A stretch of DNA of 62,074 nucleotides, filler included, from Choristocarpus tenellus KU-1152 (GCA_964200185.2; 8 parts of 8 records of this genome joined end to end with filler, not necessarily neighbours in it), one strand, 5' to 3'; shown: positions 1 to 62,074, counted from the whole stretch's first letter. Program-made: numbers and translations. Notes: generated by a model from the sequence alone, not told the origin.

Positions 1-66
1 TGTGTTATTACCAATATTAGACCAAATGAGAAGTCAAGATGGACATATTGTGTTATTACTATTATC

Positions 67-239
67 GACCCAAAGTATCTGGGGGGGTCTACATCAGGGT
101 GTCCATTTGGGTCAAAATCAGGAAAAGTGTATTTACATTGTCCATCGAACGGATGCAACCAAATCACCAAAAAATCGCGACATGAAAAAATTTACCCCAA
201 ATGGACAGCCGCCACCCCCCCCCCGAAATACTTTGAGCC
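67..239 (+). mobile_element. MITE family A copy
   Basis: GACCCAAAGTATCTGGGGGG ... CCCCCCGAAATACTTTGAGCC; body shared with the other family A copies. Confidence 0.85.
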
Positions 240-372
240 TCATTGTTGTTGTATGTTTGCATTCTTACACATTGTGTTATTATTATTATTATTGCTACTA
301 CTATATTGTGTTATTACCAATATTAGACCAAATGAGAAGTCAAGATGGACATATTGTGTTATTACTATTATC

Positions 373-455
373 GACCCAAAGTATCTGGGGGGGGGGTGGG
401 GGGGGTCTACACCAGGGCGTCCATTTGGACCAAAGTCAGAAAAAGTGCATTTAAT
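373..455 (+). mobile_element. MITE family A 5' fragment (part of a local duplication)
   Basis: Same left end and same upstream flank as the copy at 67. Confidence 0.75.
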
Positions 456-834
456 GTATGCCCAATGAATGGCCATGATGTAACTCCCATTTCCACAAAT
501 AAATTACTCACTATGTGAATGCTATTATCTGCAGGAACTGGGATATACATCATTGCTAGCCCTGCCATATGAATGAATAAATTGTGCCTAAAAGAGTTAT
601 CAGTTGTCAATTACTAGAAGTACATTTTTTGAATAATCCATGAAGGTAACTCTTCTGTTGCAAATAACATGTCAAAATCACAAAGAATCAGGTTCATCAG
701 AAAAATATATATAGAATCATCCCCCTCCACTGTTTCATGACTAGGCATGAGGTGTCAGATCCAACCATCCCCTACCTGGATGGTATCATTTTTGTTTTGA
801 GTCAACCCTACCTGGATGGTATCATTTTTGTTTT

Positions 835-1105
835 GAGTCAAAGTATCTTAGAGGGTAGAGTTGTTACAGAGTCGCGTCTGTTTGGCGGCCAAAATCCAAT
901 GTTGAAAGTTTGATATAATTGTGGCTATCATGTTTGTTAGGAAGTGTCAATATCCTTGTTCCAGACACGCCTTTTCATAACACATACATTTTACCTACTC
1001 CAAAACATTTCGGAGAAGGAAAAATGTCATCAAAAAACCCGTGGGAAGCCAAGCCCCAAATGGACAGACAGGGCAAGACTCGTACCCTCTAAGATACTGT
1101 CACTC
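835..1105 (+). mobile_element. MITE family B copy
   Basis: TIR GAGTCAAAGTATCTTAGAGGGTA ... TACCCTCTAAGATACTGTCACTC; flanks tttt/ttgt; 8 copies in the window. Confidence 0.9.
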
Positions 1106-1839
1106 TTGTTGTCAACATGAGTCCAAGTTTTACAATTTTGCCAGGCAATGCCACTTTGTCATGGTATGATGCATAAACCTTGCATTATGATTCCTCAAAT
1201 TAATAATCAACTCAATATCAACTCTGAACTTTCCCAATTTCTTTTTCCTCTTCATTATTTAGAAACAAAGTTTTGTCCAACAGAGCATATGGAGCTAAAA
1301 TTGTGTTCAAATCAGTTACCACTCCGAAATAAGTTCTGAGCTTGTCAACGCACAAAAAATTAACTGTGCCTTGCACATCTAGGCAATACAACAAGCAGAG
1401 CAATATGAACATACATTTTGCAACAGTATTCTAGCTCATCTCATTTGCTCTTTGCCTTCACTGTTCTGATAACAGGTGCAAAATATCAACAGGTAGCCAG
1501 TGCAGATGTGAAGGCATTGATTGGTTGATCCTCCCCCATGTTGTACAGAGACAGAAAAATGTTTTTTTTTCAAGTTCCTGTCTCTTGAAACATTTGCAAG
1601 TGCATGCGATATTTATCACAAAACTCATTGAGTCAAGTCACCTGTTTCATCAAAAGACTCTCCTCTGTAAGGTGTCTACAACTCCGACCTCCTTTTGCAA
1701 TACAGCATAGCTCTAAACCTAATTTGACTGCTAGAACATGTGAATTATGCCATTGCCTAAGCAGACGAGGTTGGGGAGTGCGTGTGTGCGCATCTTTGTG
1801 TGTGTGTTTTCATTTTAGTAATGCATATGTTCAAGTTGT

Positions 1840-2010
1840 GACCCAAAGTATCTGGGGGGGAGTCTACACCAGGGTGTCCATTTGGGACAAAACCAGGAAA
1901 AGTGCACTTTCATTATCCATCCGACGTATGGAACCAAATCACACAAAATCGCGACATGAAAAAACTGGTCCCAAATGGACAGCCGCCACCCCCCCCAGAT
2001 GATTTGAGCC
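1840..2010 (+). mobile_element. MITE family A copy
   Basis: TIRs; 3-bp TSD tgt/tgt. Confidence 0.85.
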
Positions 2011-2888
2011 TGTGGAAGAAACCTCTCCATGCCACAACATCTTAACGAAGAGCAAAAGTGACCCACCATGGTTAACCGTAGTTTGACCAAAGTCTATGGG
2101 GCTACTACCACCTAGAGTGCATGCTGCACATTTACGGAGTATGAAATAATGTAGTAATAACCTTCAGCCAGCACGCCATAAATCCTTGGGAACTTTATCC
2201 TCGGCAAGTACAAGTTAAGAAGCCACACCTCACAGTACCATCCTGAGGTTTTCACTTACCACTGAAATGTGGGTTGTGCTTCACATCAACACAGGATCAT
2301 ATCAATGTAATGATATGAACACGTACTTTTCTAAGACATCTAAAGGGCGTAAGCAAATTAATTATTTTAGATGGCATGTAAGGGTTACTCCGTGTGTTAG
2401 GTTTTAAAATTTGGTCTAACAGCCCAGGCAAGCATCTCGTGAGACACACCTAATTATCATTGCCTGATAAACCAAACCCTCCATTTCACCTCCCTATTGT
2501 GGAGGTCAAAGATCTGTGGCGTAAGGCTCGGAACCAGACACACACAAAATTAGAAAGGATGTTTTATTTGTAATCTCCTGAGTTCTTGTGCCAAGTATGT
2601 CCTTCTCTGTCAACCAATGGGTATATTTCCCAGGGGAAAAGAATAGGACTTTTCATCAGTCTGGGGCAAATCGAAGGGATAGTCTGCAGGCTGGATAAGT
2701 TCCAATATTTTCGAAAATGTCCTGACCAGGTCCACTAAGTAGTGGAACCTGCTCAGTCCACGGGCTGGGCAGGTTTCAAATGTTCGAACCAGGGCTACTG
2801 GAGATTGAATCCTGACTGGGCTGGACCTGGGTACTAACATCACATCTTCTATAAAATTAAACTGTCTAGCAACTTCATTATTCAATAT

Positions 2889-2962
2889 GGTCCCGTAGCT
2901 CAGTTGGTTAGAGCGTACGACTGTTAATCGTGAGGTCGTGAGTTCAATCCTCACCGGGACCG
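2889..2962 (+). tRNA. tRNA-Asn (GTT)
   Basis: Full cloverleaf: acceptor GGTCCCG/CGGGACC, D-arm GCTC...GAGC, anticodon arm TACGA-CTGTTAA-TCGTG, T-arm GTGAG-TTCAATC-CTCAC, discriminator G, no intron. Confidence 0.95.
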
Positions 2963-3512
2963 TTCCTAGATTGTTCATTTCATTCAGGACGTACTCACAG
3001 AGGCACCGATTTGGATTGGATAGCTGTTTGAATTGGTTTCGTTCCTCGTACGATTTTCAACTGTTCGAACTCCGACAAAACTAAATTTGTTTTGGTCGAA
3101 ACCTGTTTCGATTATCCGAAAATCATGTGTCAAGTAGTAAATAGAGGTAGGTTGTTCACGTAAATCTGTACTTCCTTGCTGGAAAGTGAGGTCTAGCAAA
3201 GTATTTTAGGGAGGAGGTACCAACCAACAAGCAAGTGGGATGGATGGCTAAATGAACCGGGATGGCTGAATGAACCCAATACTCGAGAGGCAAGGTATTA
3301 ATTAATAACAGAGGTATTAATTAATAACAGAGGGAGCAAAATTACCAATACTCGAGAGGCAAGGTATTAATTAATAACAGAGGGAGCAAAATTAGTCATA
3401 TTGCAAAAGTTAGATAAAATTTTTAGACCTCTAATAATACCATGAGATGTAGCGCAGTTTAGAGCCTATTTTTAGGTGATACAATAGTTTAATGTTGACC
3501 TTGTATGAACCC

Positions 3513-3541
3513 AGGTCAAAGTATCTGGAGGGGGGTGGCGG
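3513..3541. mobile_element. MITE family A/C terminus at contig end
   Basis: AGGTCAAAGTATCTGGAGGGGGG running into the linker; a similar terminus occurs at 24495-24521. Confidence 0.7.
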
Positions 3542-3641
3542 NNNNNNNNNNNNNNNNNNNNNNNNNNNNNNNNNNNNNNNNNNNNTTAATTAATTAANNN
3601 NNNNNNNNNNNNNNNNNNNNNNNNNNNNNNNNNNNNNNNNN
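3542..3641. other. Artificial contig linker N44-TTAATTAATTAA-N44 (also 12932-13031, 24522-24621, 28273-28372, 36719-36818, 50640-50739, 55702-55801)
   Basis: Identical 100-bp structure seven times; the 12-mer has stops in all six frames. Confidence 0.97.
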
Positions 3642-4302
3642 GTAGGAGGAGGGGGTGGGAGTGGGGGAGTTGGTAAGGGATCAACAAGGGGGGGGGCTGT
3701 TCTGAAATGCAACAAAAATGTCAGAAGTGTACTGGTTCGTTCTTCTGGAGGAGGTACCAGAGGAAGTACCAGAGGAAGTACCGGAGGAAGTATCAGAGGA
3801 AGTACCAGAGGAAGGATTGAAGGGAGGGGTATCAGGGGAAGGACTGAAGGAAGTATTGGAAGCAGCACCAGAGGAAGGACTGGACGAAGTGCTAGGGCGA
3901 GTACTGAGGGTGCTAGAAGTACCGGTAGGTTTCTTGAACGAAGTCAGGCACATGTGATCATGGAGAAGCTGGATTGGGGCTTTGTGAGGTGTGTTGAGGT
4001 GTGTTGAGGTGTGTTGAGGTGTGTTGAGGTGTGGGGTCAGGAAGTGATACTGACTCTTGAAGGGTCAATATTTTCAGCGATGTATGTTCCGTAGTGATGA
4101 TACCATGGGAGGGTAATAGGAACCTCCCACAAGTATTGCTGAATGACATTAATGGTTTCGTGTTGAAACTGTCATGCCGACCCATTTTTGTTGGGCAGGA
4201 GGCACCTTGGAATATTAATAATTATGGAGGTCATTTGAAGGCGTTATGGCTGACTCTACCACCTTTCGAATATCGGTTAAGTTGTAAACCAGATACAGAA
4301 TG

Positions 4303-4333
<31 letters not shown>

Positions 4334-7300
4334 TGATAATAATCAGGCACATCCACTAAATCAGAATTAGGTGATAGCCAAATATCTCCAGACCTATTAC
4401 TTGATGTTTTGCATGTAATCCACCTCTGCACACGCCTCCGTAAGTTTGTGATTATATTGTGCGCAATGACACGCATGGACACGTGTGTGATGTTGGCCTC
4501 TACAAAAAAAAATCATCTGGTCGGGTCTCCTACTACTTGGGAGGCCTAGTTTCTCGTGGCGACGTAGGTTGTTGGGTGTGCAGTATGCACTATGATCCAG
4601 GTGATTAATCACAATTAACTGGCAAGAACTGAATAGGTTAAATACTAAGTTGCAAATCCTCTTGGTTCAGTACTTTAGAATTTGGGAATCTAAAAGACCT
4701 TGGTACGGTAGAGTATGAGATACTGCCAATTCTGTTGATTTTGACGTTTCAAAAATATTAGTAGTACTGTAGTACCAGCGACCTTTGGTGGTACCAACAG
4801 TCCTGTTGGTACTATCTGTAGTATAATAGTACCTAGACACTTCTGAGACTGGAAGGCGCTTGCGTAAATTCTAGTGCAGATTTCTTTGTGTTCTGAACCG
4901 GCTAAAAGAGACAGAGTTAGGGTTAGAGATAGTGATAGTGACAATAAACGATCCAGAGTATCTTGGAGGGTAGGGCCTCGTCCATTTGGGGATCAAAATG
5001 CAATGTTGCCATTTTGATGTAATTTTGGCTATATCGTGTTTGTTAGGAAGTGTCAATATCCTTGTTCCGGACACAGCTTTTCATAACGTACACATTTTAC
5101 CTACTACGAAACATTTTGGAGTAAGTAAAATGTCATTTTTTTTTTAAACACAGGAAGCCAAGCCCCAAATGGACAAACAGGGTAAAACTTGTGCCCTCTA
5201 AGATACTTTCAATCAAACTGGAAAAAAGTAAATAAGAAAAAAAAGAGGAAACGATTCGAAGACACAGGTTGTCGTACACTCAGTCAATCACACTGGCAAG
5301 AAAAAAAGAGTAATGTGGACCCTAACCCTAACCTTGCCACTATATATTTAACACACTGCTGGTGTGCTTGGTCTTGTAACCACACCTTTTTTGTGCCTTT
5401 CATTGTACCAGTCCCTTACCTTAAACCTCTTCCACTTATAGATAGGCCTTACTGTGCACTGCCAATGGCATCACCACTTCAATAGTGTTGTCATCACTGC
5501 TTCGATGGACTAGTGTTGTCATCACTGCTTCGATGGACTGGAACCAGAATATTTTTTTAAGGATTACGGATTGTTATTGCTATTATTATCATCGTCATTA
5601 TTATCATTGTTATTACTATTGGTATTATTATTTTTTACTATTATGATTATTATTATTATCATTACTGCCTGATTGGCAGTGATCGTTCCACTTTGTTATT
5701 TTTTTTCAAAGCTAATTGTAATAGAAAAAAGAAAACGCTGCTGTGGCCCTTCATTTACTATACATCTTTGCATTGACTCTTGGAGGAGCTCCCAAATAAC
5801 ATCATTTCGTATCTATTTCTGCACAGCAGTGACTATCATTGACCACACGCACACATTAATGTATGTATGTATTGTGTATTATGTATTCATGTATGTATGT
5901 ATGTAGGTAGGTATGTATGTATGCATTGTGTGTTATGCATGTATCTATGCATCTATGTATCTATAAGTTTGCAGCAATTTGTGTATGGCCATTTGCACTG
6001 TCTAACAGTCGGACATATTTCTCAGAGGTATACCTCAAACGAGTCATGGAAGATAATAGCGCATGTCTATACAGAGTTATTCATTTAACTGTGGTGGGAG
6101 AGGCAGAAGTGTATGACAAGGGTTGTTGTCCTTAGGGTTGAAAGCTAGGATCTTTGATTAGGAGTGGCCTTTCTGGGATGCAACTCCACATTTGTCAAAA
6201 GGTACTGAGTGTGTATAAAACGTGTGTTTGTTTTTTAGGGGGCATCAAGCTTTCCTGTTGAACATATGATATCAAATCTTGGATCCCCCTATTGAAAAAG
6301 CTTTTACATAAAGGTGGCAAACAAGCAGGATGTGGGGATTTTTTTATCAAGGGTTGGATAGTATGATTTTGATGAACACTTGAACGATGTGATCTTATCA
6401 AAATTTGAAATATAAGTAATTTAGAGCACCATCTCTCTTTTTGCTTTGAGTCCTTTATTCTTCTCTACAACCCCAACGATGAGATCTGAACATCCTAGCT
6501 GGGGAAAAAACTGAGCAAGCACCCACTTCGAGAAAGAGATTCCAATCCCCTGCTCATTTTTCCAACAGCTGTCCAAGGGTAGTTAGTATATGTGGGATAC
6601 TTGGGCTGTAATGTGGTAGTGGTGGTATCAATAGGTCAGTGCCATTGTCATCATCATTGATTAGCCTTCCAACTAATTTCTAAAGGTAGTGCCATGCCAT
6701 GTCAAGTATCCTCCTCCAATATCTTCTGTCCATTCACTTGAACTCAATCCCTGACAAAGATATCTAATGATATCTAATGATATCTAATGATATCTAATGA
6801 TATCTAATGCACGTGATGGAACCTACTCGGAATCCTGTGAAAAATACGTATTTTTTTAGGGCCAAGACCAGCAGTCGCTGGGATGTCAGCCCCACACTGC
6901 ACAAGCCAGCAGAAAGGCCATCAACAGGTGTCAGTGGCGGTAGTGGAGATAAAAATGGAAGCAATGCTTTGGCTAGCACTTTGTGTGGAAATACAGAGAA
7001 GGTGGACAGCTTTTTGTATTGTCTTGTTCTTGATTTTGCTCTTGATTTTTTGGTGGGGGGCAGGGGGCAAGGGATAATAAGAAATACACTTCAAGTACTT
7101 ATGTATATAACACCTCCGTACATACCTATAGCATACGTACCAATAGCATACATACCTATAGCATGATCCAACAGATCGCACAGTTATTGGAGATGATCTG
7201 TAGAGTGCAATAAACACATAGGGTACTTTGAGGTATTACGTAGTGGAGCACACTTTTGCTTGGCAGTCTGGAACGAGAATGAAATGAACCTGTCTATCTT

Positions 7301-10107
7301 GATGGACGGACACATATTGACCTTTGAAGTGTGATGAATTGATGAATCTACTCACATACATTTGGATAGTTGACGGTTGTTTGACTCCTTCGGGATGTAT
7401 CAAAAACAGTCCTCCCCAGCTGAGGGAGTTGGGAGGGGGAGCTGGAGGGGGATGATTTATATGACAGTATAGTAGTATATCATACACAATACAGGAGTAG
7501 ACCATTCTTCAAAACACATTCCATTTTCTTATTGCCAGCCAAGTATCAGTATTGTCCTTTCTTGAAAGGGAATTTCTCTTTTCTTCTTGAAATTGACGGG
7601 TAGGGGTATACCATTTACTAAGCCCTCCCTGAAGTACACACTTTTAGAAGTGTTGCATTTGATGCTTACAACTATTCGTAGCAGATTTTTTCATCATTAA
7701 ATAGACTGTCTCTTTGACACACCCACCTCCTCCCTCACCCATTCTGTGTTCCCTCACCCCCTGTCCTAATTTACATCTTTGTTTACGGATGTTGCCACCA
7801 ACCCCAAAACAAGAAGCAAATAGAAAGTGTTGCTCCACCTGCACCCCAGCAGGGCACTAAAACTTGTGCTAGGAGTGTTTGTAGAGATGGAAACGAGTTT
7901 CCACAAAGACCATTGTCCATGCTGCCCAAATCATCTGGCGCCCTTCATGTTCCCCGGGAAGAGAAAAAGGATGATTCCTCTTCAAGGAGGGCAATGTCCT
8001 TATGTGAGAGAGACAGTGGTGAAGTGAAGGGGGACGGTTCTGCTTCAGATTTGCTGCCCGTGCAACCCTTTGCTCTTGTATTTGCCGCCACCTCACCCCC
8101 ATCTTCACTGGGAGGAAGATCGATGAAATCCTCTCTGTCAGTAGAGTCCACCCATCGGCGGAGAGTATTGGTGAAGGAATCAGAAGAACCAGAACCAGAA
8201 CCACTGACAAGAACAACACAGAGGTATGAGCTGGGGGAGGGGGAAGATTTCCAAGACAAGGACAGGAGCAAAGGGCGAAGACAAAGGCCTCAGAATGGCA
8301 CAAGCAGAAGTTGGAGTTCTGAATGTTCAAGAGGCGTTGCAGTTGCAGATGAAGGTGGTGGGGTCAGTTTGCGTCAAGTTGTGGTAGCCCAGACTGAGAG
8401 GTACGCCCTAGTGTCACCACCACTTCCTCCCTCCACATTTCCTCCCTCGCCAGCGGTACCTTTGTTGCCTTCTAGGGGGGTGACGACCGATGGTGATGTC
8501 TGTCTTGAGCAGGGCCAGCTCACATATTCTCCTCGGTCTCTAACCTCCATGATAATGGCCAACCCAATGGTCCGGGGAGAGCGTTCCAGTCTTCAGAGCA
8601 GGCAAAGTGAAGGGACTGGGGTTGTTGGAAACGAAAATAAAGAAAGTTTAGCATTGAAGAAGAGGCAATCATTTGCGAAATCAAAAGGTGTAAGGTTTGT
8701 GACAACAAAGGGTGTACCAGATCGACAGTTAGAGTCATCCGGGTTGGTTTTGTTGCAGGCAACAACTGAACAAGGAGGAGAAGAACTTGCTGAGGACAAG
8801 GGTGGTGAGGTTGGTACTGATGGAGGCAGTGTTGTGGAGAGGGTTAGTGGTACTGCCAGTGACCCTTTTGGGTTCAGTAGAAGGAAACACTCGGCCATTA
8901 TCCCTAAACCTAGTCGAGAATGCAGAGTGAACAGTTGGAATGAGGCGAAGGGGAGGGGGGAGGAGGGGGCGGGAGTGGATAGCATTGGTGGTAGCAATGG
9001 TTGCTGTACTACAACTGATGTCAGGCACTATGGGTTGTTGCGCGATTTGGCACAGGTTCAACAAGATAGTAGAGGACCAACTCAGTACCTCCAAGACCAT
9101 TGTCATTACCAGGGGATAGGTGGAGCATGCAGTCCACAATCAGGAAGACTGGTAGGTCGAAGGTTGTTATCAAGTGACTCATCTTCAACTGAATTGATGC
9201 CTTTGATGCCTTTGCCGGAGGGGTATATGCCTTTGCCGGAAGGGTATATGCCCCTTGAAGAGCTCGAGAGGGAGGTGAGTGTGGATTTTTTATAAAAGGG
9301 ATGGAACACAGTATGACGGCTCATAATTCAACTACAATAGTGTGCTGTGCATTAGTACGCTCCAGATGTTGTACTGTGTACTTTCATGTATGTTGTTTTG
9401 TCTGTGTGTTTGTCCTCGGAGTATGATACTGTATTTTGATTGGCATACGAGAGCGCAGTATGATGTTTAGAGCCCATGACCAATTTTTCGTGTTTTATTC
9501 AAGATATTTTTGCCAGGTTCATATCACTGATAGAGTAAAGATAATTTTTTTTAGAATGGAGTGTAGGAGGGAGATATGTGTAACTACTTACTTGGAAATA
9601 GTGAAGTCTTTTCACTGGATCGGCAATTTTAAATGGTCCTCTAGGTTCGAGCAATGGAGTCATGCATTAGTAACTATAAAGTAAACAAACACGTCACACA
9701 ATATCAAACAAAAGAAAATATAGATGTGTTCGCCTTTTATGGTCCATCTCGACTACTTTGGAGTGAAATAAAATTGGGTTTTTGCTTCAAGGGGAGATGT
9801 TGCAGTAGCTGACCATCCATACGGATTTTTTTAATGTACATACACTGTGTATGCATAAGGACCACCCCTGTCTTCTGTCTGACCCTGGAAAAACAAGCAG
9901 GTGTTTGGACATCCTCATACTGAGGGAGGTCAACCCCCAGGTAGTGGGTCAGGCGAGAAAGCTTCTTCTTCAGACTCTACACATCATTGGTATTCAAGCT
10001 CTTGTTCTTTGGATGATGACTTGTCCATCTGGCTCTGCTCTATGTTTGTGCGCGATCAGTCCAGCAGTATCCCTCAGCTAGAGAAAAAAGTTTGCTTGTC
10101 ACGATGA
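3642..10107 (+). CDS. Putative multi-exon gene containing the 7814-9274 exon (candidate exons ~3642/3726-3924, 4199-4275, 6009-~6100, 6860-7001, 7814-9274, 9901-10107)
   Basis: AG/GT-bounded open segments. 6860-7001, 7814-9274 and 9901- join in phase 0, and 4199-4275 joins 6009- in phase 2 (LPPFEYR-RTYFSEVYLK). Other junctions are unresolved. Confidence 0.4.
3748..3815. repeat. 12-bp minisatellite (GAGGAAGTACCA)~5
   Basis: Direct reading; lies in a candidate exon. Confidence 0.8.
4950..5214 (+). mobile_element. MITE family B copy
   Basis: Same internal sequence; 4-bp TSD aaac/aaac. Confidence 0.9.
6759..6809. repeat. (GATATCTAAT)5
   Basis: Direct reading; a similar 10-mer array (TGAGGTGTGT)5 is at 3985-4033. 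Confidence 0.9.
7814..9274 (+). CDS. Large internal exon of an uncharacterised low-complexity (Ser/Gly/Glu/Arg-rich) protein
   Basis: ~487-codon open frame (ORF 7913-9295, also open upstream), upstream pyrimidine tract with CTAAT, strong donor GAG|GTGAGT at 9274. No recognisable domain. Confidence 0.6.
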
Positions 10108-10153
10108 TTGGCATATCAGAGTAAGCGCATCGCATTACAGCTAGCAAAGTAAC

Positions 10154-12931
10154 CTAGGTGGTAGGTGAGGAAGAGGTGACGCTGAAGGTTTGAGAAGAGA
10201 GAGGTGAAGAAAAAAAAAGAACAAGAGTGAGAAGAGGAGTGCAGGAAGTCATGCTGATGGGCATTACTCCTCCCAATAACAATATGTTATCTGCATTGAT
10301 GTTGAGGGTTGGCGGGGTGACTTTCATGCATATGATGATGAACCAGTAGGATGTACTCATTTCCTGTTGTAGTGTAACACCCCCTTCCTCCTACAAAAGC
10401 TCTACCTCGGCCTTGGGAGTGAGTGGCGTAGTAAGCAAGGAGTAAGAAGAGTTGATTGATCAGCTACATAACATGGTACAGCGAGAGGTCCTAGGATTTG
10501 TTTGGGCATATTGTATGTTTGTATGCATACGACCAGTTTGCTTGGACTCTCTTGAGCATGGCAGGATGGAGGGTGTGGCACAGATAGATCTTGGAAGGTG
10601 GAATAAACACAAGAGGGAGTCGGTTACTTGTCACGATTATGTACGGAATTCGTGACACGGTTATTACGTCATGAGGGCAATGTTAATTGCAACTGATGAT
10701 GTTGTGGTATAGATTGTCAGGACTAATACTTACCATACTCCTTGCAGCGGGTTATAACAATGGGTTGGTGTGTGGACTACATGGGGTATACCCTATTTCT
10801 TCTGAAAAGTAAAAAAAACACCAGTGTTGTATTCGCATTCGTCGATTTTTTTTCCAGAAATATCCTGTGTCGTAAAATAATAGCTATCGACTACTACAGG
10901 AAGAAGTAGATCAGACAGGAGTGTGCTCAATACGTAGCAACCATCGTGAGTCTTAAAAGAAAACACAAAGAAGTGAATCCATTATGCACTATTGCTTCAC
11001 TGCTGCATCAAGTTGATTCAAGGATGTCCTATGTTGTATGCATTGATTGGGTGTACTTCTACCAAGAGATCATTGAAAGCATCAACAACCTGCTGCCACA
11101 CATGAACTAAATAGGATGGCAATAATAGAGCAGGAAAGAAGGAATCCTCCTTAAGAATTCAAAAGGAGATTCTTTCATTGTTCCACTAGCTGATGGAAGC
11201 CTAGTCTCCTCTCAAAATGGATTGCAGTAAGGAACTATGGTTGGTGCTTGCACTAAATAATGCACTTGGTCCCCGAAAAAAGTAACATTGATATTTGATA
11301 CGCCATCAGTATTATTGAATTTATTGTAATGGGCAAGAAAGTCTGTGGCGTTAGCCAACAGAGTGAATGCTAGATTGCAATAACAAAAAAAAAGACAAAT
11401 TGAAACGACCACAAAAAAAGGGATTGTCAGGAAAGTTGGGGGGGGAAGGGAGGGAAAAAAACGAAAAAAAACCCACAAAAAAAANNNNNNNNNNGGGGGT
11501 GGGAATATACTGGGAAAGAACTGACAATAAAAGCAAAACGACTGGATTACCTAAAACCTATTCTCAACTACTACTGTCACACCTGCAAAACAAAAATACA
11601 ATAAAGGGCACAACTGTAAATGAGCAACTAAGAGTACCTTTTAGCTGTTGTAAACACCTTGGTAACAAAAAACTGAGGTTCTGCAGGTACTAGATGCATC
11701 CCAAATGCACTCCTTTTTATCTACTCCTGTGCCTCACTTTCCAGCTAGAAGGCAACATGAATGCATAAAAACTCCACCTCAAAAGAAATCAATTCCCCCT
11801 CTGTGACCTGATTGATACATCCCCTTATATTTTTCTTTTCAACCTTCATCGATGCCATCCTGTCATCATCATCATCAAACGTCATCTAGTCTCGACCAAA
11901 CCTTCTGCTTCAACCCTCGAGGCAATGCAGTGACCTTTACGCACACACACACACACACGTGAAATACATTCACAACACTCCCTCTTCAGCTAGCCAACTC
12001 AAGAGAGAACAACAGGGAATGAGGCAACCAAGCCCAAAAAAGGTGTAAGGCATTCATTTCACAACCACTACAGAATACATGAAAGGAGGTAGATGTGGGA
12101 GAGCCCAACGAGGAACAACAATGGACTGGCTCTCTCTTTCTATCTCAAATGACCATTGTACAAACCACCATGGTTGTTCTCTTAATATATTACCACAACA
12201 ATGCTGCCACAAAAACCACTATTCATAGCTCCAAGCATAATACCAACAAGTTGTTTGCTGTACTCAACAGCAAAAAGGGCAGGGGGGATTGAAAGTGCAC
12301 CAAAGAGGGAGTACCTTCATTGAAAGTAGCTATACATAAATCCTCAATGAAACATATAGATACACAGGTTCACTCTAGTGGACACCCCCACTTGTATTCA
12401 CTACAGTGGGAGTCACAGCTAGAGGTTGCCGCAAGTCAAGAGTACATGAGGCACAAGAGACTCAAATCAAGAGTGCATGCGGCACAAGAGACTCAAAAGA
12501 CTCAAATCGCAGACGCAGTAAAAAAAACCCTGGACCTCCCTTCTCCTCAGGTGCAAGATTAAAATTCTACAAGTTGATTGGTGCACCTCCATTCTAAATC
12601 CTGTTAACACCAGTCTCCTCACCAGAAAGTCAGTCAGTCACACAATTCCCCTCAATCAAGTCACTCCACCAAATGCAATCCCCTCACTGCATATTTTGTT
12701 TTGTCTCCTTCTCACGTGGCCACAGGAGGCCACTGCTTCCTTCCCATCTTGGTGGGGAAGTCTGCCGGAGTCTTAGTACCGAGGTCCTCATGGCCAGGTG
12801 CATAGTTCATTGACGACTGGGAAGCCTTCCTCTGTGTCACATAAGCACGCCCATTGCCTCCTACGCCCCCCCCCCCCAGAGGAGTGGACTTGGCGATTGA
12901 CCTAACTCCAGCATTGGACCTGGTAGACTTG
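10154..12931 (-). CDS. Possible exons of a minus-strand gene (~12931-12716, ~11369-11266, ~10363-10154)
   Basis: Open frames with plausible splice sites (CAC|GTGAGA, TCTAG|, CAACAG|GAA). The middle segment has three N-x-T sequons. No domain recognised. Confidence 0.25.
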
Positions 12932-14336
12932 NNNNNNNNNNNNNNNNNNNNNNNNNNNNNNNNNNNNNNNNNNNNTTAATTAATTAANNNNNNNNNNNNN
13001 NNNNNNNNNNNNNNNNNNNNNNNNNNNNNNNGTGCCCTCCACAAGCACCGAAATATTTTTGACCAAAAATATATATGCACTTTCCGCGCACCATTCCGGT
13101 TCTTGCCCATCCTCAAAAAAAAGCTCCATCCTCAATTTTGATGATCAGCTGTTATATGTATAAATAGCCCCTTTTGGGAGGCTGGACCCACCACTGGTTG
13201 CACATCAGACAGGGGAGGGGAGGGGACGGGGAAGTGTGGCGCAACTCCTTACGTCATTGCGCGCGAGGGAGCTTATTTTTATGTTGAAGTGAAATGTATG
13301 GCATCGCAATTTAACCTACATACTACAGGCTATGCTGCTATTATTGTAGTACATATAGTAGGGCTTCATATTATTGTGTTTGTGTAGGAGTTTTTTTTGT
13401 TCTTTTCCACTGGTTCGGTAGAGTTGTGTGACTGTGTTCTTCACAAAGTGTTCTCCACACTGTTCTATTGTACTATTAAAATACCACTTATTGTATTGGT
13501 ATTATTGTGAATTATCGTTGTGATTTTTCTTTCCTACGGGTTTCTTTTTTTCCTACATCATAATATGTGCAACACGTTTTATTTAGGGGGTATAAATAAT
13601 GAAATATTATATAGTAGAACTTCCAGAAATATCAGACTTGCCGTGTTACATGCAAACAGTAGTGAGAGAACGGATGGGCGGACAGTAAATACTTCCTTTT
13701 AGATAGTAATCATGTGAGATGAATGTAGGAATTTAGATAGCATGTACTGGTAATTTTCTTTTCTTTTTTTTTAGGATGTATTATTTCAGGAAGTAGAATG
13801 CATGAGTGCACGGGCAAGCCTACGCGCGAGGAAGAGAACTGATACAGGTAGCGAGGTGAATTAGGATGGTAAGAGTCAAACCAACTAAGGGAAAGGCAAG
13901 GTTGCATTCTAAGGATCCCGAGAATGGGCAATGGGATCAAATCCTGGCATTGTTATACATCAATCAAATGGTTAAACGCGCCATCAGTATACACAACCAT
14001 ATTTTAGTAACCATCGTGGTGAAGTCAAACACTGATCAGAGGGATAGGAACCCTTGGGCGAAACCTCACCGATCTAACAGCTTGCAACCTCTGGGATCAC
14101 CTTTTGCTAGAGCTTCAGTATATGCCTGACCTACCGAGAAAGCAGTAGGTTGACCATCTCCTCAGAAAACGGATTTACTAAATCCTAATAATTCCTAGTG
14201 GCTTTTCTACTCTTCAAGATTGTACGAGTATGCTCGAGCGAGGGGGCGATTATACGCACAAGGAAGATAGCCAGTGCAGGTAGTGTACAGGCACAAACGG
14301 ATAGGCGGGCACGTACATGGGAGGACCCAAATTTTC

Positions 14337-14581
14337 GAGCCAAATCAATTGAGGGGTAAGCAGGTTTAGACCCCTTTTATTTCCAAGAAATATTTCCTAC
14401 CCTGTCCAATACACTGTATTTCATTGCATTATGTACCCAATAGTGTACACAAAATTGATATTCCTCTTTCTACATACGAAGGGGCACCACAATACAGTAG
14501 TGAGTTTTTCACCGTTGTATAAAATAGCATGCTTTTGCCCTTTAATATGCAACCCTGCCTACCCCTCACTTGGTTTGGCTC
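14337..14581. mobile_element. MITE family D
   Basis: TIR GAGCCAAATCAATTGAGGGGTAAGCAGG vs reverse complement of the right end GAGCCAAACCAAGTGAGGGGTAGGCAGG; related ends at 13873 and 25541-25719. Confidence 0.75.
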
Positions 14582-15189
14582 TTTTGGGGGATAATATGAG
14601 ATGAAACGTGGCGAACGTTCAGCAGGTGAGGCGAAATGAATTCCAGGTATTTATTTCCCGCGTAGTAGTAGGAGTAGTCATTATCTTCCCGTTTTTGAGG
14701 ACCATGCTACTATCTATGCGGAATAACAATGGTAGTAACAAACGATATAATATAGGAATGTGAAACGTGACAAACTTCCAGTAGGTGAAATGAATGTATT
14801 TCTAGAGTAATTTTAGTAGTGTCTTTATTTTCACGATATTCTCTCTCATAAAAAAAAAAGTTCGTCAGTTTTCCTGATGTTCATGAAAACGTGGATTTTC
14901 CCTAGGATTAGACAGAGAGATACAAGGGAAAATGTTCTAGGACCGGTGAAAAATTACGCGTACTACCTCCATGTATGGGTTGTTTTGCAGATTCAGCCCT
15001 CCCAACAGTTAATTGTGGACTTCCCATCCTCCCCAATAATTTCGAATTTTGGTTCCTACGCGCTCCACCGACAGGATCAGTTCATAATTGAAGCTACTTC
15101 GTGCGTGTTGTTTTTCGCGTCTCCACCAGATAGATACAAACGTATACACTCCATGTAGGTTGCCACCTGGACCATTAAAAAAAAAAAAT

Positions 15190-16700
15190 TACCACCAATA
15201 AAATGTAAGTATCGACTCAATGGAAATACTTCAGGGAATTTCCAGGGCTCAAACCTTCCGATTATGACGGCAGGAAGGGGATTATATAATGAACGGTGAT
15301 GCAAGTCAAGCCCACCATGAGTTGGAAACTGTGACTACAGGTGTGGCGATCTGGAAAATATTTTTCAACCTATCGTTACACACGAGGCAGAGGATATCTG
15401 TGAATACAACCACAACCCCCCCGTCTTCCCTTCAACCCAGAGATGTCTCAATGAAAAATGTCTGACGTCGAAGAGGTTTGAGGTCATGAAACGCTTGCAG
15501 ATAATAGCGAAATGGTTATATTCTTCCACAGCAGAGATTTGTGACTTCAAGTATACGGATTCCTGCATGGTAGATTGTCCCTACGTCTGAAGGTTGTAGA
15601 GGAGCTCACCAATAAGATAAGGTGATCAGCAGCGAGCACAATCCAGGGAAATATTGAGTGATTGTGGCTACCTTCTTGAAGTCCATGAGTACTGCAGTGT
15701 GCTCGAAGCCTGAATTTGTTTGATTGCTTGATCTTTCAACTTGGTGAATGAATGATTTCGAAAGAAACTGATCACATAATCGTTAGCTCAATGCACATCT
15801 TCGAAAAATGTACGATCAACGCTCAGCTTACCCTAGAATGTTAGCCATATTTAGTCCGTAATATTCGTTCAACGTCACGCTGGAGCCGATTTGTCCTGTA
15901 ATGTTGCCATGTCCAGATCTGGTTGCTCTATAACATAAGAAGAAATACAACCCCTCAATACATTTGCTCAGTAACGTCTGTTCCTTGACACAACACTTGT
16001 ACCTAACAATATGTTTGTCAGGACAGTCATCAAGCATTGTTTGCTTCACAAATCTGTTCTAGAGCAAACGATTAGCACGTTCACCCTGAAACATCCATTT
16101 CTAAGACTATATGGTACGATCATTTGCATCATTAATAGCGTCTCCAAAATATTTTGGTCTTCTCAATCGTCCTCTCGTCAGAAGCTTCAAGACCAGAGAA
16201 GGCTATACGCGGAAAGGAAAAGGGTTGAGATTGGCATGTGGTCAGAAGAATAACACGAAATCAATGGACTATATATACATTTGAACAGCATCTTGATGAG
16301 GTCCTTCTTCTTCTCTAGATGAAAGCATCTGAAAATGTTCAGTCTACAATGTATGCTAAAGAAATTTCACTGCAATACACAACTTTAGCAATAAACGCGA
16401 AGTACAGTACTGTTGAATCGGGATGTGGTAGTTGGGAGTCACACAATGTGAGAGGTAGGCAGTGTAACATTTTAAGGAACCCAAGAAGTAAAACAAAATT
16501 GTCGATTTGTACAGTTGCTGTTGAAGGAGCCTTTGCTAAATTGTAGTACCACTTTGTGTGCGGAAAGGGGACAATCAATTCTGCCTACACTATAGTGCAC
16601 ATGAGGAAATGAACTACAGGGTAAGAAACACGACTTGGAATGCAAAAGGATTCAAAACTGTCTACCTCTCAATTGGTTTGGCTCTCGGACAGAGGGCACC
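15190..16700 (+). pseudogene. Possible hAT transposase relic
   Basis: STQWKYF (BED-finger start), TSRWS and STTLCAERG appear in the expected order; heavily interrupted. Confidence 0.4.
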
Positions 16701-17292
16701 AACATATATTCAGTTGCAGACTGCTCTATCACAGAACTATTACTGATATGCTCCAAAGTCTTAAAGAAGAGGTGATTGGGGATGTTCATATCGTGGAACA
16801 CGTCTTAAAAGTGCATGTATGCGGGTCACTCCCACTGAACTGATCCCACCTCCAACACAAAAATGCTGTTTCTCGAGAAAGGTGCCAGGCCTGACGTTCA
16901 AGGAAAAATTCTGGAGGCTTGACCCTTCGAAGAAGGACGCCTGGATTCAACTGCACGCTGAAGAAAAATGTCATAGTCTCAAAAGGGTCTTAGAGAAGGG
17001 TCACAAAGACTTCAAGCAAATGCCATTCCAAAGTCTAATCTTAAAACCCCGAGTAAATCCGGAACAAATATGTAACATATACAGCTCCTTCACAGATCCA
17101 GCTTTTTGAAAAAAAATCATCAGGTCGCACCTCGCTCACCGGATACCCCCCACACGCAGACGCACAACACGCACAAGAAAAAAATATTTTTTTCATTCGC
17201 AACCAACATCCTCAGTTGTTCAGTCCAGGACTTGTTTGTTGCCTACACCTCATACTTCCGAGATGGAAGAGAGTTGAAGTAAACAAGAGGCG

Positions 17293-17549
17293 GAGTGAAC
17301 GTATCTTAGAGGGTACGAGTTTTGCCCTGTTTGTCCGTTTGGGGCTTGGCTTCCCATGGACTTTTATGACATTTTCTTACTCCGAAGTGTTCCGGAGTAG
17401 GTAAGATGTATAGGTTATGAAAAGGTGTGTCCACAACAAGGAACTTGACACTTCCTAACAGACACGATAGCCAAAATTACATCGAAATCGCAACATTAGA
17501 TTCTTGCTCCCAAACTGACACAGCTCTACCCTCTAAGATACTTCGACTC
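17293..17549 (-). mobile_element. MITE family B copy (inverted)
   Basis: Reverse complement of family B; TSD ggcg/ggtg. Confidence 0.9.
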
Positions 17550-18251
17550 GGTGCCCAGATTTGAATTACAAGGACCTGTGGAGAGCAGGTTTGTTTGTTA
17601 TTATATCGTTATCGCCATATGTCATCTACCGATATACCATTATACCGATTGAGGTTTCCTTATTAGGAATCCCCGATTCAAGTGGAGGGTCTTACGAATA
17701 GTTGAGGTGTGGAATCTTTCAAGAGACCAATCCCACAGGTGTAATGGACATCTCTTCAACCAGAGATGTCGCACATCAAAGATCCTTTTGGTTTCACGTC
17801 TTGACTTTTGCGGTGATCCCCCTTTCGAAAGATTCTCATCACTCCACAATTTCCCTGGAAGGCCTTGCAGTCTTGCACTTGTCCAACCTTAACCTCGTCC
17901 TCTTGTTTACGGTTCGTCTTGGTCCGTCTGGTCCGTCTTGCACGGTGATTCTCTTCACCACCATTGCCTGAGTGGACCACGCCGCCACAAAATCACATGA
18001 TTCATAGACGCCACAAAAAATGTGCAAATTGAATTTTTTCAAATGTGTATGTGCCTTCTTTTTAATGGTGTCGAAACTTTCAAACAATAACGAAATCAGC
18101 CATCTCGAGTCAAACCTAACATTTCATCCATGGTCAAAAACAAATGCCGGCACCCGCCCCCCGGATACTTTGACCCCCATACCGATATAACAAAATATTA
18201 AGAAAAATACGAAAAAACAGTTCGAATACAAAAGGTCACAATTTGGGTACC

Positions 18252-19175
18252 TATTTTATTATTATGTACTCTGACATTTTGCACATATGTGTGAGGGGTA
18301 AAATCAACAAAAACTAGTAACATGTCAGAATAAACCCTATAAAAGTAATTGTTGTCATAAATATGAAAGACGTTCATCTATTAACTATTTTACTACCAGT
18401 ATGTTACACCGTTCCATTCCTGTGCCTCTAACCTAGCTCAGTCCTGTACTCCAGGGTGAGGGGCTAAGGAGACATCCCACTAATTTAACAAGCCCCTTTT
18501 TGCCCATCTCCCTGGTGCCTCCACCTTATGCGCATGGCTACCTATCTTGTGACAGAAACTATCTGTCGTAGACGGACTTTGACAGCCTCCTTCCTGCTAC
18601 AACCTCCTGACCCTCTCCCCCCTATCGTGTGCGTACCTAGCTCATCCATAAAATTTTCCACTTGCTTGCCGAGGCACCCAAAATTTTCCAATATGAAGTT
18701 GTTGAGGTTGCAACTACGAGGATTAAAAGAGCCCCCATAGTAGGTGCGCTTTCGTGCCTCAGCTGCTGCAGCAGCTACACCATTGCTGGTGGATTAGTGG
18801 GGAAGGTGGGAAGTTGCCTGCACTTCTGCGAACGTAACATCTAGCAGGAGGCCTTTGTCTTGGTAGGGGGTTGATCCAGCGTCCGCGAGAGCCCCTGTAT
18901 GGAAGACCAGATCCATGCGGAAATTCCTGTCCACTGTGAAGGGGCTACTGTCCTCCATAATGCAAGGGATGCCCATTACTTTGCATAGTTGACTGAGACA
19001 TTTCACCATAGGGGTGTGTGGTCGAACCTGGTCTCCTACCTTGGGGCAGGTATGGGCATTTCTGGTGTCAACACTTCGCCTCCTGCACCTAGTCACCGGG
19101 CACCTGTTTGGCAGGGCCCCCTCTCTCCCTAGGGATCTGCTGGCGGTGATTTTAAACCCGGTGGGGGGGTATTGT
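18252..19175 (-). mobile_element. CRE-clade-like LINE, 5'-truncated copy
   Basis: ORF 18794-19291 (RCPVTRC..HTC, NFRMDL, KGLLLDV) is homologous to 51480-51900; same 3' UTR and tail. Confidence 0.85.
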
Positions 19176-19725
19176 TTACTTTCACAAAGAAGGTAATGTG
19201 CATTATTCGGTTTGGGAAACAGGCTGATTTCTACCACCTCGAAGCCTTTAGTGTAGACGGGAACGAACCTAGTGGCATTCCATTCATTCAAGATGAGACA
19301 GGAAGGTTACCACGAGAACCAGAAATCTATTCTTGGGCGACGGATGAGACGTTTCCGAGCACACTACTGAATACAAAATCGACCAAGTTCGGTCCAAGTG
19401 TCCATCAATAACTCGCTCAGTTTACTGCGTTCTTGTGTTCGTTCTTATGTTCCACTTGCTGATGAGAGACGATTGTTGGGGAAGTGAGGGGTACCATACG
19501 CTCTCTGGCTAAGCGAGAGGCTGTGGGCCTAAATGAACATCCAGTGGAACTCCAGAAGAAGCTGAGACTAGATGGGGACCCTCTTCCCCTGGAGATCTTT
19601 CACAGCATCGTTCTTGCTGTGTGGCGCGGTCGGAGGAGGCCCCTCTAGAAGTGGAAGGACGTTATCCCTTAACCCATCCACAAGAAGAAGGATCGAGAAC
19701 GGACTGCGGAGACTGCAGGGAGACA
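19176..19725 (+). mobile_element. RTE-clade LINE fragment (pre-RT/RT start)
   Basis: IQDETGRL, TLLNTKS, IRSLAKREAVG, FHSIVLAVWRG, WKD..IHKKKDR..CG. Confidence 0.75.
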
Positions 19726-20599
19726 AAGTGAACGAGAGTCACAACAGTTTTTTTACATTTTGCACTATAATCCAGTTTTTTAATCTTTTGCAATTCATCC
19801 ATACTTCTATGGAGGCAATGCTAGGTTGGATTTGTGAAGGTTGATTTCTCTATTGTTTGAAACGTTTCGACAAATTCGGAAAATGTCCCTACACGCGGTT
19901 GAAAAAATAAGTCGAATTTTGCACAGATTTACAGGCATCCTTAAAATACAACTCTGGTACCTGTCGTTTACTTTGAGTCAGAGATATCTCGTGGATGGTA
20001 ACGCAAACGCTGCAGGTAAATTACTCGTTGTTGAACAGTCCTTGGGAACTTGTCGCTGAGAAGGAGGGGGTAAGTAATAATTGCAGAGGAGCAATGTGGA
20101 TATTCCGACCCCTAGACGATCGACCATTGGCAACGTCACATGATGTTCTCGGCACTTATCTTGCTGGAACTAAGAGGCGAGAGAAGATAAAGGTCCCGTT
20201 GTACTATATGTTTTTTATTTGACCTGTGGGAGGAATATGACTCTGTTGGTGGAGACCTATAGATAGTACTGACCATATTTGGCATGCCAACTGATAAGGT
20301 TATTTTTTTTTGTCGATTTGGTGTTGGAATGCGGGTTTGTGAGCAAATGGAGATGATGGGAGATGCTCCACCTGGTTCTTTCATTATTGAACAAGGCCGT
20401 CATCCAGGTTGTGTTCTTGTCTCATTGCTGTTGCTGTTGCTGTTGCTGTTGCTGATTCCTCTCCTATTTGCTGAGTACAGCGCATACCAAAGCATTGGAG
20501 AGTTTCAGCACCGAAGAGGATATCCCTGAAGAATATATATATATATATATATTAATCTACACCAGGAATCCTTAAGAAGAAAACACCAGACCCTTAGGC

Positions 20600-21890
20600 T
20601 CTTGGGGGAGGGCACCAAGAGATGATGCCTTTACTGTTGATGCTATTATGGTGTATGTTGCATGCTGGTGATGGAGGCGTTGTGTTCAATGGCTCCAGAG
20701 AGTTTGACCTAGATGATGACCATCAACGTCACAGCATGCGAGGTATTTGGACTGGCTTGTTGGTAAAAGGGATTGAGGCACGCGTGGACATCACTGGTGG
20801 AGCAGCAAACGCAGTTTGGAGTAGCTAGTCAGATCGGTAAGAGGGATTCACAAGCGGTATTGAGCAACAAGGAACGAGGTGTATCATGGATATGTCTTGC
20901 TATTTCATCTGTACTCTTATATTATGTGTTGCAGTGTTAGAAGTACGGGAGTAAGTGGATCGATATGTACATATGCACTTGGTGGTGAGTCAACGCCCCA
21001 CCCTCTGTCTTTGTAGTCCGATGTAGTGTAGAGACCAAATATCAATGGCGGTGTGTACACACTCCTGATCTAGTATATCATCAAAGGAAGTACACTCATG
21101 CGACACATCATCTCCAAGTAGATATTGTCAAACAGGCTGAGTCAGAGAAAAAGACGGAGACCATGTCCATCCGGATCCCCAACACGCTGACATAGGAAAT
21201 ACAGGTTGAGGTTGAAAGACAACGGTATCAGCATATTGCCAAGTGTATCAGAGGTTCACTATGTGATATAATTGTTGATGTCACGACCACAGATATCCAA
21301 CTTTATATCCAGAAGGTATGGGGGTGTTTAAAAAAAGCACAGCAAATAATATGCGACTGAAGAGCTGTAGGCGTACCACTTGACCTAAATATTTGGACCG
21401 TCAAAGTTGGAGTGCTCGAGACTCTGTTGTGTATGAACTGCATGACGAGAAACCTCAAATAGAACCACCACACCCAGCTTCGTGGCCAATAATGCACCTT
21501 CCTACACCACTGCATTGGGTTCCACAAATGGCAAGGTACTGACCACTCCATGTCTCACAGAGTTCTATCCTCTCAAATACCTCAGATATGGTGAGTGCAT
21601 TGAGACCATTATCTGTATTTGGAGGCTGCTATCTTGTGGGTTTCATGTCGCAGATGGATATAGATCACTTCCCCAAGAACCTCATGATTGCAGAACATCT
21701 GGTTGATATACCAAAGAGGGAGAAGGTAAATCCAGAGAAAGACTGTTGGTGGTGCCTCCAACATGACCTTAAGAATAATTTCGACATTAGATGCAGCTAA
21801 TCGGTGAGTTCACTTGTAGAAGACTCAAAACAGGTGGCACAGATGTGTGGAGGATGTAGTAGAATGCTTCCATTGACGCATATCATATCG
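20600..21890 (+). pseudogene. Possible piggyBac transposase relic
   Basis: C-terminal CWWC...CGGC..CFH Cys-rich pattern, with DNGI and GMGV-like motifs upstream; very degenerate. Confidence 0.3.
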
Positions 21891-22145
21891 CTGAGATCGA
21901 AGCAGGTACAGCCCGTCACAGGAAGAGGAAAGTGGTCTTGACCACCTGATACGTGTGGTAATGTCTGGTTGGGCTCCTTCTCTACTTCCTCGCTCCTGTT
22001 TGCCTTCTTTTTTTCTTCTTTTGGAAGGGAAGGGGACTGAGTTCTTTGTTGCCTGGCGTTGAACACTCTTCTTGGTGTTGATGGTCACAGCTTGTATCTA
22101 ATGGGTGTAAGGAGTCAGAACGTAGATTATCTGAAATGCATGCGG

Positions 22146-22146
<1 letters not shown>

Positions 22147-22196
<50 letters not shown>

Positions 22197-22230
22197 TGTG
22201 AGTGTGTGTCTGTCTCTGTCTGTCTGTCTG
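22147..22230. repeat. (TG)n/(TCTG)n microsatellite
   Basis: Direct reading. Confidence 0.95.
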
Positions 22231-22795
22231 TCTATTTCTCTTTGCACCCCTTCTTAATTCAAGTGTGGCCTTGATGTTGGAGGTGATTTTTTTTAAATGT
22301 GTTTTTTTTTAAATGTGCTTTTTTTCTCTTCATCTTCTGTCGGTCGACTTGATAGATAGATGTGCCTTTTTGAGGGGGCATGGGTTCCCTATTTCGCCTT
22401 ATTCTCTTGTGGATTTGCCTTTTGCTTACCACAGCAGTACAGTACTAGTAGGATCAATATTAGTTTTGATTATTACTATCTTCTGGTGTACGTTGCTTCG
22501 TTCTTGACAGTTAAAGTTAATTGCTCATCATCTTTCAAACATCACATTGGTTGACAACTTACTATAGTGGTACGAATAGTTCGCCATCTGGGGTTGCCCA
22601 GTCATAACTTTCGATGTAGACACCAGATTAAAACAATAAAAGCATATTCATGATGCCTGTCACAACGCCTTCTAGAGTACGGGCTTCGTTTTTTCGGTCA
22701 TTTTTTTTCTTTTTTTGAAGAAAGAACGGTCATATTGGGGTTCGAACCCTGGATTGTAGGTCACGAAGAGTGGCAACAGATGCACTATTACTTTA

Positions 22796-23250
22796 TTAAA
22801 GTATAGGGTTTAGACGGGAAAAAACCTCTCCACCCTTGTTTCCTTTATGTTCGCGCACCCACTCTTTGACCTCGGCAAGGATGTCCTCGTCGAGGCCTAG
22901 AACGAAACGCCTCTCGTATCGCCCTTGCTCCGACACCTTCATGTGGTCCTTAGATAGAAAGTCTCTCTCCCAGTTACTCATAGACTCTGACCTGATCATC
23001 GCATATCCTGCTGCCATCTTGAGTGCCGTTTGACGGTCTTTCCCATCGTTCATACACAGGTATAGAATTCACAGTGTTAGAGCCTTTGCTATTACACTTC
23101 CTCGTTGAGCACCGGAAATGGGCGTTTTCTGTGTTTCCTGGGCGGGTTATATTTATCAAGGCGCAAGGGCGAGGGAGGACAGGCTTGAGTTGGTCGAAAA
23201 TTGTGTTGATTTCTCGAATGAATGCAGGAGGGGAGAAAGCCTTCATTAAA
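22796..23250 (-). pseudogene. N-terminal fragment of a probable HCELN-type transposase
   Basis: NWERDF..SEQGRYERRFVLGLDEDILAEVKEWVREHKG resembles, from recall, the N-terminal region of this transposase family. Confidence 0.5.
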
Positions 23251-24276
23251 TTTTACGTCCAACCCTAAGTCCAGGAACAAAAGTGAATGTACGGCACCTT
23301 GCAAGAAGTGGGGTAGACACCGAACCATCGGTGTGCAAATAGTCTCAATCTCACCTCCTTTTCTTCCCTGGCATCCTCGTCGATCGCTACCTCTGTTAAG
23401 AAAATGCTTTTTATTCATGTGTAAAAGAAGATTCTGTTGAAGAAACAATCTAAGGATGAAGAGACTGTTTGTGTTCTGAAGAATAGAAGATAAGGTTGGG
23501 TTTCAGGAACTAGAATATGGAAAACTTCAGGAATAGGAAGCATTATGGAAAGTAATCTGTGACTAGTTTGATTAGTCATTCATAGAATAGAATTGAAAAA
23601 GGAACACCCCCAATGGCCTGTTCATAACCACAAAATATACAACTATTATTTAATAAGGGCACAACATTCCTTAGAGGCGGTTGTTCTTGTTGGGCTATTG
23701 TGAAGTTGTTATACAACCGAAAAAAGAATAGCTTCAAAGGACCATACCTTCTTGGTCAAGAGAGGATAGGTGTGCATCCCTTCCATGAGAATCGGGCTCG
23801 TCTATGGCTATCCCTGTGCGCCGTACGTGACGCTGAATGCTGGGCGTGTCGGAAGGTAAAAATACGACAAGACTTCCACTTCGTGCAAGGTGATCAGGTG
23901 CGTACGGCTGGAGAATGATGTGAGCCGACGGCGACATGCCATCCTCTCCGGGCCTCACTCGATGTGCAAAAATTTTTCTCCCTCTCCTTCTGTTTGTTTG
24001 TCCTGTCCCGTTTCCAACTTGCCCACCCGATGCAGAAATCCCGCGATCAACTGAGAGGCTTAGTCCAACCAATGAACGCCGCAATACCTCCAAAGGGAAC
24101 CAGAAGGCGAGTCCCCATACAAGAAACGTTCACCCTTCGTGCAGCCTGCACTGGAGCGTCTCTGGATGACCAATATCGCAAACACGCCGTCATGATTTAG
24201 CGCCTTTGGCAGGTCTTGCGGCTATCATTCGTTCACGTAGCATGTATTAGCATGTGGCTGAGACATGATAGGGTAA

Positions 24277-24494
24277 ACACCACCTGTCAATGGTGGTGAC
24301 ACCAGCAATTTTAGATTCGATGCCCTGTAATTATATGCATTTCCAACCATGTACACACCACCTGTTAATGGTGGTGATACCAGCATTCTTAGATTCGATG
24401 CCCTGTAATTATATGCGTTTCCAACCATGTACTAACCACCTGTCAATTTTGGTAATACCAGCATTCTCCGATTCGAAGCCCTGTAATTATTTGC
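24277..24494. repeat. 78-bp tandem repeat, ~2.8 units
   Basis: ACCACCTGT(C/T)AAT...GATTCGA..CCCTGTAATTAT at 24277, 24355, ~24433. Confidence 0.9.
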
Positions 24495-24621
24495 AGGTCA
24501 ATTTATCTGGGGGGGGGGGGGNNNNNNNNNNNNNNNNNNNNNNNNNNNNNNNNNNNNNNNNNNNNTTAATTAATTAANNNNNNNNNNNNNNNNNNNNNNN
24601 NNNNNNNNNNNNNNNNNNNNN

Positions 24622-24692
24622 AATCCCCTCAGAAGCCAAGCCCCAAATGGACAAACAGGGCAAAACTCGTACCCTCTAAGATACTTTCACTC
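24622..24692 (+). mobile_element. MITE family B 3' fragment at contig start
   Basis: AAGCCCCAAATGGACAAACAGGGCAAAACTCGTACCCTCTAAGATACTTTCACTC. Confidence 0.85.
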
Positions 24693-25540
24693 ATGGTATA
24701 GGTAGAAGTACCAAATCTTTTGTGCTCGCCACATGGTCCATAGAAACCAGATCTGCTTAAAAAGAACTTCTGACCTGGACCTTTTTCGGACCTACCAATC
24801 CAACGATTAAATAACATAGTAAAATACATTGTGTTAGGACTGGGTTTGTTGTTAGTGTAGTGAATCGCGTTAGTTAAGTCAACTCGTTTGATTAAATGGA
24901 GGAAATTATTGGGATCATAACTGGAAAAGTTAAGTGTTCATTTAAAATAATGATTTTGAGCAGTAGAGACGCAGACAAGTCACACAATTTGTGACCCTGT
25001 TCACCGTAACAACCACAAGTCTCACTACTCACAATTTTCCTGACACACCTCCATGAGTATGAATCTTCCTGAACCCTGTGGAAGGTATTATGGGTTTTAG
25101 AGACCTTAGGCATCTGTGGCTGCACGTGCTTCTCCCCTCGTGGGGATTATGATGGTGAGAAAGAAGATCAACAAGAGGATGGGAACAAGGTGGAACAGAG
25201 TCTGATGAGGCCCAGGTCACAATCACTGCACAGCAAAATATGGTAAACCGTATGCAATTATGGCAAAGATGAGATCCGTTGTGTGGAACTCTCCAGTTTG
25301 TCATTATTTGACGATGTAACGTGATATTTAGACTCGCCAACATGGCGATATATGTGGTAACTGTGTGGGGAATGGTGACTTTGCAAGCACTGATATTCAG
25401 ATGGGTAGCTCCAGGTCAACCACAAACCTGAGGAACAACCTCGAGGGGTGCAAGTGTGGGCACAGGGAGGCTTTTTTAGATTTTAGGGAGAGCATGAAGA
25501 AGGGAGAGACAAGGGATCAGGGTCAGGCACGTAGGGGATT

Positions 25541-25719
25541 GAGTCAAACTAACTGAGAAGTTGGCAGGGTTGCATTTTAAGGATCCTGAGAAAGGGCCAA
25601 AATCGATTTTGGTAGATTATTGTGCACATAAAGCAATCAAATATAGTGTAATTGAACAAGGGTAAGAAATGGTGCTGGTTGGAATGCAGAAGGGTCCAAA
25701 CCTGCCTATCTCTCAATTG
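25541..25719. mobile_element. MITE family D related copy
   Basis: GAGTCAAACTAACTGAGAAGTTGGCAGGGTTGCA ... CCTGCCTATCTCTCAATTGGTTTTGCTTC; the 5' part also matches 13873-13960. Confidence 0.6.
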
Positions 25720-26127
25720 GTTTTGCTTCTTGTCAACATTTTCTTCATTCATGGCAAAGACTTCGGATTGGGTTTCCCTTGTGTGTTGCTTTGGGGTAAC
25801 ACAGTCTTACACCCCGCATCATTTCGCCTTTTCCCGACTCTTACTTATTTTTGTGTCATCTCTGCCACACTACTCTTGTGTGTCGAGCATGCTCCCCCAT
25901 ATAGCTATCATTTTTATTGCCGTGTGATGTTCTGTGGTGCATCAAAGTTTACACGTCAACAACTCAACAACACTAATCCCGACACAGACAGGTGGTGGAG
26001 TGTGGTCATTTTAAAAAGCTGATCCACACCCACAATGGAAGGGCCGTACCCGATTGTCGTTGACTCGTCGACTATTGTGTCAGGTATACTTGTGTAACTG
26101 CTAGTCATTCTTTGTCTCATTTGTTCA

Positions 26128-26378
26128 TTTTTATTATTTTTATGCCCTCTAACATTTTGCAGATGATGTGTCAGGGGAAAAACTAATGAAAACTATTCAC
26201 ATGTCAGAAGAATCCCTGAAGACGTAACGGTTGTCACAAGTGTGAAAAACATGAATCTAGCTGCTATTTTACTACTACTATGTTGTATCACTATCTTCCT
26301 GTGTCTCTAACCTACCTATTCCTGCACCCCAGGTTGAATAGCTAGGGAAGTATCCCAAGAATCTAACAAGCACCTCCT
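26128..26378 (-). mobile_element. 3' UTR-only copy of the CRE-like LINE
   Basis: Aligns by eye with 18252-18500 and with the reverse complement of 52500-52750; a further fragment is at 50596-50639. Confidence 0.7.
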
Positions 26379-27584
26379 ACTGCTATACTACTTTGAAGTT
26401 GCAACCAATGTAGTTGATAATTTTGGTCGTTCGTTGTGCTATCCACGTTTGATTGTATGCGTATGTGCCCTTCTTATGTCCCTTACAAAATAACATACTA
26501 TATATAAATATGTGGTAAGACTTGTATAAAAAACATTGTTAAATCCATCTTATTTCCTTTTCCCATTCAACAAACTCTCTCAACCACATAACACATATTT
26601 GTATAATACTACTAAACACATTCTTCAACCACCCTTCCTCGAGGAAATGACGAAGAATAGTCCGCAGTCGTGGATATTTTTAGTGGAGATCATGTTTATG
26701 GCACGATTGAGAAAGATTAAGGAAAGAGTATAAAAAAAAATGTAGGTTTATGTGTGTGGAGGGGCACTCACCAATTTGCGGGCTGTCCTAATAAACCGAC
26801 TTGCCTAGTCCACCAAGAATTGAACTGAGTTTTAAAACTAATCGAAGACGACAATATATTTTTTAATAAATTACCATGATTTAATATTTTGTTGATCAAT
26901 TAATGTGGAAGAAAAATCTCTTCTAATCACCTCATGTAATTGAAAGTTTAAAGCAAAAGTGAAAGAACAAATGCGTCTCAACCATTTTGCCGCCTTTAGA
27001 AATCTTGAACTTCAAAGGTTAAAAAGATTAAACTTTGAAAATCAAATTTAAACTTTTATAGTATATATATGATGATCGGAACAAATACTGGGAGGTTTTT
27101 GGTTTAAATTTTACAACGCTGACTGAAGAACCGTTTTTTGGGATCGGATAACGTGTTATTCATGTGGTGTGTGCATTGTTGACAGTCCCCTCCTGAATCA
27201 ACTTTGTGATGCCGTTACTTTTGATCAACAACAATTTTTTTCATGAAAATTCGTTTGCTGTGATCACATCAGCATGCTCAATCATATTTGATGGGACTCG
27301 GTTGGTCAACTTTCAGTAATCGTGAGAAATACAGGACAATGCTTAAATCAAGTATTCCGCGCGCCTTTCGCACAGGGGTGCCACGCGGCGCGCGCGAACC
27401 TGGCATGTAAAGATGATTTTGATGCCAGAAGAGGCCATCATCACCCAGAGAACAAGGGCGTTGTTGTCTCTCCATTCTCTTTCCATTATTTCCCGTTTAT
27501 GCGATGTTGTCGCCTGCTGACTAAGGCTCACTTATGGGGACCCACGCCTCTTAATAACCAGACAATCCATGCTAAGGTGCAGGC

Positions 27585-27845
27585 AGGCCTCCTGTGAGAC
27601 TTTAATGTCTTGTACACCCCGTCCAATTTGGTGCACTCCATGCCTTTCTCGTTGGAATATATCAGATGGTAAGCAATACTCATCCTGAAGAACCTTTCCA
27701 CAATTTACTCTGGATAGCCCCCTTCATCCTTAAGACCGACAGGAATGTTGACTCTCATCCCGGCAACGTGTAGTCACAGTGGCCTTGTACATAGTGCTTC
27801 GCCCGCCCCCAGACCATCTATATCGAGTTCAATTCACAGTGTCCT
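27585..27845 (-). pseudogene. C-terminal fragment of an IS630/Tc1-mariner-related (HCELN-type, DDE_3-like) transposase
   Basis: HCELNSI*MVWGRAKHYVQGHCDYTLPG..RFFRM...YKTLKSHRR. Confidence 0.75.
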
Positions 27846-28141
27846 GTGAGGGGCAGGCGACAATTCGGGGGTCATTGGGTGTCATAGTGTCCTGTGATTG
27901 GCTTAAACAGTATTAAGTCGAGGTCCACTCACATACCGTTTCGGCGGTTACCACTTTTGATTTTTTTGAAAAGGTTGCCCAACGAGTTAATCAAAAATTA
28001 GCATATGAAATGAAAGCTCTTGATCTAGGCTATCGATTTACCCAAAGGAATTTATTCGGAAAATACATTTGGTCGTGATAATTAATTCCGAAACATTTTC
28101 GAGGTTGTGTCGAAAACATTCGGTTAAAATTTAACCTTAAA

Positions 28142-28272
28142 CAGGTCTTTCTCAAAATTGAGGATGGTGCAGGACTGTGAGGATGGTTGTTTTGCGAAGA
28201 CGGTCTTAAAAAAGTACCCTGAGGTTTTTTTTTTCGCCTGTATTTGCACTTAGAATGGCCCCTTTTATGACC
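28142..28272. mobile_element. Terminus of repeat family E (CAG...AATTGAGGATGG)
   Basis: Reverse-complement matches at 13032-13151 and 55802-55848; all three abut linkers. Confidence 0.6.
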
Positions 28273-28849
28273 NNNNNNNNNNNNNNNNNNNNNNNNNNNN
28301 NNNNNNNNNNNNNNNNTTAATTAATTAANNNNNNNNNNNNNNNNNNNNNNNNNNNNNNNNNNNNNNNNNNNNGTTAATCTGTTAATTGGATTTGACTTGT
28401 ACATCCTGGAAAGGTGAGCATTGAGGGGCGCCTGTAACATGGAGGTCCTACCGAGACTGTAACAGAACATACTGAAAAGTCAGATAAAAGTGAAGGGAAA
28501 CAACAAAAAGGAGTGTATTTTAAAACATTAATTGGAGGGATCCTAGACCTGTACGTGGTCAAAAAAGGTAATCTAAAGAAGGCAATATACACTACTTTAG
28601 CAATGGTAACAAGGACCATGAAAGAAGAAGAAGAAGAAAAAGGGAAGAAAATAAAATAAAAACAGAATTCGCAAAAAAAACATCACCCAAATAATGTAAG
28701 GTAAAGAGTAGAACAAAGGATACAAGAGATGTCAGTCGAAAAACAAAACAATATACACAACACAATGATGGTGGTGGTGTAGGTGGCTTGGGAGACCTTA
28801 CCTAGTAGTTTTGGCGCAACATAAGCTATCACAATTTCTTTGGAATGCC

Positions 28850-30560
28850 CTTTGGTCATGAACCTCGTTTGCTGTTAGCCACTCGCTCATACAACTTATC
28901 TTTGGTAGTTGTCTGTACGCACGCCCCAAGCCTCAACTCCAATCACAAAGTATTCAAGGTCGCCTTGGAGACTTGTCCATATATTCTTCTGTCCACCTCA
29001 CTTGCACGTTCCATCCGCAAGCTCCCAAAACATATGTACCTTACATAATTCCTCATCTCCCACGCAAGAAAGTGACACAGCAATTGGAGCATCCAATTGC
29101 ACACCTTTGTCTTGATACTCTCATACCCAGTCCATGTAAGAGCATCTTTGTACAGGGGACATGATTTATGCGATCCCGTTTGAGGAAACCTATGCAGCAG
29201 AGGAGGAATTTCTGGTGGTGGGATTATAGTTTCAGACAATGAGTCATGCTAAGCGTCCACGTCATACAACAATATAACGTCAAGCACTTCAGTCCTGAGT
29301 ACTCGAAAGCTCGAGTGAGACACCTCAGATCTGTTGTAAAGCACTTGGATGCAGTGGCAGAAGCATCTCCACCCTCTGTTAATCCTTTGGCTGGCCTCAG
29401 AGGTAGTAGCAGCATCATCAATGTTCTCCCAATCCCAAGGTAAGCAAACCTATCGGTCTGCTTGTACATCTGGTCCAGTGCCTGGATCTACATGGTTTCA
29501 GTGAGAGAGCAAAGTCTCAGTCTTTAATGTTGATACAGTAATGCTGATCTGTTCACTTTCACAAGCATCCTCATCATTCTCACCAAACTTCCTTTGGTAT
29601 GGATGTAACACCGCCATAATCAGCAAAACGAATACCTAAAAAAGCTGTTCAAGTGTTGTTCTACTTCCTGGTGCTTCCCCTTCTCTCATCTGGTATTTTT
29701 GGTCGCTCAGGTGATGATATTTACCGTAAGGAGGTGACTGGGTCAGAGGTGAACACGTTAGGTACCACACTTAGCACTGCCGTGAAGAAGATGTCGAAGA
29801 GGATAGAAGCAATAACACACCCTGCCGAATGCCTTGTCCAACCTTGAACCTGTCTCTGCACTAGTCATCATCCATGCGAACACAAGCACTATACCATCAT
29901 AGAGTTAATGGATGACAGAGGTTGTCTCCGGAGATATGTCAAGCTTGGCCAAGAAACCTATAGGGGATCATGATCAACAGAGCTAATTTGTTTCTGTAGA
30001 TCGATAAATCAAATGAAGAGGAATGCAGTTTTTTCCGGTCAAGATCTTAGAGGGCACGTACAATATACATCATGAACATTGTGGACCGTCAGGGACGGAA
30101 TCCACGCTGTTCCTCATGAAGTATATTCTGCCGTTGTGCCACAAATGTGATGACGTTTGCAGCATGTGCCACCAATGAGATGACCCTGTAATTTCCGCAA
30201 TCAGTATTATCCTCTTTCTTGTAGAGGACGGTGATGACCTCATCTTTCTATACATGTGGCACAACTTCCCGGTTCCACAGAGCAAAGGCAATTTTACCGA
30301 AACGCTTTCGGTTAGTCACATTCTCCTTTACACCAAGCTCTATGACCTCTTCTACTAGAAGATTGTTGGGACCCGAAGGCTTCCTTTTTCCCTTTATCGG
30401 GAGAGCTTGAGTCACTTCAGTTATCGTTGGGGAGCAGTCAGAGTTATGGTTGTGATCGTTGATTGAGGGTTTCAACACTACGAGGGTTGATATCAATTGA
30501 CTTGGTATTAAGGAGTACTGCGAAGTATCTACCTCATTGTTCCATGAAAATGTTTGCACA
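28850..30560 (-). mobile_element. RTE-clade LINE, decayed RT and 3' region
   Basis: [62 protein letters not shown]; many stops. Confidence 0.8.
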
Positions 30561-31167
30561 AGTCGTCAAGTATGCTGGATCTCTCACTCGGATTATTTCC
30601 TTCATAAGTATCATCAATATCATCATATAAAAGGAACTGGCAACGATGTACCACATTGTGTAAAAGTGAAGGATATTAATGTCCCTGAGGGGGGAAGGAC
30701 TCGGTGCAGTGGTGGTGAAGTAGGGGGGAGTAGCAGGGATGAAGGGGGTTGTGAGGACCCGTTAGGGGGGGGTTTGGGGGCAGCCAAGGATGGAGAGTGA
30801 TTTGTCACATTCTCACAGCAGGGGTGGGGCCGGACTTTGCTTTCAGGGGTTGGGGGGGTACGGGGGAGGCAAGAACCAGCCCTCCTTGGAAGATGGTCGT
30901 CAAGAGTCTACGGGGGAGGGAGTTGGTGGGGGTAGGCAACATGGACGGAAACATGGGCGGTTCAAAAAGAGAGGGAATTGGGAAAAAAGGAGAATGGGAC
31001 AAATAGTAGACCAATCATGGACTGGGGGGCTTGGGGTCAAAGGGGACAGCGAACGTATGATAGCACTTGCTATGGGAGGATGGAGTACAAAGCTGATGTG
31101 AGATGGACATAATCAAATATTGTAGTAATGGTTGCAATGATATCAGAAATTGCAAAGTGAGAGAGAC

Positions 31168-31285
31168 TTGTTTGAAAGTTTTGTTTTGAAATTGTTGTTT
31201 GAAAGTTTTGTTTGAAAGTTTTGTTTGAAATTTTTGTTTGAAATTTTTGTTTGAAAGTTTTGTTTGAAAGTTTTGTTTGAATTGT
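31168..31285. repeat. 13-bp minisatellite (TTTTGTTTGAAA[G/T])n
   Basis: ~8 units immediately left of a family B MITE. Confidence 0.85.
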
Positions 31286-31304
31286 TTGTTCGTGAAGTTT
31301 GTCT

Positions 31305-31563
31305 GAGCCAAAGCATCTCAGAGGGTAGGACTGAGTCCATTTGGAGGTCAAAATCCATTGTTGTGATTTAGATGAAAAATTGGCTATCATGTTTGTTAGG
31401 GTGTGTCAATGTCCTTGTTTCGAACACACCTTTTCGTAACATACACATTTTTCCTACTCCGAAACACTTTGGAGTAGGAAAATATCTTTAAGAACCCAAT
31501 GGGGAGCCAAGGGCCAAATAGACAAACAGGGCAAAACTCGTACCCTCTAAGATACTTTCACTC
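31305..31563 (+). mobile_element. MITE family B copy
   Basis: TIRs present; apparent 3-bp TSD tct/tct. Confidence 0.9.
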
Positions 31564-33056
31564 TCTATCGTTTTCTGGATGTTTGGAGGGCAGAGGATGG
31601 CAGGGAGAATGTTCAAGGTTGTTTTGTCGTTTTGCTGGGTCTAAATTAAGAACCATCGTTTTGGGTTAGTGTTAGTGTTAGTGTTAGTGTTTGTGTTAGT
31701 TTTTTTCTTTGGGTGTGTGTGTATGTCATATGCTTTGATCTATACTTTGATCTTTTATTCTATGCTAGTGTGTGTGTAACATTTTGATTTGTGGATTGAT
31801 TGTGCCCTGTATTCGTATTTGTATTATTACAGAGAAAGAGGAACGTACTTGTAGTATCAGTAGCAAGGAGTTCAGGGTCATGGTTGGGCAGTTCATATCC
31901 CCAGCTCATAACCCTGACTCTTGGTAATTATTTCCAAATAATATGCAGTGTACTGATTTTGTTGAAAAACTTGAGTTTCCCACTGACTGTGTGGGGTTGG
32001 TGGATCGTCATGATGACAAGAATGATACTGTTGGTGATGTACATACAGATCTATCTTTTTTTGTTAAAATATAACATCTCATTTTTTATCTTAAAAAAAA
32101 ACATTTTGGTGAGAAACCCTTTTGTGTACAATCTATTCCCACTTTGTATTCCACATGCTAGTATGCTTCGAACAGGTTACCTCCTAGCTAGCTCTTTGCA
32201 TATTCTTGGTCTTACCTGCTGCCTTGATATTTGCTTGGTGTGGATGTCTGACGTGTGTTCTATTGATAGAGACACCTGAAGGTGTTCCTAGTGGGGTGGA
32301 TCTCAGGCATACCCGCCATCTACCTGGTGTTCAGGTGCATGGTGATTATATATTCTGGTATTGCTCCTCATGTTCAAATATTGAATTTGAGAGCTACAGT
32401 GATTGTTTAGAGTTCAGAGTATTAGTACTGTGATGCAAAGCTCATTCATGCTTCAATAAATGCTTCATTCCACACTTGATTACCTACTTCTATGACCAAG
32501 AACCCCATAGAACGCACGAAATTTTACTTTATAAAAGTAAGTGATTTCAACAAAAAAAATCCAATTCGGTGAGGGTTAGGGTTAGGGTTAGGGCTCTGTG
32601 CTGACCGATTAACAAAGTTTGAGTTCCTACACGAATGGGATCAAATTTTGAGCGTGTGAACATTTGGATTGGAGTTTGTTGCTCCCAAATACTTTGTTGA
32701 AAGGATGAGGGGTTAGGGTTAAGGCTAATACAGGGGTACATCTCGTTTATATGTACACCTCATAAAATTTTGAGAGAGTTGTGAAGGATACTTTCAGTAA
32801 GTTGAACTGTTACTGCGACTGCACTGAACTAAACTAGTTATTGTTCAAGTTTTGTTAGGGCTGTTCTTAAAAGGTTACATCCTTTTGCTTTTGGCATAGT
32901 GTTTCTTTTTCTTTGCAACATATTGTTCCATAACCCTAAATGTCCATAGTGGTGAAATTTCATTGGTTCAAGAAATGGTATGGATGCCATTAGATATTCC
33001 TGTGGTACCAATAGGTGAAAAGGAAACTCATTTTTTCTGAATAGACTTGTTCATAG

Positions 33057-33482
33057 ATAGCCCTAACCCTCTATTTGTTGTTGAGGTGGAAGCATTGATG
33101 CGACGAGAGATGGCGATTTTGCGCCAGAGCTTTGATCGTGCTCTTGAGCCTCTAGGAGGTACATCGGCCCTGTCTTCTTCTGGCTCAAGCAAGCAGCAAA
33201 CAGCCAAGGTGCTTTCCTCTCTAGACCATGTACTGTGGACACGTGAGTGATCATACCACTCATAAGCAGTAGGGTTGACTCAGCTAGATTTAGGGCTAGG
33301 TTCCAGTCTGCCACATGGTATAGGTATGGTATATGTATGGTATTGGTGGAATTACTTGCATTGTACTGTGGCAGAAAATATCGTGAATTGGAGTGCTCTG
33401 GTCACCTCTCTGATTTCTTTATTGGTGGAGATTGGGAATTACCTGGACTGGTTGTTAGTCACTACCCCAATCAAAGAATATG
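33057..33482 (+). CDS. Possible two exons (33057-33242, 33375-~33482) of an unknown gene
   Basis: CATAG| acceptor, C|GTGAGT donor, GGCAG| acceptor; the phase-1 junction stays open. Confidence 0.25.
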
Positions 33483-35193
33483 GTTGTTCAACCTGATATT
33501 ATTTATTAGGGTTAGGGTTAGGGTTATTGCTATTTTTGTCGATGGCATTCCTGGTATTACAAGCTGAAATGTATTGCAATCTACACTGTTTCTGCTATGC
33601 CATTACTAATATTGACATTCTGTACTTGGATTCTATTACAGGATTATTGTAATGTGACTGGCAATAGTGAATTGATCGGTCAACCAATATTGCATATCTC
33701 ATACTGTGTGTGTAGACATCACAATTCTTGTATTCTCATTGGTTAATGATGTTACCGTCATACTGCTATCGAGAACCTTTTGCCTCTTCTCCCCTGCCCC
33801 CCACGTAAGCTGCAGACACTCTAGTAATGTAATGGATATAGTAACAGAAAGGAAAAACCATCCTTTTTATTGTTTGAATGCTTTTGTGAGACTGTTCTTC
33901 TTTCGATGGAAAAAATGTAACATTTGCATATAAATTAAGTTTTTCTAGTCCATGTCAACAGCCTGTTTGCAGGCCATACTCATCGTAATGTGATTTTTTT
34001 GTATATTGACGCTTTTGAACTCTTTGGTACGATCATAATATTTTAAATGGACTAGGGTTTGGATATGAATGAATGTAGAGTAATACTCAATATTAAGGAC
34101 TATGAAAAGTTTCTACTCGAACCCTAACCCTAAGTCAGAACGACATATGATGTGAATGAGTAAGTGTGAGAGATCACCATGACAGAACTTCGAGCCAAAC
34201 AATTGTCCATTGATGGTAATGGCCATGAATTATGCGTGAAATTCTTTCGCAGTGAGAACTTAAGGTCTACACAATATCGAGGAGACTCAATGGTTTTGGT
34301 AACTATGCTTAGTGATGAAGGGTTAGGGATTGGAGATGATTATTTTATCCCCTGCTTTTGTATTATACCACGGACACTACTACGAGCTGTTTCTCATACC
34401 TATGGTGCGGGTTGATGTGATGAAAGTACATGTTGATATGTAGCTACAAGGCCAAGGAGTTGTTCTTGTTCATTGTTGGACAACTTTGTATTTATCAGGG
34501 CATTTAAACCGAAATTTTCATTTAACTCGTCTCAGACTTCTTTAGGGTTAGGGTTACCTCCTTTGGACTGGTCGGACTAGCCACTATTTGCAATGATTTT
34601 TTCTTCTGAAAGAGCGTTAATTTGATCGACTTTTCTCACTATGAAGTGAAGGGAAAGTGTATCACAGTGAATTAGAAGGGTTGGCACTTTTGACTATTAA
34701 ACAAGATCCATCTCTCTTCCAAACTGTTCTAGTACCACTGACCATGATGTCTTTTCATGGAGAGTGGTGTTGTGTTGTTGATGAAGGCCATGCATGTTTT
34801 GATGATGGACTCCACCACATTGTCTTTGGTCGATCCAGGCAAGGCTTGAGAGTGTAATGAAACATCAGTTTGAAACATCAGTTTCATTTCCAGGGGGTAT
34901 TGGTGTTTTCCGCATCACATGTGCTGGTATGGTGAAGTCGGTTTTTACTGCAGGAACTGCTATGTTGGAAGAACTGCTTACAACATTTTCAGTTGAGGGT
35001 GGTGGAATGACAATGGGTGTATCGAATACTTAAGGTGGTTCTGGGATGCGAACTGTGCTTCCAGGAAATGTTACCTCTTGGGGCTATCCAAATCAAAACC
35101 CTAACGTTATAATTGTGGGTGTGATGGTACTCTCAACAAGTTATCTTGTCGACACCTAGGGAGGGTATCACCACTACTTGAACAGGCAGTCAT

Positions 35194-35227
35194 CCCTAAC
35201 CCTAACCCTAACCCTAACCCTAACCCT
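35194..35227 (-). repeat. Interstitial telomeric repeat (CCCTAA)5-6
   Basis: Direct reading; shorter arrays at 32574, 32711, 33507, 34120, 34542, 5320, 53360. Confidence 0.9.
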
Positions 35228-36638
35228 TGTTCCGGAGCGCACATTCGATTTGAATGTAGAAATGCACTTGGAGTAGTCTTCCTCTGACAGCATTAAAATT
35301 CAAGGCGCCTCTTAGTTTGTGTCTGATATGCTTAAGACAGAGGTTGGGGGTGAAGTTGCATATAGATCATGACTGGAGTATCTGCTGTGGTATCGAGTGT
35401 GATGTGTGAGTCAGGATCCTCCTGTTTTTGATCATCACTCAACGGGATGAGTGTGTGAAAGGCAAGGTTGTTTTGTGAAGTCTTGGAATGCAGAAGTATG
35501 CCAACAACAAGATGAATTGTGCAGCACATTCGAAGTGCAACAAATCTTCACCTTCTAATGGTGTGAGTGAGTTGTGAAAAACATTTTGCTGTTGTTGATG
35601 TTACTGGATAAACATGCTCTGTTTGGGGCTATATGTATTTGGGGGGTCAATTGGAGTGTGGAACTGCTGCAGGCCTGTCAACTTCAGTGTTGGAGCCCAA
35701 AGGATCGCCAAAAGGATGTGTTTGAGGCATAGGTTTTTCAAGTTCGGCATCATTCTTTTTCTGGCTTGACTGTCAAACTGTTGAAAAGGATTGTTAAGAG
35801 CTGATTGGGATCCCACAGAAATGTTTCAATTATCTGGTTGGGCCGTTTATTGCCCATCCCATTTATTGCGCATCTTTTCTTCTACTTAGTATTTTTTTAA
35901 CAAGTTGTGTGAGGTTTGTTAACTACTCGATAGGATATCAATGGGCTAGGAGACGCAGCATTCTTAACCCTATCATCAAAATTTGAGTCTTACCCAACAC
36001 ACAAAGAGAGAGCTGCTTGTGCTGGGCATCTCTATACACGTATGTACCCTTTGCCATCAAATGGCAATATATTGTTGACTCTGACGGTTTTGACTCGTTG
36101 GCTAATCCTAATGAGTCCATTGTAGTAGTCAGGTCTGCGGCGAATTGCTCTTCAACATCAACACCTTGTTGGTGATGTTGGGGTATTGGTGATAGTCATA
36201 CTTCAATTTCCAGCTATATTGGTTCAGGAATATTATATGTCTGTGCTATGTCCCTTCCTAGACTTGACAAGGCTACCAGGAAACTCAAATGTATGTTTCC
36301 CCTTAGGTTTGGGTTGTTTGCTAACCAAGTTCTGGATGGGGGTTACATTTCTTGCCCCAGGAGGGTGTAAGTTGGAACTATTGGCCTAGTTTCTGCAACT
36401 GTTAAAGGTCAGAAAACGAAACTCCATCACTGGTAAAGATATTTAATTTTCTGCAACATGGTTTGAGACCATGTCACCTTGATGTGATCTTTCACCCAAC
36501 TCAACACCGCGGTGGATACATTTTCTAGGGTTGCACCCACCACACCATAAAGGTGTGGGGGTGGGCATGGGACAAACACCTCTGATGATTGAGGGCGCAC
36601 ACAGAACGCTCACGGGAGCTAGACAGTCTGCGAGCTTA

Positions 36639-36718
36639 GGCTCAAAGTATCTGGGGGTAGGTGGTGGCTGTCCATTTGGGGCCAATCTTATCATGTCACG
36701 ATTTTCTGGTGATTTGAT
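36639..36718 (-). mobile_element. MITE family A fragment at contig end
   Basis: GGCTCAAAGTATCTGGGGG...GGCTGTCCATTTGGGGCC. Confidence 0.8.
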
Positions 36719-36922
36719 NNNNNNNNNNNNNNNNNNNNNNNNNNNNNNNNNNNNNNNNNNNNTTAATTAATTAANNNNNNNNNNNNNNNNNNNNNNNNNN
36801 NNNNNNNNNNNNNNNNNNCCCACCTTTCGCCCTTTCCCCATCCCATCTTCCCCCCCCCTACCCTCAACAGGGGGGTCACCGCCTCCCCTCCCTTCCCTCC
36901 CCCCCCCCACCCCCACCCCCCG

Positions 36923-36970
<48 letters not shown>

Positions 36971-36974
36971 CTAG

Positions 36975-38989
36975 CAAATCTTGGCCTCCTATCCCCACAT
37001 TCGTTTCTGCCATGGGGAATTCATGCCCCAAGTGTTGCTTCTGCCCTTGACCAAGTCGAGATGGAGATCCTGGAGCAGGCAAACAGCACCACAGTGGAAA
37101 AGGTCCCTGGCAGACTTCACACCACCCATGCGATCACCCTCATGCACACAGTCGATCTACTGATGCATGAAGTAACCGCCCCAAGGGTAGACGGGGGGAC
37201 CCAGATGATCGGGGCTATCAGAGTGTCCAAGCTCTTCCACCTGGTATCTGGCCTTTTACTGGCCAATGATGGAAAGCTCTCGAGAGAGGAAAGGTCCACC
37301 CACAATGCAGTGTTGGGGAATATCCAGGAGTTGGTAGCACGGGTATTATAATGATTCCAGAGGACCAGCAGACGTCAGGGGCCCCCCAGAGATGACCCTA
37401 AATCCCATCAGGAACAAGCTGCAGCACTTGGCCACCACCATGGAGGTATTTCCAAGGTGGTGAATGTTCTCCTATCACAGCCCAAAGCTCCGGGGACAGA
37501 AGAGATATTCAGGGCACTGGTCCCCTAGCACCTACATGAGAATTCATGTGAGGTTAGCCATAATGGAAGCAAAGGAATACAGGGTCTGGGAAACAATAGT
37601 CCTGCCCCCATGAGGAGTAGGGTAGTACACCCCCACCTCCCTGCAAACGGCATTCATGAGAGCAAACAGCAATCCGCTCCAGGCCCCGATGGGATGCACC
37701 CCAGCCGTGTCTGATCGGCCATTACAACAGATGTTGGCCATGAAGAAGTGGTGCAGGTGCTTGCGAAGCTTTGGGAGCTAGCCTACAACCTCCCTGGACT
37801 CTTTACCTCCGGAGGTTTGGAAACTCCACTCAACCTCCTAACTGTCCGGAATTGGAGAGAAGTGCCGCCCAGTCACCTGTGATTCTTTCTTTAGAAGGGC
37901 ATGTGCTTCAGCCTTCCGTGCAGACTGGCTCCCCTACCTGGAGCAATACTTTGGCAAACAGGGCAGTTCGGCGTAGGGGTCCTAAATGGGGTGGAGCGTG
38001 CCCTACTGGACATTGGCCTAAGGAATGAGTGTGGCAAATGGGTCATAAGTCTAGATGGAAGAAACGCCTTCAACAGTGTATACTGCTCGACCTTCATTGA
38101 GGCTCTCCCTGAGACCCTACAAGGACTCCTACCCTATGTGTCCAAGGTGTATGGAGACACCCACGATTTTATTTCCCCCCTGGTTGAGGGAGGGATGAAG
38201 ATAATGCCATCCCCCTTGCCCCCCTCCCATATTGCATGGCAACCACCAAAGTCCTACAATGGGTCCAGTCTATCTTTGGACTCCAGGGGGTCTCCTCCTG
38301 AAGTTATCTGGATGATGGCTCAAAGTACCTGGGGAGGGGGGGTCTACGCCGGGGTGTCCATTGGGGCCCTTATGAGGAAAAGTGCACTTACATTATGCAT
38401 CCCACACATGCAACCAAATCACCCAAAAATTGTGACATGGAAAAATAGGCCCCAAATTGACAGTCGCTGCCACCCCCCAGATACTTTGACCCTGACACAT
38501 CCAACACTGTAAGGGAGATTAATTGCACCACAATACCTGCTTTTGAGCAGCTGAAAACTGAACTACACGAGGTAGGTATCACCTTCAACATGGAAAAGAC
38601 TTTTGCTGCACCTCCCCAGGGCCACCAGCCCACGCCTTCAGAACTAGAACTTCTGGCCACAGCGAGAATCAACCTGGCCCTGGGCCCAAATGGTTTTGTT
38701 ACTCTAGGGACTCCAGTGGGAACAAATAAATTCATCCAAGCCCAGATGGCTGAGGTGATCGAGAGCCCAGGGTCACGAATGTTGGCCACCACACACCTGA
38801 GTGAGATGGAGGACAAACAAGTTGCCTGGCTCCGCAACTCCTGGCCCCTCTCTTCCCACTTAGGCTATTTGGGAAGGGCCACTCCCCCCCACCTGGCACG
38901 CTCCACCATGGAACAAATAGACAACACCTCACCGTAGACACTGGAGGAGATAATGGAGGTAGCAGACTCAGTGGGAGCCACTGACTTAG
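36975..38989 (+). mobile_element. CRE-clade-like non-LTR retrotransposon, RT region (decayed)
   Basis: GQFGVGVLNGVERA, LDGRNAFNSV, YLDD at 38305-38316, TLGTPVG; frameshifts and stops. Confidence 0.8.
38317..38492 (+). mobile_element. MITE family A copy inserted in the YLDD codons of a LINE RT
   Basis: TIRs; TSD tgat/tgac. Confidence 0.9.
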
Positions 38990-39244
38990 GAGTCGAAAGT
39001 ATCTTAGAGGGTAGAGCCGCGTCCGTTTGGGGGCCAAAATCCAATGTTGCGATTTTGATGTAATTTTGGCTATTGTATTTGTTAGGAAGTGTCAATATTC
39101 TTGTTCCAGACACACCTTTTAATAACGTATACATTTACTTACTCCGAAATGTTTCAGAGTAGAAAAATGTCATAAAAAACCCGTGGGAAGTCAAGACCCA
39201 AACAGACAAACAGGGCAAATCTCGTACCCTCTAAGATACTTTCA
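38990..39244 (+). mobile_element. MITE family B copy at the junction of the CRE LINE and the mariner relic
   Basis: Family B body; right end lacks the last bases; no TSD. Confidence 0.85.
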
Positions 39245-39249
39245 AATAA

Positions 39250-40258
39250 ATCTGATGGGGTACTCCAGGTAACACTCAGTATTGATGGTGACGTCAACCT
39301 TGTACTCCTTGCCCTTCATGTGTCACGCTGTAGTCCATTGCACCTTTGTGACGCAAACCGCCAGATCCTGATCTTGCCATCGAAATCATGGGAAGGACCT
39401 AGGCACAAAACGATGGAGATGAACATCACTTTGGGAATGTGACTCTTGTGCAGTACCTTCGCTGAGCCCACCTTTTCCTCTCCCAGGAGTATGCACACCA
39501 TCTCTCGTTTGTGGATGAGGTAGAACTACGTCTCGTCGATGTGAATGGTATTGAGGCCAGTCCTGTAGGGTTTGTGGTTGCAGGAGATCTGGTTGAGGAT
39601 GAAGTCCACCCTGTTCTTCTGAAAAAAAGAAAGGGTAGGGGTGACGCGCCGCTAAACCCTCGTTGCCCCCACGACTTCAAGCCAGCGATGAAGCTTTGAG
39701 CTTCTAACTCTGCAAGACCTGCTCCAGCAAGCTTTGCTAGTTTCATTGGCATAAAATTGGACGGCCGTCCAGATCATGCTTGTGATTTCAGGGAGATGAT
39801 ATTCCCCCTCTCTGTTTTTTAACGCACACCCACACCCATCTAGGATGTCTCTCTCTCACTCCAAACTATCTCGCCAATTTAGATCCCACATCCCTCGGGA
39901 ACCTCTCATGGCCCAGAGGAAGACCCAATGCGCAACGCAGAGCAAGTGTGGTTCGACCTTCCTCAGTCAGGTCGCAGTTCTTTCCTCGAGACGGTAGGCT
40001 TCGTGCCAGAGATGATGGGCTGTGAGGGCTCGCCATGAGAGTTGGAAAAGTGTTGTGCGGCTCCACACTGAAGCAGGAACATTCAAAGATGATAATATGC
40101 CCCTTTCTGTGTTCCATGAATTCGGAATTGTTTCAAACAGAATTCTAGTTTTTTAATGAAAAATATTCCAAGGAATCTGAAGCAAAAGTCAATTATGAAA
40201 TCGGTGGTCATCCCAAAGAGCTACAAATTAACGGTCCAGCCTTATGGGACAGAGGGAG
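39250..40258 (-). mobile_element. DD39D/Stowaway-type mariner transposon, 5' part (decayed)
   Basis: Terminus CTCCCTCTGTCCCATAA at 40258; IHIDET*FYL, HKSHIPKVMFIS, FDGKIRIW. Confidence 0.75.
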
Positions 40259-40976
40259 TGTAAGGGTGACTCCAAAAATGGTGTTTGTTTGTGCCGAATC
40301 TTACTCCTGACGGCAAGACTTTCTGAGTATATCTTACTCCTGATTCACCATATACCGCGATTGGGGTGGCCAGTCCTGGAGAGTCTACACACTTAGTAGT
40401 AGTGTATAACTGTGAATAAATGAATGCATAACACAATTTGTGTTCGCAGTGGTGATAATTTCACTCACCCCTTTACCTTTGTCAAACATATTTATTGCCA
40501 ACATAACAATGAACTCGTGAAGCCTTATAGGTCACAACACCCCAAGTGTACAAATCTGAGAGGTTCTAAGGTAATCAACATTTCGAGTGTCGAGAGCTGT
40601 CCAAAATCCTCTCGAAGTCAAAACCCATTACTAGTTAAAATACCATGCACTACCAAGTCACAGTGTGATGACCAGCCTGTTACCCCTCAAAAAGAAATAG
40701 AAATACTGTTTACGCAATGCTTACCATTGGTGGATTTCTCTGTTGTGAGTACTCCTCTAAAGGTCTAGTGATTCTAATGCTATAAATGAAGTCACAGCAA
40801 GATGCACACTAAACAACCCAAGGGGACTCCACTTGAGCATACTGTGATAGTGAATGCAAAATGAAGCATAAAATAAACACACATACACACACACAAAATA
40901 TCCCACAAAGAGACCTGGGCAGGCTCCTTCACAAATGCAGTGCAGAATTGTACGTTTTCAACAAGAGATGACAATG

Positions 40977-43900
40977 TTAGGACTTGTCATTGCTTGCAGC
41001 TTGTGTCGTCTCCTCCCTCTTATCACCGCAACTCATCCATTCTGGCCAACGCGTGTCTACAAGCCCTTCAACCTGTTCCGTGATATCTGCAGATAGATGG
41101 GACGAAGTATGTGGACAGGGCTCGGGTTAGTTGAGTAGAGAATGAGGGTGGAGAGGTGGAAACAAGGGACACACTGTCCTCCCTCATGCATATAACTTTT
41201 TTTTACCGTCTACTGTTTTGCTTCCCTTGTGAAACTGTTCATTTTTAGATTAAGAAATGTGGGATGCAAACAACGAGAGTGTACAACACTGAGATGACCA
41301 CAGTCAGTTTCTGTTAAAAGGGCAATCAGTTCGATATCCACCACTTTATTTCGTTTACTATGCCAGTTGTGTAGGTTTTTGCCTTGGCCACGATCTTACA
41401 TGCATTTATTAAGTCAATCTTGTATCAGTATGTCTGTACGAAGGGTGAAATGAACAGAAGCGAACACATGGCAAGAAGATGTACTGAAGGTTATTATACC
41501 ACCGCTCACCAAAAGAATGATATGAGCAAAAAACAAGACCAATGTGCATCATGACTCAACAAGCATGTGAGCCTTCCCACCTATAACAAAATGTATCACT
41601 ATATGAAGGTAGAAGTCTTTGCCATGAAAAGAACACCCTTGGTCATGTATGAAATCTCGGATACAGGGTAGGTTGACAATTTTCATAACAAAACACAGGC
41701 TGCAATGTGGTGTACTCCAGAGTACTCCTTTCATCTCTACAGCAGGGTGAAATTACTTAGGGGTAGGTGTGGTATGCTGTCTGTTTGTTGAGCATATTAG
41801 GGAGGAAACAGTGACCTAATGTTGCATGGCACCAGAAAAATTTGGTGGAACCCAAATACTTATTACTAGTAGGTGACTTGTCAAAAAAATTATTTAACAT
41901 GAGGAGACAGAAAGATACACTGGAAGAAATAAAAAGCAACGAAAATAACAACAGAAGAATGTGTCAGTATGTAGAGAAGAATCATTACATGCTACTCCTG
42001 GAGAGTGCACTGCATACTCTGCCCTGCAGTGATTTCGACAAATTGAAATAGGCAACGAAAATGTCAGCTGTATCCTTTCCGCTACTCAAGTCCCCCTCCA
42101 AACAGCATATTCTCTTATCTATTGAGAGAGCTGCAGGCAGACTGCATAAGGCACCCCCCAGTAGAGTCCTACAGTAGTATGAAGCTCAAATTAACAAAAC
42201 AAGTAACTTTGCCTTCTCACTTCGTTCGACAGGTAAGGTACCGTATGATCACTGCAGCGATATACTATATGGAAACACTCGGACTTGGGGTTTGCAAGCG
42301 CACCTTCTATTAGAGCCTTTCGTGATGGTCTCCACCCCGCCCATGGCGTCTTGTCCAGAATCTCAAACCATGACTTTGCCCATGGATTGTCACTTAGCCC
42401 TGTCCGTGGTTTCAGAGGAATGGGACAATATGGATTGCCCAACTCCAGTAAATTGACCTTCCCTCCACCAGTGAGATGAACGATGCCTGGGTTGGTGCTA
42501 ATTTCCTTCAGCTCTGCAGTAGTGAAGAGCGCTGGTTGTACAAGACTACCAGGATTATCCCCTCCACGGAATGCTAGGTATGTTCCAGCACCCTGTACAT
42601 TCCATTTGGCACTCAGTGATGTCCATCTCCCATGGAAAACACTGTTAAGGATGTCTTGGTCCATGAGGGGTAGGTTGTCTGGTGTGAACATAAAGGCTAG
42701 ATCCCGCATTCTCTCAGTCTCCTCGCGAAAGGTGTGCATGTCAATAATGAGCACACCCGCATTGAAGTAACTGTCTGAAGCGAGACCATGATGATACACT
42801 CCATCTCGGTACCCTTGAACACCACATGGGCAACCAAAGTCCCTGCCATCCATTGATGAAGTTTAGAAGGGACACAGTAGATTTAAGCGAGAATGACCTT
42901 TCACCAACTCTCCTCTTCAGCTACTGTCGTATTTTGAAGTGTATTTGCGTATGGAATATGTTGTGGACTTTCTTCAAGCTGCAAGTATAACACCCCAAAC
43001 AGACATAGGAAAGAGACCATCCATTATATTGATGATGTCACACATATTACCCAACTGTTGGTTCCGTTCCTTATTGTACGTAAGGATCGCTATTATTAAT
43101 AGTACAAGGTCAGGTGTCTTAGCTGTACATAATGTCAACAACTGAGGGTAATATATAAGCTAAAACCTGACTGCACAGGGTGATCTCTTCATGCTTATTG
43201 ATCAGGAGCTGTGTCGACTTAGATAAAATCCCACTAGCATGAACTGAATGAATGTCTAGTTGGTGATACAGAGTGAATAGGCGACCCTTTGACAATGAGC
43301 CATGCAAAGACTTAAGGTCACGGGATATGTTCAAACACAGAAATATCCTATCATATGGCTCAGGCAGCATTTAGACAATAGGATGCAGTTGCTACACAAC
43401 CTGCCTTCCTCCCTCACTCATACCGCTGCAGAGTGTTACAAATCTCAGCATGACTCAAGCAGGTGATGAACTATCATATCACTCTTTTGTCTACAATTTT
43501 CCTCAAGTAGAACATTACATATTTGTGACAAGCTCTTTAAATCAATGCCCGACAACAAAGAAAACCACAAATGTTGTACCCTCATTTGACCCACCTTACA
43601 GCCGCAAGAGCACTCTGAGGTTCCCGACTATCCCATAGGGCACACACATCCTTCCGAACAATCACATCAGCATCCAGGTATAAGACCTGATAGGCAAGGC
43701 ATAAATAGGCAAGCACAATCATATCAAGACAACATTGATCGTGGGTGGTATTGTGTGCCAAACCTTGCATGGGATGTGGACCTGGTAGGTCAACATCAAT
43801 TCGTATTTTGTGTATCATCAAATGTGAACAAAACATTCAAATTATGCATAGTTCTCACACATCAAATATGAAAAATAGACAAAACTACATGTATCCATTT

Positions 43901-46900
43901 GCTGCATATGCATTGTTCTTTTGTTGAGTGTACAATTCAACGCATAGTTCATGACCTAACCGCATACTACTTCCGTATAAGTACTATGCTTGAGACCATG
44001 TGGCAGAGGGGGAAGGGGCTACACGTTCCAAAGGGGGGTGCCTGTAAGCCCCTGGGAATCTGCAGAGGGGAGATACCTGTGCAGCAGAAAAAACATTAAC
44101 CCCACAGTATGTATGATATGCATAGTACTACCCTGTGAACACTACAATTTTTCATTAACATTTGGTATGTAGTTGAGTCACTGTAAAATATATCTATGAC
44201 TAAATCAAAGGAATGTGCACATTCGACCTTGATCAAAACCAAACAAAGGTAGACTTGGTGCTGATGGTCTAGCTGGCAAGCACTATAGATAGCACTCTTA
44301 CGCTCTGAATCCTGGTGCATAGTCATAATATGGTGCAATAGCATGAAATTTGAGGGTCTGAGTGGCAATGAGTGATGGTATAGCTGAACACAACGCTCAA
44401 AAGCAAGGCAAACCAAGACAAACCAGCTCAGACTTTATAGTAGCTCAGCATGTAGCAGAGTGTGAAGCGTAAAAGCACCTCTAACCATAGATGGAGCTAG
44501 TCAAGGCCAAAGTGAGAAAATAGAACAGTGGTTCATACAAAGTTTAGGTTGCTGGATGGAATATTGTTGACTTATGAGTCTATGATTTAGTGACACCTGT
44601 AAAAGTCTATACCAAAGATTCTAGGAGCGGCAAAACAAACTCAGTGGCAGAACCAATAAAGTGCATCCTTTACATGTCACGGTACCTTGGGCATGGAGGT
44701 AGGCAAAACTTCCCCTAGGGCAAGCTTGGCGTACTGCCCACCCATGGGCCACAGGTGGTCACTGTCCAGTTCGCACAAAGGGACACCATCGCGCCAGCCT
44801 GGTCCATCAACCCACTCAAGGGACACAGACCCGAGCATTTCATTAAGCTTGCATCTCGATTCCTGGGTCAGACCAATGTCGATGACAATGATCCTGAGGT
44901 CAAGCGGCCTGCGCCCAAAGTCAAAACAGTTGATACATGATGGTCAACCAGCACGTGTAATGTACACTTTGTGACTTGGAGGCAATTTAGAGTAGGAAAA
45001 CAAATAATATGATATACTCAAAGAAGAGGAGGATTGGTTTAAAGTATCTCGGGGGGGAGGGGGGTCTATACCAGGGGGTCCATTTGGGTCCTGTCCAGGA
45101 AATGTCTATTTACATTATTCATTTGACATATGTAACCAAATCACTCCAAAATTGCGACATGAAAAAATGGGCCCCAAATGAACAGCCGCTACCCCGCCCA
45201 GATACTTTGAGACAAAACTAAAATGGAGCCAAAGTATCTTAGAGGGTACAGCCGCGTCCATTTGGGGGTCAAAATTCAATGTTGCAATTTTGATGTAATT
45301 TTGGCCATAGTGTTTGTTAGGAAGTGTCAATATCCATGTTGTGGTCACACCTTTTCATAAGGTATACATTTTACCTACTCTGAAACATTTTGGAGTAGGA
45401 AGATGTCATAAAAAACCCCATGGGAAGCCAAGCCTCAAATGGACAAACAGGGCAAAACTCGTACCCTCTAAGATACTTTCACTCAATGACAACAGGACCA
45501 CAAGAACAAGTTGAGGGACACAGAATGCAGAAGTCGCACTTGTTGATGCATCAATTTGTCGCTGATTTTTCCCTACTAGAATAGTGCTTATCATCATGAA
45601 GGCCATCACAAATCAAAAGCCTACGTAGAATTTGAGCAATATAATGTCCAAGTGCACTTCTAACTTTCCTAGGCAGAGACTTGTATTTAAGCCAGTGTAT
45701 AGCACCGACCATCATCTCACACCTGCTGCAGGTGTCGATAAGGGAGCACAGAGCCACAGCCAGTTCTTTTGCAAAAAGTTCATCTCCTGCAAGCACCACA
45801 GGGATAGTCTCTTCCTGGGGTGAGGGGAAGTTGTACCTTTGGGGTATGGTCTTCCGCACAAATACCTGTTAACATCCAATCAAAACAAGTTGCAAAAATG
45901 AAGGTGATGTGCAGATTGTGTGTCCAATGCACCATATGAATATATATGAAATGTCCCAGACAATGCACAGTCCAAGCAGGCTTCACACTAGCTCTCTGTA
46001 CTAGGACAGAATCCTCTGTCTCTACATCACCATGACTGCATTATTGGGGTGAGTCAAGCTTCATTTTAATCCGCAAAGCAGCCTGCAATGAGCAAGCAAC
46101 TTCATTTGTGCCAACTACCATAGAGGTAACACAATTCTACACACAAGAGGAGAGCAAGCATCCTACAACCTGAAATACACTTTGGGTTACCTGCAAATAC
46201 TTTGCAACAGTGTCACCGCAGGAGGTCCATCAAGGTGTGTGAAAGTACCATAATGAACAGCTAAGACAAGACCATAGCTCTGACTCCTGGCCCTACTCCA
46301 TGTCGTAACATGCACCTAACGCACTAGTGTGAACCTTACTTTAGAGTACTTTCAAATGACCAAATAGCACCTTGGCACTTGGAGGCATTCTCAAGAGGGT
46401 AAACATGAAAGTAAAAATGCTGCATATCACACTTGCGCTTAGAATGAACAGGCTCCCTTCTGTGTATGATATTCTCTCTAAACCATCAAGAAATACAATG
46501 CTACTAGCAAGCATTTCAAGGCTAGTATGCCTCATGCACACAGACCTGGTATCCTTTGTGTACAATTTCTATCTCCTCTCGTGCCACAGACAGAAACGTG
46601 TCAATGCCCCGCTTCGGATGATCAGGGGCATCCATCGACACAGGGTTGTGTGGACACTGCTCAGAACGAGCAGGCATTTCATAGTCATCAAGTAGCATGT
46701 AGCCACCCTCGTTCAAGACTTGCCATGCCATGAGACAGTCCTCTAGGGTGGCCATAGTATTGTGGTCACCGTCTATATAAACAAAGTCAAAGGTTGTTCC
46801 AGATGGAAGGATGTGCTGACAGAAGGCCTGCAGAGGTAGAAGTAATGAGGGTGACCAGGAGAGAGTAGAAGAAGACAAGGAAATCAGAAGGCATAGATAT

Positions 46901-48844
46901 ATAGAGTGAAATTGGATATACGAAGGAAAACCCCTGAACAAGGTGATACCCTTCTTCTTGCCTGGAGAGAGAAGAAAGGAAGGACACGAACACGGTGTCT
47001 ACTCCCTGTGAGCCTAAGGTTAAACTCCAGTTTGCGCCGTCTCTCCCGGCCAGGTCCTCTGTTTGCTGGTCCATCACCAAGTATGCAGTGTGTGGGCAAC
47101 ATGAGGGAGAGACAAGAGGTTGTCAACTTTGAACCGTTTTCATCGAGTTTGATGGTACAATAAGGACTTGGAGTAAAATTGAATGCCTCTCAAGACATGC
47201 AATATACAGCAGCACAATTTAGCAATTATATCCTCTAATCGGACTTCACAGAAGACTGATTCACATGGCTAAAGAGCCTCCAATCATGCCTCAAAAAGAG
47301 GTGTGGTTCTAACTGTAACTGCAACTATAGACCACACATAGTGTCAACAATATGTGCCGGGCAAGATAACCATTTGTATTTAGCAATGATCTAAAGTGAT
47401 ACTTCTATAGCACTATGTGTATCCATAATCAAGCATCAACTGCACCATACCTATTTGTAAGGGAAACTGGTAAGAAAAGAGTGAGGCTCAAAGTATCTTG
47501 GGGGGGGGGGGGGGGGGCTGTCCATTTGGGGCCCATTTTTCCAAGTCGCAATTTTGGGTGATTTGGTTGCATGTGTCAGATGGATATAATGTAAGTGCAC
47601 TTCGCTTTGTCAGGGCTCAAATGTACACCCTGGTGCAGATACCCCCCCTCCTCCCAGATTCTTTTGAGCTTGACGATCTGGAAGTTTCTGTAACCCCAAG
47701 CTCTGCAGTTCATGGCATACTAACAGTCAAAGTGGTCCACTAGCCACAGCTTGCTCTCCTCTTGAGTGCACAGGTTGCGCAGCCACCAGCTTGCACTCAG
47801 ACCCTCCCAGCTCCCAATCTCCAGAACATTGAAAGATTTTTTTGTCCCAAGGACACCAGGTATACAAGGCTTTTTTGCCACCTGTTGAAGCACGGCAGGA
47901 GCAACAAGCTTCTTCCATACAGGGAGTTGCCCTCGGCACCAGTCCTGACCAACTGTAAATTCTATGGGCAGAATGAAGGGCTGAACAAGAGATGCACCAC
48001 GTAAACTTCTTGGTCCAGGGCTTGAGGAATCCTCCTCTAAGTTACCTGCAAGCTCCAAAATTGCACTAGCGCAGGGTGACAGGAAGGAAACCCAACCAGC
48101 GCCCTCCACACCTCCGTCAATCGCATCTCCTACATCCTCCATCCCCAGGACGTTAAGGAGTGCGCGCAACCATGAACCATGCGTCACCAGGACGAGTCCG
48201 TCGTGTGAGTCCAACCTGCGACGAAGGCAGCGGACTGCAGTATCTACTCGAAGCAATAGATCTTGTTGCTCTTCATACTTGTTGGGGACAGGCCCTAGGC
48301 TGTTCTCCTCGGAGACTGCTGGCAAGATCACCTTTCCTCCTTTCCTCCACTGTAGTGTTGAGTCGACTTCATGCTGTCCAGTCGTGTCACTCCTTCGACA
48401 GCAGAAGATTTCCTTGGTGCTTAATGTACCCCCAGGAAAAGCATATGCATCATCGTACTCGTAAGAGCCCTTGTGGGGCTGGCGCAGCACTGCTTCAGCA
48501 CCACCCTCGACCTTTCCAAACCACTTTCGACGAAGCTGCTCACATAGAGCAGGGTCCACTTCCACGATAGCCCCATGCACTTCCGCCAAAACAATCGCTG
48601 TTTGTACACACCTCAGAGAAGGGGAACAGACCACACGTCTTATCTTTGCACTTTGACTGTTAGCAGATCCTCCTTGCCTAGACACGTTGAGACGCCTGGC
48701 GAGATTCCTCACTTGCTTGAAACCCTCTAGTGTGAGAGGATCGTCCCATGGACGTGGAGGGCGTTGAGCTGGGAGCCACCAGTCTTGCCATGGGGAGCCC
48801 TTGTCCACGCCTGCGCGCTGTGCATGATGTACAAGGTGGATCAT
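40977..48844 (-). CDS. 8-exon gene: histidine phosphatase (PGAM-fold) + class I SAM methyltransferase (Methyltransf_24-like) + glycosyltransferase family 8 fusion, ~870 aa
   Basis: Hand-spliced exons: 48844-47725, 47065-46962, 46827-46546, 45865-45723, 44908-44686, 43686-43595, 42842-42304, 41086-40977. They total 2613 nt with phases 1,0,0,2,0,2,1 all consistent and no internal stop. Phosphatase motifs: IHLVHHAQR, RPWDDPLTLEG, SPSLRCVQTA, LVTHG. MTase motifs: VLEIGSWEG, VDHFD, FDFVYIDGDH, GGYMLLDDY. GT8 motifs: IPVVLAGD, LYLDAD, YFNAGV, DQDILN, WNVQ, IVHLTG. The start codon and last exon are less certain. Confidence 0.85.
45036..45213 (+). mobile_element. MITE family A copy (intron 4 of the fusion gene)
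   Basis: Family A body and TIRs; no clear TSD. Confidence 0.85.
45226..45484 (+). mobile_element. MITE family B copy (intron 4 of the fusion gene)
   Basis: TIRs; 4-bp TSD aatg/aatg. Confidence 0.9.
47485..47670 (-). mobile_element. MITE family A copy (intron 1 of the fusion gene, inverted)
   Basis: TIRs; 3-bp TSD tga/tga. Confidence 0.85.
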
Positions 48845-49749
48845 CTCTTGGGCGGTCCAAATCCAAGCTGTAGCAGAGTTTGAGTCACCAACATGTCCAC
48901 GTGTGTGCACCGTGCGTCCACCAACATGTTCGATAGGCAATCACATCGTCGTGGAATATCATTAAAGGATAGAGACCAGCGTTAGTTAGTGTTGTTTGAA
49001 GAAATGTAAGGTTGTTAGATGTATGGATGGTTTTGTTTTGGACGATGATATAGTTAAGGGTTGGTAATAACCTAACAGGGTGTCGGGTGAACAGTGAATC
49101 AATGATATACGATCTAAGCACTCTTATATTACTGACGTGTGTGTCGAATCCAGGGTTTAGCCCAGGCAGCATCTATCGTGGTGAATGTTGAGGCAAGTAT
49201 GGTAGGCACTTGATTGCGGTGCATACCCTATTGTTCATTCATCTGAACTGTCCGAACGGTGGATTGGTGGTTGGCTGAAGGATGATGCAACCGAAGATGT
49301 CCAAATACTCCGCCACACAAGAAAGGTCAATAGACCGTTGCTGAAAGGACCCGAACACACTTCCTACTTTTACCCTAAAGAGCGACTGGGGAAATCAACT
49401 CACTAACTCTATCCGCTAATGATGGGTTTGGTAGATTGTATATCTCAAACTGTCACAGGTGCAACTGCAATGCCGAAGTTGAACTTGGCACGGTCGTTTA
49501 ATTGCCACGCAAATAGACTTCCACTTTTTCTGATAGACAGTCCTCAAGTGTGCTACGAGACTACGAACTTGTTGCAATGAACAGTGTGAATGTCTATATT
49601 CACAGTTGAAGGTCCAGGACAAGACGTTTCCATCAATGAACAGAATAGGATATATCAAAATATATCAAACTCTAATCTTTGACAACTGGCTCTCTAACGA
49701 CTGCACTAGCACAAACCCCATCGAACCATCAATAGGAATGTATGGCTGT

Positions 49750-50400
49750 GAGAAAGGAAATGCCGTTTTGGTAGAGGAACAATTTCCGTTTAAAAACATT
49801 GGATTTGGAACCTTCTAAGCGCGTATGTTTATTATTTTCAAAAAGAGACGTTTTATCCATTCCATTTCCTCGATACAATTTTCTCCATATTCTTAAAAAT
49901 GAAGCAATATTAGAAATGATTCGCATATATTCCATACACGGTTAGTACGTCATCTCCATGCATGTCACAAGATTATATACCCATACAAGAGGATTCGAAG
50001 ACTGCAGAAGTGGAGAGAAAATATTATTGTTTCGATATTCGAAAGGTCTCAAGTAGTTCATAGATCAAGGAGACATACATCAAGATAGTATAAAATAATT
50101 GATCAGATTTACAACGTTTGATGTTTTTGATATCAGATTGAAGTTGGGGTAAGAAGATGTAATGTATTGCCAATTTAACAAGAGTCTTCTTTGACGTATA
50201 TGTTGCGGATATTGGGGCGATGTAATGGATATCTTCAACACTTAGTTGGAGAGGGGACACATCAGAGTAGCAAAAAGTATACGATATGATTCGAAACTCC
50301 TGACATTCGAACCAATTGTTTACCTGATATATATGTCCGAGGGATACCCACCTATAATTCTAACATATTCTAACTAGTTCATATCAAGGAAATGGGAGGA
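49750..50400 (+). pseudogene. Possible Ty3/gypsy RT relic
   Basis: IPIQEDSKTA and FDVYVADI resemble KTAF and VYVDDI in order; many stops. Confidence 0.3.
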
Positions 50401-50789
50401 TGTAAGGTGAGCAAACACAATCGCGTAACCACCAAAACCATAAATAAGGAATGTTAGGTAGACCACATAAAATGGTGGGTTTAAAGTTTAACGACATTGG
50501 TAGTAAGCAGTAGTAGATGTAATTGCATGACCTGTAGGAATATATGGAGAAATAGATATAACACATAGTGTTCTTATGATTAGGATATTTTACTTCTTTA
50601 GGGCTAACAACGACATATATATAGTTTTCATTGGTTTCCNNNNNNNNNNNNNNNNNNNNNNNNNNNNNNNNNNNNNNNNNNNNTTAATTAATTAANNNNN
50701 NNNNNNNNNNNNNNNNNNNNNNNNNNNNNNNNNNNNNNNCATACATATTTTACCGTAACTGTCCGATAGAGTTGGAAGAGTCTAATCGA

Positions 50790-52750
50790 ACAACTCCCCC
50801 CCTCCTGGCACGCTCCACCATGGAGCAAGCAGACAATACCTCACTATGGACACTAGAGAGGATAATGGAGATGGAAGACTCAACAGAAGACACAGATTTT
50901 TTTTAAGGGGTGTGCAACAATGGGTCTCTCCGCCTAGAGACCCACCAATACGTATAGGCACAAATGCCTACAAGTGCGGGGGGTCTGGGCCTATCCTCTA
51001 TGAAACACCGCCAACATGCGACTTTCGTGGGATCACTGTTAGCTACTCTCCCCACCCTCCTCGCAAGGCAGCAAGGACCTCATGGTGAGTCCTTCTCGCA
51101 AGCTATCTGCACGAGCCCCACCATTCAGGTCTTAGGAACATCCATCCACTCCCTCCTAGCCACAGGTGCCCCCCCAGCAGACCTTGGCGGAATCATTGGC
51201 CAAGACTGGGGAACCTGGGGGTGAATAACACCCCCTGCACCTGCCGCAGAGGTACATATTCTGGCTGTCCATGATGCCAGGATCACAAGGAGGGCTCAAC
51301 ACCAGATCACACGTCTCCTGAACAAGATCCGTTTTGACTCCTTCAGGACACAACTGGCCGGCCTTCCAAGTAAGGCATACCAAGGGAGGGAAAGCTCCTC
51401 ATTGGCCCTAGCGCGCCACCGGAGCCATTGTGGACAAGGGGCAAACACGTGGGCCTCAACTCAACCTCTGGAACCAGCATGCCAAATCACCCCTGTGGAA
51501 TTCAAGCTCTCAGTCAGCAGATCCCTAGGGAGGGAAGAGGCCCTATCCAACAAGTGTCCAGTGGCAGGGTGTAGGAGGCAAAATGTTGATACCAGACATG
51601 GCCGTACCTGCCAGGGCAGGGGGACAGGTACGACAGCACACTCCAATGGTGAAACGCCTGCTCCAACTATGCAAGGGGATGGGCATCTCTTGCACTATGG
51701 AGGGCGGTAGCCCTTTCACAGTGGACAGGAATCTCCACATGGATCTGATTTTCCATGCAGGGGCACTAGCGGACGCCGGAACAGCCCCCCCTACAAGGAC
51801 AAAGGTCTTCTGCTAGATGTCGCCTCCGCAGAGGTACAGACAACTTCTCACCTTACCCACTCATCCACCAGCAATGGTATAGGTGCTGCTGCAGCTGAGG
51901 TGCGAAAGTGCACCCACTACGAGGGCTCCTTTGATCCTCGTAGTTACGACCTCAACACCTTCACGGTCGAAAGTTTTGGGTGCCTCGACCCGCAAGCGGA
52001 ATGCTGCCTGGATGAGCTGGCTACTCACATGGTAGGGGGGAGAGGAGCAGGAGGATATACCAGGAAAGGAGTAGTTAAATCTCGGCTGGGTCAAAGTATC
52101 TGGGGGGGGGTGTCGGCGTCCGTTTTTTACCCTTTTTTCGATTTTCACTTTTTGGTGTGATTTGGTCACACGTGTGTCGGATTTGAAATGTCAGGAAAAA
52201 AATGAGTTGTTTGATCGAAACGGACGCCCCCTCACAAACCAAACCCCCCCCCCCCCCCCCCCCCTTCCTCCCCCCCCCCCCCACTCCACTCCTCCACCCC
52301 ACGCAACACTCCTGACCTCTCGNNNNNNNNNNAAGATGCCGCAAAAAAATGTGTTGTTTGTCCGAATCGGCCGCCCCCTAACCACCCACCCCCCCCCCCC
52401 CCAGATTCTTTTACTCGCTACGCCAAATTATCTCGGTAATTACGCAAGTGGCACTGTCTAGACGTGTCATGCGTTTTAAGCTGGAATCACCAGGGAGGTG
52501 GGCACGGAGGGGTTTATTGGATTCTTGGGATGCCTCCCTAGCTCCTTCCGGGGAACATGTATAGGTAGATTGGAGACGCAGGAGGGCAGTAGTACAACAA
52601 AGATAGTGGTGAAGTAACAAATGGATTAGGGTTTTGCACGTTTGTGACATTCAATTTCTTTAGGGCTAATACTGACAATATATATAGTCTTCATTGGTTT
52701 CCCCCCTGACACATCTGCAAAATGTCAGAGGGCATTATAAAATAAAAATA
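50790..52750 (+). mobile_element. CRE-clade-like LINE, 3' part with CCHC knuckle and restriction-like endonuclease, 3' UTR and A-rich tail
   Basis: MPTSAGGLGL, CPVAGC..H..C, RQHT, NLHMDL, LLLDV, FTVESFG. 50790-50885 is homologous to 38880-38970. Confidence 0.8.
52088..52416. mobile_element. MITE family C (same TIR core, different interior) inserted in the CRE LINE
   Basis: GGGTCAAAGTATCTGGGGG ... CCCCCAGATTCTTTTACTC; TSD gct/gct; removal restores the frame KSRLRQIISVITQVALSRRVMRFKL. Confidence 0.85.
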
Positions 52751-53899
52751 GAGAGTCAAAATGGAATAATTCGAATGTGATTATGTACCCGAAACTGGCT
52801 TCATCCCCTCACTCCTCCCATATAATCTACCCCAACCTAAGGAATTGTTTTCATATGTAGGAAAAAAAAATGACAATCATACAAAGAGAAACTACCCATT
52901 ACACTCACCCCACCTCGAGCCATTTACTCCTTGAACCACGCACAATGAGCAGCAAGACTAGCAAGATCGAACATCTAACGCAATTTCCACCTCTATTCAC
53001 GGGAAGGACGAGAACCATCGCATCTCACACGTGGGATGGGCAACCCATGGCCGTTGCGAGACCTTACCAACACAGGGGCTCAACCCGCCGAATCCCAAGG
53101 CACACGTCCCCCAATACCGAAGAGGTAGGGCCCACTCCCCATCACCACTTCCAATACGCCCATGCAATGTGGGGGCCGCCTGGAAAATACGGCAATAGTT
53201 CGTCAATGATGCGTACGAAATAATAATTTTCGGACCGTACTATACGACATTGAACCAATATCTTCAAAATAGAATAGCGACGACACCCATATGTCGTCGT
53301 CATTAAAGTCTCACATATAATTGGAGGTCCGTAGGGTTAGAGTTTATCCTTTCAACAAAACCCTAACCCTAAACCCCTACAACAGTTATCCATACCACTG
53401 ACTCAAATTTACCCAAACTTTCTCTACTAACCACAAAACAAAATATTCATGCTCTTCAGAGTTCATTGGCAGACTAGACGTTATTTGTTTTTCGTCAAAC
53501 ACGCACCCAATGCACATCCTTTCCCCCCGTAGATCGACGGAAGAAAAAGAGCAATTCGGCAGACCAGACGTTATTTTATTATAGTCAAAAACAACCCCAA
53601 TGCAGACATCCTTTTCTCCTGTCGATTGAACTACAGAAAAATCTAGCACGTTTACCCTTCTACCTCAAACATGCTTTGGGGGTAGAGAACCTACTGTGTG
53701 TTGGTCAATGACGTGTGAAAAATTCTGTTTATGGCTCCCTTACATTGGACGCAATAACAAACATATTTTCCTTATCTCTTAATTACATATTCATCCGGCA
53801 TCTGGCCCTGACAACTTACTTCTCTCAACTCTCCTATCTCCTTTTCAGGAAGTGAGGGGTAGGGAGACCAACCAATAGCAGCACTTTCGATCTTGGAAG

Positions 53900-54866
53900 A
53901 AGTCCAAGACCGATAAAATACTTCACCTATTCTGCTCCATGCTTGTCGACCAATATGGGCAGAACGAGGGAGAAGGAGACAGATATACTTGGAAGGATCT
54001 CGCCGCTTGGTTTTTGGACGAGGATAAAGAGTTTGCACCATTGGCAAGGGTGCTGCGGGAGTTAATGTCCGAGGAGATACGTGAATCTGCAGCCGACATC
54101 CAGGTCAAGGCATTCCTCAAATTGTTGAAGAAGGATCTTAAGACGGAGCACACTCGCCAGGTATACAAGTCAGTCCTCACGGGGATTGCTCCCAATGTGA
54201 AAGTACTCGACGGCGGGGTGACATCCACGTATCAACCCTGTCTGTCCAAGACGGCCAAGAAATACAATATCAAGATCGACACCCTCAGATCTTCGGCAAT
54301 TTAGAGAAATATATTCTCCTTGAACCGACACTGAGGGCTGTGCCGGATTTAGATGAGGGAGAAACACTCAATGCCAGTGCCCAAGGAAGGGGACTATGTG
54401 CAAAATAGGACAATAGTGAGGTGTACCTTATTTTGTGTGTATGAGATTATTGTGTTGAATTGAGTCCATGTGATGTAACTAATGAGATAGTATGGGTTAT
54501 GTATTGGTATTTATTCCGCATTCAACTACTTTGACATAACCGTTGACTTAGATAGGAAGAACAAATAAATAATAAACAAGCAATGAGAAGACACCACACA
54601 AAGGTCACTCTTCTAATTTTAACCATGTAATCACGTTCAGCAAAGGGGGTCGTGTGAGGCTTCACAACTTTTTATCTTCACTACTAACAAATAGCATTAC
54701 CTCCCAAGGTAATTTGCACAGACTATACTTCAGATGGGACGATCAGTGGATGCAAGGGACCGTGACCAAGTACCAGCCCCACTACACAGTGAAAGTTGGA
54801 GAGGAGCGAGTCAGCTACCCCTACGAGTTTAAATGTGTTGAAGTACCCGCGGCTTTGGTGCTTTAA
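53900..54866 (+). pseudogene. Protein-like remnants (helical segment 53939-54304; Tudor-like segment 54720-54840), possibly transposon-derived
   Basis: ORF-like composition; YFRWDDQWMQGTVTKY resembles a Tudor-type beta barrel; stops flank the segments. Confidence 0.3.
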
Positions 54867-55680
54867 TGAAGGACAACGAATAGCTTAATGTAGATATGCA
54901 AAGTTAATATTACAAAGGGCTGATGGTCTCGATTCCGCTGACTGAATACGTGGGTGAGACTAGCCTAAACTATCATCAATATTTCTATAGTGTTGGGTTT
55001 GTAATCGTCCACACTAATTTACTATGAATCACTTACTTACTTGTCTTAAGTACAGAAAGTGTATCTTGAACTTGACATAAAAGTAAATTGACACTATGAG
55101 TCGGTACATATAATATATCCGTCACTGGCTCCATCCTATTACATAATGCACCGGTGTCTATGTGTATCAGCAGCACTATCTACGAACAAAATGGGCGAAT
55201 GGGGACTTTCGAAATATCCAGCTTCTTGTTGAACGCTACAGTATTGACCAAGACGCTCCTACACGGGCCTGGTTCTGGACAAGTCCTACACTGCTGCCAT
55301 ACTGACGAAAAACACGGCTTTGAGGAGCTACCTGTTGAACTATCCCACACTGGACCCGCGGCGTTTATGGTGCTTTAATGAAGGACAAAGAACAGCTTGA
55401 TGTAGATGAGTAAGGTTAATATTACAGGGGTCTTGTGGTCTCGATTCTGCTGACTGAGCATCTGGATGAGACTAGCCTAAACTTCCATATTGTTCTTCTA
55501 CAGTGTGAGGTTTGCAATTACTTATCTACTTATCTTAAGTATAGGAAGTGTATCTTCAACATGATATAACCAATCAACACTATGAGTCAGTACATATAAT
55601 ATATCTGTCACTGGCTCTCTACCCTTTCACATGATCCACCAGTGGTGTCTATAGTGTATCAGCAGCACCATCTACGAACA
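54845..55680. repeat. Diverged direct duplication (54845-55190 vs 55354-55680, period ~510 bp)
   Basis: ACCCGCGG..GGTGCTTTAATGAAGGACAA ... GTGTATCAGCAGCAC.ATCTACGAACA present twice. Confidence 0.85.
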
Positions 55681-55848
55681 CTCTCCCTTGCTGCGCAGAG
55701 ANNNNNNNNNNNNNNNNNNNNNNNNNNNNNNNNNNNNNNNNNNNNTTAATTAATTAANNNNNNNNNNNNNNNNNNNNNNNNNNNNNNNNNNNNNNNNNNN
55801 NAACCATCCTCATAGCCCCGCTCCATCCTCAATTGTTAAAATCCTCTG

Positions 55849-56200
55849 TTAACTGCACTGGCTGCAACACGAGCAAATGTTCCTTCCTCCTCCATCCCTG
55901 CTGCGTTCATCTTCTGCACCATGCCCTTGCCCGTATACAGGGTCGTGCTGTCCTGATGTATGGAGACTCTCCCCAATTCCAACCATGGCGTTTTTCCCTT
56001 GATCACTAACACTGCTCCGTGTACCACTCCAGGTACCACTCGGCATTGGCAAAGACATTGACCTCGTACTCCTGCCCTTTGTGTCCTGTGCTGTAGTCCA
56101 TTGTGCCTCCTTTATGATGCAAACTCACTGGGATCTTGCTGTCGAAATCGTGGGAAGGATCCGGACGTGAAATGGTGGAGATGAGATGAGCATCACATTG
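55849..56200 (-). mobile_element. Second DD39D-type mariner transposase fragment
   Basis: Nucleotide homology to 39260-39430; SRPDPSHDFDSKI, IKGKTPWL..VSIHQD..TGKG. Confidence 0.7.
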
Positions 56201-57699
56201 ACAGATATGTTCTGTAAAACAGTGACTAGGTGGGACGGGTTTAGGATTTGTCTGATTGGACGGATTACTATTATTGGTATGGACACTTGATGTGAGAGCT
56301 GGTTCCATATACGATATGAGTACGAAGGAATGAAGCCTGATTGCATGGAGGTATGAGAAGGGAATGCTCTATGTAACGGATGGATGACGATATATTTTTA
56401 ATATTTATGTCAGATTTAGCACAACGATTACGTCATCCATATGCATATAGACACAATATACAGTATGCAAATATCTTATCATATCCTTGCATCCGGTGTG
56501 GAATGATACTGCTAGAGAGGTGAATGAACACTTGACCTTCTGTAAATGAGAAGTAGGTGCACTGACTTCGAGACCGGAAGCAACCCGCCCGTGACGACCC
56601 CTTTCAGCCAGACCAGTTGCAAAGTGCAAAATGTGCCTTCTCCTCCCCTACCACTTTCCGTTGCCCGCTTTGCAATGCGCCCATATCACCCCCCTGTTAA
56701 GGTCAAACACAGAGAGGGGTCGAAATCATTGGACTTGAGGATGTCAAAAGGGGGAAACAGGAGGTGAGGTCGACGGAATATATGTGCACACTTCATCCAG
56801 AAACTTCATCCAAGTCGCACATACAACAAATCTCATCCCCCACTCCCATCAAACACCACCGCGCATGATGAATGATTTGTGTTATCAACCCCCCTCTCCT
56901 AGCTTCTATGACAGCACGTGCCATCATGTACCCCCTCAACCATTCAATCTATACCCTTGACCTTCATCTATATATTTTTCCTCTAACACATCCCTACACA
57001 CACTTTGAACCCATGTTATAACCTAGGCTACTCATCTGTTTGTTCCTTGATAGGATACAGTTCCACCAGTCAATACTGACTGTTGATTGGTCTGTTACGT
57101 TCTGGATGTTACTGTCACTAGGTCATCTCCACCACATCAATGACCATCAGAACACCGTAGTACAGAACTGTCGCTCTGCGTTCCACATGAATAGTATAGT
57201 ATAGTATACGTCACTTGAGTTGCATCACATATTGGTTCAAGTTCTGTTGTTCTCTTGTTTTTTTTCTTTCACTCTTTTTTCTTCTTATCACCAGAAGATG
57301 ACAGTTATGCGTCGGTTGTTGATTATTATTTCTTTCGTGACTGCCACTGATCACTCACAATGCACTAATCTCACTCTACAATGAGTGTACCAGCTGCACA
57401 ACTGGATGTAATAGAATCAGAGTTTAAACCATCCACGGAAACCCTTGCCAGCCAAGGTAACAAGCCTCTCCACAGAGCATGGGCTTCTTTCGTTTGAGTA
57501 TCTCATGAAAGAACACTGAATTCATATCACATCATTCTAGATTGGGCAACCAAGAATACTGAATTAACATTGCATCATTCTTGACTGAGAGATCAATGAC
57601 CTCAGTTACAACAGAATAAACACATATCGATGCTTTGCATCACGATCATATATTCGTAACATAGACTACGCGTATTACTCATCACCATGATTCCTCATC

Positions 57700-59000
57700 G
57701 CTCGTAGTCTACGCATTTTGCTTACATGTACGATGCATTCGATTCAGGTTTCAATAGGTTATGAGCCTCACACGATTCCCCTTCAGGTTTCAACAACCCA
57801 CGCCAATTCCTCCTCGTCCAACAAACGTTTAGAGGCTAAAAATGTGCAGTACGTGTACCATTTCCAGCCTTTTCTTTCTCAAAAAAGTACCTCATACTCT
57901 CCGAGGAACATTGGTATAGGAAAGCCTGATCGTTCGGCATATATCCCTGGACCATTGGCGTGACACATTCCACCCGGTATTGTATCGGATTTAACGACCT
58001 GCTCTCTCGCCCAACGCCTGAGCACGAACATTCGCAACGCACCACTAAGCCCACCGATTATTACACATACCAATGTCCATCGGCCTTTCTATAGTGTTGG
58101 AACATGTTCATGCCCAAATAGATCCAACTATGTTGCCCCACGTTCAATATCCAACTGTTGCCATAATTATACCAGAGGTATAATCAACACCATAATGCAC
58201 CCACCCCCTCAAGGCGGCAGGATGTGTGCGTGAGGGTATCACATCGCTACACCCATTTTATTTTACTCCACCTCATTGATTACAACATTACTTGGTCGGT
58301 TGGCACCGAGATTTCGCGCAAAATATTTTTCGTACAACAACATCCACGCACTAATTTTCAAAATTACTGTCCAGAAACACACACACCCATCCAACAATCT
58401 GCAATTTATTTTACGCAACACCCCATTGCACCCAGAAACACTCCACCAAACTCCAATGTCCATCTCTCCCCCAAACGCGATAGCAAGACACGTGTAGTCT
58501 CACCCCTTTTGTAAGATATCAACCGCTGATCATATGTCATTGTGTACCACACAGTTCCACAGTTGGTATTGATATTATCTGGACATATTTATTTTATCTC
58601 AATAACATGGCTATCAAACTGATTCCACAAATTCGATGTACACGCTAGTATCTCCACGTATGCACTTGCTGTATCTCCAAGGCTCTTTTCGTGTATCTGG
58701 ATAAGGCACGGACCTTCATCGTGCACATATCTACACTGTACTATACCGCACACACTCCACCCGTTCATGTTTCCGCAACTGTTCAAAATTTACAGGTCAA
58801 TAGTCATCCCACTACACTTTCCCTCGTGTGCATCTTCAATATCCACCCATAAATAAACGGGGATACAAATTTCCAATCGGCAATTGGGACTGGGGAAGAC
58901 GACAAAAGCAATGTTTGTTGTTCTTTGACGAGACCACAATGCACACCATTATGCGTCCATATTATACCCTTTCTAAACATCCATCATCGCATTGTCCTGC
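57700..59000 (-). pseudogene. Possible Ty3/gypsy RNase H-integrase relic
   Basis: LSSSPVPIADW..PFI, then YLG...W...VVRCECSC (H2C2-like); very degenerate. Confidence 0.25.
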
Positions 59001-59179
59001 CTCTCCTTATTTTGCTTGAGACTATATCTCTGACATACACCTTGACCAATTCCACATGGCCTTGCTGGAAAATCTTGATATAGAATCTACGAGCTCAACA
59101 AAGTATACTTTTTATACACTGGTCGTATGGTCCCTCACGAACAAAAGTTGTTAACACTGTCACCCTAACCTCAAGATAT

Positions 59180-59715
59180 CGCATTTTAGGGGTAAAGGAC
59201 AGAAGAGGCCACTACAATTTTCGTTAAACACGCTGCAGCACTTCACCGCCCATGTTACCTGTTTTTCTCGAAGAAATACACAATTCCCATTGATTACAAG
59301 CATTCGAAAATAAACGTCTTTTTCAAGTATCGCATCTCATCCATTCGGAATTTTCGACGTCATTTTAGGATTAATGAACAGAAGAAGCCACTTTCCTCTG
59401 TAACCAATTCTCGTTACACACTGCAGCTTCACCGCCCACGTTACCTGTTTTTCTAGAAGGAATACACGATCCGCAGTGACTACAAGCATTCCAAAGTAAA
59501 TGTTTTTTTCAAGTATCGCATCTCACCCATTCGGATTTAGACGTCATTTTAGGATTCATGAACAGAAGAAGTCACTCTCCTCTGTAACCAATTCTCGTTA
59601 CACACTGCAGTGTTTCACTGCCCACTCCGCTTTTTTTGTTGTTGAAGAAATAAAAATCTCCATCAATCATAAGATTTCGAAAGCACTTACTTTTTCAAGT
59701 ACGGCATCTCACCTG
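59180..59715. repeat. ~185-bp tandem repeat, ~2.8 units
   Basis: TCGTTA.ACAC.CTGCAG...TTTTTCAAGTA..GCATCTCA recurring at ~59220, ~59411, ~59595. Confidence 0.85.
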
Positions 59716-59998
59716 TTTCATTATCAACCCTGTCGATCGACAGGAGTTGAAAAAATGCGAAGCCCTCGAAATTAGGACTCATCCACTTTTCATGTTTTGT
59801 GTAAAACCGACCTTCTTTATATGCCGTAGTTCACGATCTCCCCACACGCACATCAACCTTATCAACCTACTCCATCGTCTTACTTGTTTGCCAAACATTT
59901 GTGACACTGCATGTTTCATTGTGATCCTGTTAAGAATATGCTTTTACATCATGGGTAAAAGATGAATATGTAGGAGAAACATTGAGTTGTTGAACTAT

Positions 59999-62074
59999 TG
60001 TTGAATAGCAGGATATTTGATAATAATGTCTTTGTCAGGTACCTACAATATTATCCGGGTTATAATAGTACAACAAGAAGAATCCTAGAAAAGGAATGTC
60101 GTAGCAAGTAACACAGATTGTGTGACGAGGTATTAGTTATCAGGGATGAGTAAAAGGTTTATTCCACTCCCTTCTTGAATAGTGTATGTCACTCTAACTT
60201 CTATCTCCTAGAGCATAGCTGAGAAGGAATTAATCTACATGTTTCAATATCAAGACTTGAGATTCTACACATTCTTTAACATGCTAGCTAGCATACTTTA
60301 AAGCGTGCTGATATCTCAAGAAAGCTAGCAGTAGGGCATATGATGTCGATATCGTGAACAGGGAGGTTGAAGGTGTTGATGTGGAAGTACAGGGCATCGA
60401 TGATGAGGAGGATCTAGCGACAAGGGGGATCGCGACCTCAAGACGGACTGCGGGAGTGGACCTGCAGCGCCTCATCCCACTTCCTCCAAAATTTGTGGCG
60501 TACAATGGTGACGATGATGGGGAGGGGTTCCCTCGTACAAGAAACTATTTTTAACCTGTGCTGCGATGGGTGGATGGATGGATGCATTATTCACTCAAGA
60601 CCACATCAGGGTGGTGGGCCTAGAAGTATTTGAAGTCAGCATGGCGTTGACTGGATTGGTTATGAGTGTAGGAGGACTTGCTCTCGACATTGTCAATAAC
60701 CATGACAGCCCGTCTGAAGCTTTCCAGGTACTGAGAGACCGTTTCGAAAAAGATGGTATAACGGAAAGAGCGATCTGGAGCACAAAATTACACGAATTGC
60801 GTCTACCAATTGGGGGGGACCATACGGATATTATACAAAAAGATGGAAACGCTGGTGAAGAAGTTGTGGAGTCTTGGCGCCGAACCAGACGAGGAAGAGC
60901 AGCTGACAGTCATTCACAACTGTTTTACTGTAGAGTATATGATCGAGATACTTCCGATTTCCGATGGGGGTCTAACGGCAAAGTTGCAACAACAGAAGAG
61001 GGTTTGCGAATCATATCGGATGAACAAGAGGTTGGTGAACAGTGGTATTGGGAACCACAATGGAGCGCTTATGTCTACTAGAAGCTCGACTTTTAATCAT
61101 GGATTGCGTTCTGTATCATCAGCTGGACACCATGGTCAACATGGTGTAAGATGTTTCCAGTGAGCTGGACCGCATTACATGTCTGTTTGTCGGTCTATTT
61201 CTTCCCCACCTGTAACAGGCAAATTATCCAGTACGTGCTACATTTTGTAGTGGATCGGGACATAAAATTAAGAATTGTCCTGGACTTGCAGAGGCTATGG
61301 CGGCAGCCAAGCGCATTGTAGATGGTGGTGCAGCGACTACACAAAGAAAGAGAGCCAAAGTATCTTAGAGGGTAGAGCTGCGCCCATTTGAAAGCCAAAA
61401 TCCAATGTTGCGATTTCGATGTAATTTTAGCTATCGCGTTTGTTAGGAAGTGTCAATATCCGTGTTCCAGACGCACACATCCATAACGTACACATTTTAC
61501 CTACTCCGAAACATTATGGAGTACGAACATGTCATAATAAGATCCATGCGAAGCAAAGCCCCAAATGGACAAAGAGCAAAACTCGTACCCTCTAAGATAC
61601 TTTCACTCAAGAGGAGTGGTTGAGGGAAGGAGAATGGTGGAAATAATGGACTGCTGAAGTTGCTTGGAGGATGGTGAGGGATGAGAACGTTGATCAGTGG
61701 GATGATGTCCGGTATTTTGATACTGGGTGTTCTGCCCATTTGACCAACAACCCCATTGCTTTGTTAGACCCCCGACCTGTCAGTGAAACGTCTGTGACTG
61801 CTGGTACAGGACAGAAACTTCGTGCTACCATGGTTGGAAACTTACCATTACGTTGTATACAGAATGAGATGTTCGATTAGACTTTCCCTACTCTATCGGA
61901 CAGTTACGGTAAAATATGTATGGAGTAATGGAACAATCAATTAGTGGTTGAGGCATCAGGACCTTTTACTAGTGATTAGTTGAATGAGAATTTTTCTCAT
62001 GTAAAAGGAAATATTTCCGTTGTTATGGGGCCTTGCATGCCCCACCTAAATTTAATCAATCGCTTTACAGACAC
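59999..62074 (+). mobile_element. Ty1/copia LTR retrotransposon (decayed): putative LTR 59999-60281, gag, zinc knuckle, protease
   Basis: SPSEAFQVLRDRFE (gag), CFQ*AGPHY..C knuckle, YFDTGCSAHLT...AGTGQKL..VGNL (copia protease); TG...CA-bounded upstream segment. Confidence 0.75.
61352..61608 (+). mobile_element. MITE family B copy inserted in the copia gag-pol
   Basis: TIRs; 4-bp TSD aaga/aaga. Confidence 0.9.

What the first reader, a model, noticed from the sequence alone, without database searches (positions are those of the whole stretch)
40977..48844. Three-enzyme fusion: histidine phosphatase + SAM methyltransferase + GT8 glycosyltransferase in one spliced gene
Seen: eight exons splice in frame into one ~870-aa ORF. 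The phosphatase and the MTase motif I share exon 1, and the MTase end (YQ|VFVRK) and the GT8 start share exon 4, so the fusion does not depend on a guessed long-range join. Established: branch-1 histidine phosphatases dephosphorylate small substrates, Methyltransf_24-type enzymes are class I SAM-dependent, and GT8 enzymes are retaining DxD glycosyltransferases that include galactinol synthase. Inference: a single-polypeptide pathway that glycosylates, dephosphorylates and O-methylates a small metabolite or glycan, by analogy to synthase/phosphatase osmolyte pathways. No signal peptide is visible from the predicted start, suggesting a cytosolic protein. I do not know of this three-domain architecture being described.
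Basis: partly seen in the sequence, partly recalled or inferred. Interest (0 to 1): 0.8.

Follow-up and report, generated by a model that had tools for sequence, protein, structure and literature searches.

The report
Phosphatase–methyltransferase–glycosyltransferase fusion gene, brown alga
A real, transcribed nine-exon gene of the brown alga Choristocarpus tenellus encodes one 907-residue protein that joins a histidine phosphatase, an O-methyltransferase and a GT8 glycosyltransferase; the same fusion occurs in a few other protists and marine metagenomes, and no member has a known function.

Summary
On the minus strand, exons between 49224 and 40977 splice in frame into a 907-aa protein. It is identical to the deposited model CAM9284767.1, "unnamed protein product [Choristocarpus tenellus]". 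Pfam finds His_Phos_1, Methyltransf_24 and Glyco_transf_8, all above their curated cut-offs.

Contigs of one public run (X2) skip five of the eight introns at the exact annotated borders, including a GC-AG intron. Exon depth in X2 is 10-100 times intron depth, so the gene is expressed. The methyltransferase-to-GT8 join was not seen directly. Three things support it: X2 contigs end exactly at both borders, the last strand of the methyltransferase fold is encoded after the join, and homologues carry the same junction in uninterrupted ORFs.

The architecture is not unique. It recurs in a choanoflagellate transcriptome and in marine metagenome contigs, sometimes permuted or with an added GT2 domain. 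A two-domain methyltransferase-GT8 family is widespread in mushroom-forming fungi. None is characterised.

In this alga alone the catalytic RHG motif reads HHA, so phosphatase activity is doubtful. The GT8 domain resembles bacterial LgtC, not galactinol synthase. The most likely function is synthesis of an O-methylated alpha-glycoside or glycan; that is inference only.

The parts
49137..49224 (-). Coding exon 1 (residues 1-29 plus one base). It holds the annotated start ATG at 49224.
   Evidence: Exact reconstruction of P0001. An X2 spliced contig joins 48867 to 49137, with CT..AC ends on the plus strand, which is GT..AG on the minus strand.
47725..48867 (-). Coding exon 2. It encodes the whole histidine phosphatase domain, a linker, and the methyltransferase N-terminal part with SAM motif I (LEIGSWEG, 47824-47801).
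   Evidence: Uninterrupted ORF with Pfam His_Phos_1 and Methyltransf_24 positions 1-33. X2 contig record 14 covers 47725-48867 with no differences.
48821..48829 (-). Codons for His43-His44-Ala45, at the place of the catalytic Arg-His-Gly motif. The Arg is replaced by His; the nucleophile His44 is kept.
   Evidence: In alignments of 34 and about 45 homologues, R-H is 90% or more conserved and only this protein has H-H. The X1 (DNA-like) and X2 (RNA-like) contigs agree with the window here.
46962..47065 (-). Coding exon 3 (SNRGPGRERRRKLEFNLRLTGSRHRVRVLPFFSLQ), the middle of the methyltransferase. Its donor is GC (CAG|GCAAGA).
   Evidence: X2 spliced contigs join 47065 to 47725 and 46827 to 46962. 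The peptide aligns with homologue P0007 (QMRGAGKERHSKLCFNLSLTGIGGKVTVLPYFSYT).
46546..46827 (-). Coding exon 4. It encodes the methyltransferase core with the DGDH and DDY motifs and ends at ...HKGYQ.
   Evidence: Pfam Methyltransf_24 positions 62-105. X2 record 12 covers 46544-46825 joined to 46960-47065.
45723..45865 (-). Coding exon 5. It encodes the last methyltransferase beta-strand (VFVRK), a short linker and the first GT8 strand (IPVVLAGD). This is the exon that physically ties the two domains.
   Evidence: The AF2 model places a strand at residues 540-544. The YQV.V.K..(6)FP junction is conserved in all eight aligned homologues, including single-ORF ones. X2 record 10 joins 45722 to 44907.
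44686..44908 (-). Coding exon 6, the N-terminal half of GT8.
   Evidence: X2 joints 44907/45722 and 43684/44684. Alignment to LgtC residues 3-99.
43595..43686 (-). Coding exon 7, with the GT8 DxD motif (LYLDADV; D-A-D codons at 43674-43666).
   Evidence: Pfam GT8. It aligns with the LgtC stretch LYLDIDV.
42304..42842 (-). Coding exon 8, the C-terminal half of GT8 (DQDILN, VHLTGG).
   Evidence: Pfam GT8 E 1e-12. The junction AAVR|DFG is continuous in homologues. It was not covered by the reads call.
40977..41086 (-). Coding exon 9 (DITEQVEGLVD...NDKS, stop TAA at 40979-40977).
   Evidence: Part of the deposited model. IEDITEQVEGLV aligns with Bryopsis IEDVRAQVIEVV and P0007 VTDLQQQFQALL. There is no RNA evidence here.

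Best explanation
This is a genuine, transcribed nine-exon nuclear gene of Choristocarpus tenellus. It encodes a soluble 907-aa protein with three enzyme domains.

1. Residues about 38-300 form a branch-1 histidine phosphatase of the eukaryotic Sts/tau55/ecdysteroid-phosphatase type.
2. Residues about 325-545 form a cation-dependent class I SAM O-methyltransferase (Methyltransf_24, COMT/MeT1-like fold, with DGD and DDY acidic motifs).
3. Residues about 560-870 form a retaining, DxD-type GT8 alpha-hexosyltransferase of the bacterial LgtC/LPS type.

The protein belongs to a small, taxonomically scattered clade of phosphatase-bearing proteins: choanoflagellates, the green alga Bryopsis, and marine metagenomes. 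That clade is sister to a large methyltransferase-GT8 family of Agaricomycete fungi.

Inferred mechanism: the GT8 domain transfers an alpha-linked hexose from a UDP-sugar to a glycan or small acceptor, and the adjoining methyltransferase O-methylates a sugar hydroxyl of that product. The result would be an O-methylated alpha-glycoside or glycan, probably made in the cytosol. The methyltransferase is the constant hub of the family. The phosphatase is an accessory module that has decayed in several lineages. In this alga it carries HHA instead of RHG, so it is at best a weakened phosphatase and may act only as a binding or structural domain.

Shown: the gene structure, its expression, the identity of the domains, and the recurrence of the fusion. 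Inferred: substrates, order of steps, and cellular compartment.
For: Gene model and expression:
- The nine exons translate exactly to P0001.
- X2 contigs skip five introns at the exact borders. Exon depth is 540-985 and intron depth 8-81.

Fusion:
- The phosphatase and methyltransferase motif I lie in one ORF.
- The terminal methyltransferase strand is encoded in the same exon as the GT8 start.
- P0007 (829 aa) and P0070 (882 aa) carry the same three domains in uninterrupted ORFs on metagenome or Logan contigs.
- Salpingoeca infusionum transcript P0016 has the same three domains.

Domain types:
- Pfam scores are above the cut-offs.
- GT8 matches LgtC at E 1.3e-15, with LYLDADV aligned to LYLDIDV and DQDILN conserved.
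- The methyltransferase model (pLDDT 92.9) matches cation-dependent O-methyltransferases at Z 16-18. These include the sugar O-methyltransferases MeT1 (Z 17.4) and SpnH (Z 16.0). DGD and DDY align with MycF.
- The phosphatase model matches tau55, Sts-1/2 and EPPase (E 1e-10 to 2e-7), and the atlas search agrees.

Family structure:
- A tree of the methyltransferase domain separates the phosphatase-bearing clade (SH-aLRT 93 in the drawn tree; 99 for the smallest well-supported set holding the Choristocarpus row) from the fungal clade.

Location:
- No transmembrane segment is present.
Against: - No member of the family has any biochemical or genetic characterisation, so the function rests only on family analogies.
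- The exon 4/exon 5 joint itself was not listed among the spliced contigs, and an intron-retaining contig exists there at depth 33.
- Arg43 of the RHG motif is His, so one of the three presumed activities may be lost.
- The new 5' exon encodes a weakly hydrophobic N-terminus (MHRNQVPTILASTFTTIDAAWA|KP) that could be a poor signal peptide. No predictor was available, so cytosolic location is not secure.
- No orthologue from any other brown alga appeared. A foreign origin, by transfer or contamination, is therefore not excluded.
Confidence: 0.55

Rival explanations
1. The fusion is real, but in Choristocarpus it works as a two-enzyme protein (methyltransferase plus GT8, as in fungi). The phosphatase domain would be a catalytically dead remnant kept for folding, regulation or binding of a phosphorylated ligand.
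For: - RHG reads HHA and the following Glu is Gln (RHAER becomes HHAQR), only in this protein.
- The domain has visibly decayed in Bryopsis P0017, in P0071 and in Salpingoeca infusionum P0016.
- The domain is absent from the large fungal family.
- Its model has only pLDDT 70, with a roughly 50-residue disordered insert.
Against: - The nucleophile His44, Arg47, Arg115, Glu139 and His259 equivalents are all retained.
- A His at the Arg position still offers a positive or H-bonding side chain.
- The domain is under enough constraint to score above Pfam's cut-off.
Confidence: 0.3
2. Two separate genes (phosphatase-methyltransferase, and GT8) were wrongly merged by gene prediction. The first would end at the stop six codons past the 46546 donor, at 46524-46522.
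For: - The 46546-to-45865 joint was not among the listed spliced contigs.
- An unspliced contig spans that intron.
- Read-through of the donor gives ...YQVCVHEAY-stop.
- Two-domain phosphatase-methyltransferase proteins exist elsewhere: P0005, P0006 and Monosiga P0009.
Against: - X2 contigs end exactly at both splice borders, and exon depths are similar on both sides (985 and 719) against 33 in the intron.
- The exon after the join has no start codon before the GT8 strand and opens right after an in-frame TAA.
- That exon encodes the final strand of the methyltransferase fold.
- The junction sequence is conserved in uninterrupted homologous ORFs.
Confidence: 0.04
3. The contig is not native brown-algal DNA. 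It would be either a eukaryotic contaminant of the culture or a recent horizontal acquisition, which would explain the lack of brown-algal orthologues.
For: - The best named relative is a green alga (Bryopsis, 43%); the other relatives are metagenomic, choanoflagellate or fungal.
- No other brown-algal protein appeared in three searches.
- The assembly is highly fragmented, with N50 of 6.6 kb (PMC11468063).
Against: - Two introns carry dispersed repeats whose summed contig depth is 1e4-1e6 in all three runs of the organism, so the contig shares its repeats with the dominant genome of those libraries.
- Eight spliceosomal introns of 134-1217 nt argue against a recent bacterial or viral transfer.
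- Unique-sequence depth is even across the contig.
Confidence: 0.12
4. The enzyme acts on proteins, not on small metabolites or free glycans. It would be a cytosolic protein-glycosylation module (GT8 as in glycogenin or Skp1 Gat1) coupled to an Sts-like phosphoprotein phosphatase.
For: - The closest solved folds of the phosphatase domain are Sts-1/2 and the TFIIIC tau55 domain. From general knowledge, Sts-1/2 are protein tyrosine phosphatases.
- The protein is soluble.
Against: - The GT8 domain matches LgtC-type oligosaccharide transferases, and no glycogenin appears up to E 0.1.
- The TM-scores to Sts and tau55 are only about 0.5.
- The same fold class includes small-molecule phosphatases: EPPase and GpgP Rv2419c are also listed.
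Confidence: 0.08

Closest known systems
Agaricomycete 'glycosyltransferase family 8 protein' (Methyltransf_24 + GT8, about 540 aa; for example Phanerochaete carnosa P0106 and Trametes, Mycena, Amanita homologues)
   Same: The methyltransferase-GT8 order is the same. The YQ.hhhK-FP junction is conserved. Identity is 30-34% over about 60% of the query, with E 1e-50 to 1e-62. The invariant methyltransferase motifs and the DxD motif are shared.
   Different: These proteins have no phosphatase domain. They form a separate clade in the methyltransferase tree. They are also uncharacterised, so they lend no function.
Three-domain homologues: P0007 (Logan ERR2843959), P0070 (JGI metagenome 3300021338) and Salpingoeca infusionum EP00049_P010137 (P0016)
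   Same: They have the same His_Phos_1 - Methyltransf_24 - GT8 order. Identity is 34-35% over 93% of the query for P0007 and P0070. P0007 and P0070 are single uninterrupted ORFs.
   Different: P0007 and P0070 keep the canonical RHA motif. The S. infusionum copy lacks R-H and has an insert of about 200 aa before GT8. The source organisms of P0007 and P0070 are unknown.
Neisseria LgtC (alpha-1,4-galactosyltransferase, GT8; PDB 1g9r/1ga8)
   Same: It is the best solved relative of the C-terminal domain (E 1.3e-15 over residues 3-210). The DxD and DQDILN motifs align.
   Different: LgtC is a single-domain bacterial LOS enzyme. Donor and acceptor specificity cannot be transferred at this level of identity.
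Mycobacterial polymethylated polysaccharide pathways: MGLP (GpgS, the histidine phosphatase GpgP/Rv2419c, glucosyltransferases, O-methyltransferases) and MMP (ManT, MeT1, MeT3)
   Same: This is the only known system I could name that combines a branch-1 histidine phosphatase, glycosyl transfer and sugar O-methylation in the cytosol (PMC3240985). MeT1 and Rv2419c both appear among the structural matches of the respective domains.
   Different: There the proteins are separate. The glycosyltransferases belong to other families (by general knowledge GT81 and GT4, not GT8). The structural matches are generic, with TM about 0.45-0.6. This is a 'works like' analogy only, not membership.
Sts-1/Sts-2 (UBASH3), insect ecdysteroid-phosphate phosphatase, and the yeast tau55 histidine phosphatase domain
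   Same: These are the closest folds to the N-terminal domain (Foldseek E 1e-10 to 2e-7). The motifs W.DPPLT..G..Q and SP..RC.QTA are of the kind seen in this domain's homologues.
   Different: Those domains are fused to UBA/SH3 or TFIIIC modules, not to glycan enzymes. They keep the RHG motif.

Membership tests
Histidine phosphatase superfamily, branch 1 (PF00300) | Profile score above Pfam's curated cut-off | tested here: met
   46.3-49.8 bits against a cut-off of 21.7.
Histidine phosphatase superfamily, branch 1 (PF00300) | Catalytic RHG motif: the Arg and the nucleophilic His | tested here: not met
   The motif reads H43-H44-A45. The His nucleophile is present and the Arg is replaced by His. 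R is conserved in 90% or more of 34 aligned homologues. The base calls are supported by the X1 and X2 contigs.
Histidine phosphatase superfamily, branch 1 (PF00300) | Second Arg, acid/base Glu, and C-terminal His of the phosphate pocket | tested here: met
   Alignment positions R12, R80, E104 and H224 (residues 47, 115, 139 and 259) are invariant or 90% or more conserved, and are present here.
Histidine phosphatase superfamily, branch 1 (PF00300) | Alpha/beta fold of the superfamily | tested here: met
   The AF2 model (pLDDT 70, pTM 0.76) matches tau55, Sts and EPPase at E 1e-10 to 2e-7 with TM about 0.5.
Methyltransf_24 / cation-dependent class I O-methyltransferases | Profile score above the cut-off, and SAM motif I | tested here: met
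   65.9 bits against 26.3 on P0001. LEIGSWEG is invariant across 49 homologues.
Methyltransf_24 / cation-dependent class I O-methyltransferases | Acidic metal-binding residues (DGD ... DDY) | tested here: inconclusive
   D140, D168 and D169 are invariant in alignment A2, and they align with MycF DGD and DDY in a weak match of E 0.3. That these residues bind the metal is from my memory of TylF/MycF-type enzymes and was not verified here.
Methyltransf_24 / cation-dependent class I O-methyltransferases | Rossmann-like O-methyltransferase fold | tested here: met
   The model has pLDDT 92.9. Z is 18.4-16 against Coxiella OMT, TrmR, MeT1, CCoAOMT and SpnH.
Glycosyltransferase family 8 (PF01501) | Profile score above the cut-off over the whole domain | tested here: met
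   87.7 bits against 24.3, covering profile positions 4-247 of 253.
Glycosyltransferase family 8 (PF01501) | DxD metal/nucleotide-sugar motif and the DQD motif | tested here: met
   LYLDADV aligns with LgtC LYLDIDV, and MDQDILN with QDQDILN. D666 is invariant.
Glycosyltransferase family 8 (PF01501) | C-terminal His of the metal site (H..G..KPW) | tested here: inconclusive
   VHLTGG aligns with IVHFTG of the homologues, but KPW reads KPR here. The LgtC alignment stops before this region.
   The solved-structure search lists LgtC, WbbM, other bacterial GT8 and UGGT. No glycogenin appears up to E 0.1. NCBIfam's best match is LPS 3-alpha-galactosyltransferase.
Synthase/phosphatase osmolyte pathways (TPS/TPP, SPS/SPP, GpgS/GpgP) | A glycosyltransferase that uses a phosphorylated acceptor, paired with a phosphatase specific for its product | not testable with these tools
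   Only enzymology can show this. By general knowledge the known pairs use GT20, GT4, GT81 or GT55 synthases, not GT8.

The most novel reading that the evidence does not exclude
A eukaryotic, single-polypeptide counterpart of the mycobacterial polymethylated-polysaccharide logic. The GT8 domain would build or extend a cytosolic alpha-glycoside on a phosphorylated primer, the histidine phosphatase would remove the phosphate, and the methyltransferase would O-methylate the sugar. This would give a previously unknown methylated glycoside or oligosaccharide in brown algae, choanoflagellates and some green algae. The fungal methyltransferase-GT8 family would be the enzyme behind the O-methylated glycans of mushrooms.
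Probability: 0.1. Interest if true: 0.7.

Novelty: new variant of a known kind. Interest (0 to 1): 0.4.

Why it matters
Three points give this moderate weight.

- It defines a conserved but uncharacterised enzyme family. The core is methyltransferase plus GT8, present in well over a hundred mushroom-forming fungal species. A rarer clade adds a phosphatase and is scattered across brown and green algae, choanoflagellates and marine plankton.
- Fused domains usually act on the same pathway. The family therefore points to an unknown route to O-methylated alpha-glycosides. To my knowledge the enzymes that methylate eukaryotic glycans are largely unknown, and my literature searches found none for fungi or algae.
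- The family offers natural 'deletion series' that could be used to work out what each domain contributes: phosphatase intact, mutated, decayed or absent; domain order permuted; GT2 added.

For the brown alga itself the finding is modest. It is one expressed orphan gene with no known phenotype.

Tried and rejected
- **My first exon-3 guess.** I placed this exon at 47013-46922 with GT-AG borders; it was in frame and gave an 867-aa ORF. It was wrong. X2 spliced contigs and homologue P0007 show the real exon is 47065-46962, in another frame and with a GC donor.
- **A seven-exon model reading through the 42304 donor to the stop at 42191.** I rejected it in favour of the deposited last exon, because IEDITEQVEGLV aligns with the homologues' C-termini. 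There is no RNA evidence for either ending.
- **Sequencing runs.** The look-up of sequencing runs reported no run on record as RNA. Laying the three holders nevertheless showed that X2 behaves as an RNA library.
- **Literature.** Searches for the domain combination, for Pfam name pairs, and for fungal or algal methylated-glycan enzymes found no description of this family. A brown-algal cell-wall gene survey (PMC11468063) mentions neither GT8 nor any methyltransferase.
- **Flanking ORFs.** Pfam on the flanking ORFs 37901-38937 and 39429-39752 gave nothing.
- **Fragmentary brown-algal orthologues.** A search with the methyltransferase domain alone found only relatives at 35% identity or less.
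- **Joined sequences.** I did not send any self-joined spliced sequence to a search tool. Exons were searched by reference, and the full-length protein was used only as the database entry P0001. In scripts, exons were concatenated only to check frames and identity to P0001.
- **Complex prediction.** Not attempted; no binding claim is made.

Full report
**What is there**

The piece (36819-50639, 45.8% G+C) is a whole 13,821-bp contig. All long ORFs with domain hits lie on the minus strand.

- ORF 47720-48940 carries His_Phos_1 (E 4e-13) and the first 33 positions of Methyltransf_24.
- ORF 46525-46941 carries positions 62-105 of Methyltransf_24 (E 1e-8).
- ORFs 43585-43836 and 42194-42853 carry GT8.

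A search of 1.8 billion representative proteins with the exon-by-reference query window:47726-48844:- returned a 100% identical 907-aa protein, P0001. The collection names it CAM9284767.1, "unnamed protein product [Choristocarpus tenellus]", on a contig of 13,821 bases. C. tenellus is an early-branching brown alga.

I reproduced P0001 exactly from nine exons: 49224-49137, 48867-47725, 47065-46962, 46827-46546, 45865-45723, 44908-44686, 43686-43595, 42842-42304 and 41086-40977. Seven of the eight introns are GT-AG and one is GC-AG. Exons are 52% G+C and introns 42%. From Met38 (48844) this gives 870 aa in eight exons.

My own first guess for the small third exon was in frame but wrong (see the Tried and rejected section).

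**Is it transcribed as one unit?**

No run is on record as RNA. When the three holders were laid on 43300-49299, run X2 behaved as an RNA library.

- Its contigs skip 48867>49137, 47065>47725, 46827>46962 (the GC-AG intron), 44908>45723 and 43686>44686. These are exactly the annotated borders.
- Its depth is 540-985 on exons and 8-81 in introns.
- X1 and X3 are flat (5-26) across exons and introns alike, apart from the repeat-bearing bins, as DNA would be.

Five of the eight introns, including the new 5' intron, are therefore confirmed, and the gene is expressed.

It was not in the listed joints. What is seen there:

- X2 record 12 starts at 46544 and record 10 ends at 45868. Each is at the splice border plus the two or three letters (GT, CAG) that the spliced and unspliced paths share.
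- An intron-retaining contig (45839-46573, depth 33) provides the competing path that would break the assembly graph at that point.
- Depth on both sides is alike (985 and 719).

I read this as use of both splice sites, and very probably a join between them. It is indirect evidence. Introns 7 and 8 lay outside the 6-kb limit and rest on homology only.

**Independent support for the fusion**

- Homologues P0007 (829 aa) and P0070 (882 aa) have the same three domains in the same order, in uninterrupted ORFs on a Logan contig and a JGI metagenome contig.
- A complete ORF from the Salpingoeca infusionum transcriptome (P0016, 966 aa) has them too.
- In the alignment the junction HKGYQ|VFVRKTIPQRYNFPSP...IPVVLAGD matches HKQYQVLVRKVVETGFNFPHP...LPACVFIV and its equivalents in all eight sequences.
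- An AlphaFold model of residues 325-548 (pLDDT 92.9) places the last beta-strand of the methyltransferase fold at 540-544 (VFVRK). That strand lies after the exon junction, in the exon that also starts GT8.
- The exon after the junction opens directly after an in-frame TAA and has no ATG before the GT8 strand.

**What kind of domains**

*GT8.* The best solved relative is Neisseria LgtC (E 1.3e-15). LYLDADV aligns with LYLDIDV, and DQDILN is conserved. No glycogenin is listed up to E 0.1. NCBIfam's nearest model is LPS 3-alpha-galactosyltransferase, far below its cut-off. The domain is therefore an LPS-type retaining alpha-hexosyltransferase rather than a galactinol-synthase relative.

*Methyltransferase.* Twenty-six columns are invariant over 49 homologues, including motif I and the DGD.H and DDY motifs. 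The fold matches cation-dependent O-methyltransferases at Z 16-18. Among them are two sugar O-methyltransferases: mycobacterial MeT1 and spinosyn SpnH. There is also a weak sequence match to MycF over the DGD...DDY stretch.

*Phosphatase.* The model is of moderate quality (pLDDT 70, with a disordered insert at about residues 160-210). It matches the tau55, Sts-1/2 and ecdysteroid-phosphate phosphatase domains; mycobacterial GpgP (Rv2419c) stands at rank 29.

In the alignment of 34 homologues, the catalytic Arg-His of the RHG motif is conserved in 90% or more. This protein alone reads His43-His44-Ala45 (RHAER has become HHAQR). Arg47, Arg115, Glu139 and His259 are kept. The X1 and X2 contigs agree with the window over this exon with no differences, so this is not an assembly slip in the window. 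Those runs may, however, be the data from which the assembly was made.

No transmembrane segment exists. The RNA-supported first exon encodes MHRNQVPTILASTFTTIDAAWA|KP, which is only weakly signal-peptide-like. I could not test it. The homologues have no such N-terminus.

**The family**

A word-indexed search with P0001 gave 205 hits.

- Five hits carry all three Pfam families: P0001 itself, P0070, P0007, P0072 and, P0016.
- P0072 (a Tara Oceans contig) and P0020 have the permuted order GT8-phosphatase-methyltransferase.
- P0002 (1823 aa) and P0003 (1633 aa) add a GT2 domain between the methyltransferase and GT8.
- P0005, P0006, P0012 and Monosiga brevicollis XP_001742281.1 have the phosphatase and methyltransferase only.
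- Most hits are proteins of about 540 aa with methyltransferase plus GT8, from Agaricomycetes (Trametes, Mycena, Amanita, Phanerochaete and many more) at 30-34% identity.
- The best named hit is Bryopsis sp. BSKO_03362 (43%). Its N-terminus is a decayed phosphatase remnant.

A quick maximum-likelihood tree of the methyltransferase domain separates the phosphatase-bearing clade from the fungal clade, which has SH-aLRT 99. In the drawn tree the fork for the phosphatase-bearing clade has SH-aLRT 93, and the smallest well-supported set holding the Choristocarpus row has 99. Choristocarpus sits next to P0070/P0007, P0002/P0003 and Bryopsis. Several branches are long, and the tree is short-search only.

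No other brown-algal protein appeared, either full-length or as a fragment. Native descent with loss, transfer, and contamination all remain open. Against contamination, two introns carry dispersed repeats (for example 45231-45481, also at 38996-39244) whose summed contig depth is 1e4-1e6 in every run of the organism.

**How it most likely works**

Shown: one expressed polypeptide with an apparently intact GT8 site, an apparently intact SAM/metal O-methyltransferase, and a phosphatase domain that lacks one of its two signature residues.

Inferred from the families:
- The GT8 domain transfers an alpha-hexose from a UDP-sugar.
- The methyltransferase O-methylates a hydroxyl, probably of that sugar.
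- The methyltransferase is the constant partner: it occurs with the phosphatase alone, with GT8 alone, or with both. It is therefore the hub of the family.
- The phosphatase is dispensable in fungi and decaying in three lineages.

The nearest mechanistic precedent for phosphatase plus glycosyl transfer plus O-methylation is mycobacterial MGLP/MMP synthesis. There GpgP is a branch-1 histidine phosphatase (PMC3240985) and MeT1 is a sugar O-methyltransferase. Those are separate proteins with other glycosyltransferase families. The comparison is a "works like" analogy, not membership.

My confidence levels are:
- about 0.9 that the fusion gene is real and expressed;
- about 0.4 that its product is an O-methylated alpha-glycoside or glycan;
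- about 0.3 that the phosphatase domain is catalytically inert in this alga.

**Novelty and verdict**

The architecture already sits, unnamed, in public protein sets from several organisms, so it is not unique. I found no paper on it, or on the large fungal sister family. I rate it a new variant of a known kind (multi-domain glycan-modifying enzymes), of moderate interest (0.4).

Its value lies in defining a testable family with natural domain-loss variants, more than in this single algal gene.

- No self-joined spliced sequence was sent to any search tool.

Noticed in passing
window 38996-39244 and 45231-45481 (intron 5): There are two copies (84-89% identical) of a dispersed repeat of about 250 nt. 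Its summed contig depth reaches 1e5-1e6 in all three runs, against 5-20 for unique sequence, so it is a very high-copy SINE- or MITE-like element of this genome.
   Followed up: partly
window 47504-47557 (intron 2) and 45146-45199 (intron 5), inverted; G/C run at about 47500-47515: This is a second repeat family (87% complementary arms) next to a homopolymer run. Its contig depth is 2e4-8e4. X1 contigs break on both sides of it.
   Followed up: no
window 46828-46961: This is a GC-AG intron (donor CAG|GCAAGA) of 134 nt, confirmed by a spliced X2 contig. A plausible GT-AG alternative in another frame (47013-46922) is not used.
   Followed up: yes
window 45839-46573 and 47036-47538: X2 also holds unspliced contigs across intron 4 (depth 33) and part of intron 2 (depth 81). 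That is a few percent of exon depth, and could be pre-mRNA, intron retention or DNA carry-over.
   Followed up: no
window 37901-38937 (+): Two ORFs (203 and 115 aa) look like a decayed reverse transcriptase by eye (...DGRNAFNS...), but they have no Pfam match at E 0.1 or below. They lie downstream of the gene, on the opposite strand.
   Followed up: partly
window 36876-37082: This is a C-rich low-complexity stretch at the contig end (G+C 63%, GC skew -0.37) that gives a poly-Gly ORF on the minus strand.
   Followed up: no
L004:246-2891 (Tara Oceans scaffold) and P0020: These homologues have the three domains in permuted order (GT8 - phosphatase - methyltransferase). This is an independent rearrangement of the same domain set.
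   Followed up: partly
L003:2292-7763 (JGI metagenome 3300069309) and P0003: These are giant relatives of 1823 and 1633 aa with phosphatase - methyltransferase - GT2 - GT8. The L003 copy lies next to an epimerase gene on a compact, intron-free contig. The source organism is unknown (microbial eukaryote, giant virus or bacterium).
   Followed up: no
L001:2976-5099 (-): The three-domain homologue P0007 is followed, tail to tail, by a 707-aa GT2-family gene. This hints at a glycan-synthesis gene neighbourhood.
   Followed up: no
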